A stretch of DNA of 64,000 nt from Dicyema japonicum (lineage: Eukaryota > Animalia > Dicyemida): assembly GCA_011109175.1 (NCBI GenBank), contig RDEW01000035.1:579179-643178 (forward strand). Direction: 5' to 3'. The notes beneath the pieces were generated by a model, which saw nothing but the letters and a program-made list of their open reading frames with translations, was not told the origin of the DNA and made no database searches. This document shows positions 1 through 64,000 of this stretch, piece by piece. Position 1 is the stretch's first letter. Each line of letters opens with the position of its first letter. Both the position numbers and the translations under genes were made by a program.

Positions 1-1588
1 TTTTCTGAAAAGTCAACAGCGCAAAACAATCGACTCCCCTCTAGTCCACAACCAAACATCTCACCAACGTTAAATTTGACGACCAAGGATGTGACCAAGC
101 AATCTTATCCGTTTGCTTCGAAGCAAACTTACCTGTTTTATTAATCAAGATGATTCCTTGACTCCTAACAGAATCCCAGAAATAAGGAGCAACTGTAAGT
201 CAGTTTAATCCAGGCTCTCAGCTTGGCTCGATGCTCCTCCCTCGATCCTACACAAGCTCGTTGGGGACGAATTTCTCATGATCACGTTGGATCAAGTCTT
301 TTCCGTTATTCCTTCGATTAAGATCTCCAAAGGTGTCAGCATCATGTTCTTTTCGTTTCTATCACTCCAAAAGCCCCACGATTTTCTGTGCATTAGTCCA
401 AGAGATGTAAGGTCCCGTGAAGCACATGTATAGGAAATGCACGGTTCAATGTTTAGTTCGGGGTGGTTTACGATTTTCCATAGCTCCCGTTAGGTTATTT
501 AACATGCAGCAATAAACAGATCACAGCCCACTCCCAGAATTTCAGCCATTTCTTAAATGGCAATGTTCTCTCACTCACTTCAAATTCAATTCACTTGCTT
601 GACATTTTATTTTCCGAAGTTAATAGGGATGTGACCAATTTCTTAAGGCTGATTGTCAGTCGGTTTTCGTTCAACCACACAGACAAAAATTCCGGCATTA
701 AGTTAGATTCTTCCTGGGAATGGAGTCGAAGGCTTTACACACATCTACTAGAACGGTCTTCTGATAACTGGTTTTGTTGAAGAAGCCAGAGTGAATGAAG
801 TTGCTCAAGGAGATTAGATGACTAGTGGTTGATCAGTTTTTTTAATTCATACTCGAACTGTCTGTCAGGAATAAAGTCCATGATTTTCAAAAAAACACGC
901 TTCTCCAAATTTGGGACATTGAGCATAGAAAATAACTGTTTTGAATCAAGTCGGGTCTTTTTTTAGTTTTTCAGTCTTCAATATAAGCCGGATGTTCGTC
1001 AGTTTCTACAACGGTGGAATCGAATTGTGATTTATGAACAAATTATAGACTTTAGTCAGTGTAGAATTCTCTTGTTACCAAGATTTTTCAGAAGTATGAT
1101 AGAAATCCCATCGGGCCCCATTTGAATGTGTTAAAAAGTCTGAGTCAGGATTTCTCTTACTTCTTTTTCAGAAAAGTAGGATGACAATGGACCCCTTTTC
1201 GGTTTTCTTAATAAGTGGAAGTGCGTCCGACCTTTCTATAGTCCGTGCGAGTTGCCAAGACATTTAGGTTTTTGGTTGTTGTTGTCTTGGGATGGCCTTT
1301 CATCTGCCTTCGAAATTTTATGAATTATTTTCTCGACTGTCGACTGATTTCGGTTTAGGAATTTTGAAATAAGTTCATAATTTTCCAATTCCGTTTACGT
1401 TCGTTGAGTAACAGAGATCATATCCTTATGTTTGCGTCGGTGAAACAGGTGTCCGAGAAGCAGAAATTCTTAACCGAGGTAGAAATGTTCTCCAGATGGA
1501 AGAGAAATAATGTTTTTTTTTCGCGATGCATTAAGTTCACCCTGAGCGCCTCAAGAACTTTCAAAACTGGTAGACCACATGACGCCAC
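1..1588 (-). mobile_element. Degenerate, internally deleted I/Jockey-group non-LTR retrotransposon (probably runs off the window edge)
   Basis: Minus-strand RT remnant GPDGISIILLKNLG (~1080-1120) and family C-terminal motif VGSREEHRAKLR (~210-255); many stops and frameshifts. Confidence 0.65.
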
Positions 1589-1603
1589 GTAACAATTTAA
1601 TTA

Positions 1604-2476
1604 ATTTATTTATTTTAATAATTCCGGGAACACCTAAACAGAAAGACAAAAGAGTCAAACAGTTAAGTGATCCCAGTCCCCGCAATCAATTGTGCCATTC
1701 GACGTCTGTGATCTTCCATTGTTCTTTCCAGAAAAGCCTTCTCTCGGTCTTGCAGAGGAATCCGATCGGGGAGGGGAATTTCCTATCCAATCGGTTTTCT
1801 CTTGCCATGGAAATGATCAGGCGAAACGGGTTTCCATCTTCCTCACAGACGCGAAGAAATCCGGAACCACGACTACGGGTCTTAGCTTCCATGAGTAGTG
1901 GGTTGACTGTTGATCCATTACGTGGGCAAAGCACACTTATGGTTTTCTGGTGTATTGAGTTGACTCTGTGGACCATAGTCTCCGATAGGCATACTCAACG
2001 GCTGGCGCGATTGTTTGCTGGCAGAGGGTAGAAACAGAATAGTCCATATTCCTCGAAGTCTCCGGACAAGGCCGCGTAAAACGTTAATTTTCTGGAGGCC
2101 CCCGGTGATCATGTCTTTTGCGTGGGAGTTAAAATTGAGTAGACTGTCGTACTTGACTCCAAGGACAGTGGGGACCTTGTCACTGGAATCCGAGTGGATC
2201 AATAAAGATACTCGGTTCATCCTTAGAACGACGGTCCGAAGTGAAAATGGTACAAATAGACTTGGCTGCAGAAATCGTAGGTCGATTGCCAACAATCAAT
2301 CGTGGAGAATGTTCAATTTTGCCTGAGTCTTAAAGGATGCGACTTGCGACGAACGGTTCCGTATTGCAATGACTACATCGTCTGCGTAGGATAATAGCAG
2401 GGAATCTTCGTCTCCATCATTAGGTAGGTCGTGTAGGAATAAGTTGAATAGAATTGGTAAAAGTGGAGACCCCTGG
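1604..2476 (-). mobile_element. 5'-truncated I/Jockey-group LINE (RT core to 3' tail)
   Basis: Minus-strand QGSPLLPILFNLFLHDLP...SYADD (~2370-2475), thumb motif LGVKYDSLLNFNSH (ORF 1918..2295) and C-terminus EDHRRRMAQLIAGTGIT*. AT-rich tail; 15-bp direct repeat GTAACAATTTAATTA at 1589-1603 and 2477-2491. Confidence 0.85.
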
Positions 2477-2496
2477 GTAACAATTTAATTATTATT

Positions 2497-2826
2497 ATTT
2501 TTTAACACCGTCTTAACCAATAACTAATATTCAGGTGATCCCGGCATCTCTCAATAATCGGCCCATTTTTTCTCGATGCTCCGACCGTGATCCCACGCAT
2601 TTTCTATACGGACGAGGGTCTTTTTCTTTTCCTCTTCTGAAATTGCTTCCAGTTGCCTCTATGATAGACTCGATTGCTCTGTGGGCAATTTCTTTATCTG
2701 TATATTTTTCCAGTAATTTTTTTGCTCTTGACTGGATCTCTTGAATTTTTGTTAGGTTCGTTGCCGACAGGTCCCCATGCAGCACATGCATAGCCTATTG
2801 TTGGCTTAGATCCCCATGCAGCACAT
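2497..2826 (-). mobile_element. Short 3' fragment of the same LINE family
   Basis: ORF 2531..2791 ends CVGSRSEHREKMGRLLRDAGIT*; flanked by AATTTAATTATTATT at 2482-2496 and 2827-2841. Confidence 0.8.
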
Positions 2827-2953
2827 AATTTAATTATTATTTACTCAATTATTAGTTAACTGTATTTACTTAAATAAAATTAAAAATAAATAATAAAATA
2901 ATAAATAAATTAGTTCGCTAAATTCGCATTTCACGAAAATGAGTTATTTGAAA

Positions 2954-4662
2954 ATGAATTCAGAAAACTTCAAATTCGTCAACAAAGTTCAATCCAAAGG
3001 CCCGTATTCACAAATTGAAGCCTTCGAAGGCTTCCTCCATTTATGGATTCACTCTTTTTAAACAAGATTCGACTTCCCAAAATAAGGTAGTAAACCTGAT
3101 TGAGAACTGTCCTGCAAGTATGTCGGGAATGATGGAGAATGACATTCTCATTATGGTAAACGACATCAATGTTGAACAAATGGATCATTCCGATATTGTT
3201 GATCTCATTAAAAACTCATCCCCTGAGTTGACTCTTTTGGTGGTTGACGAAAACTCCTATCAATATTTTACCAGTAAGGGAATACGTATTTCAAACGAAA
3301 TCGACGAAATTGAGAGTTTCTCTAACCTTAACAGTTAATTTTGGATAATTTCAGGTTCACTCGATGATTATTCTGAAAAATACCAAGACGAGGTCAAAGG
3401 TTTATCCATTTGAGGATTATAGAATCATCCAATGAGGGCTCTCAGGTAAAGAAGGAAATAGGTTTGCTTATTGAAGAATTCAATTCAGTCAAGGAGGATT
3501 CCAAGGAAATAAATGACAAAGGTTCGCTCATTTGAGGATTTCAATTCAGTCAAGGAGGATTCCAAAGAAATAAATGACAAAGGTTCCCTTATTTGAGGAT
3601 TTCAATTCAGTCAAGGAGGATTCCAATGAAATAAATGACAAAGGTTCGCTTAGGATTTTAGGATCATCCAAAGAGGGCTCTCATGTAAAGAAGGAAAAAG
3701 GTTCCCTTATTTGAGGATTTCAATTCAGTCAAGGAAAATTCCAAGGAAATAAATGACAAAGGTTTGCTTATTTGAGGATTTTAGGATCATCCATGAAGGG
3801 CTCTTATGTAAAGGAAAAAGGTTCGTATATTTGAGGATTTTAGGATCATCCAAGAAGGGCTCTTGTGTAAAGAAGGAAAAAGGTTCGTTTATTTGAGGAT
3901 TTCAATTCAGTCAAGGAGGATTCCAAGGAAATAAATGACAAAGGTTCGCTTATTTGAGGATTTCAGGAACATCCAAGAAGTGTCTCTTATGTAAATGACA
4001 AAGGTTCCTTTATTTGAGGATTTTAGGATCATCCAAGAAGGGCTCTTGTGTAAAGAAGGAAAAAGGTTCGTTTATTTGAGGATTTCAATTCAGTCAAGGA
4101 GGATTCCAAGGAAATAAATGACAAAGGTTTGCTTATTTGAGGATTTCAGGAACATCCATGAAGGGCTCTTATGTAAAGGAAAAAGGTTCGCTTATTTGAG
4201 GATTTTAGGATCATCCATGAAGGGCTCTTATGTAAAGGAAAAAGGTTCGTTTATTTGAGGATTTTAGGATCATCCAAGAAGGGCTCTTGTGTAAAGAAGG
4301 AAAAAGGTTCGCTTATTTGAGGATTTCAATTCAGTCAAGGAGGATTCCAAGGAAATAAATGACAAAGGTTTGCTTATTTGAGGATTTCAGGAACATTCAA
4401 AAAGTATTCTGGGATAAGAAAGGACAAAAGTTGGCTTATTTAAAGATTTAAGAATCGTCCATTGAGGATTCTGAGATAGACATGTCCAAGGGTTCGATTA
4501 TTAGTAATTTCCAGGAACTTTGAGGACGGATTCTGTGATTAGAAAGGACAAGGGTTTGTTTATTAGAGGATTCAGGGTCACCCACTAAGATTACAAAGGA
4601 GGTCAACTTCGTAGATTTAACGACAAAGACAGGTACTGCTGAGTAATATCTTAGACATATAA
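2954..4662 (+). CDS. NHERF/EBP50-like single-PDZ protein with a long micro-exon-encoded K/E/S/D-rich repeat tail
   Basis: ATG 2954, 22-nt intron 2978-2999. PDZ domain ARIHKLKP...YGFTLF...CPASMSGMMENDILIMVNDINVEQMDHSDIVDLIKNSSPELTLLVVD resembles NHERF PDZs. The frame continues through 21 micro-exons (3355-4632) to D-I-stop at 4660-4662; a possible alternative last exon is 4758-4819. Confidence 0.85.
3334..4654 (+). repeat. Tandem array of intron+exon units (59-62 bp period) inside the PDZ gene
   Basis: Recurrent intron consensus GTT(C/T)(G/C)(C/T)TTATTTGAGGATTT(TAG/CAG/CAATTCAG) alternating with 33, 36 and 39 nt exons. Confidence 0.95.
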
Positions 4663-4959
4663 AATGACAAATCTCTACAGGACATTGTTAAACAAAATAT
4701 TCCCGATGATATTGTCGCATACAAGAATAGTTTGATTTTGAGAGGCAATTGTCTCAGATATCGAAGATCAGAAAGTCTACGCGAACATGTGTTCAAATTG
4801 TCCCGAATCTAGTCCTTAACCTTAACTATTCTTTTACCTGTTTGGTTAAAATATGCCATTAATATGATTTCATTAAATTTCACATTTTTTGGATTCCACT
4901 AAAATGCCTTAGGACTTTTCATTTTTAATCCTTTTTTCAAGTCTTTGAAGTTCCCCTGG

Positions 4960-5860
4960 AAGGGAAGCAGTCAAAACTAATGTGGACTTTTAGGACATCT
5001 TTCGAAATCCTCTTAACATAAGAAGGATGGGATTATGGTCGTTGGAAAACCATAATTCACATCCATGTAGCAAGTCATGCCAAAGAGGATGAACATAAGG
5101 TTAAATCGGTAGAAGTGCAACTATCAGTGTTCCTCAATGGGGTTCTTGTGTAATTTAGGGTCATAAAGGATAATCATATAAGTAAGACCATTTGCGATGA
5201 ACTCACCTCGTTTGTCAGAGGACTGTGAAGCAAGCCAAACGGGGTGTCGGCCATTTAGGTCGCCGCATATTGGAACGTTTTTTAGTACTTAGAGGCAGGG
5301 TATATTTGGGGTGTAGGATTTTGGGTAGGATCTTTTTGGCAGAATATGTAGGTTAATCAAATTAATCCAAAAAGACGGGAATAGATATATTTTGATGGTA
5401 ATCTGCTCTATGGTATTATCTGAGCACAAAAGTTCAGAGGTCCATCGACTATAGTCAATGAAGGGTATACCATTCTTTATGATGGTGAGTAGTCCTCAAC
5501 CTGGTCTTCAATGGCGGTCCATGCGCATCCTGTGTACCCTGGCAAAGAAAATGTTGGCGTGGAGGCTGAGAGCTTGGATTTCTGAATGAGAGCATGGTCA
5601 GTTCGATTTGCGGAGAGGAGAGCTCGGAGTTCCAGAATCTTTCTTTTAATTCCATTTGTATTTAGTTTTAGAATAAAGTCTCCCTGTTTATCAGGGTTTT
5701 TTAAATGTCGCCACATAATATGATCAATAGTCCAGAACAATGATACAACAGATGCAGTCGGAGGCAAAGGTAACCCCTAAATGGAGGATAGAAGCTTTTT
5801 TCGTTCCTTTCCGGAATGGGTGACACCTTTTTAGGTGACCCACAAGACACCACCATGTTG
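4960..5860 (-). mobile_element. Decayed I/Jockey LINE, apurinic endonuclease region
   Basis: LKLNTNGIKRKILELRALLS...DHALIQKSKL (ORFs 5477..5767, 5455..5655) and ICGDLNGRHPVW near 5250-5280; paralogous to 6770-7400. Confidence 0.8.
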
Positions 5861-5903
5861 AGCACATTTAAGTCGAGTTAATTAATGTTTAATTAAAACG
5901 CAT

Positions 5904-6474
5904 GCGGGAAAACAGTCGATGCGAAAGGATTGCACCTGCTGTCCTGTAGAAGAAGCGCCGGAAGGGGACCACGTCATGCTGCTCTGAATGATGTGATCGT
6001 CAGAGCTCTTAAGGCTCCAGGCTTACCAGCACAGTTTGAACCAGTGGGTCTTGATCGAGGAGACGGGAAGAGACCTGACGGGATGACCCCTTCACGTCTG
6101 GAAGATCTTTGGTCTGGGACGCAACTTGCATAGACACGTTCTCAAGCACGAACATTTTTAAATCGGTTCAGACTCCTGGAGCAGCTGCTTCGACTGCGGA
6201 AAACCTAAAAATCAAGAAATATTCTTGCCTCGGGGATCGCTACCGATTTACTCCTGTTGCGACCGAATCATCGGGAGCCGTTGGTCCAATGACGGCTGAA
6301 TTCTTGCAAGAACTCGGAGGATTGCTTGCCAGAAAGAAAAGGATCAACGAGAAGGGTTATGGCTAAGACAAAAGATAGGAATAGCCATACTCCGAGGGAA
6401 CTCGTTCGCAATCCACGCAGCAGGCTTCCTCAACTGACATTTGTTTAATTGTTAAAAAAAATTAAAAAAAAAAA
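5904..6474 (+). mobile_element. 3' fragment of a CRE/RLE-type non-LTR retrotransposon
   Basis: [13 protein letters not shown]...[16 protein letters not shown]...WDATCIDTF...AENLKIKKY...FTPVATESSGAVG is the restriction-like endonuclease region. Poly(A)-rich tail; 13-bp TSD AATTAAAACGCAT at 5891-5903 and 6475-6487. Confidence 0.9.
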
Positions 6475-6499
6475 AATTAAAACGCATCAAATAAATAAA

Positions 6500-6735
6500 A
6501 TAATAAAAAAGCATCACAGTCATCCAAATCGACATTGTAAGAATCCCTTTAGTGGATTAGTGAGGAGAGATCCTCTATGGATGCCGGCCAACCACTGGGT
6601 GTCTTCTGAAACAGGCGGGTCACATGACGCCTTTTAGTAGTCGACGAATACAGAGCAGAACTATATCCCTCGATAAAGTAGGTAACGGTGAGGGAATCGA
6701 ACCCACATTAATCGTGGGACGAGTCACCACTACCA
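6500..6735 (-). mobile_element. SINE-like element with tRNA-like head
   Basis: Minus strand TGGTAGTGGTGA (A-box-like), GGTTCGATTCC B-box (6692-6702), then the GGCGTCATGTGACCCGCCTG core motif shared with other repeats. Confidence 0.5.
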
Positions 6736-6769
6736 TTATTATTTAACCATAATAGCTATGGTTTTATCA

Positions 6770-7400
6770 GCCCGGCGTTGGAGACAGTCAAACTAAGTGG
6801 TTTCACTTATACGGTCGTGTGCAACCTCTCTCAAGTCGTCCAGAAGTTCTCCAGGATTTTGGGCAGGATCCTTGTGGTGGAATATATATATGTTTATCAA
6901 GTTGATCCAAATAGACGGGTACAGCTCCATTTTGATAGTGATTTGCTTCATGGTATCGTCTGAGTCCAAAAGTTCTGAGGTCTTTCGACTCACATCAATA
7001 AAAGGTATACAATTCTTTATAATTGTGAGATTTCCTCCACGTTCTCTTCCCTGACGGTCCTTACGGATCACTGTGTATCCCGGGAAAGAGGGTGTTGGCG
7101 TGGAGGATGAGAGCTTGGATTCCTTGATGAGAGCAAGGTCAGTTAGAGTTGTGGAGAGGAGAGCTTGAAGTTCCAGGATCTTCCTTTTAATTCCATTTGT
7201 ATTTAGTTGTAGAATTATTAAGTCTCCGCGTGGACAAGGGTTTTTCCATTGTCGCCACAACACAGACGGAGCTACATAGCTTACGGGTACCTCCAATAGG
7301 TGGGGAAAAGTTATTGGCTCTTTCGTTCCTTTCAGGAATGGGTGACATCTTCTCGGGTAAGCCACAAGAAATCTGATGATAAATATTTCTTGGTAAGATC
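6770..7400 (-). mobile_element. I/Jockey LINE endonuclease fragment
   Basis: ORF 6793..7422: LQLNTNGIKRK...DLALIKESKL...FPGYTVIRKDRQGRERGG...INIY. Confidence 0.85.
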
Positions 7401-7663
7401 TCTTGTCTCCAGTAAAGATCACGTCATTTTGAACCCCACCTGTTTTCCAATCATTTTTACTTCTATTTACCTAAAAGAGACCGAGTGACCTCTCATTTCT
7501 CCAAAGCTCCTTATTTCTTCATTTACACTCATGGATACTTAGTAGAGGTGGGTAGATGATTAATGAGAACTCAGATATTTCCTAAGAGAGCAACATGACC
7601 CCTATGTCATAAATTTAATTCTTGGCAGATTAAAATTATTAATAAATTATTATATTAATCTCC

Positions 7664-9384
7664 CTAAACAGAAAATTCATTGTTCTCCAGGTATTTCATG
7701 ACTTCCAAAGCCTTCGAATGATCTAATCCATTCTCAGTAAACCTAAACAGTAAACAAAGCGACAGTACGTGACATTCGTCTTCCCATTGACGACAAAGAG
7801 GGAATTTTCGTTAGTCATTACATTTTGGTTAACGGCTAATCCATCCAAATACTGTTTGAGAATATTTTTCAAATATAAATTTTCATTCATCAACTTCTTC
7901 TGTTTATCCTGCAGACACATTACGTCTAAGGCCACGTGGTTGTAACGTTTCCAAGCCATTTCCTGTCCTTCATTTTCTACCACTGACTTGCGCTTAGTAA
8001 TATTTATTTACTTTAAAAGGCGCCAGAACTTCAGAATATTGGTTATTCGAGGCATCCTCAACTTTATCAGATTCGACCGCGCATTCGTAAAAAGGAAGTA
8101 TTTTCTCCTCCTCGGTCTCCATTTTGCGACATTGCTCAGCCAATGATAGAAGTTTTTTCCCCTTTAAAATATATACGAGAAATTATCAAAAAATAAAATA
8201 ATATTTAAAAATATTAAAAAATTAAAAATTAAAAACTTAAAAAATAAAAAATTATTTACTTCACTTAATTTATTCTCTAAGGCTTTTAACGCAGAGTTGC
8301 TTTTAACGACGACCTTGTTCAAGCGGTCTTTCTCAACGAGTCTGAGTTTGTTCATATCAGACTTCATGGAATAAAATATTTTATTGGTTTTATCCTTCTC
8401 CTTCAAATGAGCGACTAAACAACCTGTTTTAGCTTGGAATTCGTCTCTTCGTATTCTCGCTGAGTTTTCGATAACTTGAGCTTCGCCGAGTTGATCGCTT
8501 CCTTAAAATTAGTTTTCCCTCGAACCGCCAAGTTTTGCAGTTTTTTCCGTTGTTGGGCAATTTCATCAGAATTATTGACGTCCTTAGCACTCAACTCTTC
8601 GAATAATTTTCGACGTTCTTCCGTCGCCTTGTTGTAGTTTTCGTAAGTCTGCCGAAACTCCTTCCATAGATTATCCCCGATAACGTCGAGCTGCGCTTTG
8701 AGGGAATGTTTGTCTTCCAAACTCTCGAATTCTCCAGAAATCGAAAAATACCTTATTGTTTATCTCGTCGATCTGATTCTGGTAGTTTAGCTCAACGTTG
8801 GCCTTTTTGGCCTCGTAATTCGTTTTCAGTGAGAAAAAAATATCCGCCAAGTCGCTGAGATCTTTTTGGTTCTTTTCTTCGATCTCCTTGCATTCCTTGT
8901 CGAACTGTGCCGTCAAATTGTTGCATTCTTCGTTGAACTTTAAATTTTCGTTGTACAGAACTTGTCGTTGGAAATCTTGGGAATAAGCATGAGGTCAACC
9001 AATCACACGATCGACGTTTTCCATGTGACTTGAGACGGAAGTCTCATACTGGGTTTTGGCCTCGTCGATGTTCTTCAGCAAATTAGAAACTGTTATGCTC
9101 TTCAGGTCAACAATTCTTTGAAATGTCTGAAATAGAATGAAGGCCTCGTCTCTTAGTTCGTCGACCTTTTCTCTTCTCATTTTGTAGCGATTGTGAAGAT
9201 CCACGAATTTTGTGTTTATGTTTAACGCTTTGTTTTCTTTCTGCATTTTTATCTTCAGATATTCGCATAACAGCAACTCCTTCTTTTTTGCTGCTTCCTT
9301 GTCTGCTATTTTTTGTCTTTCCATTTGCAGGATTCGTTCTTCTTCATTCATAAATTTTTTCATTCCTTTTTTTGCTGCTGGCAT
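7664..9384 (-). CDS. CCDC65: Dynein regulatory complex subunit 2 (coiled-coil domain-containing protein 65)
   Basis: Matches recalled CCDC65 along its length (ILFQTFQRIVDLK, SSHMENVD, AEQCRKMETEEEKILPFY, WKRYNHV, LKQYLDGLAV). Introns include 8976-8999, 8724-8751, 8502-8525, 8401-8423, 8162-8259 and 7987-8012; one 1-nt frameshift near 8085. Confidence 0.93.
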
Positions 9385-9649
9385 TTTCTAATAACAAAAT
9401 TCTGATAGTTTACTCGTTACTATGGAAATTGTTTAAAATATTAAATTATTACATTATTTTAAAAATAAATACAGTCACGTGCCCTTCAGTTACAATGTAT
9501 GTCACGTGGCACCAACGTTAGTGTTGTGCTATGTGGCTACAATGCCGTCCTATGGGAGCGACCAACATTTGCTGCGTCTTATTTTTTATAGCTGCAAGTT
9601 AGTGAGGCCGGGGTTACTTAACTAACTAAGCTACTTGAATTGAAGACTT

Positions 9650-11886
9650 TTGCTTATCTCTTCTGTCCCTCCTCTTCCTCTTTGGCTCCAGGGAGATTGA
9701 ATTGTTAGCGTGCGTAATATGGTTCACCATCTCTGCTATATATAATCCTAAATTATATCCAAAAAGGACCATTAGTCAACAACCATCAAGAGGAGTTCCC
9801 CTTGGGCGGCACTTCCTTCAATTCGGAGCATGCGAAGACTGCGACGAATTTCAGTAACACTTGAATACCCCCGAGTAAAGAAATTCGATGTCTCAAACAT
9901 ACCACCAGAATACGCAATGGAAGTTAAGCACAATATTGGATAACTGGATTTGAACGGAAGGATACCTGATGAATTATGGAATGATGTGCAGTTGGTTATC
10001 AGGAACGCTGCAATAAAACATGTCAAATACAAAACGCCGGCCAAGTACTCTGAGTGGCTCTCTGTCAACACCCTAAACATTGCTGAGGCTCGTAAAGCTG
10101 CTAAAGTCTGTGTGAATATAGACGAGACAAGAAAACTTAACTCTGAATTCAAAATGGCTGCCAGGAAGGATAAAGAAAACTACTGGAAGTTACGCTGCAA
10201 AAAATGGAAGATGACTATAAGAGAGGTCACACTAGGGATGCGTATTTACAACTAAAAAGATTACGAACCCCCATTACGAAAATGATCAAGGACAAGGATG
10301 GTGTAGAATTGCTAGCCAACAGAACATCCGAAATCGTTGGAGACAATATACGGAACGGCTATATTTAGAAACTGTGTGCCCACCCATATATGTTGATGAA
10401 GCAACGTTGGGTGAGGGGCATAAAATCCTTGAGGAGGAATGCGTGTGGGCTACACGGCAATTAACGGGGAACAAGGCACCGGGATTGACAACATCTCAAG
10501 CGAATTGTTGAAGGCTATACCGGTGACAGCTATCACCAGTCTATGTCAAAAAATTTGGGAAACTGGTATTTGGCCACGCGAGTGGAAAAGATCTATATTC
10601 CAATACCGAAAAAAGGGAATAGAAAGGACTGTTCAAACTATCGTACAATAGCCTTAATTCCCCACGTCAGCAAAATACTTCTAAAGATAATACAACATCG
10701 TCTAATGCCAAATGCCGAAATGATTCTACCGGATGTCCAAGCAGGATTCAGGAAGGGACGAGGCACACGTGACCATATAGCAAATGTCCGGTGGATTGTG
10801 GAGAAAGCCCATGAATCCCAAAAGAATGTATACATGTGCTTCATTGACTATCGGAAAGCTTTTTTATACATGACAAGCTGTGGTCCGCTTTAAAAAATTT
10901 GGATTCGATACCCATCTGATATTACTTATCAAATCTCTTTATGAGGATCAAGAAGCTATTGTTAGAACAGTGTGTGGAGATACCGATTGGTTCAAAATTT
11001 GTAAAGGAGTAAGACAAGGATGCATATTATCTCCTATTCAATATTTATGCCGAAATGATCATGACTAAATCGGATACTGTATCAAATAACGGGATTAAAA
11101 TTGGAGGTAGGAACATCAATAATTTGTGCTATGCTGACGATACAACCTTACTGGCTCAGGGAGTTGATCCTAAGATTCAGAGAAGGGAGCACCGTCTTTG
11201 ATTTATTGCTAAATATCAAGAAGACCAAAATTATGACTACTGCTAATAATGGAACTAAAAATTGGGAATGAGAAAATAGAGAGTTGCGATAATGTTGTCT
11301 TTCTGGGATGTCTAATTAATCGGAATGCTGACGGAGGCTTAGAAATCAAGAGGCGAATTGCCATGGGACGAGACACCTTCCAGAGAATGAATAGAATTTG
11401 GAAAAGCAAAGATATTTGCTTAAGGACCAAATGCAGACTGGTTAATGCAATCGTGTTCCCGTTTTTTCTATACGGCGCAGAATCATGGATACTGAAAAAG
11501 GCGGGTAGACGAAAAATTGATGCTTTTGAGCTGTGGTGCTAGAGGAGGTTACTAAGAATCCTGGACTTCCAAAATAACAAACATAGATGTACTCAAACAA
11601 GTGGAGACGGACATTTCGCTAAAAGGAAGAATTGTAAAACACAGATTGGCGTTCTTTTGGCATGTTGTACGCTCTGATTCACTGGAGAGAACAATTATGC
11701 TGAGCAATATTACTGTGAAGAGAAGATCTGGTCGACCGAGGACTCGGTGGCTATCCATGGTGGAAAACGTTACGGGAATGCCTATATCAAGGCTACTCCA
11801 AATTGCGACGGATCGTGGAGAGTGGAGGAAACTCGTTCATGAGATCTCCAGGGGTCGGACACGACTTAATTGGATAACATAACATA
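9650..11886 (+). mobile_element. RTE-clade (BovB-like) LINE, 5'-truncated and frameshifted
   Basis: IPIPKKGNRKDCSNYRTIALIPHVSKILLKII, QAGFRKGRGTRDHI, GVRQGCILSP, YADD (~11130), EIKRRIAMGRDTF, RRKIDAFELWC; short (AACAT)n tail at ~11876-11886. Confidence 0.93.
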
Positions 11887-12269
11887 ATTAGTAAGTTATT
11901 CTCAGCCAAATCTGACCCCGGGAGCCATAAAGTTCTCAGTCTCAATTGCCTGGTCTTCGTAGTTTCTTCAAAGAGAGTAACGAACCAGGATAGAAAAATC
12001 CCCTAAAGAAGGTTAATAGTAGATGAACCTTAAATTAGCTATGTACTTCGAAGTATCAAGGACTAATCTGGAAGAAGGAACTGTGTAGTTAACATTATTA
12101 ATAAAATACTAAAATTTATTTAGGTTTTCAAATTTTTAACTTATTTGAAAAAATTTATACATTTTTAGTGGAAAATATAATATTTTAATTAATTTTTTAT
12201 CATTATTTAAAATTTTATTATAATTTTTTTGAAAACGATTACAGACGTTTCATCCAAAAAGATCTTATT

Positions 12270-12600
12270 TACTTGCGTGGCGTCATGCGGTTCACCTGTT
12301 GTTGTGGCGACGCTCGGTGCAAGTTCTGCATGGAAGAGAACCGTTCGACATTCCATCCTTATACGAACTTCAGAAGGTGGGCTAAGAAGGGGGAAATATT
12401 CCTTACAACCTAGTCTAAGGAAACTCATCCCGGATCTACCTCCGAAAGCTTTTAAAGAAAGAAGTACGTTTTCAAACAATTCGCAGTCGAGACATAGAAA
12501 ATGCTCGAAAAATTCTCCCTGACTTCTTGCAATCCATTGCCTCCCACACGTGCGGCATCTGACAGATGATCCTCTAAGCTCTTTCAATTTTGTGCTCTAC
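12270..12600 (-). mobile_element. Probable retroelement remnant with a PHD-like zinc-finger trace
   Basis: ORF 12207..12587 contains SVRCRTCGRQWI...HFLCLDC and overlaps the repeated GTGGCGTCATG core at 12277-12298. Confidence 0.35.
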
Positions 12601-13269
12601 TTTGTTTGAACCAGAATATTTCAAGTGTCTTTTGCTCAGAACTTAGGTTTCTGATGTCTCCTGATTACTCACCCATGTTCAAGTGAAGGAACAGAAGATT
12701 TCATTCATCATAGGGACACAGACTGATTTACCACTGTTAGACATTAGTAATTAGTAAATTGATTTTTTTACTTAACACGCAAAAAACTACAAATTTTGGT
12801 TTTCAGATAATTATTATAACCATAAGGTCTTCGAATGTTGTGCGGTACCTGACCACAGAAAACAAAAAATACTTGGGGTAACAATTTATTCATTTTGCGA
12901 AAATAGCCCAAACCACTTTATAGATGTGAAGCAAGACAGTCTATGTTGGTGATCTATCCACCAAAGATAAGCGACTGTTACCTTTCTCATTTGCTGTATA
13001 CGAGAGATCATGATTTAAAGGTCTCCTCACTGATCCATTTCCACATCGGCATAGACCTTCCTTGTTGGTCCATCCCATAAGGATAGGGAAAGTATAGCTC
13101 TCTTTCAAAGTCACCACGTGGTCGGTTAGCCACATGACAATTTCACTAACCCGATTAATAATTGTCTTGGTCCATCGCAAGGCAGATGGTCAGCTTCCCC
13201 CAATTAAATATTGCAGTGGTTTCTGAATACATTTTTTGTGATAATTGAATTTAGTTGCCATAGTTTCGA

Positions 13270-15514
13270 ATGTCAGAAATTATCGAACATTTGGAAAAAT
13301 TTCGTGATAACCGTAATTATGTTAACCAATTAAAGTGACGAAACTAAGCGGAAGGATTGAAACAGAATCAGGGTACAATACAAACTTGGTGACTTTGGTG
13401 GATATATTTCAGTTTCAACCTCAGAGCATGGAAGAGTTGGATCAAAGCAGAATGGACACATTCTCAAAATCACAGGTTTTACTAGATTTAACCAAAGTCC
13501 AACATGGAGCTCTTCCAAAAAGACGTGAAGACTCTCGTTGACGAGAATAACTCGTAGTTTATGTAAATAGGCCGAGGTTACAGGACGAACTCAAGAAGGT
13601 AATCAGCGAACAGGACTTCGAAAATTCTAGAAAGATTTATCAGACCGAACAGATCGAATTGGCACAAAAAGTATGTTTTCACTGAAAGCCCGCGTAGAAG
13701 AAAGAAATGGCCGAGGAGATGTGCGGAATAGCGATGGAGCACGTGGATCGACTTGAAAAGGAGTTAGAGGTTATTTTTGTAGGAAAATTAGTATGTGAAA
13801 GAAATCTGCGACGTCCCTGGCGTTTATCATCAACTTCAAAATGTAATCGGGCCCATTTCATTCTCAGATTCAGTTCGAGTACCGTCGTCTTGTGGAGACT
13901 CAGAACAGTTCCATGGAATCAATGCAGTGCGAGTTATAGTTTGTGGGAGTAGTAAATTTCCAAGTCGATTGCAGAAAGAGAACAAAGTTGCAGAGATCCA
14001 GATTGAGGACTATCGCCTGGCCTTGGAGAATGTGAGAACCAAAGTCAAAAATAGGGTTACTCTTCAATTATGTATCTCCCAGTGCTCCAAAATGGAGGAC
14101 ATCCACGAACTCAGGATGATCTACGATGATAAAATAGCAGAGCTCACCAAGCAAGCGGAAGATGATATGACTAAGTCAGATATACGTTTATTTCAAGAAT
14201 TGAGGAGACTGAGAACCACGTGGCAGTTCTGGAAAATGAATCTTATAAAAGCAAAGAGCGCATAGCCTTGCTCAGACAAGAAATGTATCTTGTTAAGTCT
14301 CACGTGCAGAGGATCCCTGGAAGAAGCCAAAGAGAGGCTAACAAGAGAAAATAAAAAACAAGAAGAATTACTGAACAATCTAGAAAGTAGTAAAATGAGG
14401 GTACCTCGAGTTTGCTAGCAAATAGATCCGACAAGAGTTGGTCCAGAAGGAAGAAGACCTCGACTCACTGAAAAAGCAGATCAAGGACGTAATCGAAGAG
14501 GTCAAGTCGAACTCTTTGGAGCAGGTTTGGCCACGTGTGTGAAAACTAACCAAAAGATCAAAATGGAACGAGCGAAACAGGAACAGATAGTACAAAACAC
14601 GAAAAATGATAATATACGGTTGAATCAGGTCTGGGGGACTGTTATTAAAGGAAAACACCGAGTTGAGGGCGAAATTGTTGATGGAACAGGAACATCACAG
14701 GCAAATACAGACAGAAAACGACAATGTACTGCATTTTCTGAAATTCAGGCGAGAAACGAGATGATTGGGCAAATTCAGAAGCTTTACGACTCGAAAAATT
14801 TTCAGGATAAAAAAATAAATTCTTTGACTGCACAAAAAACCAATTTATCTGACGAAAACAGGAAATTGAAGGAGAAAGTGTCAAAAATCGTGACAAAGTA
14901 GACTCTGACTTAACGTAGGGGAAACGACGAAAATAAATATCTAAATAAGCAGACAGAACTCATGACGAATCGTCTCAAACTCTTGGAGAAGGAGAATGAA
15001 CAGAACAAGAAAAACACGGACAATTTGATCGACCAAAAGAACTCTTTGCTGGAAGAAGTCAGAGAAGAACTGAAAAGTAAAAACAAGGAGTGCATATATT
15101 TGAAATCTAAGGTACCAGTTAGCTTCCACTACTTAGCTGAAATCTCTGAATGATGACTTCAAGAACCTCAAGGCTGACTCTGAGAGTCAAATCAGACTTC
15201 AGACAATCGAAAAGGAATCCATAATGGAAGAAATGAACGGTCTCTTAGAAGAACAGCGAAACAGCCACTCAAAGTGGAAAAATGAATGTGAACTGACCAT
15301 CTTTCAAAAAGATCAGGAAATCGAATCATTAATTGAGAATCACAAGAAAATGAATGGCGTCCCTTTATCGGAGTCAATCCATAAATACGAACGAGAGATT
15401 GAAGAGCGGGATGAGATCATAAAACGACACCAAACCCAATATTTGGAGTTGCAAGGTGAAGTGGCCAAATATAGACGAATTATGAAAGACTTATCTCGGA
15501 GGACTGCCAAATGA
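13270..15514 (+). CDS. Long coiled-coil protein, possibly centrosomal/ciliary (SCLT1-like is only a guess)
   Basis: ATG 13270; micro-introns from 13313, e.g. 13389-13412. Successive E/K/Q-rich heptad ORF pieces end at ...KDLSRRTAK* (15514). Confidence 0.7.
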
Positions 15515-15959
15515 TGATTTAGTAACTTTAGTCCGATGATAGAATGTAGATTGACTTACACGTGCTTGATAATTTAAGATGCATTCTACCATAATCAAAC
15601 ATTTTTGACCAGTTAGTGGTCTATTGGTGGACTGGTGACGTAGGTCTTGTGCACGAGTGAACTTAGTGTCCTCACCTCTTCAATGCGGATGTAACCTCCC
15701 GTTTCCCTTTTTGGACTCAGGGACCAATTGGTTCGAATCCCAGGGAGAACTTGGATAAGTGGGGAGGAAAAAAAATTATGATAATTCTAACCAATCTCAT
15801 AGCCTTGAAGAGGATAATCCTCGTCTAAGTCCTTCCATTTAGACTGAACGGGATTAGGAGTCTGTGACAAGTTAATTTTCATAGTCTTGAAGCATCGTTG
15901 ACTCATTATACTTCCCCACTTCAATTTTCCTCGTTACCGGACGTGGAGATTCTATTGAC

Positions 15960-16430
15960 CTCTTATTTATTTAACAACCAAAGACAACGATAATAACCAA
16001 ACTAATTATCGATCCCGATGCAATCCAACAGTGACCTCATCTTTTCCCGGTGTTCTTCCCTAGTGCCAGCGCATGATCGTACAGGACGGCTGAATAATTT
16101 TACGCTGAATAGTCTTCCCATAATCTGTAGTCTAGTCTTGTAAGGGCCTCTAGAGACGTCTGTCCGGTTCGGTGATCTCCACAAATCCAACCCTCCGTTA
16201 CTCCGAAACCGTCTTTTGCATTTCCTCGATCTTCCTCATATTCGTCCAAGATATAAACAGTCCCCACGAGAAACATGACTTGATGTACTGTCTGTACACG
16301 TTCATCAGGACCGGGTGAGTAACCCTCTCCATATTGCCAATAAACTTTTTAATAAGTTCAGTTTCTTCTCCCATTTTAATGTTTTCTACGTGTGGTGTAC
16401 ACAGAGATGCATTGACATCTGTTGAAAAAC
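15960..16430 (-). mobile_element. 3' fragment of I/Jockey-group LINE
   Basis: ORF 16002..16190 ends CAGTREEHREKMRSLLDCIGID, the same C-terminal motif as 2531..2791. Confidence 0.75.
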
Positions 16431-16440
16431 TATCTTAATT

Positions 16441-16688
16441 TTTTTAATTTATTGACCCCGGATACGTTGATAAAGAAGTTAAAGTAAACAACTAGTTAAG
16501 TGCATCCAGTTTCCACTTCTACAGAGTCCATCCGGAACAAGAATAAAAGGTAAAAGACGTCCATTACTTGCAGTTGTGGAAACCCCCCCAGTGACGCCAC
16601 TTTAGGAGGAAGGGAAATAGGAGGAACAGACAAAACAAACAGAAAACTTCAACCGATTAGCCACGTAGCACCACATAAAGCCACGCGG
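16441..16688 (-). mobile_element. Non-autonomous retroposon, shorter copy of 20841-21165
   Basis: Near-colinear with 20841-21165 (GAAGTTAAAGTAA...CCAGTTTCCACTTCTACAGA...CAGAAAACTTCAACC...CCACGCGG) with an internal deletion. Confidence 0.8.
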
Positions 16689-16889
16689 ATAAAATTCTTT
16701 ATCTTAAAGCTATAATTTAGTCAATAAATTATTTTTTCGTTTAATTTGCATTTTCAAAATATTTTAAATAAATTTGAATTTAAAAACCGTTTCATGTGTG
16801 TTTTTTATTTGTGCGGCCTTACAAATTCAGTTGGAATTAACGACCGAATATTCAAGCTCTTAAGAGAAAACCGGACATATTCAGTTAAC

Positions 16890-18001
16890 ATGAACTTTCC
16901 ATTGATCGATTCTGACTACAAATCCATTATCATGGATATGATAGGATTATATTCTTCCAGTAAATATGAAGCCGCACGTGTAACTGGTCTAATACTGCGC
17001 ACGATTGCTTGGGAAAAACTCAATTCCTGGCATTGGCAGGAAGTCCCCATCGAATGGAGAGAACAGTATTACTTTTCCAGTCTCATCCTCGTTCTTTCCC
17101 GCCTTTTCTTAACCACGACTTCAAATCGATACTCGTTGACTGTGACAAGGCCCTCCTCATGGGATATACGAGGCAATTTAACGTGGTCAGTCACTTGGCC
17201 ACGTTGATTCACGATATTGTTGTTGAAGGCCGGTCACCGGGGAATTATAAGGTACCCTGATGCTGGGAGACACTCTCTCCTTGGATTTGATCACTTAAAG
17301 AAGTTACCCAAGTTGGAAACCATGTCTATAGAAGACTTCGTCGAATACCACATGGCTGAAACTCCCTGTGTGATATCAGGAGCTTGTGCTCACTGGCCTG
17401 TATTTGGGAATAACAAGTGGACCTTGGACTATTTGATGACATGTGCAGAGTACCGGACTGTGCCTGTGGAAATTGGGAAGAATTACATGACTGATAAGGC
17501 TTGGCACCAGAAGATGATGTTGTTCGGAGATTTTGTCAGGGATTATATTTTAGGTACCCCAAGAGTAGTAGGGTACCTGGCTCAGCATTCCCTGTTGTCC
17601 CAGATCCCTCGTTTGGAAGAAGACATTGAGCCCCCTGATTACTGTTTTGTAGCCAACTGTGAATATCCTGAGATTAACAGCTGGTTTGGTCCCCGGGTAC
17701 CGTGTCCCCCCTTCACCAGGATTCAAGGAACAACTGCTATGTGCAGGTTGTGGGCTCAAAGTATGTTCAGTTGATATCTACGGAGTATAACGAGGACCTA
17801 TACAGGGACAGTAATGGACTCATAACCACCACCAGCGCGGTGGATGTGGCTAATCCTGATTATGAGGCGTTCCCTAAGTTCAGGAATGTCCGTGGCTTTG
17901 AAGTTATTCTAAATGAAGGGGATCTTCTTTATATTCCCAAAGATTACTGGCATTATATGGAGTCATTGGAGATCAGTTTCTCTTTGAGTTTTTGGTGGTG
18001 A
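16890..18001 (+). CDS. KDM8: JmjC-domain protein 5 (arginyl hydroxylase KDM8/JMJD5)
   Basis: AWEKLNSWHWQEVP, TVPVEIG, GYLAQH..L.QIP.L..DI..PDYC, INSWFGP, SPLHQD and YWHY carry the H-x-D...H Fe(II) ligands; ends SLSFWW*. 19-nt intron 17233-17251; two 1-nt frameshifts (~17110, ~17694). Confidence 0.93.
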
Positions 18002-18287
18002 TTTTTGTTTATAAATATGATCTTTCGGGTTAACCTTACGTAACGCGTGTGATTAATTTATTGGTATTTGTGGGGGTTTGTTAGTCTAAGTTGTGGTGAC
18101 AGGGATAATTTTAATAAAAAGTACTGATATCTCGGAAGTACGAAGAATGGGGAGTTAAGAAAGGCGGCTCTTTCAAAATATGGGGAACTAGTACTTGTCA
18201 ATTCTAGTTAAGAGTATACTCAAATTTTCTGCAATGGCAAACCCAAGATGGTTAGGATAAAATTAATTATTCGTGATTACTGCGTAG

Positions 18288-18589
18288 CCGGGTGGCATAG
18301 TGGTTAGGTGTCGGGCAAAGTGACTTAGGTTACGGATTCGATTCTCGCTGCTGTTCACCTGGTGAAAGGTTCCACGCATATACGATGCTAAAAAGGTTTG
18401 ACGAGTGACTCCGTTTTCAGTGGACTCTCACAGCGGAACTGGATAGTCAAAAATGACTCACACACAAGAAAGAAAATAGAAGTGAAGATCATTACTTGGT
18501 TTTACGATTAGTTAAAATTAACTTAAAGTGTGTGTCCTTCCTATGCGGAGCTATAAATATCATGAATCCGTGAAAAGGCTGTTATTATT
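18288..18589 (+). mobile_element. Full-length tRNA-derived SINE
   Basis: A-box-like TGGCATAGTGG, B-box-like GGATTCGATTC, (TTA)n tail; 12-bp TSD ATTACTGCGTAG at 18276-18287 and 18590-18601; further copies in the window. Confidence 0.9.
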
Positions 18590-18619
18590 ATTACTGCGTA
18601 GTGATCCAATGTGAAGTGA

Positions 18620-18990
18620 CAAATTCAAAGGACAACGGTAAAGCCAAACTAGCTACTCACGGGATCCTGACACGATTCAGTAGTGACCACATCTTGGTTC
18701 GACGTTCATCACTCAAGCCCACGTAAATACATATAGAGCGTAAAACTGGATGCTCATAGTTGCCCGGGTACGCTCCTCCGTTCGATGCCCATCCCAGAGA
18801 CATCTGAAAGGAGTCCTTTCCAAAGTTCATCTCTCCGTAACTTTGAATGCCCTTTTCTGGCTAAGATTAAATTAATTAAATTTTACTCCAAGATCACTGT
18901 TAGGCGAAAAAAACAAACTGATCTCGACAAATTAGATCCAAACTCTCAGCTTGGCTCGATGGTCCTCCCTTGAACCTACATAAACACTAA
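18620..18990 (-). mobile_element. Two short 3' fragments of the I/Jockey-group LINE
   Basis: VGSREDHRAKLRVWI near 18935-18980 and 3'-UTR-like CCAAACTAGCTA at ~18645. Confidence 0.55.
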
Positions 18991-18999
18991 TTAAGTTCT

Positions 19000-19860
19000 C
19001 CCTGCTTACATTAATTACTAGATCCTCCTTGCGTGGTTTTACAATTTCCCAACTGTAGAATGGTAGACCCTCCACGAATATCTAAAAAGGAACTCGATTG
19101 GGGTGTTCTTTTGTTAAGACCGATCGATGTTCCCCTGCTTGAGCAGTCACATCTCCCAATTGGTTTCCTGGTTTTTTGGAGAATTTAGAAATCCGTGGCA
19201 ATGGTTCCACGTGGACTCTATGAAGGAGAATGAGAAGGGGGATTGTAATAGTGTAGGATGCAAACGTGTGGCTCTTCGCCTGATTGAATTTAGTCTATTG
19301 AGTTTGGAAAAGGATATCGCAAATCTCCACGAGGGACATGGATATTCAATTCTTGGAACGGTGACATAACTATAAATCTGGATATGGAGTCCACAGGGGG
19401 AAGAGGCTATTCTTATTATTTGCCTTGAATGCAATCAACTTCCAAACTCCTTTGGTAAGACTTGATCAGCGTGATGAGAGAAAGTCATTAGAAAATCGTA
19501 GGTAACTCGATAATACTATGTCGCGAGCGCTAAGAGAGTGATCCATCATTGTCAATCATCGTCAAAAATAAAAATAATCTATTACATCAAAGTTAAGTGC
19601 AAGATTAACGAGCACTAGCACTATCTTCGACTTTGACAAAATTATTAGACAATTTCTCGACAATAGTTACTGGATCCCCATACGGATGTTCAAATTTTTT
19701 TAATCGAAGAAAAGGATTCGTCCCATAATTTTTTTTGAGTACGAAGCTTTAAATAATCAAAAATAGAATACAAGATCTCCAACATCTAACTCATATTTTG
19801 ATCAATGCACTCCCATCTTCCTATTGATTCTTCTATAATATGAAGACTGCAAATTCACCC
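19000..19860 (-). mobile_element. Decayed CR1/L2-type LINE RT 3' half
   Basis: ORF 19147..19434 ...PRIEYPCPSW...KLNRLNSIRRRATRL resembles the LINE thumb/C-terminal region. Confidence 0.6.
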
Positions 19861-19886
19861 TCTCAAAGTAAAACTGGTACTCATCA

Positions 19887-20105
19887 TAATAATAATAACA
19901 GCCTTTTTCACGGAGCCGTGGTATTAGCTCCGCATAGGCAGGACACACACTTTATTTAAGTAAAGAACAGTTAATTTTAACTAATCGTAGAACCAAGGAA
20001 TGATCTTCACTTCTTTTTTCTTTTTCTTGTGTGAGTGTCCTTTCTAGACAATCCGGTTCCGCAGTGAGTATCCACTGATGACGGCGTCACTCGTCAAACC
20101 CTTTC
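19887..20105 (-). mobile_element. 5'-truncated copy of the tRNA-derived SINE
   Basis: Reverse complement matches 18390-18590, including the tail CGTGAAAAAGGCTG(TTA)n. Confidence 0.85.
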
Positions 20106-20840
20106 CTACTTATCATCTTACTAATAAATAACAATAAAAAACGTCGGAATTTTCTACAATTTCCAATTCTTCCATATTAAAACTTTTTGGATTTTCCTGA
20201 ACATCTGATTCCACAAATACCACGATACTCTTTGGAATCGGTCAGAGACAACTCGCCTAGAAATAACATGTAATAAATATATTTTTCCACACTTTAGAAG
20301 CAAAGTATAGGAATTTTCCCCCTACCCGTTAGGGGGCAAACTCTGGAACGTGCGTACATACGACCACATACCTGTTAAGGAGCGAATTCCGGAACATGGG
20401 AGCATACGACGATAATATTAAATTCCTGCTTATTCCTCCTAAAATTTTTATTGAAATTAAATAAAAACTTTTCTATACTTCCGAGTTGCTGATACATTCA
20501 GGTCTTGTTTTTCTTCAGTAGTTTTTATGGTAACTTTATTAGACATCAGGACATCTTGATGTGGGTTAGTTTTTTGATTTTATTCAGTCCTTTTCCTGCG
20601 GTTAGTGTTGGAGTCCTGGATTAATCTCCACAACAAGAAAGGTTTTATCTCGTATCTAGGGAAGGCGTCCAGATATAGTTTGATGTCCGGCCCGAGGGAA
20701 TGGTCAAGGACATTGCCATTTAGATGAAGTCCCGGTGGCGTTTTGTAAGGTATTCCATGATGGGAGACGTTTAGTTTTTTCCTTAGTAACGAAGTTGATG
20801 TCTTTTGAACGGCAACGTTCGGTAACAAGTGAGATATTAT

Positions 20841-21165
20841 TATTTATTTTTTATTTTATTAACCCGGGATACACCGAGAAAGAAGTTAAAGTAACCAACT
20901 AATTAAGTGTATCCAGTTTCCACTTCTACAGAAACAGAGTCCATCCGGAATCAGCATGAGAGGTAAGACGTCATACATGCAGTTGTGGAAACCCCTCCAG
21001 TGGAGTGGGGGAGAGCAAATGATTCTTTTTTTTGCCGGCCTGACACTGAGCGCCACCTAGACAGGTGGATCACATGACGCCACTCTAATAGGAACAGAGA
21101 GGAAACAGACAAGCAAGCAGAAAACTTCAACCAATTAACCACGCAGCACCACATGTCCACGCGGC
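20841..21165 (-). mobile_element. 325-bp non-autonomous retroposon with a LINE-like 3' tail
   Basis: 12-bp TSD GTGAGATATTAT at 20829-20840 and 21166-21177; A-rich tail; second copy at 16441-16688. Confidence 0.85.
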
Positions 21166-24100
21166 GTGAGATATTATAATTGTCATACTGTATTATTCCT
21201 GGCATCGAATATCGTTGATTCAATTATATAGTTAATATTATATTAAAATTTAAATATTAGTAAATATTTAATGTTTTACCCAAAGTCGCATTTGTGGTCA
21301 CGAAAAAAGAACAATGGAATCGACAGGTTTAAATACTTGGAAATGCTAATTACTGAGCTAACCACTACAAATTCAAAGCGTATGTCCATTATTTATTACA
21401 GAGGCCCGTTCCCAAGTCATTGCCAACTTAGCGAATTTTTCGTATGACCCCCTAAACTTCAATTACCTGTCAAAGTTGAACATTGTGGATATATTTTTTG
21501 GTATTTTTCATTTTCTAAGTTTTATACGTTATCTCCACAAACAATAACCTTCAAGAGGTTGAGTTGGCCTCTGCAGGGATACTGAATTTGATAGCAGGTT
21601 ACTTTTCTTACGTAGGCTAGATTCTACTTTTGCCGACGCTGTCTCTACCAAAGTGCACGTGCTTGTTGATTTGCTGTGCAGGTGTTGTTGATGTGACGTA
21701 ATAGTAGTGAGTCTGACCTCATTCTGTCTCAAGTTATGACGTCATTGATATATTTGGGGGAGTCCGACCATCGTGGAGGTTGGTCTGTGGTAATGGTTGA
21801 TAGAGATTTTGGTACCACGTGTCATTGGAAGATTCAAAGAGTTGGTAGATCACTCTAATGTTGTAATCAGAAACGTGGCTCAAATATTTTTGCAGGATTA
21901 TTGTGGGGTTGTCTGAGTTGTGTATTTTTGCACGTGGGTTAATCATATCTGTTGTGAGTTTTTGGAGTGACTGGATCATAGTCGGTATTTTGGCTCAGCG
22001 ATGTTAATAATCGTTAGGGCGATTTTTGTTAATAAAGTCAAAAATTCATTCTTTAAAAATTGTTTGAAACCTCCAAAAAGGTAAAAGTAAAAAATGTTCT
22101 ATCAACAGAAATCTTATTGCAACTCATGCGGCATACTTTTTTTATTGTCCTTCCTCCGTTAACTAGTGATGTTCCCATTACTTAAACCTCCGTTTAGACA
22201 GGACACACAGTTTATTTAAAAGGACGTCAGTTATGCTAAATAACCGAGGAATGAGGCCAAGATCGAGTACGCTCTTAATTTTTTTCTTTTTCCGTTGCAT
22301 GCGAGTCCCTGAGACAATCCGGTTTCACAGTGATGAATTACTGATGACGGCGCCACACGCCAATCTATACTTGTAGTTGCTAAAAACAGTTTCTTATTGA
22401 ATAGTACCCTTCGTCTAAAACATCTAAAAAACGGATTTATTATATTTATTGTCATTCCACACGACTTAATACTGCAAAAATTGGACATAAACATGCCAAC
22501 ACACTTATCGGAGAAATCTGATACTAATAAAATATTTTTAATATCTTTTCCCCATTATACGGTTAACTAGTCGACTATCTGTTATTGAGATGTGTTAAGG
22601 GATTTTGCGATCGCATAAATTTTTTATTATTGACATTAGAGTCAGCCAGATACACGGCACGGGTATTGAACGTTCATTCTTTCAGCCTATATCTGCGAGA
22701 TATATGGAGTTCTTAACCTCAACACGATTGAGTTAGCTTGACCAGTTTGTAATAATTTGAAGGAATTGTCGGGGGTAACACAATCTACTCATTTATGTTG
22801 ATGGAATTATTAACAGTGGTTCTAGGTATATTCACTCCGGTAAATCAATCAAATTGCTTTATTTAGCAAAAAATAACCAACAAACTAAAGTTAGACATCC
22901 ATCTATTCCACGAGTCCATTTATAGGACTAACAACTTCCTGTATGTCGAACAGCCCTCGGACTACTGAACCTACGTTACCATTGTTTTCTCTATTGAATT
23001 CATTCGTAGTTAAGTTAGAAGGTAATGTTCCATTATGATCAGTAGAAACAAGCGTGTTCACCAACACAGGAAATTAAAATATCAGTTCTCTTTATATTCT
23101 CCTATTTTGCATCAGGTCACACAGAAATTTGGACGATTTATTATTTAAATTATTTAAAATAAATTTATTTTCTAAATTAACATAATTAAAAAAATCCGTA
23201 TTCGAAAATCGCCCCCAAAAGAAATGATCGAACAACATTGGTCACAACAAAAGGCACAATGCAGTCTGAGACGAAAGGAGAACATATTCCCATCCTTTCA
23301 TTGACTAGTACCCCCAATGAATTAATATATATTTCCCCTGTGAGTCTACAGTATTTTTATGAAAATTAAACTTTTAAGAGAAAAAGAGAGCCAATTTAAG
23401 ACAAATAGAAAATTCTTATAAAACACTCAGACAACAATAAATGAGGAGAAATCACCGCAGAATACGTCGACCACATTCCCAGGGGTAGAAATCTCCGTTA
23501 AAGTCGATACAGAATCACCCCAATCCCTAACTGTCCCCACTCATTCGATCCACAACAGTATACTCGACCACTTTCTAACATTATCCCTACTTAGACCTGA
23601 TAAAACCAACGTATGTCGTCCTCCACACAAAGCACGTGCTATATTCTCGTCCCCATTCACGTCCACCAAGACTGGGTACGGCATACAGAATCATTAACTC
23701 CTAACTGTCCGTCTAAGTTCCACCCCCAGCATATAGGTCCCCAATCTCTACAAATAATTCCAAAATAAACCTGAAACCACAGAATTGTGCCATTTTCCGC
23801 ATGAAATACTCCTAATTTTCAAACTGTGAAGAATTCGACTTCCCGAGACTGTATGAGTCGTTCCTTACATCAAAGCAGTCGCCATGTCCAGCTGCCCCTT
23901 ACTAGACTTACCCCATCAAGAACCTCCCACATCCGTAGCTGTACAGCGTCCCATTCACCGTCCTCATCAACAAATGCTGAGTTCCTGTGGAAATCTGATC
24001 CACTCTCTGGTCAAGGTTAACCCATTCGATCTCGTCTCTAAATACCCCGACCTTTCCGTCATCTATAAGTGAGAGAACGAGTCAACTAGTGAGGAAGTAA

Positions 24101-24552
24101 ACGTCCTCCGCAGTACAAGCGAGATCATAAACTCCTTGGAAGATTAATACGTGGTTTCCTGTCAAATCAACCTTAAAGAGTTCGTCTTCCAGTTTATATA
24201 AAACAAGTCCCCTACTCGGAGACTGAATTTCTACAACAAATCGAGCAGACTTACTTTTGAGTGAATGGAGGACAAATATTGTTTGATATATCCGAAGTAT
24301 TCAGTGTGGCAGTCTGAACACATCAAACATTAAGCAAACCGTGAATGATAGACATGGAAGACCACGTGCTACTTACTCCTGCGAAATCTGTGAATCGTCC
24401 ATATTCCGTGAACTGTTTGGAGTACCCTTTGTTTATCGTCGCGTAATAAGCAAGTCCACTGAACAACAAAGTATGCTCCATTAATATTTAATTGTTTAAA
24501 ACTTTCTTTATAACAAAGTATAATTTTAATTAAAGTAATTATTTTTAAAATA

Positions 24553-25970
24553 AAGTAAACCCTCATTAATCTGAACTAAAAAAATTTTTATGCCTTTCGG
24601 ATTGTGAAGAGATAAATATATTAATTTCATAGTAGTTAATATTTATGTTTTCATATAAATGACGATTTCGTTCGCGTCGAGCACTTCTGTTTGAGTTATT
24701 CTTATCATTAGCAAGTTCAGTTTCTGCATTATATCTTCATTAGCAAATTAATCAAGACATTTAATTGTCTCAGTCTTTTTAAAACAATGGTCTTTTAGTG
24801 TTGAGAATCCATAATGATGGCCTTCCGTAAGTTCACATGAAATTCTTTTTTCCAAGTCAAGGGCTTCCATATAATCCAAAATGAGCCTTTTTCTATAATA
24901 ATGCTTAAAGTTCTTTATTATGCCTGCATCAATGGTTGAAAACGTGCAGTTGTGTTTTTTTGGAAGGAATAAATTTCAATTTTCAAAAAATTTTGTTAAA
25001 ACGTAGAGCATTATAAATTATAAAAAGAACTTTTTCTGTAACATTTTAATTCATCACTATGATGACTGATAAAAACATTAAAAATTATGTTGTCATTCAA
25101 ACCCTTTTTGCATATACAATAATTTTCAAAGTCAAAATCTTTGAAAAATCTTGGTCTTTATTATGGCCAATAAAAAAGGTTAATTTTTTTGTTCTAGTTT
25201 CATTGGCACAAAGAGCTATAGTGATCCTCACTTTTGATTGCTTTATGGTTTTTCTATCTTTGATGAAATTGTTCTAGAAAAGTAAGATTGAAAAAGAGTC
25301 TAGTTTCATCCATGTGAGCAATGCTTCAGGGTCAACTTCTTTAACTAATCATATTGTGTCAAATTAATTTCATCTTGTAGGTTTCTCCACCAAGAGCTTT
25401 TAGTTTTAAATCTTCGTTTAAATTTGTGCAGCCTTACTAAATTCAAGAACATTGATCCAAGCTTTTCACCAAATACTTTAGCTTGTGAAATGATGATATC
25501 TTCAGTAACAAAACCATTAATTTCATTATTCACAAGTGAATTATCAAGTTGATGTTTCACCACTGTCTTGATTTGTTAATCGTAGTTTCACGGTTTTCCA
25601 ATTTTCACGTTTTTTAAATTTCTGAAAGTGTAGAAATTCCCAAAAGGGTTCATTTTTATTTCAAAATGTGGATAATTCTCTGAAAGTCATTTTTGATTTA
25701 TTTTTATTTCACAAATATTACTTTTCCACGCAATAGAAACTTCTGTCCTCTTTCTAACCATGTGTACTGTTAGATTTTAAACTTAAATGTAAATTCATTT
25801 GAATGTATGATTAACAAAAATAAATTAATCCAAAATTTTTTAATAAATGTATTTGCGGATTATGAAGTTTCGATTTATTGAAGCTTGTTTGTAAGGAAAC
25901 TTTGTAAAATTTTGCTAACTCATCAAAAATTAAAACTATTAAAGTTTTCGGATTATTGTATATGCTTTAA
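24553..25970 (-). mobile_element. Decayed pogo/Tigger (Tc1-mariner superfamily) DNA transposon
   Basis: Left end TA+AAGTAAACCCTCATTAATCTGAAC; CENP-B-like HTH remnant GFVTEDIIISQAKVFGEKL (ORF 25345..25563); colinear with 56201-57520. Confidence 0.8.
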
Positions 25971-26089
25971 AATATTAGGGGATGAATAGACAGTGGATAG
26001 TATGGATATTTATTATTATTAATAGTACTTTCGAAGAACCAAAAATGTATTTATTTAATTAAAATTCAGCTTGTGCCGTATTTTTCTTC

Positions 26090-27070
26090 AGGTTATTCTT
26101 TCTCCCACAGTTCTCTTGACCAACTTCCTCCATGCTCCGCGGTTACAGGCAGTTAATCTGAGCGTATCCAGATCATCTCCAGTTTTCAGCTTTCGTCCTA
26201 CATTGGTCAGTCTTGTGTAGAACCTCTGGCAAAGTTATGCGAGTCTTCCACGGAACGAGGTATTCACTCTGGGCAGAAATAGTTCTCCTTGCTATTTAGC
26301 AGGCGTCATCTGGCTCATTCGAAGGATGTGACCAAACAGACGCCAATCTTGATCAAGGATATCCAGACTCAATGGTCTTGTATTACATACTTTGTATAGA
26401 TTCTTGTTTGTAATTTTTTTGGCCAGTTGATGCAAGCAACAGTCGAGTTGGTTTACGATGGAAGGCTCTAGTTTGTCCATTACCGCTTCCGAGACACCCA
26501 GGTTGCAGCGTTGTACATTAGGACTGGTTTTCATGAAGGCATTATATAGTCTCACACGTAATTGTGTGCTAATTTGTTTACGATTATTCCACACTACTCC
26601 CATTTTTCTAAAGGCCGCGACGGCCAACATCTTCCTGTTAGTGATATCCTCAGCGTCTCCGAGCAACGACCCAATTTTTACAGTATCTCCATTTTTCATC
26701 AGTTCGGGTTAGTTCACGGCGTATGGTAGTTGTTCTCCGTCTTTTCCGTATTGATTTTGATGAACCATTTTTCTAGGAATCTGACATCCTTGTCCGTATA
26801 TAGTTTAATGTTTTCTCGTCGCTGGATTATAGTTCGATATCATCTGCATAAATCATTCAGTTTGAAGTAGATCGCGATTAATAGTCTGAAGTCTCTGAGT
26901 GCGCCTCCAGATATGTCACAAAAAGTACGGTGACAAGGAATCTCCCTGCGGTACCCCGAACGTTGTCTCGAATGGGACAGACTCCAATTTTTTTAAAACG
27001 TACACTTAGCGCTTTCCAAGTAATAGACGGATCATTCTGACACTGTCCTCGTCAACCAACTTCTCCAGAT
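26090..27070 (-). mobile_element. RTE-like LINE 3' half, decayed, related to 42000-44764
   Basis: KIGSLLGDAEDITNRKMLA...LRVRLYNAF...WRLFGHILRM (ORF 26292..26699). Confidence 0.85.
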
Positions 27071-27654
27071 ATCCAAAAGTCTCCCTCTGTGTATATATTA
27101 TGGATATATATAATCATTTAATGACAGGTTAAGGAGACGTGGTAATTCTCGAATGATATGAGGAATTAAATATTTTTTAAGTTAGTTAAGTAACCTCGGC
27201 CTCATTAACTGTAGAGGCCAGCAGCTATTAAATAGGACGCAGCAAATGCCGGTCGCTCCCATAGATCGGTCAGTCCCAGAACGAACGTTGTGCTAATTCA
27301 TGATATTCAAATATGTGATTTATTGTCTACTTGTAGAGTTACAAAAGGGACAGAGGATATTGTACGTCGATAGAGAGGAATGGTCCCCACATCGCAGACG
27401 AGCCAGGTTTATCCAGATGTCCCTCGGAAGAGAGGATTCTGCTTGATCTATTGGAAGAGGGGGTCAGTGTAGTATTTTATTATCATCGAGTCTTAGGATA
27501 CTTCTCGTAGAAACAAAATCGTGTATCCGTTTCAGACGACTCCAGTCATTGGGGCTGGAAGGGAAGGATGATAGCATTCGAGACAAGTCATTGGTTGTCA
27601 TAATTTTTATTTTGTTTTGAGGTTTGCGTAGAGAGTGACATGGATGGTCTGGAC

Positions 27655-30600
27655 CAGGGGTTCGAAACCTATTTCAGCAAAATGGACCACTTTCTTTGTT
27701 AAAAATTCCCATGGACCACTTCTTATACTTGAGGTTTAAAAATTAATTTTTTTTACATTTTTGTATTTATTTAATTAATTTAATTAAATTATTTTAATAT
27801 TTTATGAACATATTCAAATATTTCCTACTTACTTATTTTTCCGCGGTATATTTAGTACAGAGTTTTTAAAGACTACCTTTTTAAATTGTAAGAATGTCGG
27901 AACCAACTTCGAAAAGGACAAACATTAGGAATTACCATAAAGATTTTATTCTGTTTGGCTTTGTATCTGTAGACTCAAAACCTACTTGGCTTGAATGTTC
28001 TGCCATTTTGACAAACGATTCCATGAAGAGTCAAACTGGAGCAGAACCACAAGTCAAAGCATCCATCGTCTGTTGGTAAAGATATGGAATTTTTTGAGAA
28101 TAAAAAGAGAAGGCAGCCAGTAAAACTATTTGACTTTGTAAATAAAATGAAAACTACAAATGCAATAAACGCTCAAATTTATTTGGTCCCCGACGCAAGT
28201 TCTTCTTCCTCTTTTAATGATAGCTCGTTTCCAGTTATTTCGTAATCAGAAAAAGGATTCCTCACCCAATCAGAGTTCAACTGATGTGGGTGGAAAATAA
28301 TTATTCGTACATGTAAATAGTGACTCCAAATGGTCAACAATTTGTGGAACAATTTCTTTAAAATTTCTTTTTTGCACATGAGGGAACATTCCCAAGTTTC
28401 CAAACGTGATATGTTGTTTCATATTTGTAGTTTTTTTCAGAAAAGCAGCTATTTTGTCCGCGCAACTCAATAGATTTTCATTTTTCCTTAAATGCTGATA
28501 TTGAGAACATTGAGTTCATTAAAAATATCGGCGAGGTATGCTAGTTTGCAGCACAACGTTCATAATTGAGGCATTCAATAAAGTCATCCAACTTCTCTTG
28601 CATACAAAAAGCCAACAATTCGTGTCTGTTCATAAAAACAAATTAACATGTTTTTCTTTGACAGCCTTACTTGAGTATGCGACCAATGCCTCGCAATGAA
28701 GAAAACAGTGTGTGAATAATGTTCGGATTCTTATTTTTCGCAATAGAAACAAAGCCTTTAAATTGCCCAGTCATTGCCGGAGCACCATCAGTGCAGATAC
28801 CCACACATGCATTACAATCAAATTTTATATCCTCAAAATATGAATTTATAAGATTGAAAATGTCATATCCCTTTGTTGTTCCGAGTAACTCTTTGCAGCA
28901 AAAAAAATCTTCAACAATGGATTCATCGTTCATATATTGAACGAAAACAAGAAGTTACATTATTTCTGTAATATCTAAGCTTTCATCCAATTGAAGAGAT
29001 TTTTTATTCGCCAAACCAAAGTGGCTTCAATTTAATCAGACATATCGTTGATGCGTCTGCTCACATAATTATTAGAAATAGGAATTAAGTCGAGCTCATC
29101 GGTTCTCCGAACATTATCTTCACTACTTCTTTGCATGCAAGCAAAACAACAGTTTTGGCGAGAGTATGCGATTTCATATTTTTAGCGGCAATCTCAGCAT
29201 CAACATAACTAACATGCAGTGCTTTTTCGTTTATTTTTAATTTTTTTTGTAAAACTGGATGCTTGAACTTTATTCTGATCCAATTTCTGCATAACATATT
29301 CCTTTTTTTCTTTGAAAGTTCAGGGTGCTTGGTGGAGAAATGACGTCTAAGTTTCGTTGGAACCTTATCACTATTCGCAAGTTTTTCACCGCAAACAACA
29401 CAAAGTGGTAGAGGACAATCCATAATTGGACAATCTTTGGGATTTTCAGTGTGTAGTTCCAAGTCTAAGTTAACAAATTCTTCTTCTGTCATTGGATTAT
29501 CGACTAGTCTATTCATGAGGGGTATGAACAGTAAAATGTTTTCAGGATTGTCGTTTATATCATATATTTTGACTGGAATGTCACAATTATTAGAGCAGAG
29601 GAGATAGTGTTTGATTTCACGTCCATCCAAGCTATGCTAATCCACCGGATAGCATCCAAGAGAGAAATTTTTTGCAAGTGGTGTCGCATTGGTTTCTGTG
29701 TCTATTTTGGCAAGAAGTTGAGTCATTAGTAGTCTTCTGTATCTTTCTTTAAATGACCGAATAATTCCTTGATCCAGAGGCTGAATGACACTCGTTGTGT
29801 CAGCTGGAAGAAATTTTAGTTCCACGGTGGAATATTTTACGTTAGGTGAATGTGATGCTGCATTATCCAAAAACATAATAATTTTTCGTTTCTGGCGCAT
29901 CATCTGCATGTTCACATCTTGCAACCATTTTGAAAACAACTTCGATGTCATCCAGGTGTAAAGCATTACAGTAAGACGTTCCTTCGACTTCTTTGTTCCA
30001 CTGTGATGATTACCTCTCACTGATAGTGTTTTATCAGAAGGGCACGATAGAATAGTCCGGTTTCGTCACAGTTAAATATATCCTCTGGTCGATATCCCTC
30101 AATTAAAAAAGGTACACGTTCCACCCAGTCAGAAACAACATCACTGTCAACATTTGCTTTTTCACCACTGATACAGTACGACTGGATTGAGTAACGGGAC
30201 TTCCACCTGCATAACCAGCCAGTGGAAGCTTTAAAATCATTTTCGCCCAGTGCTTTAGCAAACACTGTAGCTTTTGCGATAATAATTTTTCCCGACAAAC
30301 AAAAGTTTTTGGAACGTGCTACCACTCCCAAGTGATTTTATTCAAATTTTCAAATGCAGTTTTTGTCAAAACGTTTTTTAGTAGAATTTGCGTTGTTATT
30401 GAATAATTCCAAATAAATATCAGCCTTTTTAAGTATGTCTGATACACTGCTGTATCCAACTCCATACTTCTTGCTGAGAAATTTTTTTGTTGGCTTAGGT
30501 GTTTGGTTCGATTCATTTATTATTTGAATTTTCATCTTTAATGACGATTCGCAACGTAATCGTTTTCTTTGCTATCATTTTTTTAGTTTAAAAAATTTTA

Positions 30601-30949
30601 GTTTTTGATTTTCTGTCGGGTTCGCAATTCAAGGTTAAAGACGATTAACAAGAATAGATCAAAGATTGATGTCAGAAGGCCGGTTTATGATAAAAGAAAA
30701 TTCAAGTTGGAACCACAAAATACGGCCGGTATTCGGAATAGAGGAGATCCGGTATGTCGAGGATGAAATAGCAGTGATGGCCTATGAAGTGAATCGGGAC
30801 CAGAAGTTTAGTCCGGTTTTACGGGAATTCCGGTATACCGAAAAGTCGGTTTAGAAAGGTCTGACTGTAATTCGTTTGAAAAATTATTTTTTTGAAAAAA
30901 AATTAAAAAAAATTTTGGAACTTGTCGGAACCCAGGTTGGGAACCTCTG
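27655..30949 (-). mobile_element. Charlie/Buster-type hAT transposon remnant interrupted by a pogo element
   Basis: TIR-like CAGGGGTTCGAAACCT (27655) and its inverted counterpart ending 30949. Transposase pieces PLCVVCGEKLANS..PTKLRRHFSTKH, EDFFCCKEL, CVGICTDGAPAMTG and SDWVRNPF. Flanks GTCTGGAC and CTCTATAT fit NTCTAGAN-like targets but are not identical. Confidence 0.85.
29410..30867 (-). mobile_element. pogo/Tigger transposon remnant nested in the hAT
   Basis: HTH (LSKKYGVGYSSVSDILK), CENP-B (FKASTGWLCRWKSRY), IFNCDETGLFYR, FLDNAASH, LPADTTSVIQPLDQGII; right end reads TA+CAGTCAGACC on the minus strand. Confidence 0.88.
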
Positions 30950-32429
30950 CTCTATATCAATGAGCCCAATAAAATAAAAAAAATCGAATATTAACTCGAC
31001 ACTTCTTTTTTTCAAGACGTTGCTCTTTCTATCCTCTAACACACCAAGTATCTATACCCACCCATTCCATCGAGCAAGTTAGCTTCTGATCCCTGGGTGA
31101 GCACATTAATAGCAGATTTTTCGACATTTCTTTCACGTCCAAAAAAATAACCTCCTTCATCATAATCGTTGTGTTTTCTTCTCGAGAGAATATTTCTCCT
31201 TTTTGCTATCAACAATATATTGGTAAGTTAAAAAGCGAAGGAGGACACAGATATCTGGTATGGAGCAGAAATCGAATGCTGAGCAGGTGCTTTGATGACA
31301 TAAAATTCAATAACCAAAGAATTATTAAAATTAAACTTTAAGCCCCGGTTATTTTTAAAATCAATAACATAATCTAACCAGACAACAAATCATAATTTTA
31401 TTGAAATAATGGTAGTTACTTTCCCTGATATCATACAATCCTCTCCTATAATTTAAAAAAAGATACATTTATCGGAAATTACTACAAAGTGACAACGGCA
31501 AGCCAATTACTCACGCTTGTTGGCAAATTAAACAAAGCTGGAATTATATAAGACAGAATCATTCTCGTAAGTAAATAATTATGACTAAAATCCTGAGTTA
31601 CAAATCGATTGCAACGTGATCATAAATAGCCCGTAATTGAAATTCTGCAATAAAATAAAGTTAGATTCCATTTTATTCAAATAAGAAAATATTTTAGTAA
31701 ATCAAGGAGAATATCGGTCGAATCGTGAATAATCAGAGGTGTCAAACCAATTATGTTAAGCCTACCATTCAATTGATAAATGTCGTATGTCATAGCGTCC
31801 GGGTTGATAAGACCATCGCTTGAAATCATTAACAACCTAAAAGTTATGTTTCGAGAGATAAAAATATAAAAAGGAAAAATTTTAAAAATATAAAAAAGAA
31901 AAAAAAAGAGCGTCAATGCCTCTAGAATCCATGATACGCGTGAACCGTGGAAAGCTCCGTCGTGAATACGAAGATCCAGTCATTCGGCCGATACGTGCTT
32001 GTGTGTGGTGGAGGAGCATCGAGCCAAGGTGAGGTCTCTGCCGAACGTGCTGAGATCACGTGATTAGTTATGGCTTCTACATTCAGTATTATTACACACA
32101 ATGAATAAAGAACATTATATATCATCTTGAATACAAACAGTATCCTGATGGATTCAATGAAAATCAAATTCGGACATTACGTTCAAGTTAACATAATTTC
32201 TTCATAATCAAAAGCACCATAGTGAATTGATGAATCAAAGGTTTATATAATAAAGGTTTGATAAATCTTGGACTTTCAATAATGAAGAAATATTAATATT
32301 AACAATAAAAGTAAGGCATGCCCACAAGAATGGCAATTACAACGTGTATGACAAACTTTATTAATTACGGTTAACCATATTAAAAAAATTTTTTTAATTT
32401 TTTATTACTTATCAACTTTCTCTGCCTTT

Positions 32430-33040
32430 CGCGTTCTCTCAGAAAGGTCTGGACGATTTTATATACCGGAATTCTTTCGAAGATTTGTTAGTGTCATCTA
32501 GCCAACTTCGCCGTGCCTGTTTGTTGTCGGAGGCGTCATCCGAGAGCGGTGCCTGGCTCAAAGCCATTCCCAGTGGAGTTTTGGGTACTTTTCTGGATGA
32601 TGAATGGGTCAGTATTGGGATCTCATTACGACTGGGATTAAAAATCTGTGTTCCATATCCGTGCCGATGTGGAGACTAGATCTATTGTTTTGCCCTACAC
32701 CCTTTCTCACGCAGGAAGAGTGCAGGCCGATTTCCCAGACAAATGGCCTTGAACGAAGTCTTTAGGCGAGTTTTGGACAACACTCCATGTTCGAACAAGT
32801 CGGTCTTTGCAGGCGTGACGGGAAAGCACCAGATGGGATGACAATCTTCCCCTTTGAAGCCGGGAGATTTCTTGTCTTGGACATCACCTTCACCGACACG
32901 TTTGCACCTACTCCAGAATGCCTCTGGGACCTGTTCCGCCGCTGAGAAGGCCGAGAGGTTGAAGCGGTAAAAGTACGTGGTCCTGCCCAAGGATTTTATG
33001 TTTATTCCGATCGCAGTTGAGACGTTTGGTTCCCTTCTGG
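32430..33040 (+). mobile_element. Second CRE/RLE-type LINE 3' fragment, decayed
   Basis: SESGAWLKAIPS..LGTFLDD...LRLGLKICVPYPCRCG, then GKAPDGMT and DITFTDTF in broken frames; homologous to 5904-6474. Confidence 0.8.
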
Positions 33041-33104
33041 TTACAGCCTAATGATTTTCACTAATAGAAAAAAGTCAAAAAAAACAATTTAATAGAAAAA
33101 GTCA

Positions 33105-36100
33105 CTATTTGAAATACTCCTTCAGTTCATACAAACACTCTACGGGCTCGGCTCCCTACAACATCATCAGCCATACTACCGTCTCGGACTCGTTAATATA
33201 TTCCTTCATCCCTCTATTAGGCACCACGTGGGCTATGATTCGAGATCTCTCGGGGACATTTTCCCCATATCCAATGAAGGTATCAAAAAAACAGAGCACG
33301 TGCCTAATCTCCAAAAGGTCCACCTCTGCCACCAACTTGCTTCCTAAATAAACAGCAACGTCAAACTTTTATTAAACTCAAAGGTCTCATTCAAAATAGG
33401 TTTAAACAGTCTATTCGCATGTTCATAAGCAGTATGGGGCTTTTGTAGCCAAATGGACCTGTACGAGTCCACCACGTTGGCAAACTCATCACTGGAAAAG
33501 CCCGCTAAATAATCCTAAAATGACGTTTTTAGCAAACTCTAAAGTGATGCAGAGCCTCCTCGATCTGCCCTTCCACATATTTGACATTGTAGGATGACTC
33601 GATAAAAATCTTAACAGCGCGGAAGCAACGTGACAAAGAGACTTCAAAAGAAATCGAATAACCTATGTTTTCTCATCAATCAACCCAAATGTCGCTTTGT
33701 CCGCAGAAAATCTGAACACTCATCAGCCAAAATCAGATCCAACAGGCCCAGAATGCATTCAACTCGCAAGCAATTGCAAAAGAGCTTCTGATCGTGACTC
33801 AAATCCAGACTGGCAGTTTCTGGGACGAAGAATGTGTGCGAAATTCCATTGCCCGTATGTTCTTTTGTGACAGAAAGAAACACACGTGACAACCCTAAGA
33901 TTAAAAAGTCAGTCTAACCTTTCGGTGGATAAAATTTCAATATTTTACCACGTGACGGCAAATTTTCCACAGGAAAATGTTCCTGAAATCTAAAAAACAG
34001 TTGGGAAGCCATCTAGACACGTCAATACAATTCAAACATCCGTGGAAACGGGACCACAGACGAATCCATCCACAAATACGTTATTCAGGGTCTCGTCCCT
34101 GAAGTTCATCAGAGATGTCATGGTAACGCCTAGTCCTCTAGCCACCACTTACTTTTTCTAACAGCAAGCAAATCATCCGGGAGAAAACAGAATTCAGTGT
34201 GAGCCAGGGAGGAGAAAAAGCATACTTGTTCAAAAGGACTCGCAATGTTCATATCCTCGATTTTTTGGAAGTACTACAATAAGCCCACACAAACATCATA
34301 TTTTATGGCGTCGAACCTATTTTTGGTTGGTCTGAAATGTTTAATGTTGTGGGCCACGATTTGAACAACATCACTGATTTTGTGATAAAATCCATAGAAA
34401 ATAATCAAAATCAAATCAAGGCAAACTTTAATCGACCGGTTTAGCATCTTTACGTTCACAGAGATGCCAGCCAGGTAGGCCAAAGTCAAAGTGTATTCCA
34501 AATGGTCGTTAAAGGCGTTTATCAGAATTTGAGACAGGCAGTAACTGAGAGGATCATTTTTGAAATTTTCACTACTTTGAAGGAAATCAATACCTGAAGA
34601 GGCGAAACCCCAAAAAAACCTTAGGGAACTTTAAATAGTAGTCGAATTTATACCAAAAGCAATAATTTGGAGAGGCCTTAACAAATTAAAGGACTAGATA
34701 CCATCAATTTAACAGGAATGGGTGAATTCTCTTTCTAGAATTTTTGACACCAATAACCTCATTTTGGCGGGAAAAATCATCCAAATCAATTAGACTGGTA
34801 ATATCATCGATATTTTGCAGCATGTAGGGGTTCGCTTCGGGGTATTCGAAGGTTTCATCATAAACAGAGGACGTCCACATCTGAGAATATAACCAAAGAG
34901 AACCTCAATCTGTGCCTCACTAAGGGGTTTTACGCAGAATTTGGCACCTGTGTGCGGTTCAGTCCGATCTGTCTCATAAGGTAGTTTTTTAGCCATGAAC
35001 ATCAGTCTAAACTCACTAGAATCACTACAAGGCATTCTCCAAAGTAAAATGCTGGAGCACGTGGTTCACAAGGGCGGGGTTATAGATATCAGGGAGAAAG
35101 AAGATGTCCTTAATTGATAAAAACTGCAGAGAGGCCGAGGTTTCTTTTGACTGAGAGACTGGAGGCAGACTCTCGCTGTAGTGGAACTGAATGGCAAAGT
35201 AAGTCTACAATAAATAAGAAAGGGACAGTGAAATCGTCAAAGACCGACTTAGGGCAGCCCTCATCCCTCACCATTTTAATGTAAGCAAAGAACATTAGGA
35301 CAATTTCGTTGATATAGTCTATAATAAGTGGAGAAATACCAATGTTGTAGGTCTCCAATTCAAAATCACAAACAAACAAGTTGAATCCTTTAGCCAAACG
35401 ATAACAATCAAAATCGGCATCCACGATCAGTCCTAAAATATAAATATTAGTAAAAATTAATATTCAAAAAATAATAATTTAATAAAATATAATTTACAAA
35501 TAAAATAATAGATAATAATTTTTTATTTAATTTAAATCAAAAACACAAAAATAAATTAGAAATTATTCCCGCCGACATAATCGACGTTGCGTTGCCTCTC
35601 AAATAATAAATAAACCTCGTTCTTGGAGTAAATGTATTAGTCCTTGTGGTTGCTTATTTTTCAACAAGTATTCGACGAACCTCAGCGACTTTAAATAAGT
35701 GACATAATAAACAATAGATTTATCATAGTCATTCATGTCAGGGACAAAAAACTTAATAATGAGCTTGTTGACTTCCCCCAAACTCTCAATGAAAATCATG
35801 CACTACAAAATAAATTCACCAGTACATTTTTTGTTTTCAGCATCGGTATCTCCCAAGTTTTTATTTGCATTTCTTTATTCTCGATTTTCGAGAAAATTGC
35901 CGAAATTTCCCGTTCCATCAAGCAGACATCATCTTTTATAATTAAACAAGGCTACGGCTAGAGATCACAGTCATGGTCATCAAGTTACTGCTAAAAAGAC
36001 TAAAATATCTCTTCAGGGCCTCCCGAATGTCCGTCCCACAATCGCGTGGATTTTCAAGCAGCGATTTTAGGTTACCTAAATATCATTAAGTCCTACCAAA

Positions 36101-36733
36101 TGAGAATAAGCTCATTGGATGACCTTCCTTCAAAAACATGCGGGCAACCTCCATACATCGGAAGAGGTCGTTCTCGCTGTTGCCCACAAACTCGGACTCT
36201 ACGGCCTCAATCTCCCTCAAAATGCTGTCAGGGCAAAATATAGGCGATATGAAAAACTCAGCAAATCTTAACTCAGTCATTAAAAAACATCTCCATCGCT
36301 TGGAACAACTTCCCTGTCTTGACAGTGAAGTAGAATGATGTCCAGTCACAGGTTGTGGAAGCGTTGGTGAATCCCCCGTTGTTCTGAATGAACTAGAAGG
36401 TTATTTATGTTGCGGGAAAACTTTTCCGTATTCGTTTTCCTCCGGAAACTAGGATGTTAAAATTGTCAGACCTTCTGGGAACCCATAAAAAGCATATGCT
36501 CGCAAAAGTGGGCAAGTCCTGGTATGTCACGTGGTTCGTAGAATGATCCTATGATTAATGATAAGGTTACCAATTCCCACGGTAAGGTTAGTGGCCGCGA
36601 TTTTAACGTTGGGATCGTTAATGAGTAGGATTTTCATGCCATTATGTAGTTCAATGCCGCGATAAGTGCGTTTGCTGGAGTAAGGCACCAGAAATTCGTC
36701 GTGGAATACCCTTTGCTTGATTTCCGCACACAT
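33105..36733 (-). CDS. IDE: M16A (insulinase / insulin-degrading enzyme-like) zinc metallopeptidase
   Basis: [42 protein letters not shown] (inverted HxxEH), [10 protein letters not shown] and [10 protein letters not shown]; ends ELKEYFK*. At least 13 introns of 21-29 nt plus a 183-nt AT-rich intron (35433-35615). Divergent, so IDE orthology versus a paralog is not certain. Confidence 0.88.
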
Positions 36734-36829
36734 TGCACGTTTGTCGCTGTCAGTGAGTCTTAAATAATTTATTACGTAATTTTTGTTGCGTGTTTTATTA
36801 TGTAATTATTATATAACCTGAAAAAGGAA

Positions 36830-37460
36830 ACACCAAGGAGTTAAACCATCCAATTAAGTGATCCCTGGTAGACCGCAAAAGGATCGAGAGGTTTTTGTGA
36901 ATTCACGACGTTCTTCCTTCATTAAGGGAGGTGAGGATTTTTTTTAATTACGTGTTGATAGAAATGATCGGATTTGGAGCCACAGAGAGTGATAAAAACG
37001 GACTCATTGTTCCGAATTGTCACGTGGTCAGGTAGTGGTTGGAATAGTCGGGAAGAGAAATTAGATAAGCTAACTTTTTTGCTCTTAGAGAATTTATCGT
37101 GTAGTAGTTCGAAATTGAAATTACATATGCCCAGGAGGCATACTCAAAATGATCTTTATAATCTTCGTTCTCTTTAACGTTTTCCACGTGTTTGGTGAAA
37201 GAGAGTCTTTGGTCAAACATGACTTACAAATGTTTGGCTTTGTATTGAATGGAATAATAGTGTTATTGTGGAGAAGTCTTTTTTGCTGATTGATGGTCGG
37301 TTTCCGGTCCCAGAGATCACCAAGTCGAAACCTCTGATATACGATGACGAGTATTACTCTCAAGATCGAGTCTGATCTCTGAGAAGAGACTAAATGTATT
37401 TACGAAGAGATAATAGACTGGTGGGGTCTTTAAAGTTGTCAGAAGAAAAATCTAACACAA
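36830..37460 (-). mobile_element. I/Jockey-group LINE 3' remnant
   Basis: FDQRLSFTKHVENVK thumb motif (ORF 37020..37220) and GGGATCACTTAA stop/tail motif near 36855. Confidence 0.65.
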
Positions 37461-38915
37461 AGTTTTTGGGTCGCAATGAAAAAGGACATCAGCAAAGCTC
37501 CGTGGAATAAATACTGTGAAATCCCTGAAGTTTATGAGAACAGCTTTCAAAAAGGCTTTGAGTATGTCGCTCCTCTATGAACTTGGGGTAGTGGTAATCA
37601 CTCCATCAAGGAGAGTGTTATCGTGCCTTTTGAAAAGCCGAGGAGAGCAGGGATCAATATTTCTCTACACACAAGAGACTTAGATGAGGATGAAGATCTA
37701 CTATTAGTGTCGATCAGATAAGTAACATAGAAAAGGATGGTAAACCTTCTGAAAATAGATTCAATCGTTGACTCATCGCAACGCGAAATGAACCATAAGA
37801 GGGATTCGAGGTCACAGCAGGAGAGTCCAAGGTATGGCAGATGTTGAACTCAGTTTGCAAGAAGACTAAAAAATACTCACTTAAGTAATGAAGTTCGTTA
37901 TGCCTGAATAAGAGTCACTCCTTATTTTATAGTCTCACTAATATTCTGAAAAAGTCCTCGTTTTAGCTTCTTTATTTCTACTATTTTTAAATTGAATGGG
38001 TATTTTGATCTTCGACTTCCGTTGTGGTTACCACACAGATTTACGACCGTGTTTGAACAGAGTCGGACAATAGCCTTTACCACTTTTCCTTTTCTCCCTT
38101 CTAGATGGCCAGAAGACAGACCACCCCTTCTCTTGGCCGGGTACACCTACGAGTTTTGCGTCACTGGTAGAGTCTACTCTTGGTTGTCACTTACATGTTT
38201 GCCGCAGGTTTCCTTAACTTGAAAAGACGGGGAGTAAATAAATAAATTGATCTTCGAATAAGGGAAGGTGGTAATATAATTTGAGAATTCTGGGAACGTG
38301 TACCATGAGCTAACCGTCATGTTGACACAAACTTGGCTAACATGCAGTAAGCTGGAGACTATCAGGAAACTCTCCCCAAAAGGTTGCTTTCAAATATTTA
38401 TTAATCCAACGAAGGAACTCAAGAGAGAACGTCTGCTTGTGTCGACCAAATTCATCCTCCAATTGTCCATTACAGACATCCGAAAAAATAGTCCGCCTTT
38501 TTCCATTTTGTCTTACCGTCACGGACATCGTTTCATTTTTAGGGAAGAGTTTGGTTATTCTCACCAGTGGAGTTGGTCGAGGATTAATTACACCTTGATT
38601 TCTTCCACCAAATGTCAGACCTCTTTACTTTAGCATTTTATAATTAGTTTAAAATCTTAAATTTCTTACACACACGCTCAGTTTAAGTCCATTTTTACCT
38701 TTTCGTGAAAATTCATATTACTCTTATGTATTAGGAAAACAGAATGTCTTTAATGTGATTAAATTTATAGAAATTTTCCTACCCTTTCAAAGAAACCCTT
38801 CAATCGAAAAAGTTCTCACCATTTACTTTGCAATAGCTTAAACAGTTTGGCATGGATGTGGACAGTTAATTACTTTTTATTTATTAAATAAATAATAAAA
38901 AATAATAATATTTAA

Positions 38916-40363
38916 ATGGACGGCTTTGTGCATGAATATACGGTTCGCGTTCCAAAGTAAATTTACACTTATTATTCAGAATAAATACCAAGCGTTTCCA
39001 CGTGCTTAGTTTTGGGACTTCTGGGAAGGTAGATGTCTCCAAGAGCTCAAAGGTCAGTTCATTGACCCACACCAGATATCAATGCAGAGAGAGAATAACC
39101 TGAGGGATTACAAGCTTGCCAACGACATCGATGTCACTCCCAAATTCGGGGCAGGGAGTGAGTATGGAAAGGATCTCCGGGACGAACTAAAACGGAAAAA
39201 GTATGGAATCAATCTGGAGAACTACTCGGTGGACGACCAACCGTGGATATACAAGCAAGGGATAGGGAAGGACACCAAAAAGTAAGATCCCTTCTAATGG
39301 AAGGTACAAGGGAGTCAAAGAGGGTCAGATCAACATGAACGCGGAATACTACGTCTTTATGCAGAACAGAGATGGGGTATTCGACGCCTTCCCGATTGAT
39401 TCTACAAGATGTACCCCACAGGGAGTACAAGCATCTTTCCATAGAAGAGGCCGAAACTGAGTTCAAAAAGTACTGCTATTTATTTAACTCAGGGCCGACA
39501 AGTACGTGGATCACTACCAGTACATGATATCTCGGAGAATGAAGAAGGAGGATGATGAAGAGGCTGTGAAGACGGTATGAAGTGTGCTTATTGCTACAGG
39601 AGGTTAAGCCCACGGTCCCCAAGCAGAAGGAGGACCCTGAAGGTCGAGTTTTTTTTTGTGATTTCAGAGGTTCTGAGGCGGAAGAGGAGGAATGTGAAGT
39701 TCAATGAAGACAATGAAGCTCTGGATGAGTCTGATAGTGACAGCAATGCGGAACTGAAGGGGGAGGATCAAAGCAGTGAGTCTGAATTGGAGGAAGGGAG
39801 GAGAGCCATGGGGAAATACGCAGAGCAGGGAGTCATGGAGGAGATCGGGGATTCGGGGACCGACTCTGAGAAAGAACTGACAGAGAATCATGATAAGAAA
39901 GGAGATAAGAAAAAAGAAGAGGACGTGAAGAAAGGACAGATCTCTGGTAACACGTGTCAAAAATTTAGATTCTGGTTCGAGTTTTTACAGTGAAGAAAAT
40001 TCTGGAGAGAGCGACTCTTCAGTTCCCCAAGATAACGACTTTGAAGAGTTTCAGCAGGGAAAGAGGAAGCCTGTGATGGAGGACGAGCCTGCGGCGAAGA
40101 GGACTGAGGCACCGGGAAGGTCTCAAAGTATGAGCACGTGTCATTTCAGTGAGAGACTGTCTGCGAGTGCAGTTGAGCGATGTTTGAGGAACCGACCATA
40201 TAGATTTAAGCACCTGTTGGGTACTTTATGAGGACAAACACCTGAATACTCCGAGAAGGATATGACTAGTGAACTGTTTTCTATATTGGGGGGATTGGAC
40301 GTGCGTACTATTAAAATAGGGAAATATCAGCATATGTATATTGATGATAAGAAAAAGATTTGA
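38916..40363 (+). CDS. GTF2F1: General transcription factor IIF subunit 1 (RAP74)
   Basis: EYTVRVPK, GAGSEYGKDLRDELKRKKYG...DQPW, YKGVKEG...YYVF...DGVFDAFP, acidic central region and short basic C-terminal domain; 22-25 nt introns; a few 1-nt indels. Confidence 0.92.
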
Positions 40364-40769
40364 TTTTTTGTTTTATTGTTTGCTTTATTATTAGTCGCGT
40401 GTTATATTTTTATAGGTAAATGTTTTTGTTCTATTACTGTAGTGTAGATTTGCTCATGTTATATTGAGTGGTGAATTATGGTTATTGAGGTTTAGGTGGC
40501 TGTTGACGAAATGTCTAATTTGTCTCTGGATGTATGAAAGCCCTTGTTTTACTTCTTCATGGATATGTAATGCACTCAGAAGACATCAAATACCTGAAGC
40601 TTTGAACTACTTTCACGGTTGTCGTAAAAAGTCCAAACATCCCTCTCAGAACAATTACTAGATTTCTCAGATTTCTACTGATCATCTACACTGAGAATCA
40701 AAGATCTTCCAATAGGATACCATTGGAGATGAAAGCTCTGTAGTTCCTTTCCCAAGCAACAGTCTAGAC

Positions 40770-41696
40770 CAGTGGTTCCCAACGTAGTCCAGGTGGATCA
40801 CTGGTCCACAGAGAGATTTCACAAAAATTTAACTAACCAACTTTTTTTTAAAGCTCTTTATTTAAAAAATCAAGGATAAAACAAAATTGACAACATTCAA
40901 TTAACTAGTGACTACCTTGATCTTGGTGTTTATGAAACAAGATATAAAGTCAATTTTGATGCAAGCATTCAATCTTATTGTTCCCTGCTGTTGATGTCCA
41001 ATGTGTTCCGTTTTTTACTAAAAACATACAAAACAGCTAAAAATCCAGATTCAACCATCCATGTGGTAGGGAAAGAAATTATGCTTGTTTCTACATCAGT
41101 GTTTCCCAACCTGGGTTCCCTGAACTTCAAAATGTTTTTTATTCTTTTTTCAAAAAAATGATTTTTCAAAACGAATTAATTTAATTTGCGCGTGTCTAAA
41201 TGGAGTCTTGTGACAGTGCATATTTTAAAGTTCGATCATATCGATAAAGTTATATTGCCCCTAGTTTCACCGCATAGGCAGGACACCACACTTTATTTAA
41301 GTAAGAACAGTTAATTTTAACTAATCGTAGAACCAAGGAATGATCTTCACTTCTTTTTTTCTTTTCTTGTGTGAGTGTCCTTCTAGACAATCCAGTTCCG
41401 CAGTGAGTACTCACTGATGACGGCGTCACTCGTCAAACCATTTCTGCATCGTAGATGCGTGGAACCTTCCACCAGTGAACAGCAGCAAGATTCGAACCCG
41501 TAGCCTAAGCAACTTAAGCCGACACCTAACCACAATACAAAATATTACAGAGCTATGCAAGAGACATCAGCCTCAACCATCTCACTAACTAGCATTTTAT
41601 TTTGATATATTAGTAAAATACTGATAATTGTTTAAAAAAAACTATATAAGCGTTCAGTATAGGGTTCCATGCTTTCATAAAGGTTGTGAACCACTG
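40770..41696 (-). mobile_element. Composite of hAT (Charlie-type) ends including a C-terminal dimerisation-domain remnant
   Basis: GTCTAGAC target then TIR CAGTGGTTCCCAAC (40770); FPTTWMVESGF..V..FSKKRN.LDI remnant; second TIR at 41097; inverted TIR ending 41696. Confidence 0.75.
41265..41530 (-). mobile_element. tRNA-derived SINE copy nested in the hAT composite
   Basis: Reverse complement matches 18295-18550; B-box GGGTTCGAATC on the minus strand near 41490-41500. Confidence 0.85.
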
Positions 41697-41999
41697 ATAT
41701 AGAGACTTGAAAATATGAGCTGATCGGGCAAACATAAGAAAAAATTCTTGCACAGAATCGGATTTAGTTGAAACCTAAAACAAAGAATCCATCTTCCAAG
41801 AATAAGCTTGGAAGAGGATTTGCATCTATTACACAAAAAGTAAACGAATGCGTTTTAGAATTCTTCCGAGACCTTGAAAAGAAGTCGAATTATTGTTTGA
41901 GGAAAATAAGATTATACGGGTCATAAAATCAAAGAAAACATATTGGCCACAATTGTAGAATCCTGAATCTAAACTATAAAGAACCCGCTGTTATGCATC

Positions 42000-44764
42000 C
42001 GACTTACTAAAAAAGCTCCAGGAGAAATCTTTTAATTGTAAAAATACGGAAGAAGCAATTGCATATGTGTCCTACAAGTCAAACTAAATGAACTATGCCC
42101 GTCCAAGAGTCTACTAACCGTCATAAATGTCTATGCACCACACTGTGGACGAGTAATCAAGAACCACGGTGAACTCGAGGAATTCTACTCAGAACTATCA
42201 AGCACATACTCTAACAATGCTTCCTCGTCTCTTATCTTTGTTGCGGGAGATATGAATGCAAAGGCCGGAATGCGAATGGGGCCCGAAGAATCCTCTATTG
42301 GAAGACACGGGCGCGGAAGGAGAAATGCATCTGGAGCCTCTCTGGTAAACTTCTGCGAGGCGAATAGCCTTTTCCTGTGCAACACGGCCTTTACGCACTC
42401 AGCTTGCCACAAGACGACGTGGCACGGACAAAGAAAAAACTCTGTCGGAGAGACCGTGAATATATATAATCAAATCGACTACATTATCTGCCGAAAGTCT
42501 GATAAACACCTGATAAATGATGCACGTTCCTACCAGGGAACAACAACCGACAGCGACCACAGGATCGTCATTGCAAAACTTTGTGTAAAAAAGCACCTGA
42601 CTGGGAAAAAATACATTGAAAACGCGAAGAAGGCGAGACAAAGACCCAATATATACTTTCAGACAGAAAAATTGTGGTTAGAGCCAACTTGTAGAGCTAA
42701 ATATCACGAACAAATCGAGACTCTTATGGTGAAAACCGCACCGGAATCATCAGTACGAACTCTGTGGGATCAAACAAAACAGGCAATCTCCAAGTCGGCC
42801 AAAATATGCCTTGGAGTCCGAAATCATCACGCCCTAAAATTGGATCACCACCCGAACGTGCCAAATATGGCAAAGCATTGCAGAGAGCTACGACTAAAAG
42901 CGGCAAACACGTCAGACGAGAGTAAAAAAAAGAGCTTAATATCCAACAAAGGGAACTAAAGTGGAAAATCAAAAAGATGAACAGAAAACACTCACGGGAA
43001 ATTATTACATCTCTATTAAAAGATGTGGAATGCCTAAAAGACAATTCAAGGATGTATGCGGCTGCTGCGGACAAAGAAAGGACAAAACATCCTTCACATC
43101 AAAGACAAAGATGGAAAATTCGTGGGTAACCCGAAAGAAAAAGCAGAATTGATTGCACGACACTTCGAAACACTGTTGAATAAAGAAAATAATGACTTTC
43201 CCCCTTTCCAAGGAGAAGCAAAGGCGCTAAAAATCCCAATCACAGTGGAAGAGGTGGAATTAGCGATAAATAAACTGAAGAACAACAAGAGTGCTGGGCC
43301 GGACAACATAAGCCCTGAGCTCCTAAAATATGGGCCAAAAAAACTTAGCGACACAATTGCAAAAACCCTAAATGACGTCTTTGAAACTAATACCGATCTA
43401 GGACTTGGAAATGGATTATTAATACCCATACAAAAACCGAACAAATCAAAAGGACCAGTAGAAAATCTCCGCCCGATAATACTTCTGAATTCGATACGCA
43501 AGGTGCTGGCAAACATTGCACTAAGCCGGATAAAGGGTGTGGCGATCTATACCTACCAGCAAGTCAAAGTGGGTTCCGAGAAGAGGTCTACGGCAGACAT
43601 TGTATGGAGCCACAGATGGCGCTGCGCAACGCACCAAAGATTCAAGAGCGCAACAACCGTGTTGGGAATAGATCTCTCCAGAGCTTTCGACTCAATAAAC
43701 AGACAGAAACTGATGAATGTGCTTGAGCAAATATTGGATGAATCGTCGGTTAGGATAATCAGACTACTACTTGCGAACACAAGACTATCTGTGAGGACAG
43801 AAGGAGCAACTTCCCGCAGTTTCAAAACAACGATTGGGACACCCCAGGGTGATTCCCTCTCCCCTTTACTATTCACCATATACCTTGAATCTGCACTCCG
43901 CGACCTCCGTAAATGCTATATAGGAGACATAGAAGAGACATCTTATGCGGATGATGTGGATTTTGTATCACGGGATGTGACCGCACTCCAACACCTGCTA
44001 GAAAATGCACCTGCGGAGCTTGAGAAATGGTTTCTCAGCGTAAATGTTAACAAAACTGAAATTACGGAAATCAAAAGAGAAGACGATATTACTCATGAAA
44101 GATGGAGACGTACTAATAAGCTCGGCTCTCTACTAGGAGACGCTGAAGATGTACTAAGGAGGAAAACACTGGCAAATGCGGCAATGGCTAAACTGAAGAA
44201 AGGATGGCTAAGGGCCAAAGGACTTGGAATTGACATCAGATGCAGGCTTTACAACGCGTTTGTGAAACCGATCCTACTGTATAACGCTGGGACATGGGGA
44301 AGTTCCTTCAACGAACTATTGAAACTGGATTCGTTCCATAGAAGGCAACTAAGAAGCTTACTCGGAATGGAGTGGCCACGTAGAATATCAACCACTGGTA
44401 TCTACAACAAGTGTATGTGTTCTTACATCAGCAAGGATGTGATAGATGCCCGGTGGAGGCTATTTGGGCATGTACTAAGAATGAACCCGGACGCACCCGC
44501 TAACAAAGCGATGGAAGATTACTTTGACAGATGCGAAAAACCCTTCCGCGGACGACCTAGATCGACACTTCCGACAGCCCTAAACAAAGACTTAAATCGT
44601 GTGAGAAAAAATTTAAAGACGGGAGACGACCTGGACGAATTGAGATCACTCGCATTCGACAGAGGAAAATGGAAAAGACTAACTATAAATATTGTTTCTT
44701 TGAGTGTTGCACATGCGGGGCTATAATCATTATGGCTTTCGTGAAAGTGCTTTAATAATAATAA
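42000..44764 (+). mobile_element. Near-intact RTE-like LINE (APE endonuclease + reverse transcriptase)
   Basis: VINVYAP, AGDMNAKAG, NQIDYI, TDSDH; KSAGPDNI, ENLRPIILL, IDLSRAFDSI, GTPQGDSLSPLLF, SYADD, WRLFGHVLRM; (TAA)n tail at ~44753-44764; only two frameshifts seen (~42930, ~43060). Confidence 0.93.
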
Positions 44765-46427
44765 GGCCTTGTTTCGTCAATAGGAGTTGGAATAAACCCA
44801 AATGCTAAGAATCTGCTTTGGTAATTACGGTGTCTACTCATCACGAAGAAATTTATTTCACGCTTCTTAATTAAAGTAAAATAATTTCAAAGACCAAGAG
44901 TAACCAAACTAACTAAGTCCTTGATCCTGACTCGTTCCAGAACTTGTCTCCAGGTAACGACATTGTCACCAAGGAAAGAATAGTGAATCTTCTTGATGTC
45001 GGCCAGGCATTGGACGTCTCCTCAGTAAGGTGGATCCAATGACGCTATCAAAGGGAGGGAAAATAATTTTTGACATACTAGCCACATAGCACCACATGGA
45101 GCTACGCGGCCACTCTTAATAATTTATGCTTGCCTTCTACAAAGTGTTAGTTATTGAATTTTTATTTAATTAAATAGCAATTTAATATATTTTTGTCACT
45201 GTCCGTACGTGGAACTCCACAAGAACCAATAAAAATTAGTTCTCTGGATAATTCAGATTTTCTCAGTTGAATGGTATAATTTTTACATTCCTCCAAGAAC
45301 TAAGCCGTCATTGGGTCAGCGGCTCTTGATGACTTTGATTTTATAAAAAAATATTTTTAAACAAAGTATTATTCAATATTACAACATACTTATAATCATA
45401 TTTTGTAATTTTTTGTCAAGACCAAGTACTCAATGCTGTCGCTCCAGTCGACACTAGCTTTGGGTTCCATTCCCAAATTACTACCTACCTGTTCGAAATG
45501 TTCCATTCTGCTCTATGGCTTTTTTAATCCTGAGAGACGTCAGTTGTTCTGCCTGCCTTAGAAGACTCTCATCCAAAAAGAATATCTTGCATCATTACTC
45601 CGCTCGAAGGTTACAACAATGGTCGATATGGCTGGACGTGATGCTTGGGCAGGATGCGTTCAATCTGACCGTGAGACTGAATATAACCTATCAGATAAGA
45701 TAAATTGAATCATTGACTATCATCGTACATATGGTCCTTAAGTTTTTTTCAGTTTTTTGGAATAGATTCAAACATGGATCCTACGTGTATCCAATACAAT
45801 CTTTATTCAGAATTACAAGTTTCCGATGTCACCTGAGTCCGTCGCCTCGTCAATGTCTAACCCACAGCGTAGTGCTAGAAACATGACATCCATACCTCTG
45901 AATACAGTAAAGTAGTTTTCTATGGAGACATTCGACGTGTTTGGGTCCATTCTCAAAATGTGGCCAAAAATTCCAATGTGCCTCTGTGACTAACATGCTA
46001 ATGAAACTCGTGAAGCATCTCTCGTACTACGTTTCATTCTTTATTCGCTTTTATTATTTCAGTCCTAGGAGAGACCAAGGCTGTTTTCTATTGAATGAAT
46101 TAAGCCCCTTCTTATCGAGCTTTAAGTTTCCCCATTTGCCCTAATTAGAATCGACTTCACAAAGGCGTCATGCGGTCTGAAACGAAGGGAGAGGTAAACA
46201 GGACTTCTCCTTATCCATTCGTTGGCTAATTTTCGTGCTTCTATGAACTTCAAAAATTTACTTGAATGAAGACGAAGACTAGGTTTTTCGACGCTTAAGA
46301 CAAACTGGTGGACAATATAACCGAGAATTCTAGCGATGGTAGTATTTGTAGTATTTTTAAGTAAACAGCTTTTTAAAAACCGCCAAAATAGAATCAAATT
46401 CATAAAACAACAAAAATTAGTAAAATA

Positions 46428-47997
46428 TTAAATGACATTTTCAACTTTGGGCTTTCTTCCTCATCCTTCTGGACTGCCCAGCTTTGTTCAGTTCCTTGTC
46501 CAAAAATAGTAAACACAGTAAATCCAAATGCTTGCAAAATGACGAGTATTCCGAACACCAATTGCCACTGGTAGGGTTTGTGCTAAAATTTAGGAGATCC
46601 ACTCACCTCATCTGTCACGATGGAATAAGCAATTTGTATGCTTGCAAGGGCTGTGAGGGTAGCAATCGTATTCATAACTCCGAAAACGATCCCGAATATT
46701 GTGGGCAGATGTCCCCAACGTTAGGCATGCTAACTGCGACCTCAAATCCGGCGAAGAAGCAAGCGATGAAAAATAGCACGATTCCCCAATATATTTTTCT
46801 GGGGGAATCAACGTCGCAAATATGAAGAACAATCCCGTGGGGAACAACGCTAAAGTTAACCAAGTCAATACAAATATATTCAGAAATTTCCTTATATTTA
46901 TTTTAGGGAATATATTTTTTGCCAATATAAAGTCAAATATGTAGCAGGAGACGATTCCACCAATCCACACTATGATCGGGCGAGGAACGAAAAATATTTT
47001 TGCTACAAATATTTGTCTCCCAAATACATCTTTAACTTCAATGTAGTACAAATCAGCGATTATTGAGGGCATCAGCGCTATAATGTAGTTCAAGCTTAAG
47101 CGGCAACTGAATGGCAAATAATTATGCTGATTACTGGTTTTGAAGAAAAGGAGGCTTTTACGGGAAAATTCTGAAAATAATTCGCAAACTTAAACCCTCA
47201 AGTTGGTGACTGGCTTCCTTCTAATATTCTCACCAATGAACTTCTTTTCCTTATCGCTCATCCACTTATTGTTCTGTGCATTGTCGGTATAGAAAACTAG
47301 CCAGCAAATAGCCCACAATAACCCAAAACCCCTGAAATTCATTACACCAGCCTCTACCTAATATATAAACGATAAAGGCCAGTTATGGGGTTGCTCGCGA
47401 TTGTTGATGGTACGCTCATTGCTAATATCGTTCCAAGATAAGTCCCTTGAATGCAGGAATTTTAGTTTACCTGGAAAGATCAGTCCTATTGCTCTGGACC
47501 GACAATTTTCGGGGTACCAATTGACCATTATGAGGAGGAAACAAGCTGGAAAGATCCCCTTCGAATACGTAAATGAAAAAACCTGACAGAGTCCAAATAC
47601 TACGCGAATTGTTATAGCAAGGTACGGGGACTTGGCAATTGCTACTGGGGTTGCGATACAAAGAAGAGAAGATAAAACTCCAGAGATTGCCATGAGTCTT
47701 TTAGAACCATATTTTTCTGCCAAAGCTCCCCCAGGGATCTGTAGTACCCAATATCCGGCATAAAATGACATCAGTGCACTCGACTTCTGCATCTGAGTCC
47801 AGGAAAATTTCTATTTTTAATTTCACGGTTAAATTTACGTTTTCAGCAGGCCCAGTTATGCTTACAACTTGAGCGATGATTACGTTGAAATTGGCCCTCT
47901 GGGCATAAACGAATACCCAGCTTGAAAAAATGAGCAATCCAACTATAATTCTTCCTTTCATCATATTCCAGTCAAAGATCTTAAGTTTGTCAAACAT
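46428..47997 (-). CDS. SLC17-family (sialin/VGLUT-like) MFS anion transporter
   Basis: YAQRANFNVII, FSWTQMQKSSALMSFYAGYWVLQIPGGALAEKYGSKRL, CQGIFPA...NWYPENCRSRAIG, NWPLSF, PNVGDICPQYSG; introns of 24-28 nt; some 1-nt indels. Confidence 0.88.
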
Positions 47998-48989
47998 CGA
48001 AGATCTCTCTATTTTTAAGTCTTAAATTTACCATCTTTTATTTCCAGATTTTCACGCGACTGCTCGTTTTCCATTAGAATTTGTATTTTTTGTATTTTCT
48101 GCGAATATTTATAGTAATTTTAATGTGATAATATTATCATTAAGGAATTGTGTTTTTCACATTATAATTGACCACTAAACTTTTATAAAAAAACAATTTA
48201 AGTGTAGTTTACTATCAAGAGAAGAGAACCCAAGAAGGACTTTGGTTGAGACAGAGACTCGAAATGGCAGTAATCAGAGGAACACTCACACAATCCTTGC
48301 CTTTTAGCTAAAGGACTTATAAGTTATATCTTTGTACGATAAAGACAAGTGGGAGTACGATAAATGCGAAGACAATATAGAGATGTCAATCACTCAACTG
48401 TATGATTGATTGACTCTTAACTATAATCATAACTATCGATCCTCATTGACATAATTGAGGAAGTCTCTCAAGTTAGTAACTGAGATCAATCTTTCTGAGA
48501 AAAACAGAAATACCTTTCAGAATACCACATGCCCGTAAGAAACGTGTTTTTAACTAGATGACTCAATACATCATCAAATCTTCATTATGGTCTCACATCA
48601 CCATTAAGAACTTCAGGAAGCTTGACATACAAGAAGTCCTTTCCAAGATGCTGCTAAATAGTCCTCCATTGTGACGTTTGTTGCATGCTTGGGTCCATCA
48701 TTAAAATATGAACAGATTCTATTCTTAGAATAAAAGTCACGTGCTCTTAAAATTTATCATTTTTGTATAATAGATAAAAACCACAAATTGAATTTTAAGA
48801 CAATTAAACAAAAGATTGACTGCTTGAAGTCACGTGGTAGAATGTTTACTATATTTTTGTACAAAAAATATTCATAATAATGGAACAGTGGTACTTCTCT
48901 GAAAGTCATTTAAAAAAACTCACATGCGCAGGATATGAATTTTATCAGCAATTATTATTTATTATTAAAAAGCACTCCCAAAAAACATA

Positions 48990-49540
48990 AATTAGTTAAG
49001 ATTCCCTTGTGACGTATTCCTAATCATCCTCTCCGTCAACCTCGACCATGATCCTCTGTTACGCGCTAGTTCTCGTAGGTATTCAGATCGTCTCATACCA
49101 ACCGCCGGTAAGTCTTCGTTCAAGATAGTCGGAAGTGTCGTTCTTGGTCTTCCGTGAAATCCGGCTACTGTGTGAGCGAAGTAGTTGACCATTGCGAAAT
49201 TTGAGGACCTGGTCATTTAGACGTCTTGATTAAAAATATCATCTGACAGCACGCCGTATTTGCATTTATTATAAAGGTTTGCGTCAGAGATCTTCATAGG
49301 CCAGTTAATCTTGATTACCGATTTGAGCTGAGCTCTGTGGAAAGAGTCAAGACGGTCCATTCCCGTTTAGAGATTCCCCGAATCCCAGAGTTGTAGGTTA
49401 GTACCGAGATGACAAAAGCTTTGTATACTCTAAACCTGGTGTTTAGTTCTATCCTCTTCTTGTAGCTAGGTCGCATACCAGTTGGTGTTTCTTGTGAGGT
49501 TGTTTAAGTCATCTGCAATTGAAAGTTCTCAGAGTAAACG
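48990..49540 (-). mobile_element. RTE-like LINE 3' fragment
   Basis: FHGRPRTTLPTILNEDL...LRELARNRGSWSRL (ORF 48992..49216). Confidence 0.8.
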
Positions 49541-50049
49541 GAGAAGTCTGTAGAGAATACGAATCAGCATTTAAATTAACCACAATTTGTATATTTATAC
49601 GATTATTATTATTTAGCTAAAAATCACTAATTATGGGGGAGCTCAGTATGGACCCCAACTTTTCTCAGTGTTTTCTCCGGAACCGACGCATTCCCTGTAA
49701 GCCTGTTTAAGGGCGATTTTTCACATTGGGCGAATGTGCCACCCGACTTTTTCACAATGTCCTGAAAGGGGGTTCCTTTGCATAACCATTAAGAGTGATA
49801 GATGGTTTGTCAGCTCTGGAATGAGTATAATTAATCTTCCCAACGTTTGATATGGTTAGTTTTGTTACCCAAGTGGAATAACCGATGGTTAAATTGTAAT
49901 CAGGGGACATAGCCGTGAATTGAATGATCACTTGAATTTGAGAGTAACATTTTAACAAAGTTCAATTTTCTTGCGCACACAATGATTATTATTATAGGCA
50001 CGTACGCGATGCCAAGATCATGACAAAGCATGTGCAACACGAAAAGTTA

Positions 50050-52960
50050 ACAATTTAATTAACGTCCCCCATCTTTTTCGATCCGTTGCCATGTTCCGTA
50101 GCGTATCCTGAGATCTTCATCTTGAATAACCGGCATTGTTGTCCTCGGCCGGCCGCGGAAACGAGAAGCTTCTAAGACAAAATAATCCTCCATTGTTATG
50201 TTGGCAGGGGTCCCCATATCGAGGCGGAGTATGTGTCCAAAGAGCCTCCATCTTGAATCAGTAATCTCACATGATATTGGCTCAGTTCCTGTTCTCTTGT
50301 ATAAGATTTCAAACTCCTTCGATATTTTTGTCTCTTGGAGACATCCGCTTGATATCTTGTATTTTGAAAGGTCTTTACAAAGTTCTTTTCTTTTCCATGC
50401 ACTAGAGAGTCCTTTGACATTGAACGTTAAAAGAGAGAAGTCATTTAGGTTGCAATTTTCGTGTTTTTCAGACATACTTTTCAAGAGGGACGTCACCACC
50501 TCAACCAAAACAATGATTAGGCATTCCAAAATAAAATTTGATAGAGTTTGAAGGTGGGTGCTTGTAGATAGGTCTTTCTTAAATCCACGTTGGAAGATTC
50601 GGCAAATATAAATGAATCCCATAAAGGACTATTTTTCTAAGATTTTGGGCAATGTGGATAACAGAGATATTGGTCTGTATTAAGAAGATCCTTCGGTTTC
50701 CTTGGTTTAAGTACTGAGAGGATGTGGGCTACTTTCCACATTTTGGGGATTGTGTTGATTGATAAGTTGTAAATCTGCGTTAAAACTTTAGGACCATAAC
50801 TTCCTGAGCACAATTAATGGTGCACTATCTGGTCTCCAAGGTTTGTTTTTGAGTTTAATAGCATCTTCAAACTCTTCAGGAGACAAGAAAACAAATATGT
50901 AAGTATCGATTAATTATTTTTGTTTGAATTTCATAAAAATTAAGGTTTTAGTTACAACTTGTCTCTGTAGCGAGGCTATCATCTCCAATTGTTAGGATCT
51001 TTCAGTTTTCCAGATCATTCAGAGTCCGTTGAAGGTTTTTCCTTGTAGAAAGTTTTTTTTGAAATGTTTTCTTGTAAATCATATTCTTCGAATAGCACTA
51101 ATTTTGAGCAAAATTCAAAAACTGATTTTATTTTGGAATTGGCCTATAGTTTTGTAACACCAAATAGTTCAAACTCGCTAGAGCCTTCATACCACCTACA
51201 ATTTGAGCAAAAAAAGAAAATTAGAAAGGTCTCTTCGTGCTAGTTCTCGCCATAAAAGTATCACTACTTAGGTAAATTCTACTATCTGTGGGTTGAATAA
51301 TGGATTCTCCATGAGCCGAGCGAACAAATTTGATATTCTCAGTTAGACCTTTCAGTTTTTCAACATCCATACTAAGCAGTAACAGAGACGCCTCTCTATC
51401 TACCAAATTGGTGATTTCTCTCCCAGTTGCAAGTCCTCTCAGTGAACTCATATCATACGGAAACTGTCTTTTTCAAAATCATCCAATCGTTCGTTATTAA
51501 ATATTGCAGATTAGTGAGAGAAAATATATTACCGAGCTCACGTGCTCTGCTTGTGTAGCGTTGTCCACATGGCACACCCAAATATTACTGACATTACACT
51601 TCATTGGTTTAGAAACCTGAAATTACAATTTGCATTGTTAAACAACTCTTTCTTGTTCTGTTACTGTACTACAGCCACTCGTTGGCGATCAATTGATTGA
51701 ATTAAACCACGTGCTATAAGTTGAACTCATAAAGCTGAGCCTTCTTGTCTTCAATGTTTTCACTTTCTTCATTTATCAAATCTATTTGTTCTTGTTTCCA
51801 CTCTGAGAGGAGAATAGGGAAAATGACTTTCTAGAAGATTGAAAGTCTTTGGTCGTCTTGGGTTTCTTCCTCGCTCGTAGCCTAATCGGACTTGTTTTTC
51901 AAAAAATTAGCATTTGCATCTGTTCTTACCGCCATTTTAGTAACCTTGATTTTCTGTTTTTTTCGAAGCTCATGCAAAGTTTCACAGACATGGAGTGACC
52001 CTTACTCATATAGACCCGAATTCCCTCTATTGTGTACTGACTTCATGAAAAGTGTGGACGGTCTCTTTTTGAAAATGTTCGGTAATAGTCTCAGTTTTTT
52101 CTTTATTATCCAATATATTTCTTCCTTGACTGTCGTGAATACAAATATTCGTAGGTTGAACTCCCTTCTGCAAAAAGCGAACTACTCGAAACATTTGCGT
52201 TCCGTACCCCCAACTTCTCAATTTCACTGACACGTTCGTTACTTTCTTGACATAAATTTCCTTCATCCTCCTTCTAATCTCCTTGACGATTCGTTTTCTT
52301 TCTCTTGTTAATTCGTTGTAAGTATCATTATTTGCACACGATTCCATTCTCAGCCTCAATTTTTTTTGTTTAATTGATATTCCAATTTCGTGATCGAAGA
52401 TCCCTTTAAATCCTGCCAGCCTTTTTTCCCCAAGCACGTCGAAACTTGCCTTCTTTATTCCATCAACAGTAGCATTCCAAATCATCTCTGGGGATTTTCC
52501 ATATTTATGTTCACAATCTCCTTCTTAATTGCCATACAATAATCCTCACGCTTCTTCTCACATAAGCATAATTTTTCCACAATGAATCGATCCGATAAGT
52601 TCTCTTTTTTCTAGCTCCATCTATTCGGAAATATCTTTTCATTCTGAAACGTGCAACCAGCAGCTATGATCACTATAAGTGATGGTGCCTCCATAGCTGC
52701 GAGAGTCTGTTAGTAAAGCACGAAGAGATCTTTTAGATATAACATAATCAATCTGGTTGTATATCCGGACATAGTCACCATTTCCATCCTTTCTGAGTCC
52801 AGTCCACGTAGTCTTGTGCCTCGCATTGTGGTCGAATGCAGAATTATAAATGAAGTAGTCAAACAAGTTACAAAATTGCACGAGCGATTCTCCTGACATA
52901 TTCCTCCTCCCCCTGGCATGCCTACCCATACAGGGTTCTCTCCATAGAAAGTGTCATACT
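50050..52960 (-). mobile_element. Cluster of decayed RTE-like LINE fragments
   Basis: WRLFGHILRLD...GRPRTT, TFNVKGLSS...GCLQETK, GRHARGRRN...YNQIDYVI...TYSDH (ORFs 50059..50622, 52027..52485, 52639..52929). Confidence 0.75.
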
Positions 52961-55560
52961 TTAACATTCCAATCTCCACGACATGGCTTTAATACAAGAG
53001 ACGAAACTGCCTGAGAACAGTCCTACCCCGATGTTCCCTGGATACGAGTCAGTACGGACTGACCGAAAGAGGAAGCGGGTGGTGGCCTCCTCATTTTATA
53101 TCGGAAAGACCTTAAATGTGAGGACATCATTTCAGTTGTGAAGAATATCTTGGGAGACGACGATGTTACTGAAGTCAATGCAGTCTACTTGAAACAACAA
53201 ATGGAAAAATTACCTTTTGTGAACGTCTATGTACCCCACTGGTTCTTGCCCGAAGCACTACAATATGCCAATTTATCTACCTTGGCTTCTTTGAACGACG
53301 TGATCATTGGCGGGGATGTCAACGCAAACACCCTCTGTGGCTGGCAAGACAACCGTCCGACTCAAAAGGAAAAGTACTACTTTCGCAGACAGGCCTTTCA
53401 CGGTCATGAATGACCCGTCAAAACATACGAGAACCCCTTCAGGGAGTCAGACATCACGCTTTGTTCTCCCGACCTGGCGGCAATATCGACTTGATCAGTC
53501 ACTTACAACTCAAGAAGCGACCATAATTTCATCCTTTTGGAGATCAAGAGAGAAACGTCAACTAGGATGAGATCCCCAGAACAATTCAACTACAAACGCG
53601 CAGATTGGAGACTTTACCGTACACTCACTGACAATCTACTGCAGCACCTGGATGGTATTACTTCCATGGACAAAGTAGTCGCTTATGTAAACCGCACTAT
53701 CTTGGACGCGAGATCACTATCTGTACCTAAACACCACCTAAATACACCAGGGGATATGGCAGGTCGACATTAACCAAGGAAAGAAACGAACTCAAAAGTC
53801 TGTCCGATTAACTTCTGAGGATAAATATAGACTCAAAACTTTGAACAATGAACAAAAAACAGTGAGGCAAAATCACAAATATCAAGATGGAAGCATGTGT
53901 TTTCCTCGTTGAATAGAAATAGACCCACTACTGTAATTAAGAAGACCATCCGAGACGCTTCGAAAGGGGATGAAAGATCGTCCGATGTGGACCACAGCCA
54001 AAAGGACATAAACAACCTAATAAAATACTATGTGAAAATATCTCATAAAGACCATAAGAAGTTGGATGTACCCCCGAAACATCTCAGTAAACCAAAAAAG
54101 AACCGGAAACGATTCACTTCACTGAAAACGACGTGAGATATACATTGAAAGCCATTAAAAAACCTATTCTAACGGACCGGATAAGATCCCAATGACCTCT
54201 AAAGAATTGGGAGACTATAGAATCGCTGCATTAACGAAGAAATTCAATCACTCCATTAACAAAAATTGTATTCAAGCATTATGGAAGCTGCCCACCTACG
54301 TCCAATTTTGAAACCCGGTAAAGTGAAGAAGGACCCAGCTACATACAGACCGGTCGCGTTATTGTGTTCGATGTCGAAATCCTGGAAAGGCTGGTTTTTG
54401 CGAAAATCAAATATTTCCTCCCTGATTTGTCATTTCAACATGTTTTAAAACGGAGAGTCTACTTCGACCCACTTATCTGCATTGACTAACTTTATACGAT
54501 ATGGTTTCTGCACAACCGGGACACATGAAGACTGTACTTTGCTCCATAGACGTCCACAAGGCTTTCGACTCTGTGTCAAGGCAGATTCTTACTTGGAAAT
54601 CAATAAAATTAATTAAACATGAGCATATGCGTCTAATTATTGGAATGGTGACGGAGGCTTGGAAATCAAAAGGCGAATTGCCATGGGACGAGACACCTTC
54701 CAGAGAATGAATACAATTTGGAAAAGCAAAGATATTTGCTCAAGGACTAATTGCAGACTGGTTAATGCAGTCGTGTTCCCGGTTTTTCTATACGGCGCAG
54801 AATCATGGATACTGAAAAAGGCGGGTAGACGAAAAATTGATGCTTTTGAGCTGTGGTGGTGGACGAGGTTACTAAGAATACCTTGGACTTCCAAAATAAC
54901 AAACATCGATGTACTCAAACGGGTGGAGACGGACAATTCGCTAGAAGGAAAAATCGTAAAATACAGATTGGAGTTCTTTAGACATGTTGTCCGCTCTAAT
55001 TCACAGGAATGAATCATTATACTGAGCAACATTACTGGGAAGAGAAGACCTGGCCGACCGAGGATTCGGTGGCTATCCACGGTGGAAGACATCACGGGAA
55101 TGCCTATATCAAGGCTACTCCAAATTGCAACGGATCGGGGAGAATGGAGGAAACTCGTTCATGAGATCTAACCATCCTGAAGTAGGAGAAGCTATTCGTT
55201 CGTCCCGCAACAATTACCAGGCAAACTAATAAGTAGTTGCTTGGCAAGGGAGGGAAAGTGTTGTTGGCTACAATTGTAGGCCGTTTTCTCAACGAGCTGG
55301 TGACCCACATGCAATCGATCGTGATACGAATCCTTGGATACAACGAGTTTCTGAGTCGTCCTCCACCGAACATCGATGATAGTGAATCTTATTCACTTCG
55401 TTAAATTCATGTAAATCTGGTCTGCCTCCACTGTGGTCAACACATGGACTCAATTCATACCTATACAAGACCAGACAGGCAAAATCGTCACTTTACCCTT
55501 CATGTTCACTCGATGACCACAAGATATATCATCCTTTTATGTGTACTGGTTTTCTTTCTG
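52960..55560 (+). mobile_element. Decayed I/Jockey-group LINE (EN + RT + CCHC-like knuckle) interrupted by an RTE piece
   Basis: FPGYESVRTDR, VNVYVP, IIGGDVNA, ILKPGKVKKDPATYRPVALLCSMSK, IDVHKAFDSV, CLHCGQHMDSIH. Confidence 0.8.
54628..55150 (+). mobile_element. Internal-to-3' piece of the RTE family at 9650-11886, lacking its tail
   Basis: Highly similar to ~11310-11842 (EIKRRIAMGRDTFQRM...RRKIDAFELW...). Confidence 0.88.
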
Positions 55561-56200
55561 TCTCTCCGTCCCATGGAATCAATTTTCCCGATATCTTGTG
55601 GTCCGTCTATGGTAGTTACGTTCTTGTTAGTCTCTGGTTTCCTTTGCTTGAAGGGACCAGCTATAAACAAATAAATATTTAAACCATTAGCAACCTTCCT
55701 CGCCTGCATATTCGTCGGCCTCTTCAGGAAGGTTTGATTCTGATTGATGGAACAACTCCGACAGCATATTGTATAATCGAGCCCTCCGCCTTTATGTGGG
55801 CTCCAAGCTCTGCCTCCTGTAATCCAATGTAAGACTCTTTAAGGTTCGCTTTAAAACACTAGACTGCATGTAGGCCTGGAGCTTCATATTAAAAATTTGA
55901 AATTTTACTATTATTTTTAATTTATAATTTAGACAAACTTTAAATTTATTACAAATTGAAACAATCTTAGATGCAACGTCATGAGTGATTTATCAACACG
56001 GGACCGGATTGTCTCAGGGACTCACACACAAGCAAAAAAGAAAAGAACAAAAAATTAACAATCTCGATGTCTCGGATTATTTAGCATGACTGTTCTTACT
56101 AATTAAAAAAGTGTGAGTTCTGCTTATCTGAGGTGAGTAATGGCAACATAACTACTCCTCGACGGAAAAAACCTTTAGCCTTGGCCGAATAATCTGTATA

Positions 56201-57520
56201 CAGTAAACCCTTATTAATCCGAACAAAAAAATTGGATGCCTTTCGGATTGTGACGGAAATAAATATACTACTTTCATTGTAATCAATATTTATGTGTTCA
56301 TATATAATAATCTCAACATTTTCAGCATCAATGGTTCCCTCGTCGACATTATAATCATGAAAAAATGACGATTTCGTTCTCGTCGGATTTTCTGTTTGAG
56401 TTATTTCTTATTCTTCCAGTTCTTTTTGGAAGTCATTCAAAACAGGATCTTGCATGATACCTATTAGCAAATCAACCAGGACATTTAATTGCCCCTGTAG
56501 GATAAGATGGCCATCCGTAAATTCACAAAATTTTTTACAATAAGGGCTTCCATATAATCCGAAATAATAAAAAACTTTTTTCTTAAAATTTTAACTGATG
56601 AAACATTAAAAAGTTCTGTTGTTATCCATACTACAATATTTTTCAAAATCGAAATCTTTTAAACATTTTGGACTTTACTGTGCCCAATAAAAAAAAGTTT
56701 AATTTTTATTGTTCCAGTTGTATAAACACAAAGAGCAATAGTGATCCTTACTTTCGATTGCTTTATATCTTTTCTGTCTAGAAGGGAAAGATTGAAAACA
56801 GGATCCAGTTTCATCCACATTTAGCAATACTTCAAGGCTAACTGAAAACAGGATCCAGTTTCATCCACTTATGAATCATATCTTGTCTATTCAAGTAAAT
56901 TTCATCTTGTGCTAAGCTGTTAGCTTCTCGTAGAATAACTTTTAGTTTGAGATTAAATCTTCCTTTAAAGACATTACTAAATTAAAGGTCATTGATTCCA
57001 AGCTTTCATCAAATACCTTAGCTTTTGAAATGATGATATCTTCAGTAGTGAAACCATTGATTGCATCCATCCTCGAAATCCATTCAACAAGTGAATTATC
57101 AAGTTGATGATGTTTACTACTGTCTTAACTTTTTAATCAGTTTTGCAATTTTTCACGGTTTTTAAGAATTTACGAAAGCGTCGAAATTACCAAATAAAGT
57201 TTCATTTTTATTTTACAAATATGGGATAATTCTCTGAGAGTCATTTTTTGATGTATTTTTCATTTCACTATTCTCTTTTCTATGGAATAGAAATTTCGAC
57301 CCTCTTTCTAACCACGTTGCACTGTAAGATTTAAATGTAAAATGTATATTCATTTAAATGTAAAATATATATACAAAATAAATTAATCCGAAATTTTTAA
57401 TAAATGTTTTTTCGGATTGCGGATTATGAAGTTCCGGTTTATTGAAGCCTGTTTGTATGGATCTTCGTAAAATTCTGCTAACTCGTCAAAAAAATTCGGA
57501 ATATTGAAGTTTTCGGATTA
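56201..57520 (-). mobile_element. Decayed pogo/Tigger element, second copy of 24553-25970
   Basis: TA+CAGTAAACCCTTATTAATCCGAAC left TIR; repeated TTCGGATT subterminal motifs; colinear with the 24.5-26 kb copy. Confidence 0.8.
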
Positions 57521-58463
57521 TGTTTTTTCCTTTGATGTGTTTAAATATTTTTTCAAGAAATACTTTAAAGGATATCTGTCCTCGAAAAATCAGATAAGAC
57601 TTTACCGATATCACAAAGTGGTCTTTTATGTTTAGCATTTGATTGCTTAGTCCTGAATTTCTTTAAAACTAACATATCTCCCCTTTTATTTTTCAAAGAC
57701 AGGGGAACCTCCAAAACAACAAAAATATTTTTATCTTTATTGTTTCCGATTTTTTTATGTTAATGAGGTCCAACTGAGGAGATGAGGGATCTGACGATGT
57801 TTATAATCCATGTGGGAGGACTAAGACACTATACTCTGTGATAAGCTCCTAGATTCAGTCTTTGTTGTTCCGATTGTTTTGATGAGTATTGTGAACTTAG
57901 CTTTGATAAAACTATTTATAAGGTTTTTCTGTTAATTCAGATTTTATCAACTCAAATAAATTGTCATAATCAGGTTAATGTTGTGGCAATAAAATGAATA
58001 TAACCTGTAACGTTTGTCAAATTTTGTCAGTTTAAGTTTGTGGCATTTTCCGTTATTAGATTCTGTTTTACAGCCCAGGTGGGTTATTTACGTCCAATGA
58101 TTGACATAATTGTGAGAATATCACATTTGCTCTTTCTTGTTGGAAATGGAAGTAAATTTTATTTTCACCAAATTAAGTCGGTTTGTGGCAATCGAATCTC
58201 GTGTAATATTTCCTTTGATTTTAACTTTGAAAAATCATCAAAATCTCCCAATGAAGGTTTTCCTGAACATCCCTCGTGTCGGAGATCAAGCTATACCTGT
58301 ACGCCTGTACGAAATATGAGAAAAAACCTTTCCCTTATTGAGATTAATCCAGAACTCCAGAACTAACCGGATAACACCGGGATCACTTAACTTAGACGAT
58401 GACCCTTCTCCTCTTTCTTCTGATTCGGGGGTTAGTAAATTAAACGAGTGCTACACACCGCGC

Positions 58464-58471
58464 TATATAAA
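58464..58471 (+). promoter_or_regulatory. Candidate TATA box of the RGS gene
   Basis: TATATAAA in a locally GC-rich context ~30 nt upstream of ATG 58495. Confidence 0.4.
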
Positions 58472-58494
58472 GCGTTCCGCCCAACGATTACAGA

Positions 58495-59105
58495 ATGAAT
58501 TTTAATATTCGTACACTAAACAGTATTTTCCCTCAGAAAAAGAATTTAACCATTCAAAATGCCCTGGTATTTATAAAATCATGATTCAAAGACTTTGAAG
58601 GATCAGACGGAGTTTCCTGGACTTTCTCAAGTCTTGGGTGATTCCAGAATGTGCGAGCTATTCACAAAGTTCTCAATAACAGAGTTCAGTGACGAGAATG
58701 TCGAGTTTTGGAAGAAGGTGAATACTTACAGGACCATCAGTGACCATGACAAAGTATCCATTCATCTTAGATTAGAGACGCAGTGAGGCTCAGAATATTT
58801 ATAAAACATTTTTTAACGAAGAATCAAACTTTACTATCAACATCTGTCCAGAAACCAAAAATGAAGTTGCCCACGTGCTTAATAATCCGACAATCAATAT
58901 CTTTGACAAAGCACAGAAAGAGGTTGTATTTTGTCAAAATTAGATTTTTGATATCATGGACAATGACACTTTCGTGCGATTTCAGCAATCCAAGTACAAC
59001 TCCAAAATTATGAATATTCATGAAAAGAAAAATAAATTTAAAATTTCAGTATTTTATGGTTTTAAATTAGAAAAATATATTAATGTTAAAACGGAATTTT
59101 AAAAA
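58495..59105 (+). CDS. Small RGS-domain protein (regulator of G-protein signalling)
   Basis: FTKFSITEFSDENVEFW, EAQNIYKTF, INIC, FDKAQKEIFDIMDNDTFVRF; introns 58511-58536, 58567-58591, 58754-58775, 58923-58943; one 1-nt indel ~58628; exact stop uncertain (59102 or ~59108). Confidence 0.88.
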
Positions 59106-60899
59106 GTAATAATTTTTGTTATAATTGATTTCTTAATATTTAAACAATTAAAATAAAGTACTTGCTATTTGGGTTCGGAGTACTGCTGAAATTCGAAAAG
59201 GAGCCTTCAGCCAATCTCCGTTGAGATTCTTGCGTGCTTTTCCCTAGCACAGCATAGTTTATCAGACTGATCGCACTGTTTACAGGTCTGAGGAAGGGGA
59301 GCTTAGAATGACACAATGGCTAATCTAGAACATCGTCTCGCAACTATGAGGGGTAACTCCCATTGCGTAAACATTTGAAAACTCTTCAATCTATGAATGA
59401 ATCGATGTCCGCTACATCGGACATGTGATGAAAATAAAAGAGGGCTATATTTCTATTTTTTTTCGGAAGCCTAAATAGAGTATTGGATTTGGTCGGCACA
59501 AACGAACGTTCCTTCCTTTGATTAATTAGCTATGACTCTGTGCTAGGCTTACCAATAGTTAATAAATCATCCTTTCAAATGCTTTATGTAATTTAAATTT
59601 TTTTCTGATGCGATTCTTTTAGCACTGATCTAATCCAGAATAATTCAAGACTATTGTTCTTAATGAGTGTGGATGGTGGCTTATTGAATTTATTTATTTT
59701 ATTAACCCCAAATCACAAGACAAGTGTTATCGTCTAAGTTGAGTGATATCAGGATTTCTCGTTAGTGTTTCATGGAGTAATGATGTGGTAGTCTTTTTCG
59801 ACGATTTCAATAATATTCTGAAACATCAATTTTGTGGCACTTCATGTTTGGTCTGTGCTGATAGTGATAGCATGACAATCCATGCATCCAAGGCGACTTG
59901 ATACTCGGTAGATCCAGTTGTTAGTATAGAAGCTCCAATGATGGGAGGAAGATACTGGGGAGTGCGTAAAACTCTTGAGAATTCCAATTTTTTTAGATCC
60001 CCGCGGTTATCAGGTCAACTTGACGAGTGAATAAAAGGAGAGGATCCATAGTGACTCCCGTGATTAGAAAGGGTCTTGTTTAAAAATCTAAACAATACTC
60101 AAGCATCGTTGATGTTTGAATGAAAGTCAATGGGTATCGACTGTAAATTTCTTTGATGGATCAAACACGTTTTCTAATGTTAATAAAGCCACTTTTTTGA
60201 TTTTATCGTCACGCTAACAATGTTGTTCTGATGCCTAATAAAGTGATTGTAAAAATAATGAAGAGTACAACATACTAAAATGAATCCTCGAAGAACAAGA
60301 CGTGGATTCGTCAGGAGATTGCGATATATGCCAGTCTTCAGTGCCACTGAAACAATATGACAATGTCATTCATATTATTGCTGATGTGCCGACTGAGAGA
60401 TTACATATTGATCTGATCGACCTAAAGGTATAAAATTATGTTATTTCGTAGATTTGAAAGTGATAATGATCCGATCAAATAATCCCCGTAAGTTTAATCA
60501 AACAATAACGCGGAAACTATACAAAATGGTCGATGAGAGTTTTAAAAAAGTGACTGAATATATTAAATTTTTTGTACCGGAAAACCACCGTCATAGCAGA
60601 ATGAAAAAAATTCAGGTGATCCCGGCTTTCTTTAGGAGTCTTCGCATGCTCAGACTTCGAGGAATTGCTGTCCAGGGGACTTCTCTGGATAGTTGTGATT
60701 AATGGTCCTTTTTGGATATAATTTAGGATTATGTCTGGCGCCAGCAGAGATGGTGAACCACGTGGATATATTAGAAAATGCAGTTTACAGTTATAACATT
60801 TCTCTCCAATTGTTTTCTAATCAGAGCCCTTTTAGAAGATTCAAATAATTGTTAGACTCAAGAATCAACGTAAGATATGATCAGAATACCAGTATGATT

Positions 60900-61900
60900 T
60901 AATGTTGGTGGCAAATGGGGAAATTTTTGTCAATAATGCCAAAAATTTAATATTCTTTAAAATTGTTTTAAACATATAAAAATGCGCTAATTGGCGGTGA
61001 CCTACACGCAGAGTTCTCAATGGTGTGCTGACCAACAACTGGATCAACTGAGAGTCCTTATATCTGACAGCTTTGACGACTTGATCATTCTCAATAATCC
61101 AAGCAAGCACACAAAGACCCCTTCCCGTCGAGGCGACTCCCCTACTACACCCGACATTTATTTTGCAGCTCCTTCTCTTGCGGCTGTCATTTCATGGGAT
61201 GTTATATACGACTTACATACTGACCATAACCAATTGATGCTGAATCGCGAACTCTAATCCAAAAAAATAAGCTGAAGAAATTCGAAATACAATCAGTGGA
61301 CGAAAAAAAATCAAAACTGAATAAAGAAATCACGTTAAACGTCACAAACACAATGAAGAACGTCTAGAAGCGGTGCTCAGAAAAGCCGTGAATAATACTT
61401 TTTCCAATGTATTATGTAAATCAATAGGAGACTAAAGAAGTGCTCTCCACATTTAATAGGACATCGAGAGCTATGTCCAAATCCCAATGACCTTATGAAG
61501 TACTGCGTGAATATCAGTCATAAACCATATTCAAAAGACCTGGATCTTTGTTCAAGCCATGTAGAGGGTATAAATGTCCCGACAAAACTTTCTCCGAATC
61601 GTCAATGGTGCATTCAGTAATTAGGAAAATGAATAACTCGTCGTCCCGCAGTTCAGATGACATCTCCGTTCTCGAACCAAAGCATCTGGGTCCTTCCGCG
61701 ACAGTGGTAATGACACAAATATTCTGGGTATTAAGAAATCCTCGCTGACTATATTCCTTGTAGGAAAGTTAAGTTTATCAGGTTGGTCTCGGGTTACTTA
61801 CAAGACTGCAGTAGGGAGTGCATAGAATAAAACGATAGCTCTCACAATCATGAGGGTAATTCCCATTGGGTGCTCGATGCCTACAGGCCATAATGGATCC
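60900..61900 (+). mobile_element. Decayed I/Jockey LINE (EN C-terminus to RT start)
   Basis: PTTPDIYFAAPSLAAVISWDVIYDLHTDH (ORF 60991..61257); SDDISVLEPKHLGP (ORF 61548..61748). Confidence 0.7.
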
Positions 61901-62717
61901 CTTTGACTTTCATTGAAATTTTGTTTATAAAAATTAAATAAACGAATTTTTTTACGAAATAAATTTTATTGAAAAAACAAATTGAAAAAAACAAATTAAA
62001 AAAACAAATTAAAAAAATAAATTAAAATTTAAATTCAGAAAAAAATTTATCAAGTGAATTAACAAGTTTGAAATGCATAAAAATGTTTTAAATTATTTTA
62101 AAAAATTAAATTAACCTTAAAAATATTTAAAAATTTTAAAAAAAGATATGTGACCCTCATGAACTTATATTTACCCCCAACATAGTGTTTCCAGTTAACT
62201 TATTCTCATTGCATCTGGCACTATGTCAAGACGGAAGATAAGGTTATTAAAATCATGTAGGAACTCAAGGTCGCCTAGCCTTTATGGCAGTGTATCAAAG
62301 GGGTATAAGTAATAGACTTTATATAAATTGTAGAAGATATGAGATTATCGGGGAAGGCATGGATTACTGTGTACTTTGAATGTAGCCAAAGCGAATTGAC
62401 CTGTGTGTTATCAGACCACCATGATGGAAGCCACCTATTTGCACAGACAGAAGTATTGAGTAGCAATCAAATTTCTATATTGGAGAAAAGATAGATAACA
62501 ATGACTCCAAGATGAATGGCGTTTTGATGTGTAGTCAACCTTGTCGATGTGTTTCGATGTAATTCCATTAATATTATATGGCATGATTCCTATCTGATTG
62601 CTCGAATAAGGCACAGTCTGAAGGAGATTAACCGAATATTTAAGTCGCTTACCTATTTGTTAGCTGTATGTTTGACGTGATTATTCTGTATGTTTGAAGG
62701 ATTTATCTACATTTAAC

Positions 62718-62789
62718 GGCTACATGGCTCAGTGGTAGAGCGTCTGTCTAGTAAACAGAAGGTCGTGGGTTCGATCCTCACTGTAGCCT
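62718..62789 (+). tRNA. tRNA-Thr, anticodon AGT, intronless
   Basis: Acceptor GGCTACA/TGTAGCC, D-arm GCTCAGTGGTAGAGC, anticodon arm TCTGT-CTAGTAA-ACAGA, T-arm GTGGG-TTCGATC-CTCAC; 72 nt. Confidence 0.97.
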
Positions 62790-62790
62790 A

Positions 62791-62796
62791 TTTTTT
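62791..62796 (+). terminator. RNA polymerase III terminator (T6)
   Basis: TTTTTT immediately after the tRNA-Thr discriminator base. Confidence 0.85.
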
Positions 62797-63769
62797 CTGT
62801 TTTTATATTCAACTAAAATATTTGTTTATTTTTTAAACAACAAATTATTATTTTACTATCTTAAAAAGTTAATTCTAATTAAAATTTTCTCTATCCAATT
62901 CTTTTCCTCTTCGAGCAACTATGGGAGTAAACCCAATTGTCACAGTCCTTTTCCTCAATATATATTGACATCACTTCGCTCACACTCTTCTCTTGAATTT
63001 CTTCATAATCAGACCGAGAGTAAATATCCTTTATCCCTTCGTTAAGTTTATCATATCGCCGCGAAACGTCAGCCAACTAAATGTTAGTTAACTACGCAAT
63101 GCATAAAACCGACAATCAGACACAAACCTGTTCACAACAAATCTAAAGAAGATCGATAAAATGAAACATTTAAAGTAGATTTTATCGAAAATGTTAGAAA
63201 GCATAAAATTTCATTAAAAATGGTTTTTTTATATTAAACCAAAATAAATTTAAAAACTAACAGTTGACAACTACTCGCTGCTCTCATAATTGAGAACGCA
63301 TGACGATTTGCAAGGAAATGCACTCAATGAGCCAGTTCCTTTCTCTTCTGTCATTTTTTCTCTTCGCGACGAGCGATCCGATTCTGTTTAGCAGGGTCAA
63401 TGACTTGCTTCTATGATTCCTGTCATGGCTTTAATTGTCATTGATGCTTACAGCAGGTTTAGCTGTAAGCTTAAAAAAACTTCTGAGGATACGTGTCGCT
63501 TCTTTACCGTGAGACAACATATTGGAATTCAAAAATAGAACAACTTTGCTGAGAACTCGCTATCAACAAGTGCACTGACGCCCAAATCATTCTCAATCAC
63601 AAGGAATCATGGAAAGATTCAATCAGACTGACTAAAAAATTTCTATTTTTTATGATAGTGAATTATTCAGAGATTATGCTAACGAATAGCTAAGCGACGT
63701 AACATATTTGGTAAATCTTCTTCAAACTGTGCCTTAAAGATGGCTTTCTTCGAAATTTTGTAATTAAAT

Positions 63770-64000
63770 TATTCCAAAGACCAAGGGTAAAACCAAACTA
63801 GCTAGTTTCTTGAGGCGTTCTAACAGAAACTTTACCCAATACAATGATTCCGAGGACATTATCCGGGAAGCTGAGTTCGATTCTAGTACTCGTCGCCGAG
63901 GAGTGAAAATATCTCCCTTTAAATGCCGGCCAGGCATTTGGCGTCTCCTGAGTAAGCTGATCCGATCCTCAAAGTGGAAGTCCATCTTGTTGGAAGTTAG
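63770..64000 (-). mobile_element. 3' end of I/Jockey-group LINE (continues past the window edge)
   Basis: Tail CCAAAGACCAAGGGTAAAACCAAACTAG is similar to 44890-44915 and 15975-16000; shares GCCGGCCAGGCATT..GGCGTCTCCT with 45000-45030. Confidence 0.6.

What the first reader, a model, noticed from the sequence alone, without database searches (positions are those of the whole stretch)
3334..4654. A minisatellite whose repeat unit is one micro-intron plus one micro-exon, building a modular tail on a PDZ protein
Seen: the ORF track stops at 3338, but the apparent repeat parses cleanly into 22 GT..AG introns and 21 exons. Introns are 18-28 nt (mostly 23 or 28), all phase 1, e.g. 3334-3354, 3400-3422, 3522-3549, 3762-3784, 4368-4390, 4633-4654. 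Exons are 45,39,33,33,33,39,33,36,39,33,37,39,33,36,36,39,33,39,39,39,57 nt. Twenty of 21 exons are multiples of 3 and stop-free, while most unit lengths (59, 61, 62) are not, so the frame only works after splicing. Encoded modules: VKEDSKEINDK, GSSKKGSCVKKEK, G(S/T)SMKGSYVKEK. Established: symmetric same-phase small exons can be skipped independently without frameshift, as in schistosome micro-exon genes and titin PEVK exons. Inference: tandem duplication of intron+exon units has mass-produced introns and may allow combinatorial length/charge variation of a disordered tail on an NHERF-like scaffold. I know of no description of this with ~23-nt introns, but I could not search.
Basis: partly seen in the sequence, partly recalled or inferred. 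Interest (0 to 1): 0.9.

Follow-up and report, generated by a model that had tools for sequence, protein, structure and literature searches.

The report
Minisatellite of mini-introns and micro-exons
A 1.2-kb tandem repeat behind a small PDZ scaffold gene reads best as 21 tiny exons split by 22 tiny introns encoding a lysine-rich floppy tail, but no RNA data could be reached to show that it is spliced.

Summary
All 22 GT..AG segments (18-28 nt) and 21 exons sit at the stated coordinates. Only the phase-1 frame is stop-free, in 20 of 21 exons. Length changes are multiples of 3 in exon parts and never in intron parts. Diverged edge units keep GT, AG and the open frame (about 1e-4 under neutral drift).

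The upstream ORF is a class-I NHERF3/PDZK1-like PDZ domain, the only one in the window. Tiny introns are normal in this genome, probably Dicyema japonicum.

The 37-nt exon 11 shifts the frame, so the ORF as assembled ends at TGA 3996-3998 (255 aa). Exon 11 is a mosaic of the three unit types. No served run was listed as holding its diagnostic words, so it may be an assembly error, a rare allele or a real truncation.

Splicing is unproven.

My best reading (0.6) is a constitutively spliced coding tail grown by unequal crossing-over. Combinatorial exon skipping is unsupported. The scan has flagged the same exon-plus-intron repeat design on other DNA of this genome, also without RNA.

The parts
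2939..2977 (+). Putative first coding exon (ATG 2939, 13 codons)
   Evidence: An in-frame stop lies 10 codons upstream. The exon joins the PDZ frame only through the 22-nt GT..AG at 2978-2999. This is a model, not shown by RNA.
2978..2999 (+). Putative 22-nt phase-0 intron
   Evidence: GT..AG. Removing it puts ATG 2939 in frame with the PDZ exon, which starts where the first PDZ strand begins.
3000..3333 (+). PDZ-domain exon (class I, NHERF3/PDZK1-like)
   Evidence: Pfam PDZ 33.1 bits against a cut-off of 23.2. Best solved relatives are NHERF3/PDZK1 and NHERF1, E 3e-11 to 1e-7. The YGF loop and the helix-B1 His align. tblastn finds no other PDZ in the window.
3334..3354 (+). Intron 1 (21 nt), holding the TAA at 3336-3338 that ends the unspliced ORF
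3355..3461 (+). Proximal diverged units: exon 1 (45 nt), intron 2 (23 nt), exon 2 (39 nt)
   Evidence: unit 2 is aligned in A1.
3462..4367 (+). Core array, units 3-17. Three unit types: A (28-nt intron + 33-nt exon, VKEDSKEINDK), B (23 + 39, GSSKKGSCVKKEK) and C (23 + 36, GSSMKGSYVKEK). Partly ordered as a C-B-A higher-order repeat of 182 nt.
3644..3661 (+). Intron 6, only 18 nt (5-nt deletion). It is a multiple of 3 and stop-free, so retention would keep the frame.
   Evidence: Intron 3 (3462-3488, 27 nt) has the same property.
3967..4003 (+). Exon 11, 37 nt. An extra base at 3981 shifts the frame to a stop at TGA 3996-3998. The exon is a mosaic of B-, C- and A-type sequence.
   Evidence: The 61 nt around it had 2 sampled words and no run was listed as holding them.
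4368..4632 (+). Distal diverged units 18-21 (introns of 23, 23, 23 and 22 nt; exons of 39, 39, 39 and 57 nt), still GT..AG and open in phase 1
4633..4654 (+). Last intron (22 nt, the only one starting GTA)
   Evidence: If retained, the frame ends after 4 codons.
4655..4662 (+). Last coding bases and stop (TAA 4660-4662). The predicted C-terminus ...KTDI has the form of a class-I PDZ ligand.
   Evidence: This applies only if the frame is intact or exon 11 is skipped.
4663..4880 (+). Probable 3' UTR. The first poly(A)-type hexamer after the array is ATTAAA at 4872.
   Evidence: AATAAA also occurs inside all seven A-type exons.

Best explanation
This is one small gene. It has a short first exon, a class-I NHERF/PDZK1-type PDZ exon, and a tail encoded by about 21 micro-exons (33-57 nt) separated by 22 ordinary-for-this-genome mini-introns (18-28 nt). 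The tail grew because a 59-62-bp segment holding a whole intron plus a whole phase-1 exon was duplicated in tandem, later as a 182-bp C-B-A block. Each mini-intron is removed on its own by intron definition, and removal is obligatory because 20 of 22 would stop or shift the frame. The product is a PDZ domain with a 130-250-residue, lysine/serine/glutamate-rich, very hydrophilic and probably disordered tail. Tail length changes over generations by unequal crossing-over, in steps of 11-13 residues or 36 per block, not mainly by alternative splicing. What is shown: the sequence anatomy, the homology of units, the PDZ identity and the selection-like signatures. What is inferred: transcription through the array, splicing, translation and disorder. 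Speculative: the C-terminal KTDI acts as a ligand for the protein's own class-I PDZ, as the NHERF1 tail does.
For: The parse is exact and uses homologous sites in every unit. One frame is open in 20/21 exons while the others are full of stops; the nine distinct exon types total 122 stop-free codons, P about 2e-4 for a given frame. Length changes are 3n in 4/5 exon events and 0/6 intron events, Fisher p = 0.015. In A-type units the G of the 23-nt 3' splice site is deleted and an AG 6 exon bases downstream takes over. The unit loses 1 nt but the exon loses exactly 6. Diverged units 2, 18, 19 and 20 keep GT, AG and ORF with a joint P of about 1e-4 under neutral drift from the consensus. The first GT sits two bases before the PDZ stop, in the phase the array needs, and a stop follows right after the last unit. 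The only two 3n stop-free introns are the two that suffered deletions, including the 18-nt one. Tiny introns are the genome norm. The neighbouring NYD-SP28-type gene is split by GT..AG introns of about 23-28 nt in the ORF-bridging scan, and the literature agrees (PMC13644364, PMC6736024). Four runs hold 0.68-0.74 of the sampled words of 2900-4900, so about half or more of the array words are in reads.
Against: No product of this gene is in the protein collections. As assembled, exon 11 breaks the frame. Substitutions among exon copies show no codon-position bias (11/12/15), so there is no purifying selection on residues, only on openness. 21 of 22 introns start GTT, whereas the published 5' signal for this kind of genome is 'GTa' (PMC13644364). 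AATAAA lies in every A-type exon, so transcripts could end early. With free choice of GT/AG an open path can be threaded almost anywhere, so ORF continuity alone proves little. The units are related by descent, so the probabilities above overstate independence.
Confidence: 0.6

Rival explanations
1. The gene encodes only a roughly 125-residue single-PDZ protein ending at TAA 3336-3338. The array is an untranslated minisatellite in the 3' UTR or downstream, and its GT..AG/ORF look is inherited from an old coding unit or is coincidental.
For: The unspliced ORF stops at 3338. AATAAA hexamers start at 3508. There is no codon-position bias. The frame is broken at exon 11. Stand-alone single-PDZ proteins of this size exist (own knowledge: TIP-1/TAX1BP3). 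Runs X1-X4, offered under kind 'rna' but of unknown type, hold 0.68-0.74 of the words, which would mean an unspliced array if they were RNA.
Against: It does not explain several things: 3n-only exon length changes, the frame-preserving 3' site shift, retention of GT/AG/ORF in diverged units (about 1e-4), the phase match with the PDZ exon, or the stop right after the array. X1-X4 are four runs of one sample in a project whose paper describes many DNA libraries and one RNA library (PMC6736024), so they are probably DNA.
Confidence: 0.2
2. The array is spliced, but the exon-11 frameshift is real. The protein then ends at TGA 3996-3998 (255 aa, tail about 130 aa), and units 12-21 are a spliced 3' UTR or a decaying remnant, possibly making the mRNA a target of nonsense-mediated decay.
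For: The assembly shows the extra base. Exon 11 carries several other changes, so it is a truly diverged unit rather than a single-base slip.
Against: The neighbouring units 12 and 13 are identical to their counterparts, while exon 11 alone is a mosaic of three unit types, which is what a mis-polished repeat consensus looks like. No run was listed as holding either of the 2 sampled words across the extra base, although four runs hold about 70% of the words of the wider region. That is weak, being only two words. Units 18-21 downstream are old yet still open in phase 1.
Confidence: 0.3
3. One reading: same-phase micro-exons are skipped independently, giving a regulated ladder of tail isoforms. 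Exon 11 would be a poison exon that must be skipped for the full tail.
For: All units are symmetric phase 1-1, so any skip keeps the frame. Skipping exon 11 restores a 377-aa ORF ending in KTDI.
Against: There are no RNA data. A skip would create an 80-90-nt intron in a genome whose introns cluster near 25 nt. Systems with very short introns use intron definition, where errors are retentions rather than skips (established knowledge; not tested here).
Confidence: 0.1
4. The unit number and order in the array, not just exon 11, are assembly artefacts of a collapsed or mis-joined repeat.
For: 26-32% of the sampled words of 2900-4900 are missing from the four runs listed. The published assembly merged short-read and long-read assemblies (PMC6736024).
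Against: About half or more of the array words are in read-derived contigs. The array has an orderly higher-order structure with unique diverged edges.
Confidence: 0.15

Closest known systems
Repetitive-protein genes in which each repeat is its own exon and the exon-intron unit is duplicated in tandem. Examples are spider flagelliform silk (Hayashi and Lewis 2000), titin PEVK exons and 54-bp collagen exons (own knowledge); general link of repeats to exon structure in PMC5100051 (abstract only seen).
   Same: The repeat unit is exon plus intron. Exons are symmetric and same-phase. Introns are homogenised along with exons, and here the 3' half of the intron is as conserved as the exon or more so.
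   Different: The unit here is only 59-62 bp with 18-28-nt introns, so by size it is a minisatellite. The intron density of one per 60 nt is far beyond those cases. Splicing is unproven.
Schistosome micro-exon genes (MEGs; PMC10526429)
   Same: Many very short symmetric exons encode a disordered, variable protein in a parasite.
   Different: MEG exons are separated by long introns (up to 5 kb), the products are secreted, and variation by alternative splicing is documented. Here the introns are tiny, the protein is a cytosolic-type PDZ scaffold and no signal peptide was seen, though none was searched for. There is also no sequence relationship.
Ultra-short spliceosomal introns of Dicyema japonicum and myxobolid myxozoans (PMC13644364; PMC6736024)
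   Same: GT..AG introns of 18-28 nt with few other signals and A residues a few bases before the AG. GC content (about 38%) and LINE load fit D. japonicum.
   Different: Those papers describe intron size genome-wide. Two literature searches turned up no description of tandem arrays of intron-plus-exon units.
NHERF family scaffolds (NHERF1/EBP50, NHERF3/PDZK1)
   Same: PDZ sequence with the YGF loop, the class-I His and the family-typical extension after the last strand. The NHERF1 tail ends in a ligand for its own PDZ (own knowledge), and KTDI here has that form.
   Different: There is one PDZ instead of two to four, no ezrin-binding domain was recognised, and the tail is unrelated low-complexity sequence.
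Other exon-plus-mini-intron tandem arrays flagged by this scan in the same genome (mucin-like, formin; notes s1-343637, s1-293790, s1-319448, s1-348378 and others)
   Same: The same design: 24-27-nt exons behind 22-25-nt introns, repeated head to tail. RNA was never reached.
   Different: Those encode Ser/Thr-rich secreted or membrane proteins. This one is a charged tail on an intracellular-type scaffold and has three unit types with two intron length classes.

Membership tests
PDZ domain, NHERF/PDZK1 subgroup | Significant match to the PDZ profile | tested here: met
   PF00595 33.1 bits (cut-off 23.2), E 7e-8
PDZ domain, NHERF/PDZK1 subgroup | Nearest characterised relatives are NHERF PDZs, with the carboxylate-binding loop and the class-I helix-B1 His | tested here: met
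   The top 11 solved chains are NHERF3/PDZK1 and NHERF1. YGF and His align to PDZK1 PDZ1.
PDZ domain, NHERF/PDZK1 subgroup | Multi-PDZ architecture (2-4 PDZ) and, for NHERF1/2, a C-terminal ezrin-binding domain | tested here: not met
   All tblastn hits of multi-PDZ relatives fall on 2961-3380. There is no second PDZ in the 64 kb.
Spliceosomal mini-introns of this genome | GT..AG ends, with length in the genome's usual range | tested here: met
   22/22 are GT..AG at 18-28 nt. The control gene has introns of about 23-28 nt. Short introns are published for D. japonicum (PMC13644364).
Spliceosomal mini-introns of this genome | Removed from RNA | not testable with these tools
There is no cDNA-derived protein in the databases.
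Spliceosomal mini-introns of this genome | Published 5' signal 'GTa' | tested here: inconclusive
   21/22 start GTT and 1/22 starts GTA. GTT also occurs in the control-gene introns, and the signal is described as weak (PMC13644364).
Micro-exon genes (schistosome MEG type) | Most exons very short and a multiple of 3 | tested here: met
   20/21 exons are 33-57 nt and 3n.
Micro-exon genes (schistosome MEG type) | Long introns between micro-exons; secreted product; isoforms by exon skipping | tested here: not met
   Introns are 18-28 nt. The product starts with a PDZ domain. Skipping is not testable.
Minisatellite | Head-to-tail array of 10-100-bp units, often with higher-order structure | tested here: met
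   TRF periods of 59, 61 and 182 nt, 16 copies

The most novel reading that the evidence does not exclude
The array is a truly 'spliced minisatellite': 22 introns are removed from 1.3 kb of pre-mRNA. Unit number is polymorphic between individuals, and a frame-breaking unit (exon 11) is tolerated because it is skipped. Tail length of a PDZ scaffold would then be set both by unequal crossing-over and by splice choice. Together with the mucin-like arrays elsewhere in this genome, it would show that tandem duplication of exon-intron units is a major route of intron gain in an animal with 25-nt introns.
Probability: 0.12. Interest if true: 0.8.

Novelty: new variant of a known kind. Interest (0 to 1): 0.55.

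Why it matters
If the array is spliced, it packs about one intron per 60 bases. That makes it a natural test bed for how a spliceosome recognises 18-28-nt introns. It already contains built-in 'mutants': a deleted 3' AG replaced by one 6 exon bases downstream, an 18-nt intron, and two frame-neutral introns. It would also be a clear case of introns multiplying by tandem duplication, and of a protein tail whose length can evolve in 11-13-residue steps. If it is not spliced, it is simply a minisatellite behind a small PDZ gene.

Tried and rejected
A second call placed beside those places was stopped by the cap. No letters of 8199-8257 were sent to any search tool afterwards. The control gene was searched only outside them.

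2. Looking for a cDNA-derived protein gave nothing. The search for homologous proteins found no self or near hit. The exhaustive representative search found only relatives at 39% identity or less. The look-up of encoding contigs was therefore not tried, since it needs an exact product.

It had 2 sampled words and no run was listed (after a busy error). This is weak, and says nothing about RNA.

4. Free threading of an ORF through the array with any GT..AG always succeeds. It was rejected as a statistic.

5. A window-wide ORF-bridging intron finder gave mostly false positives in transposon debris, so I used it only for the control gene.

6. The codon-position test showed no bias.

7. The literature searches for a prior description found nothing relevant.

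8. The type of runs X1-X4 (RNA or DNA) could not be settled.

Full report
**What is there.** It has 22 intron-like segments of 18-28 nt and 21 exon-like segments of 33-57 nt. Tandem Repeats Finder sees the same stretch as an array of 59- and 61-nt units, 16 copies, with a 182-nt higher-order period. The conserved core of the intron-like segment occurs 14 times in the 64-kb window, all in this array, against 0.15 expected by chance. It is therefore a local array and not a dispersed element.

**The gene in front of it.**
- The ORF ending at TAA 3336-3338 is a PDZ domain: Pfam 33.1 bits against a cut-off of 23.2.
- Its nearest solved relatives are the PDZ domains of NHERF3/PDZK1 and NHERF1, with E-values from 3e-11 to 1e-7.
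- The YGF loop, the class-I histidine and the family's extension after the last strand all align.
- The exhaustive protein search found about a thousand relatives, mostly multi-PDZ proteins, and none above 39% identity. No product of this gene is in the public collections.
- tblastn with eight of those relatives hits only 2961-3380, so the window holds a single PDZ.
- A plausible start is ATG 2939. It reaches the PDZ frame through a 22-nt GT..AG at 2978-2999, and an in-frame stop lies ten codons upstream. This start is a model only.

**Are tiny introns normal here?** Yes.
- The neighbouring minus-strand gene (7726-9384) has a NYD-SP28 domain in its first ORF. It has a weak, below-cut-off match (17.5 bits against 27) to the matching C-terminal domain in its last ORF.
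- The ORFs between them are joined by GT..AG segments of about 23-28 nt in the ORF-bridging scan, with a few more read by eye from the sequence, including one longer one.
- GC content near 38%, many LINE fragments and sequencing runs dated 2019 fit Dicyema japonicum. Its genome paper reports 36.7% GC, 49% repeats and a mean intron of 38 bp (PMC6736024).
- A 2026 paper names D. japonicum and myxobolid myxozoans as the only animals with introns under 30 bp. It reports splice signals reduced to 'GTa' and 'AG' (PMC13644364).
- The species assignment is an inference.

**Evidence that the array is, or recently was, spliced coding sequence.**
1. Read in phase 1, 20 of 21 exons are stop-free. The other two frames carry stops in 20 and 13 of the 21 exons. 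The nine distinct exon types add up to 122 stop-free codons, P about 2e-4 for a given frame at this base composition.
2. Length changes among units are multiples of 3 in four of five exon events and in none of six intron events, Fisher p = 0.015.
3. Alignment A1 shows how the 28-nt intron class arose. The G of the old 3' AG is deleted, and an AG six exon bases downstream takes over. The DNA unit loses 1 nt while the exon loses exactly 6. An earlier first-stage note on this stretch (s1-371844) raised this, and I confirm it.
4. Units 2, 18, 19 and 20 differ from the core consensus at 13-25 of 62 positions, yet all keep GT, AG and the open frame. In a simulation of neutral drift from the consensus the joint probability is about 1e-4. 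The units share ancestry, so the true figure is less extreme.
5. The first GT lies two bases before the PDZ stop, in the phase the array needs. A stop (TAA 4660-4662) follows eight bases after the last intron.
6. 20 of 22 introns would stop or shift the frame if retained. The two exceptions are the two that suffered deletions: 27 nt, and 18 nt, which may be too short to splice. Both became 3n and stop-free.

**Evidence against, and limits.**
- Substitutions among exon copies fall evenly on the three codon positions, 11/12/15. Selection, if any, acts on openness and composition rather than on residues, as expected for a disordered tail but also for no selection at all.
- Twenty-one introns begin GTT rather than the preferred GTA.
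- AATAAA lies in every A-type exon.
- With free choice of GT and AG, an open path can be threaded through almost anything. The argument therefore rests on the regular, homologous sites and not on ORF continuity.

**The frame break.**
- Exon 11 (3967-4003) is 37 nt, with an extra base at 3981 found in no other unit.
- As assembled, the spliced ORF is 255 residues and ends at TGA 3996-3998. Everything downstream is out of frame.
- Exon 11 is odd in a second way. Its neighbours, units 12 and 13, are identical to their counterparts. Exon 11 alone mixes B-like, C-like and A-like segments.
- Two words were sampled and no run was listed. By contrast, four runs hold 0.68-0.74 of the words of 2900-4900.
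- This leans towards an assembly error or a rare allele, but two words are not enough to decide.
- If exon 11 were 36 nt or skipped, the ORF would be 377 residues. The tail would be 252 residues with 25% Lys, 15% Ser, 12% Glu and GRAVY -1.48, and it would end in KTDI, which has the form of a class-I PDZ ligand.
- That last point suggests head-to-tail or self-binding as in NHERF1, but it is speculation.

**RNA.**
- None could be reached.
A second call placed beside them was stopped by the cap.
- Runs X1-X4 were offered under kind 'rna' but with unknown type. They are four runs of one sample in a project that describes many DNA libraries and one RNA library, so they are probably DNA. Their 0.7 share then says only that about half or more of the array words exist in reads. 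If they were RNA, the same number would argue for an unspliced array. This ambiguity is the main reason my confidence stays at 0.6.

**Mechanism.** I think the array is a constitutively spliced coding tail that grew by unequal crossing-over of exon-intron units. A skip would make an 80-90-nt intron in a genome tuned to about 25 nt. Short-intron systems typically err by retention.

**Novelty.** Duplication of exon-intron units in repetitive proteins is known from spider Flag silk, titin PEVK and collagens. Micro-exon genes are known in schistosomes (PMC10526429). What is unusual here is the scale: units of minisatellite size and one intron per 60 bases. I found no description of this for dicyemids or myxozoans. 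The scan itself has flagged the same design on other DNA of this genome, mostly mucin-like genes. All of those cases also lack RNA, so this is one member of a genome-wide pattern rather than a one-off.

Noticed in passing
window 7726-9384, minus strand: A dynein-regulatory-complex-type gene. It has a NYD-SP28 domain in the first ORF and a weak, below-cut-off match to the matching C-terminal domain in the last. It is split by GT..AG introns of about 23-28 nt plus one longer AT-rich intron.
   Followed up: partly
window 3508, 3569, 3630, 3748, 3930, 4113, 4354: Every A-type micro-exon contains the poly(A) hexamer AATAAA inside its coding sequence. If the array is coding, these signals must be ignored. 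If it is not, they give seven places to end a transcript.
   Followed up: no
window 3462-3488 and 3644-3661: The only two array introns that are multiples of 3 and stop-free are the two with deletions (27 nt and 18 nt). The 18-nt one may be below the splicing limit, and retention would insert 6 residues in frame.
   Followed up: partly
window 43056-44726 (+); also 10439-11882 (+), 5477-5767 (-), 6793-7422 (-): The window is mostly retrotransposon debris. There is a 556-aa ORF with a reverse-transcriptase domain (RVT_1, E 5.5e-28) and several shorter ORFs that, read by eye, look like reverse-transcriptase and endonuclease fragments.
   Followed up: partly
window 17217-17774 (+): An ORF with a Cupin_8 (JmjC-like) domain, probably an exon of a host gene. 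Candidate mini-introns lie around 17190-17300.
   Followed up: no
window 2400-2830: A transposon-like fragment (86-aa ORF on the minus strand) lies directly upstream of an AT-rich stretch (2830-2935), which is the likely promoter region of the PDZ gene.
   Followed up: no
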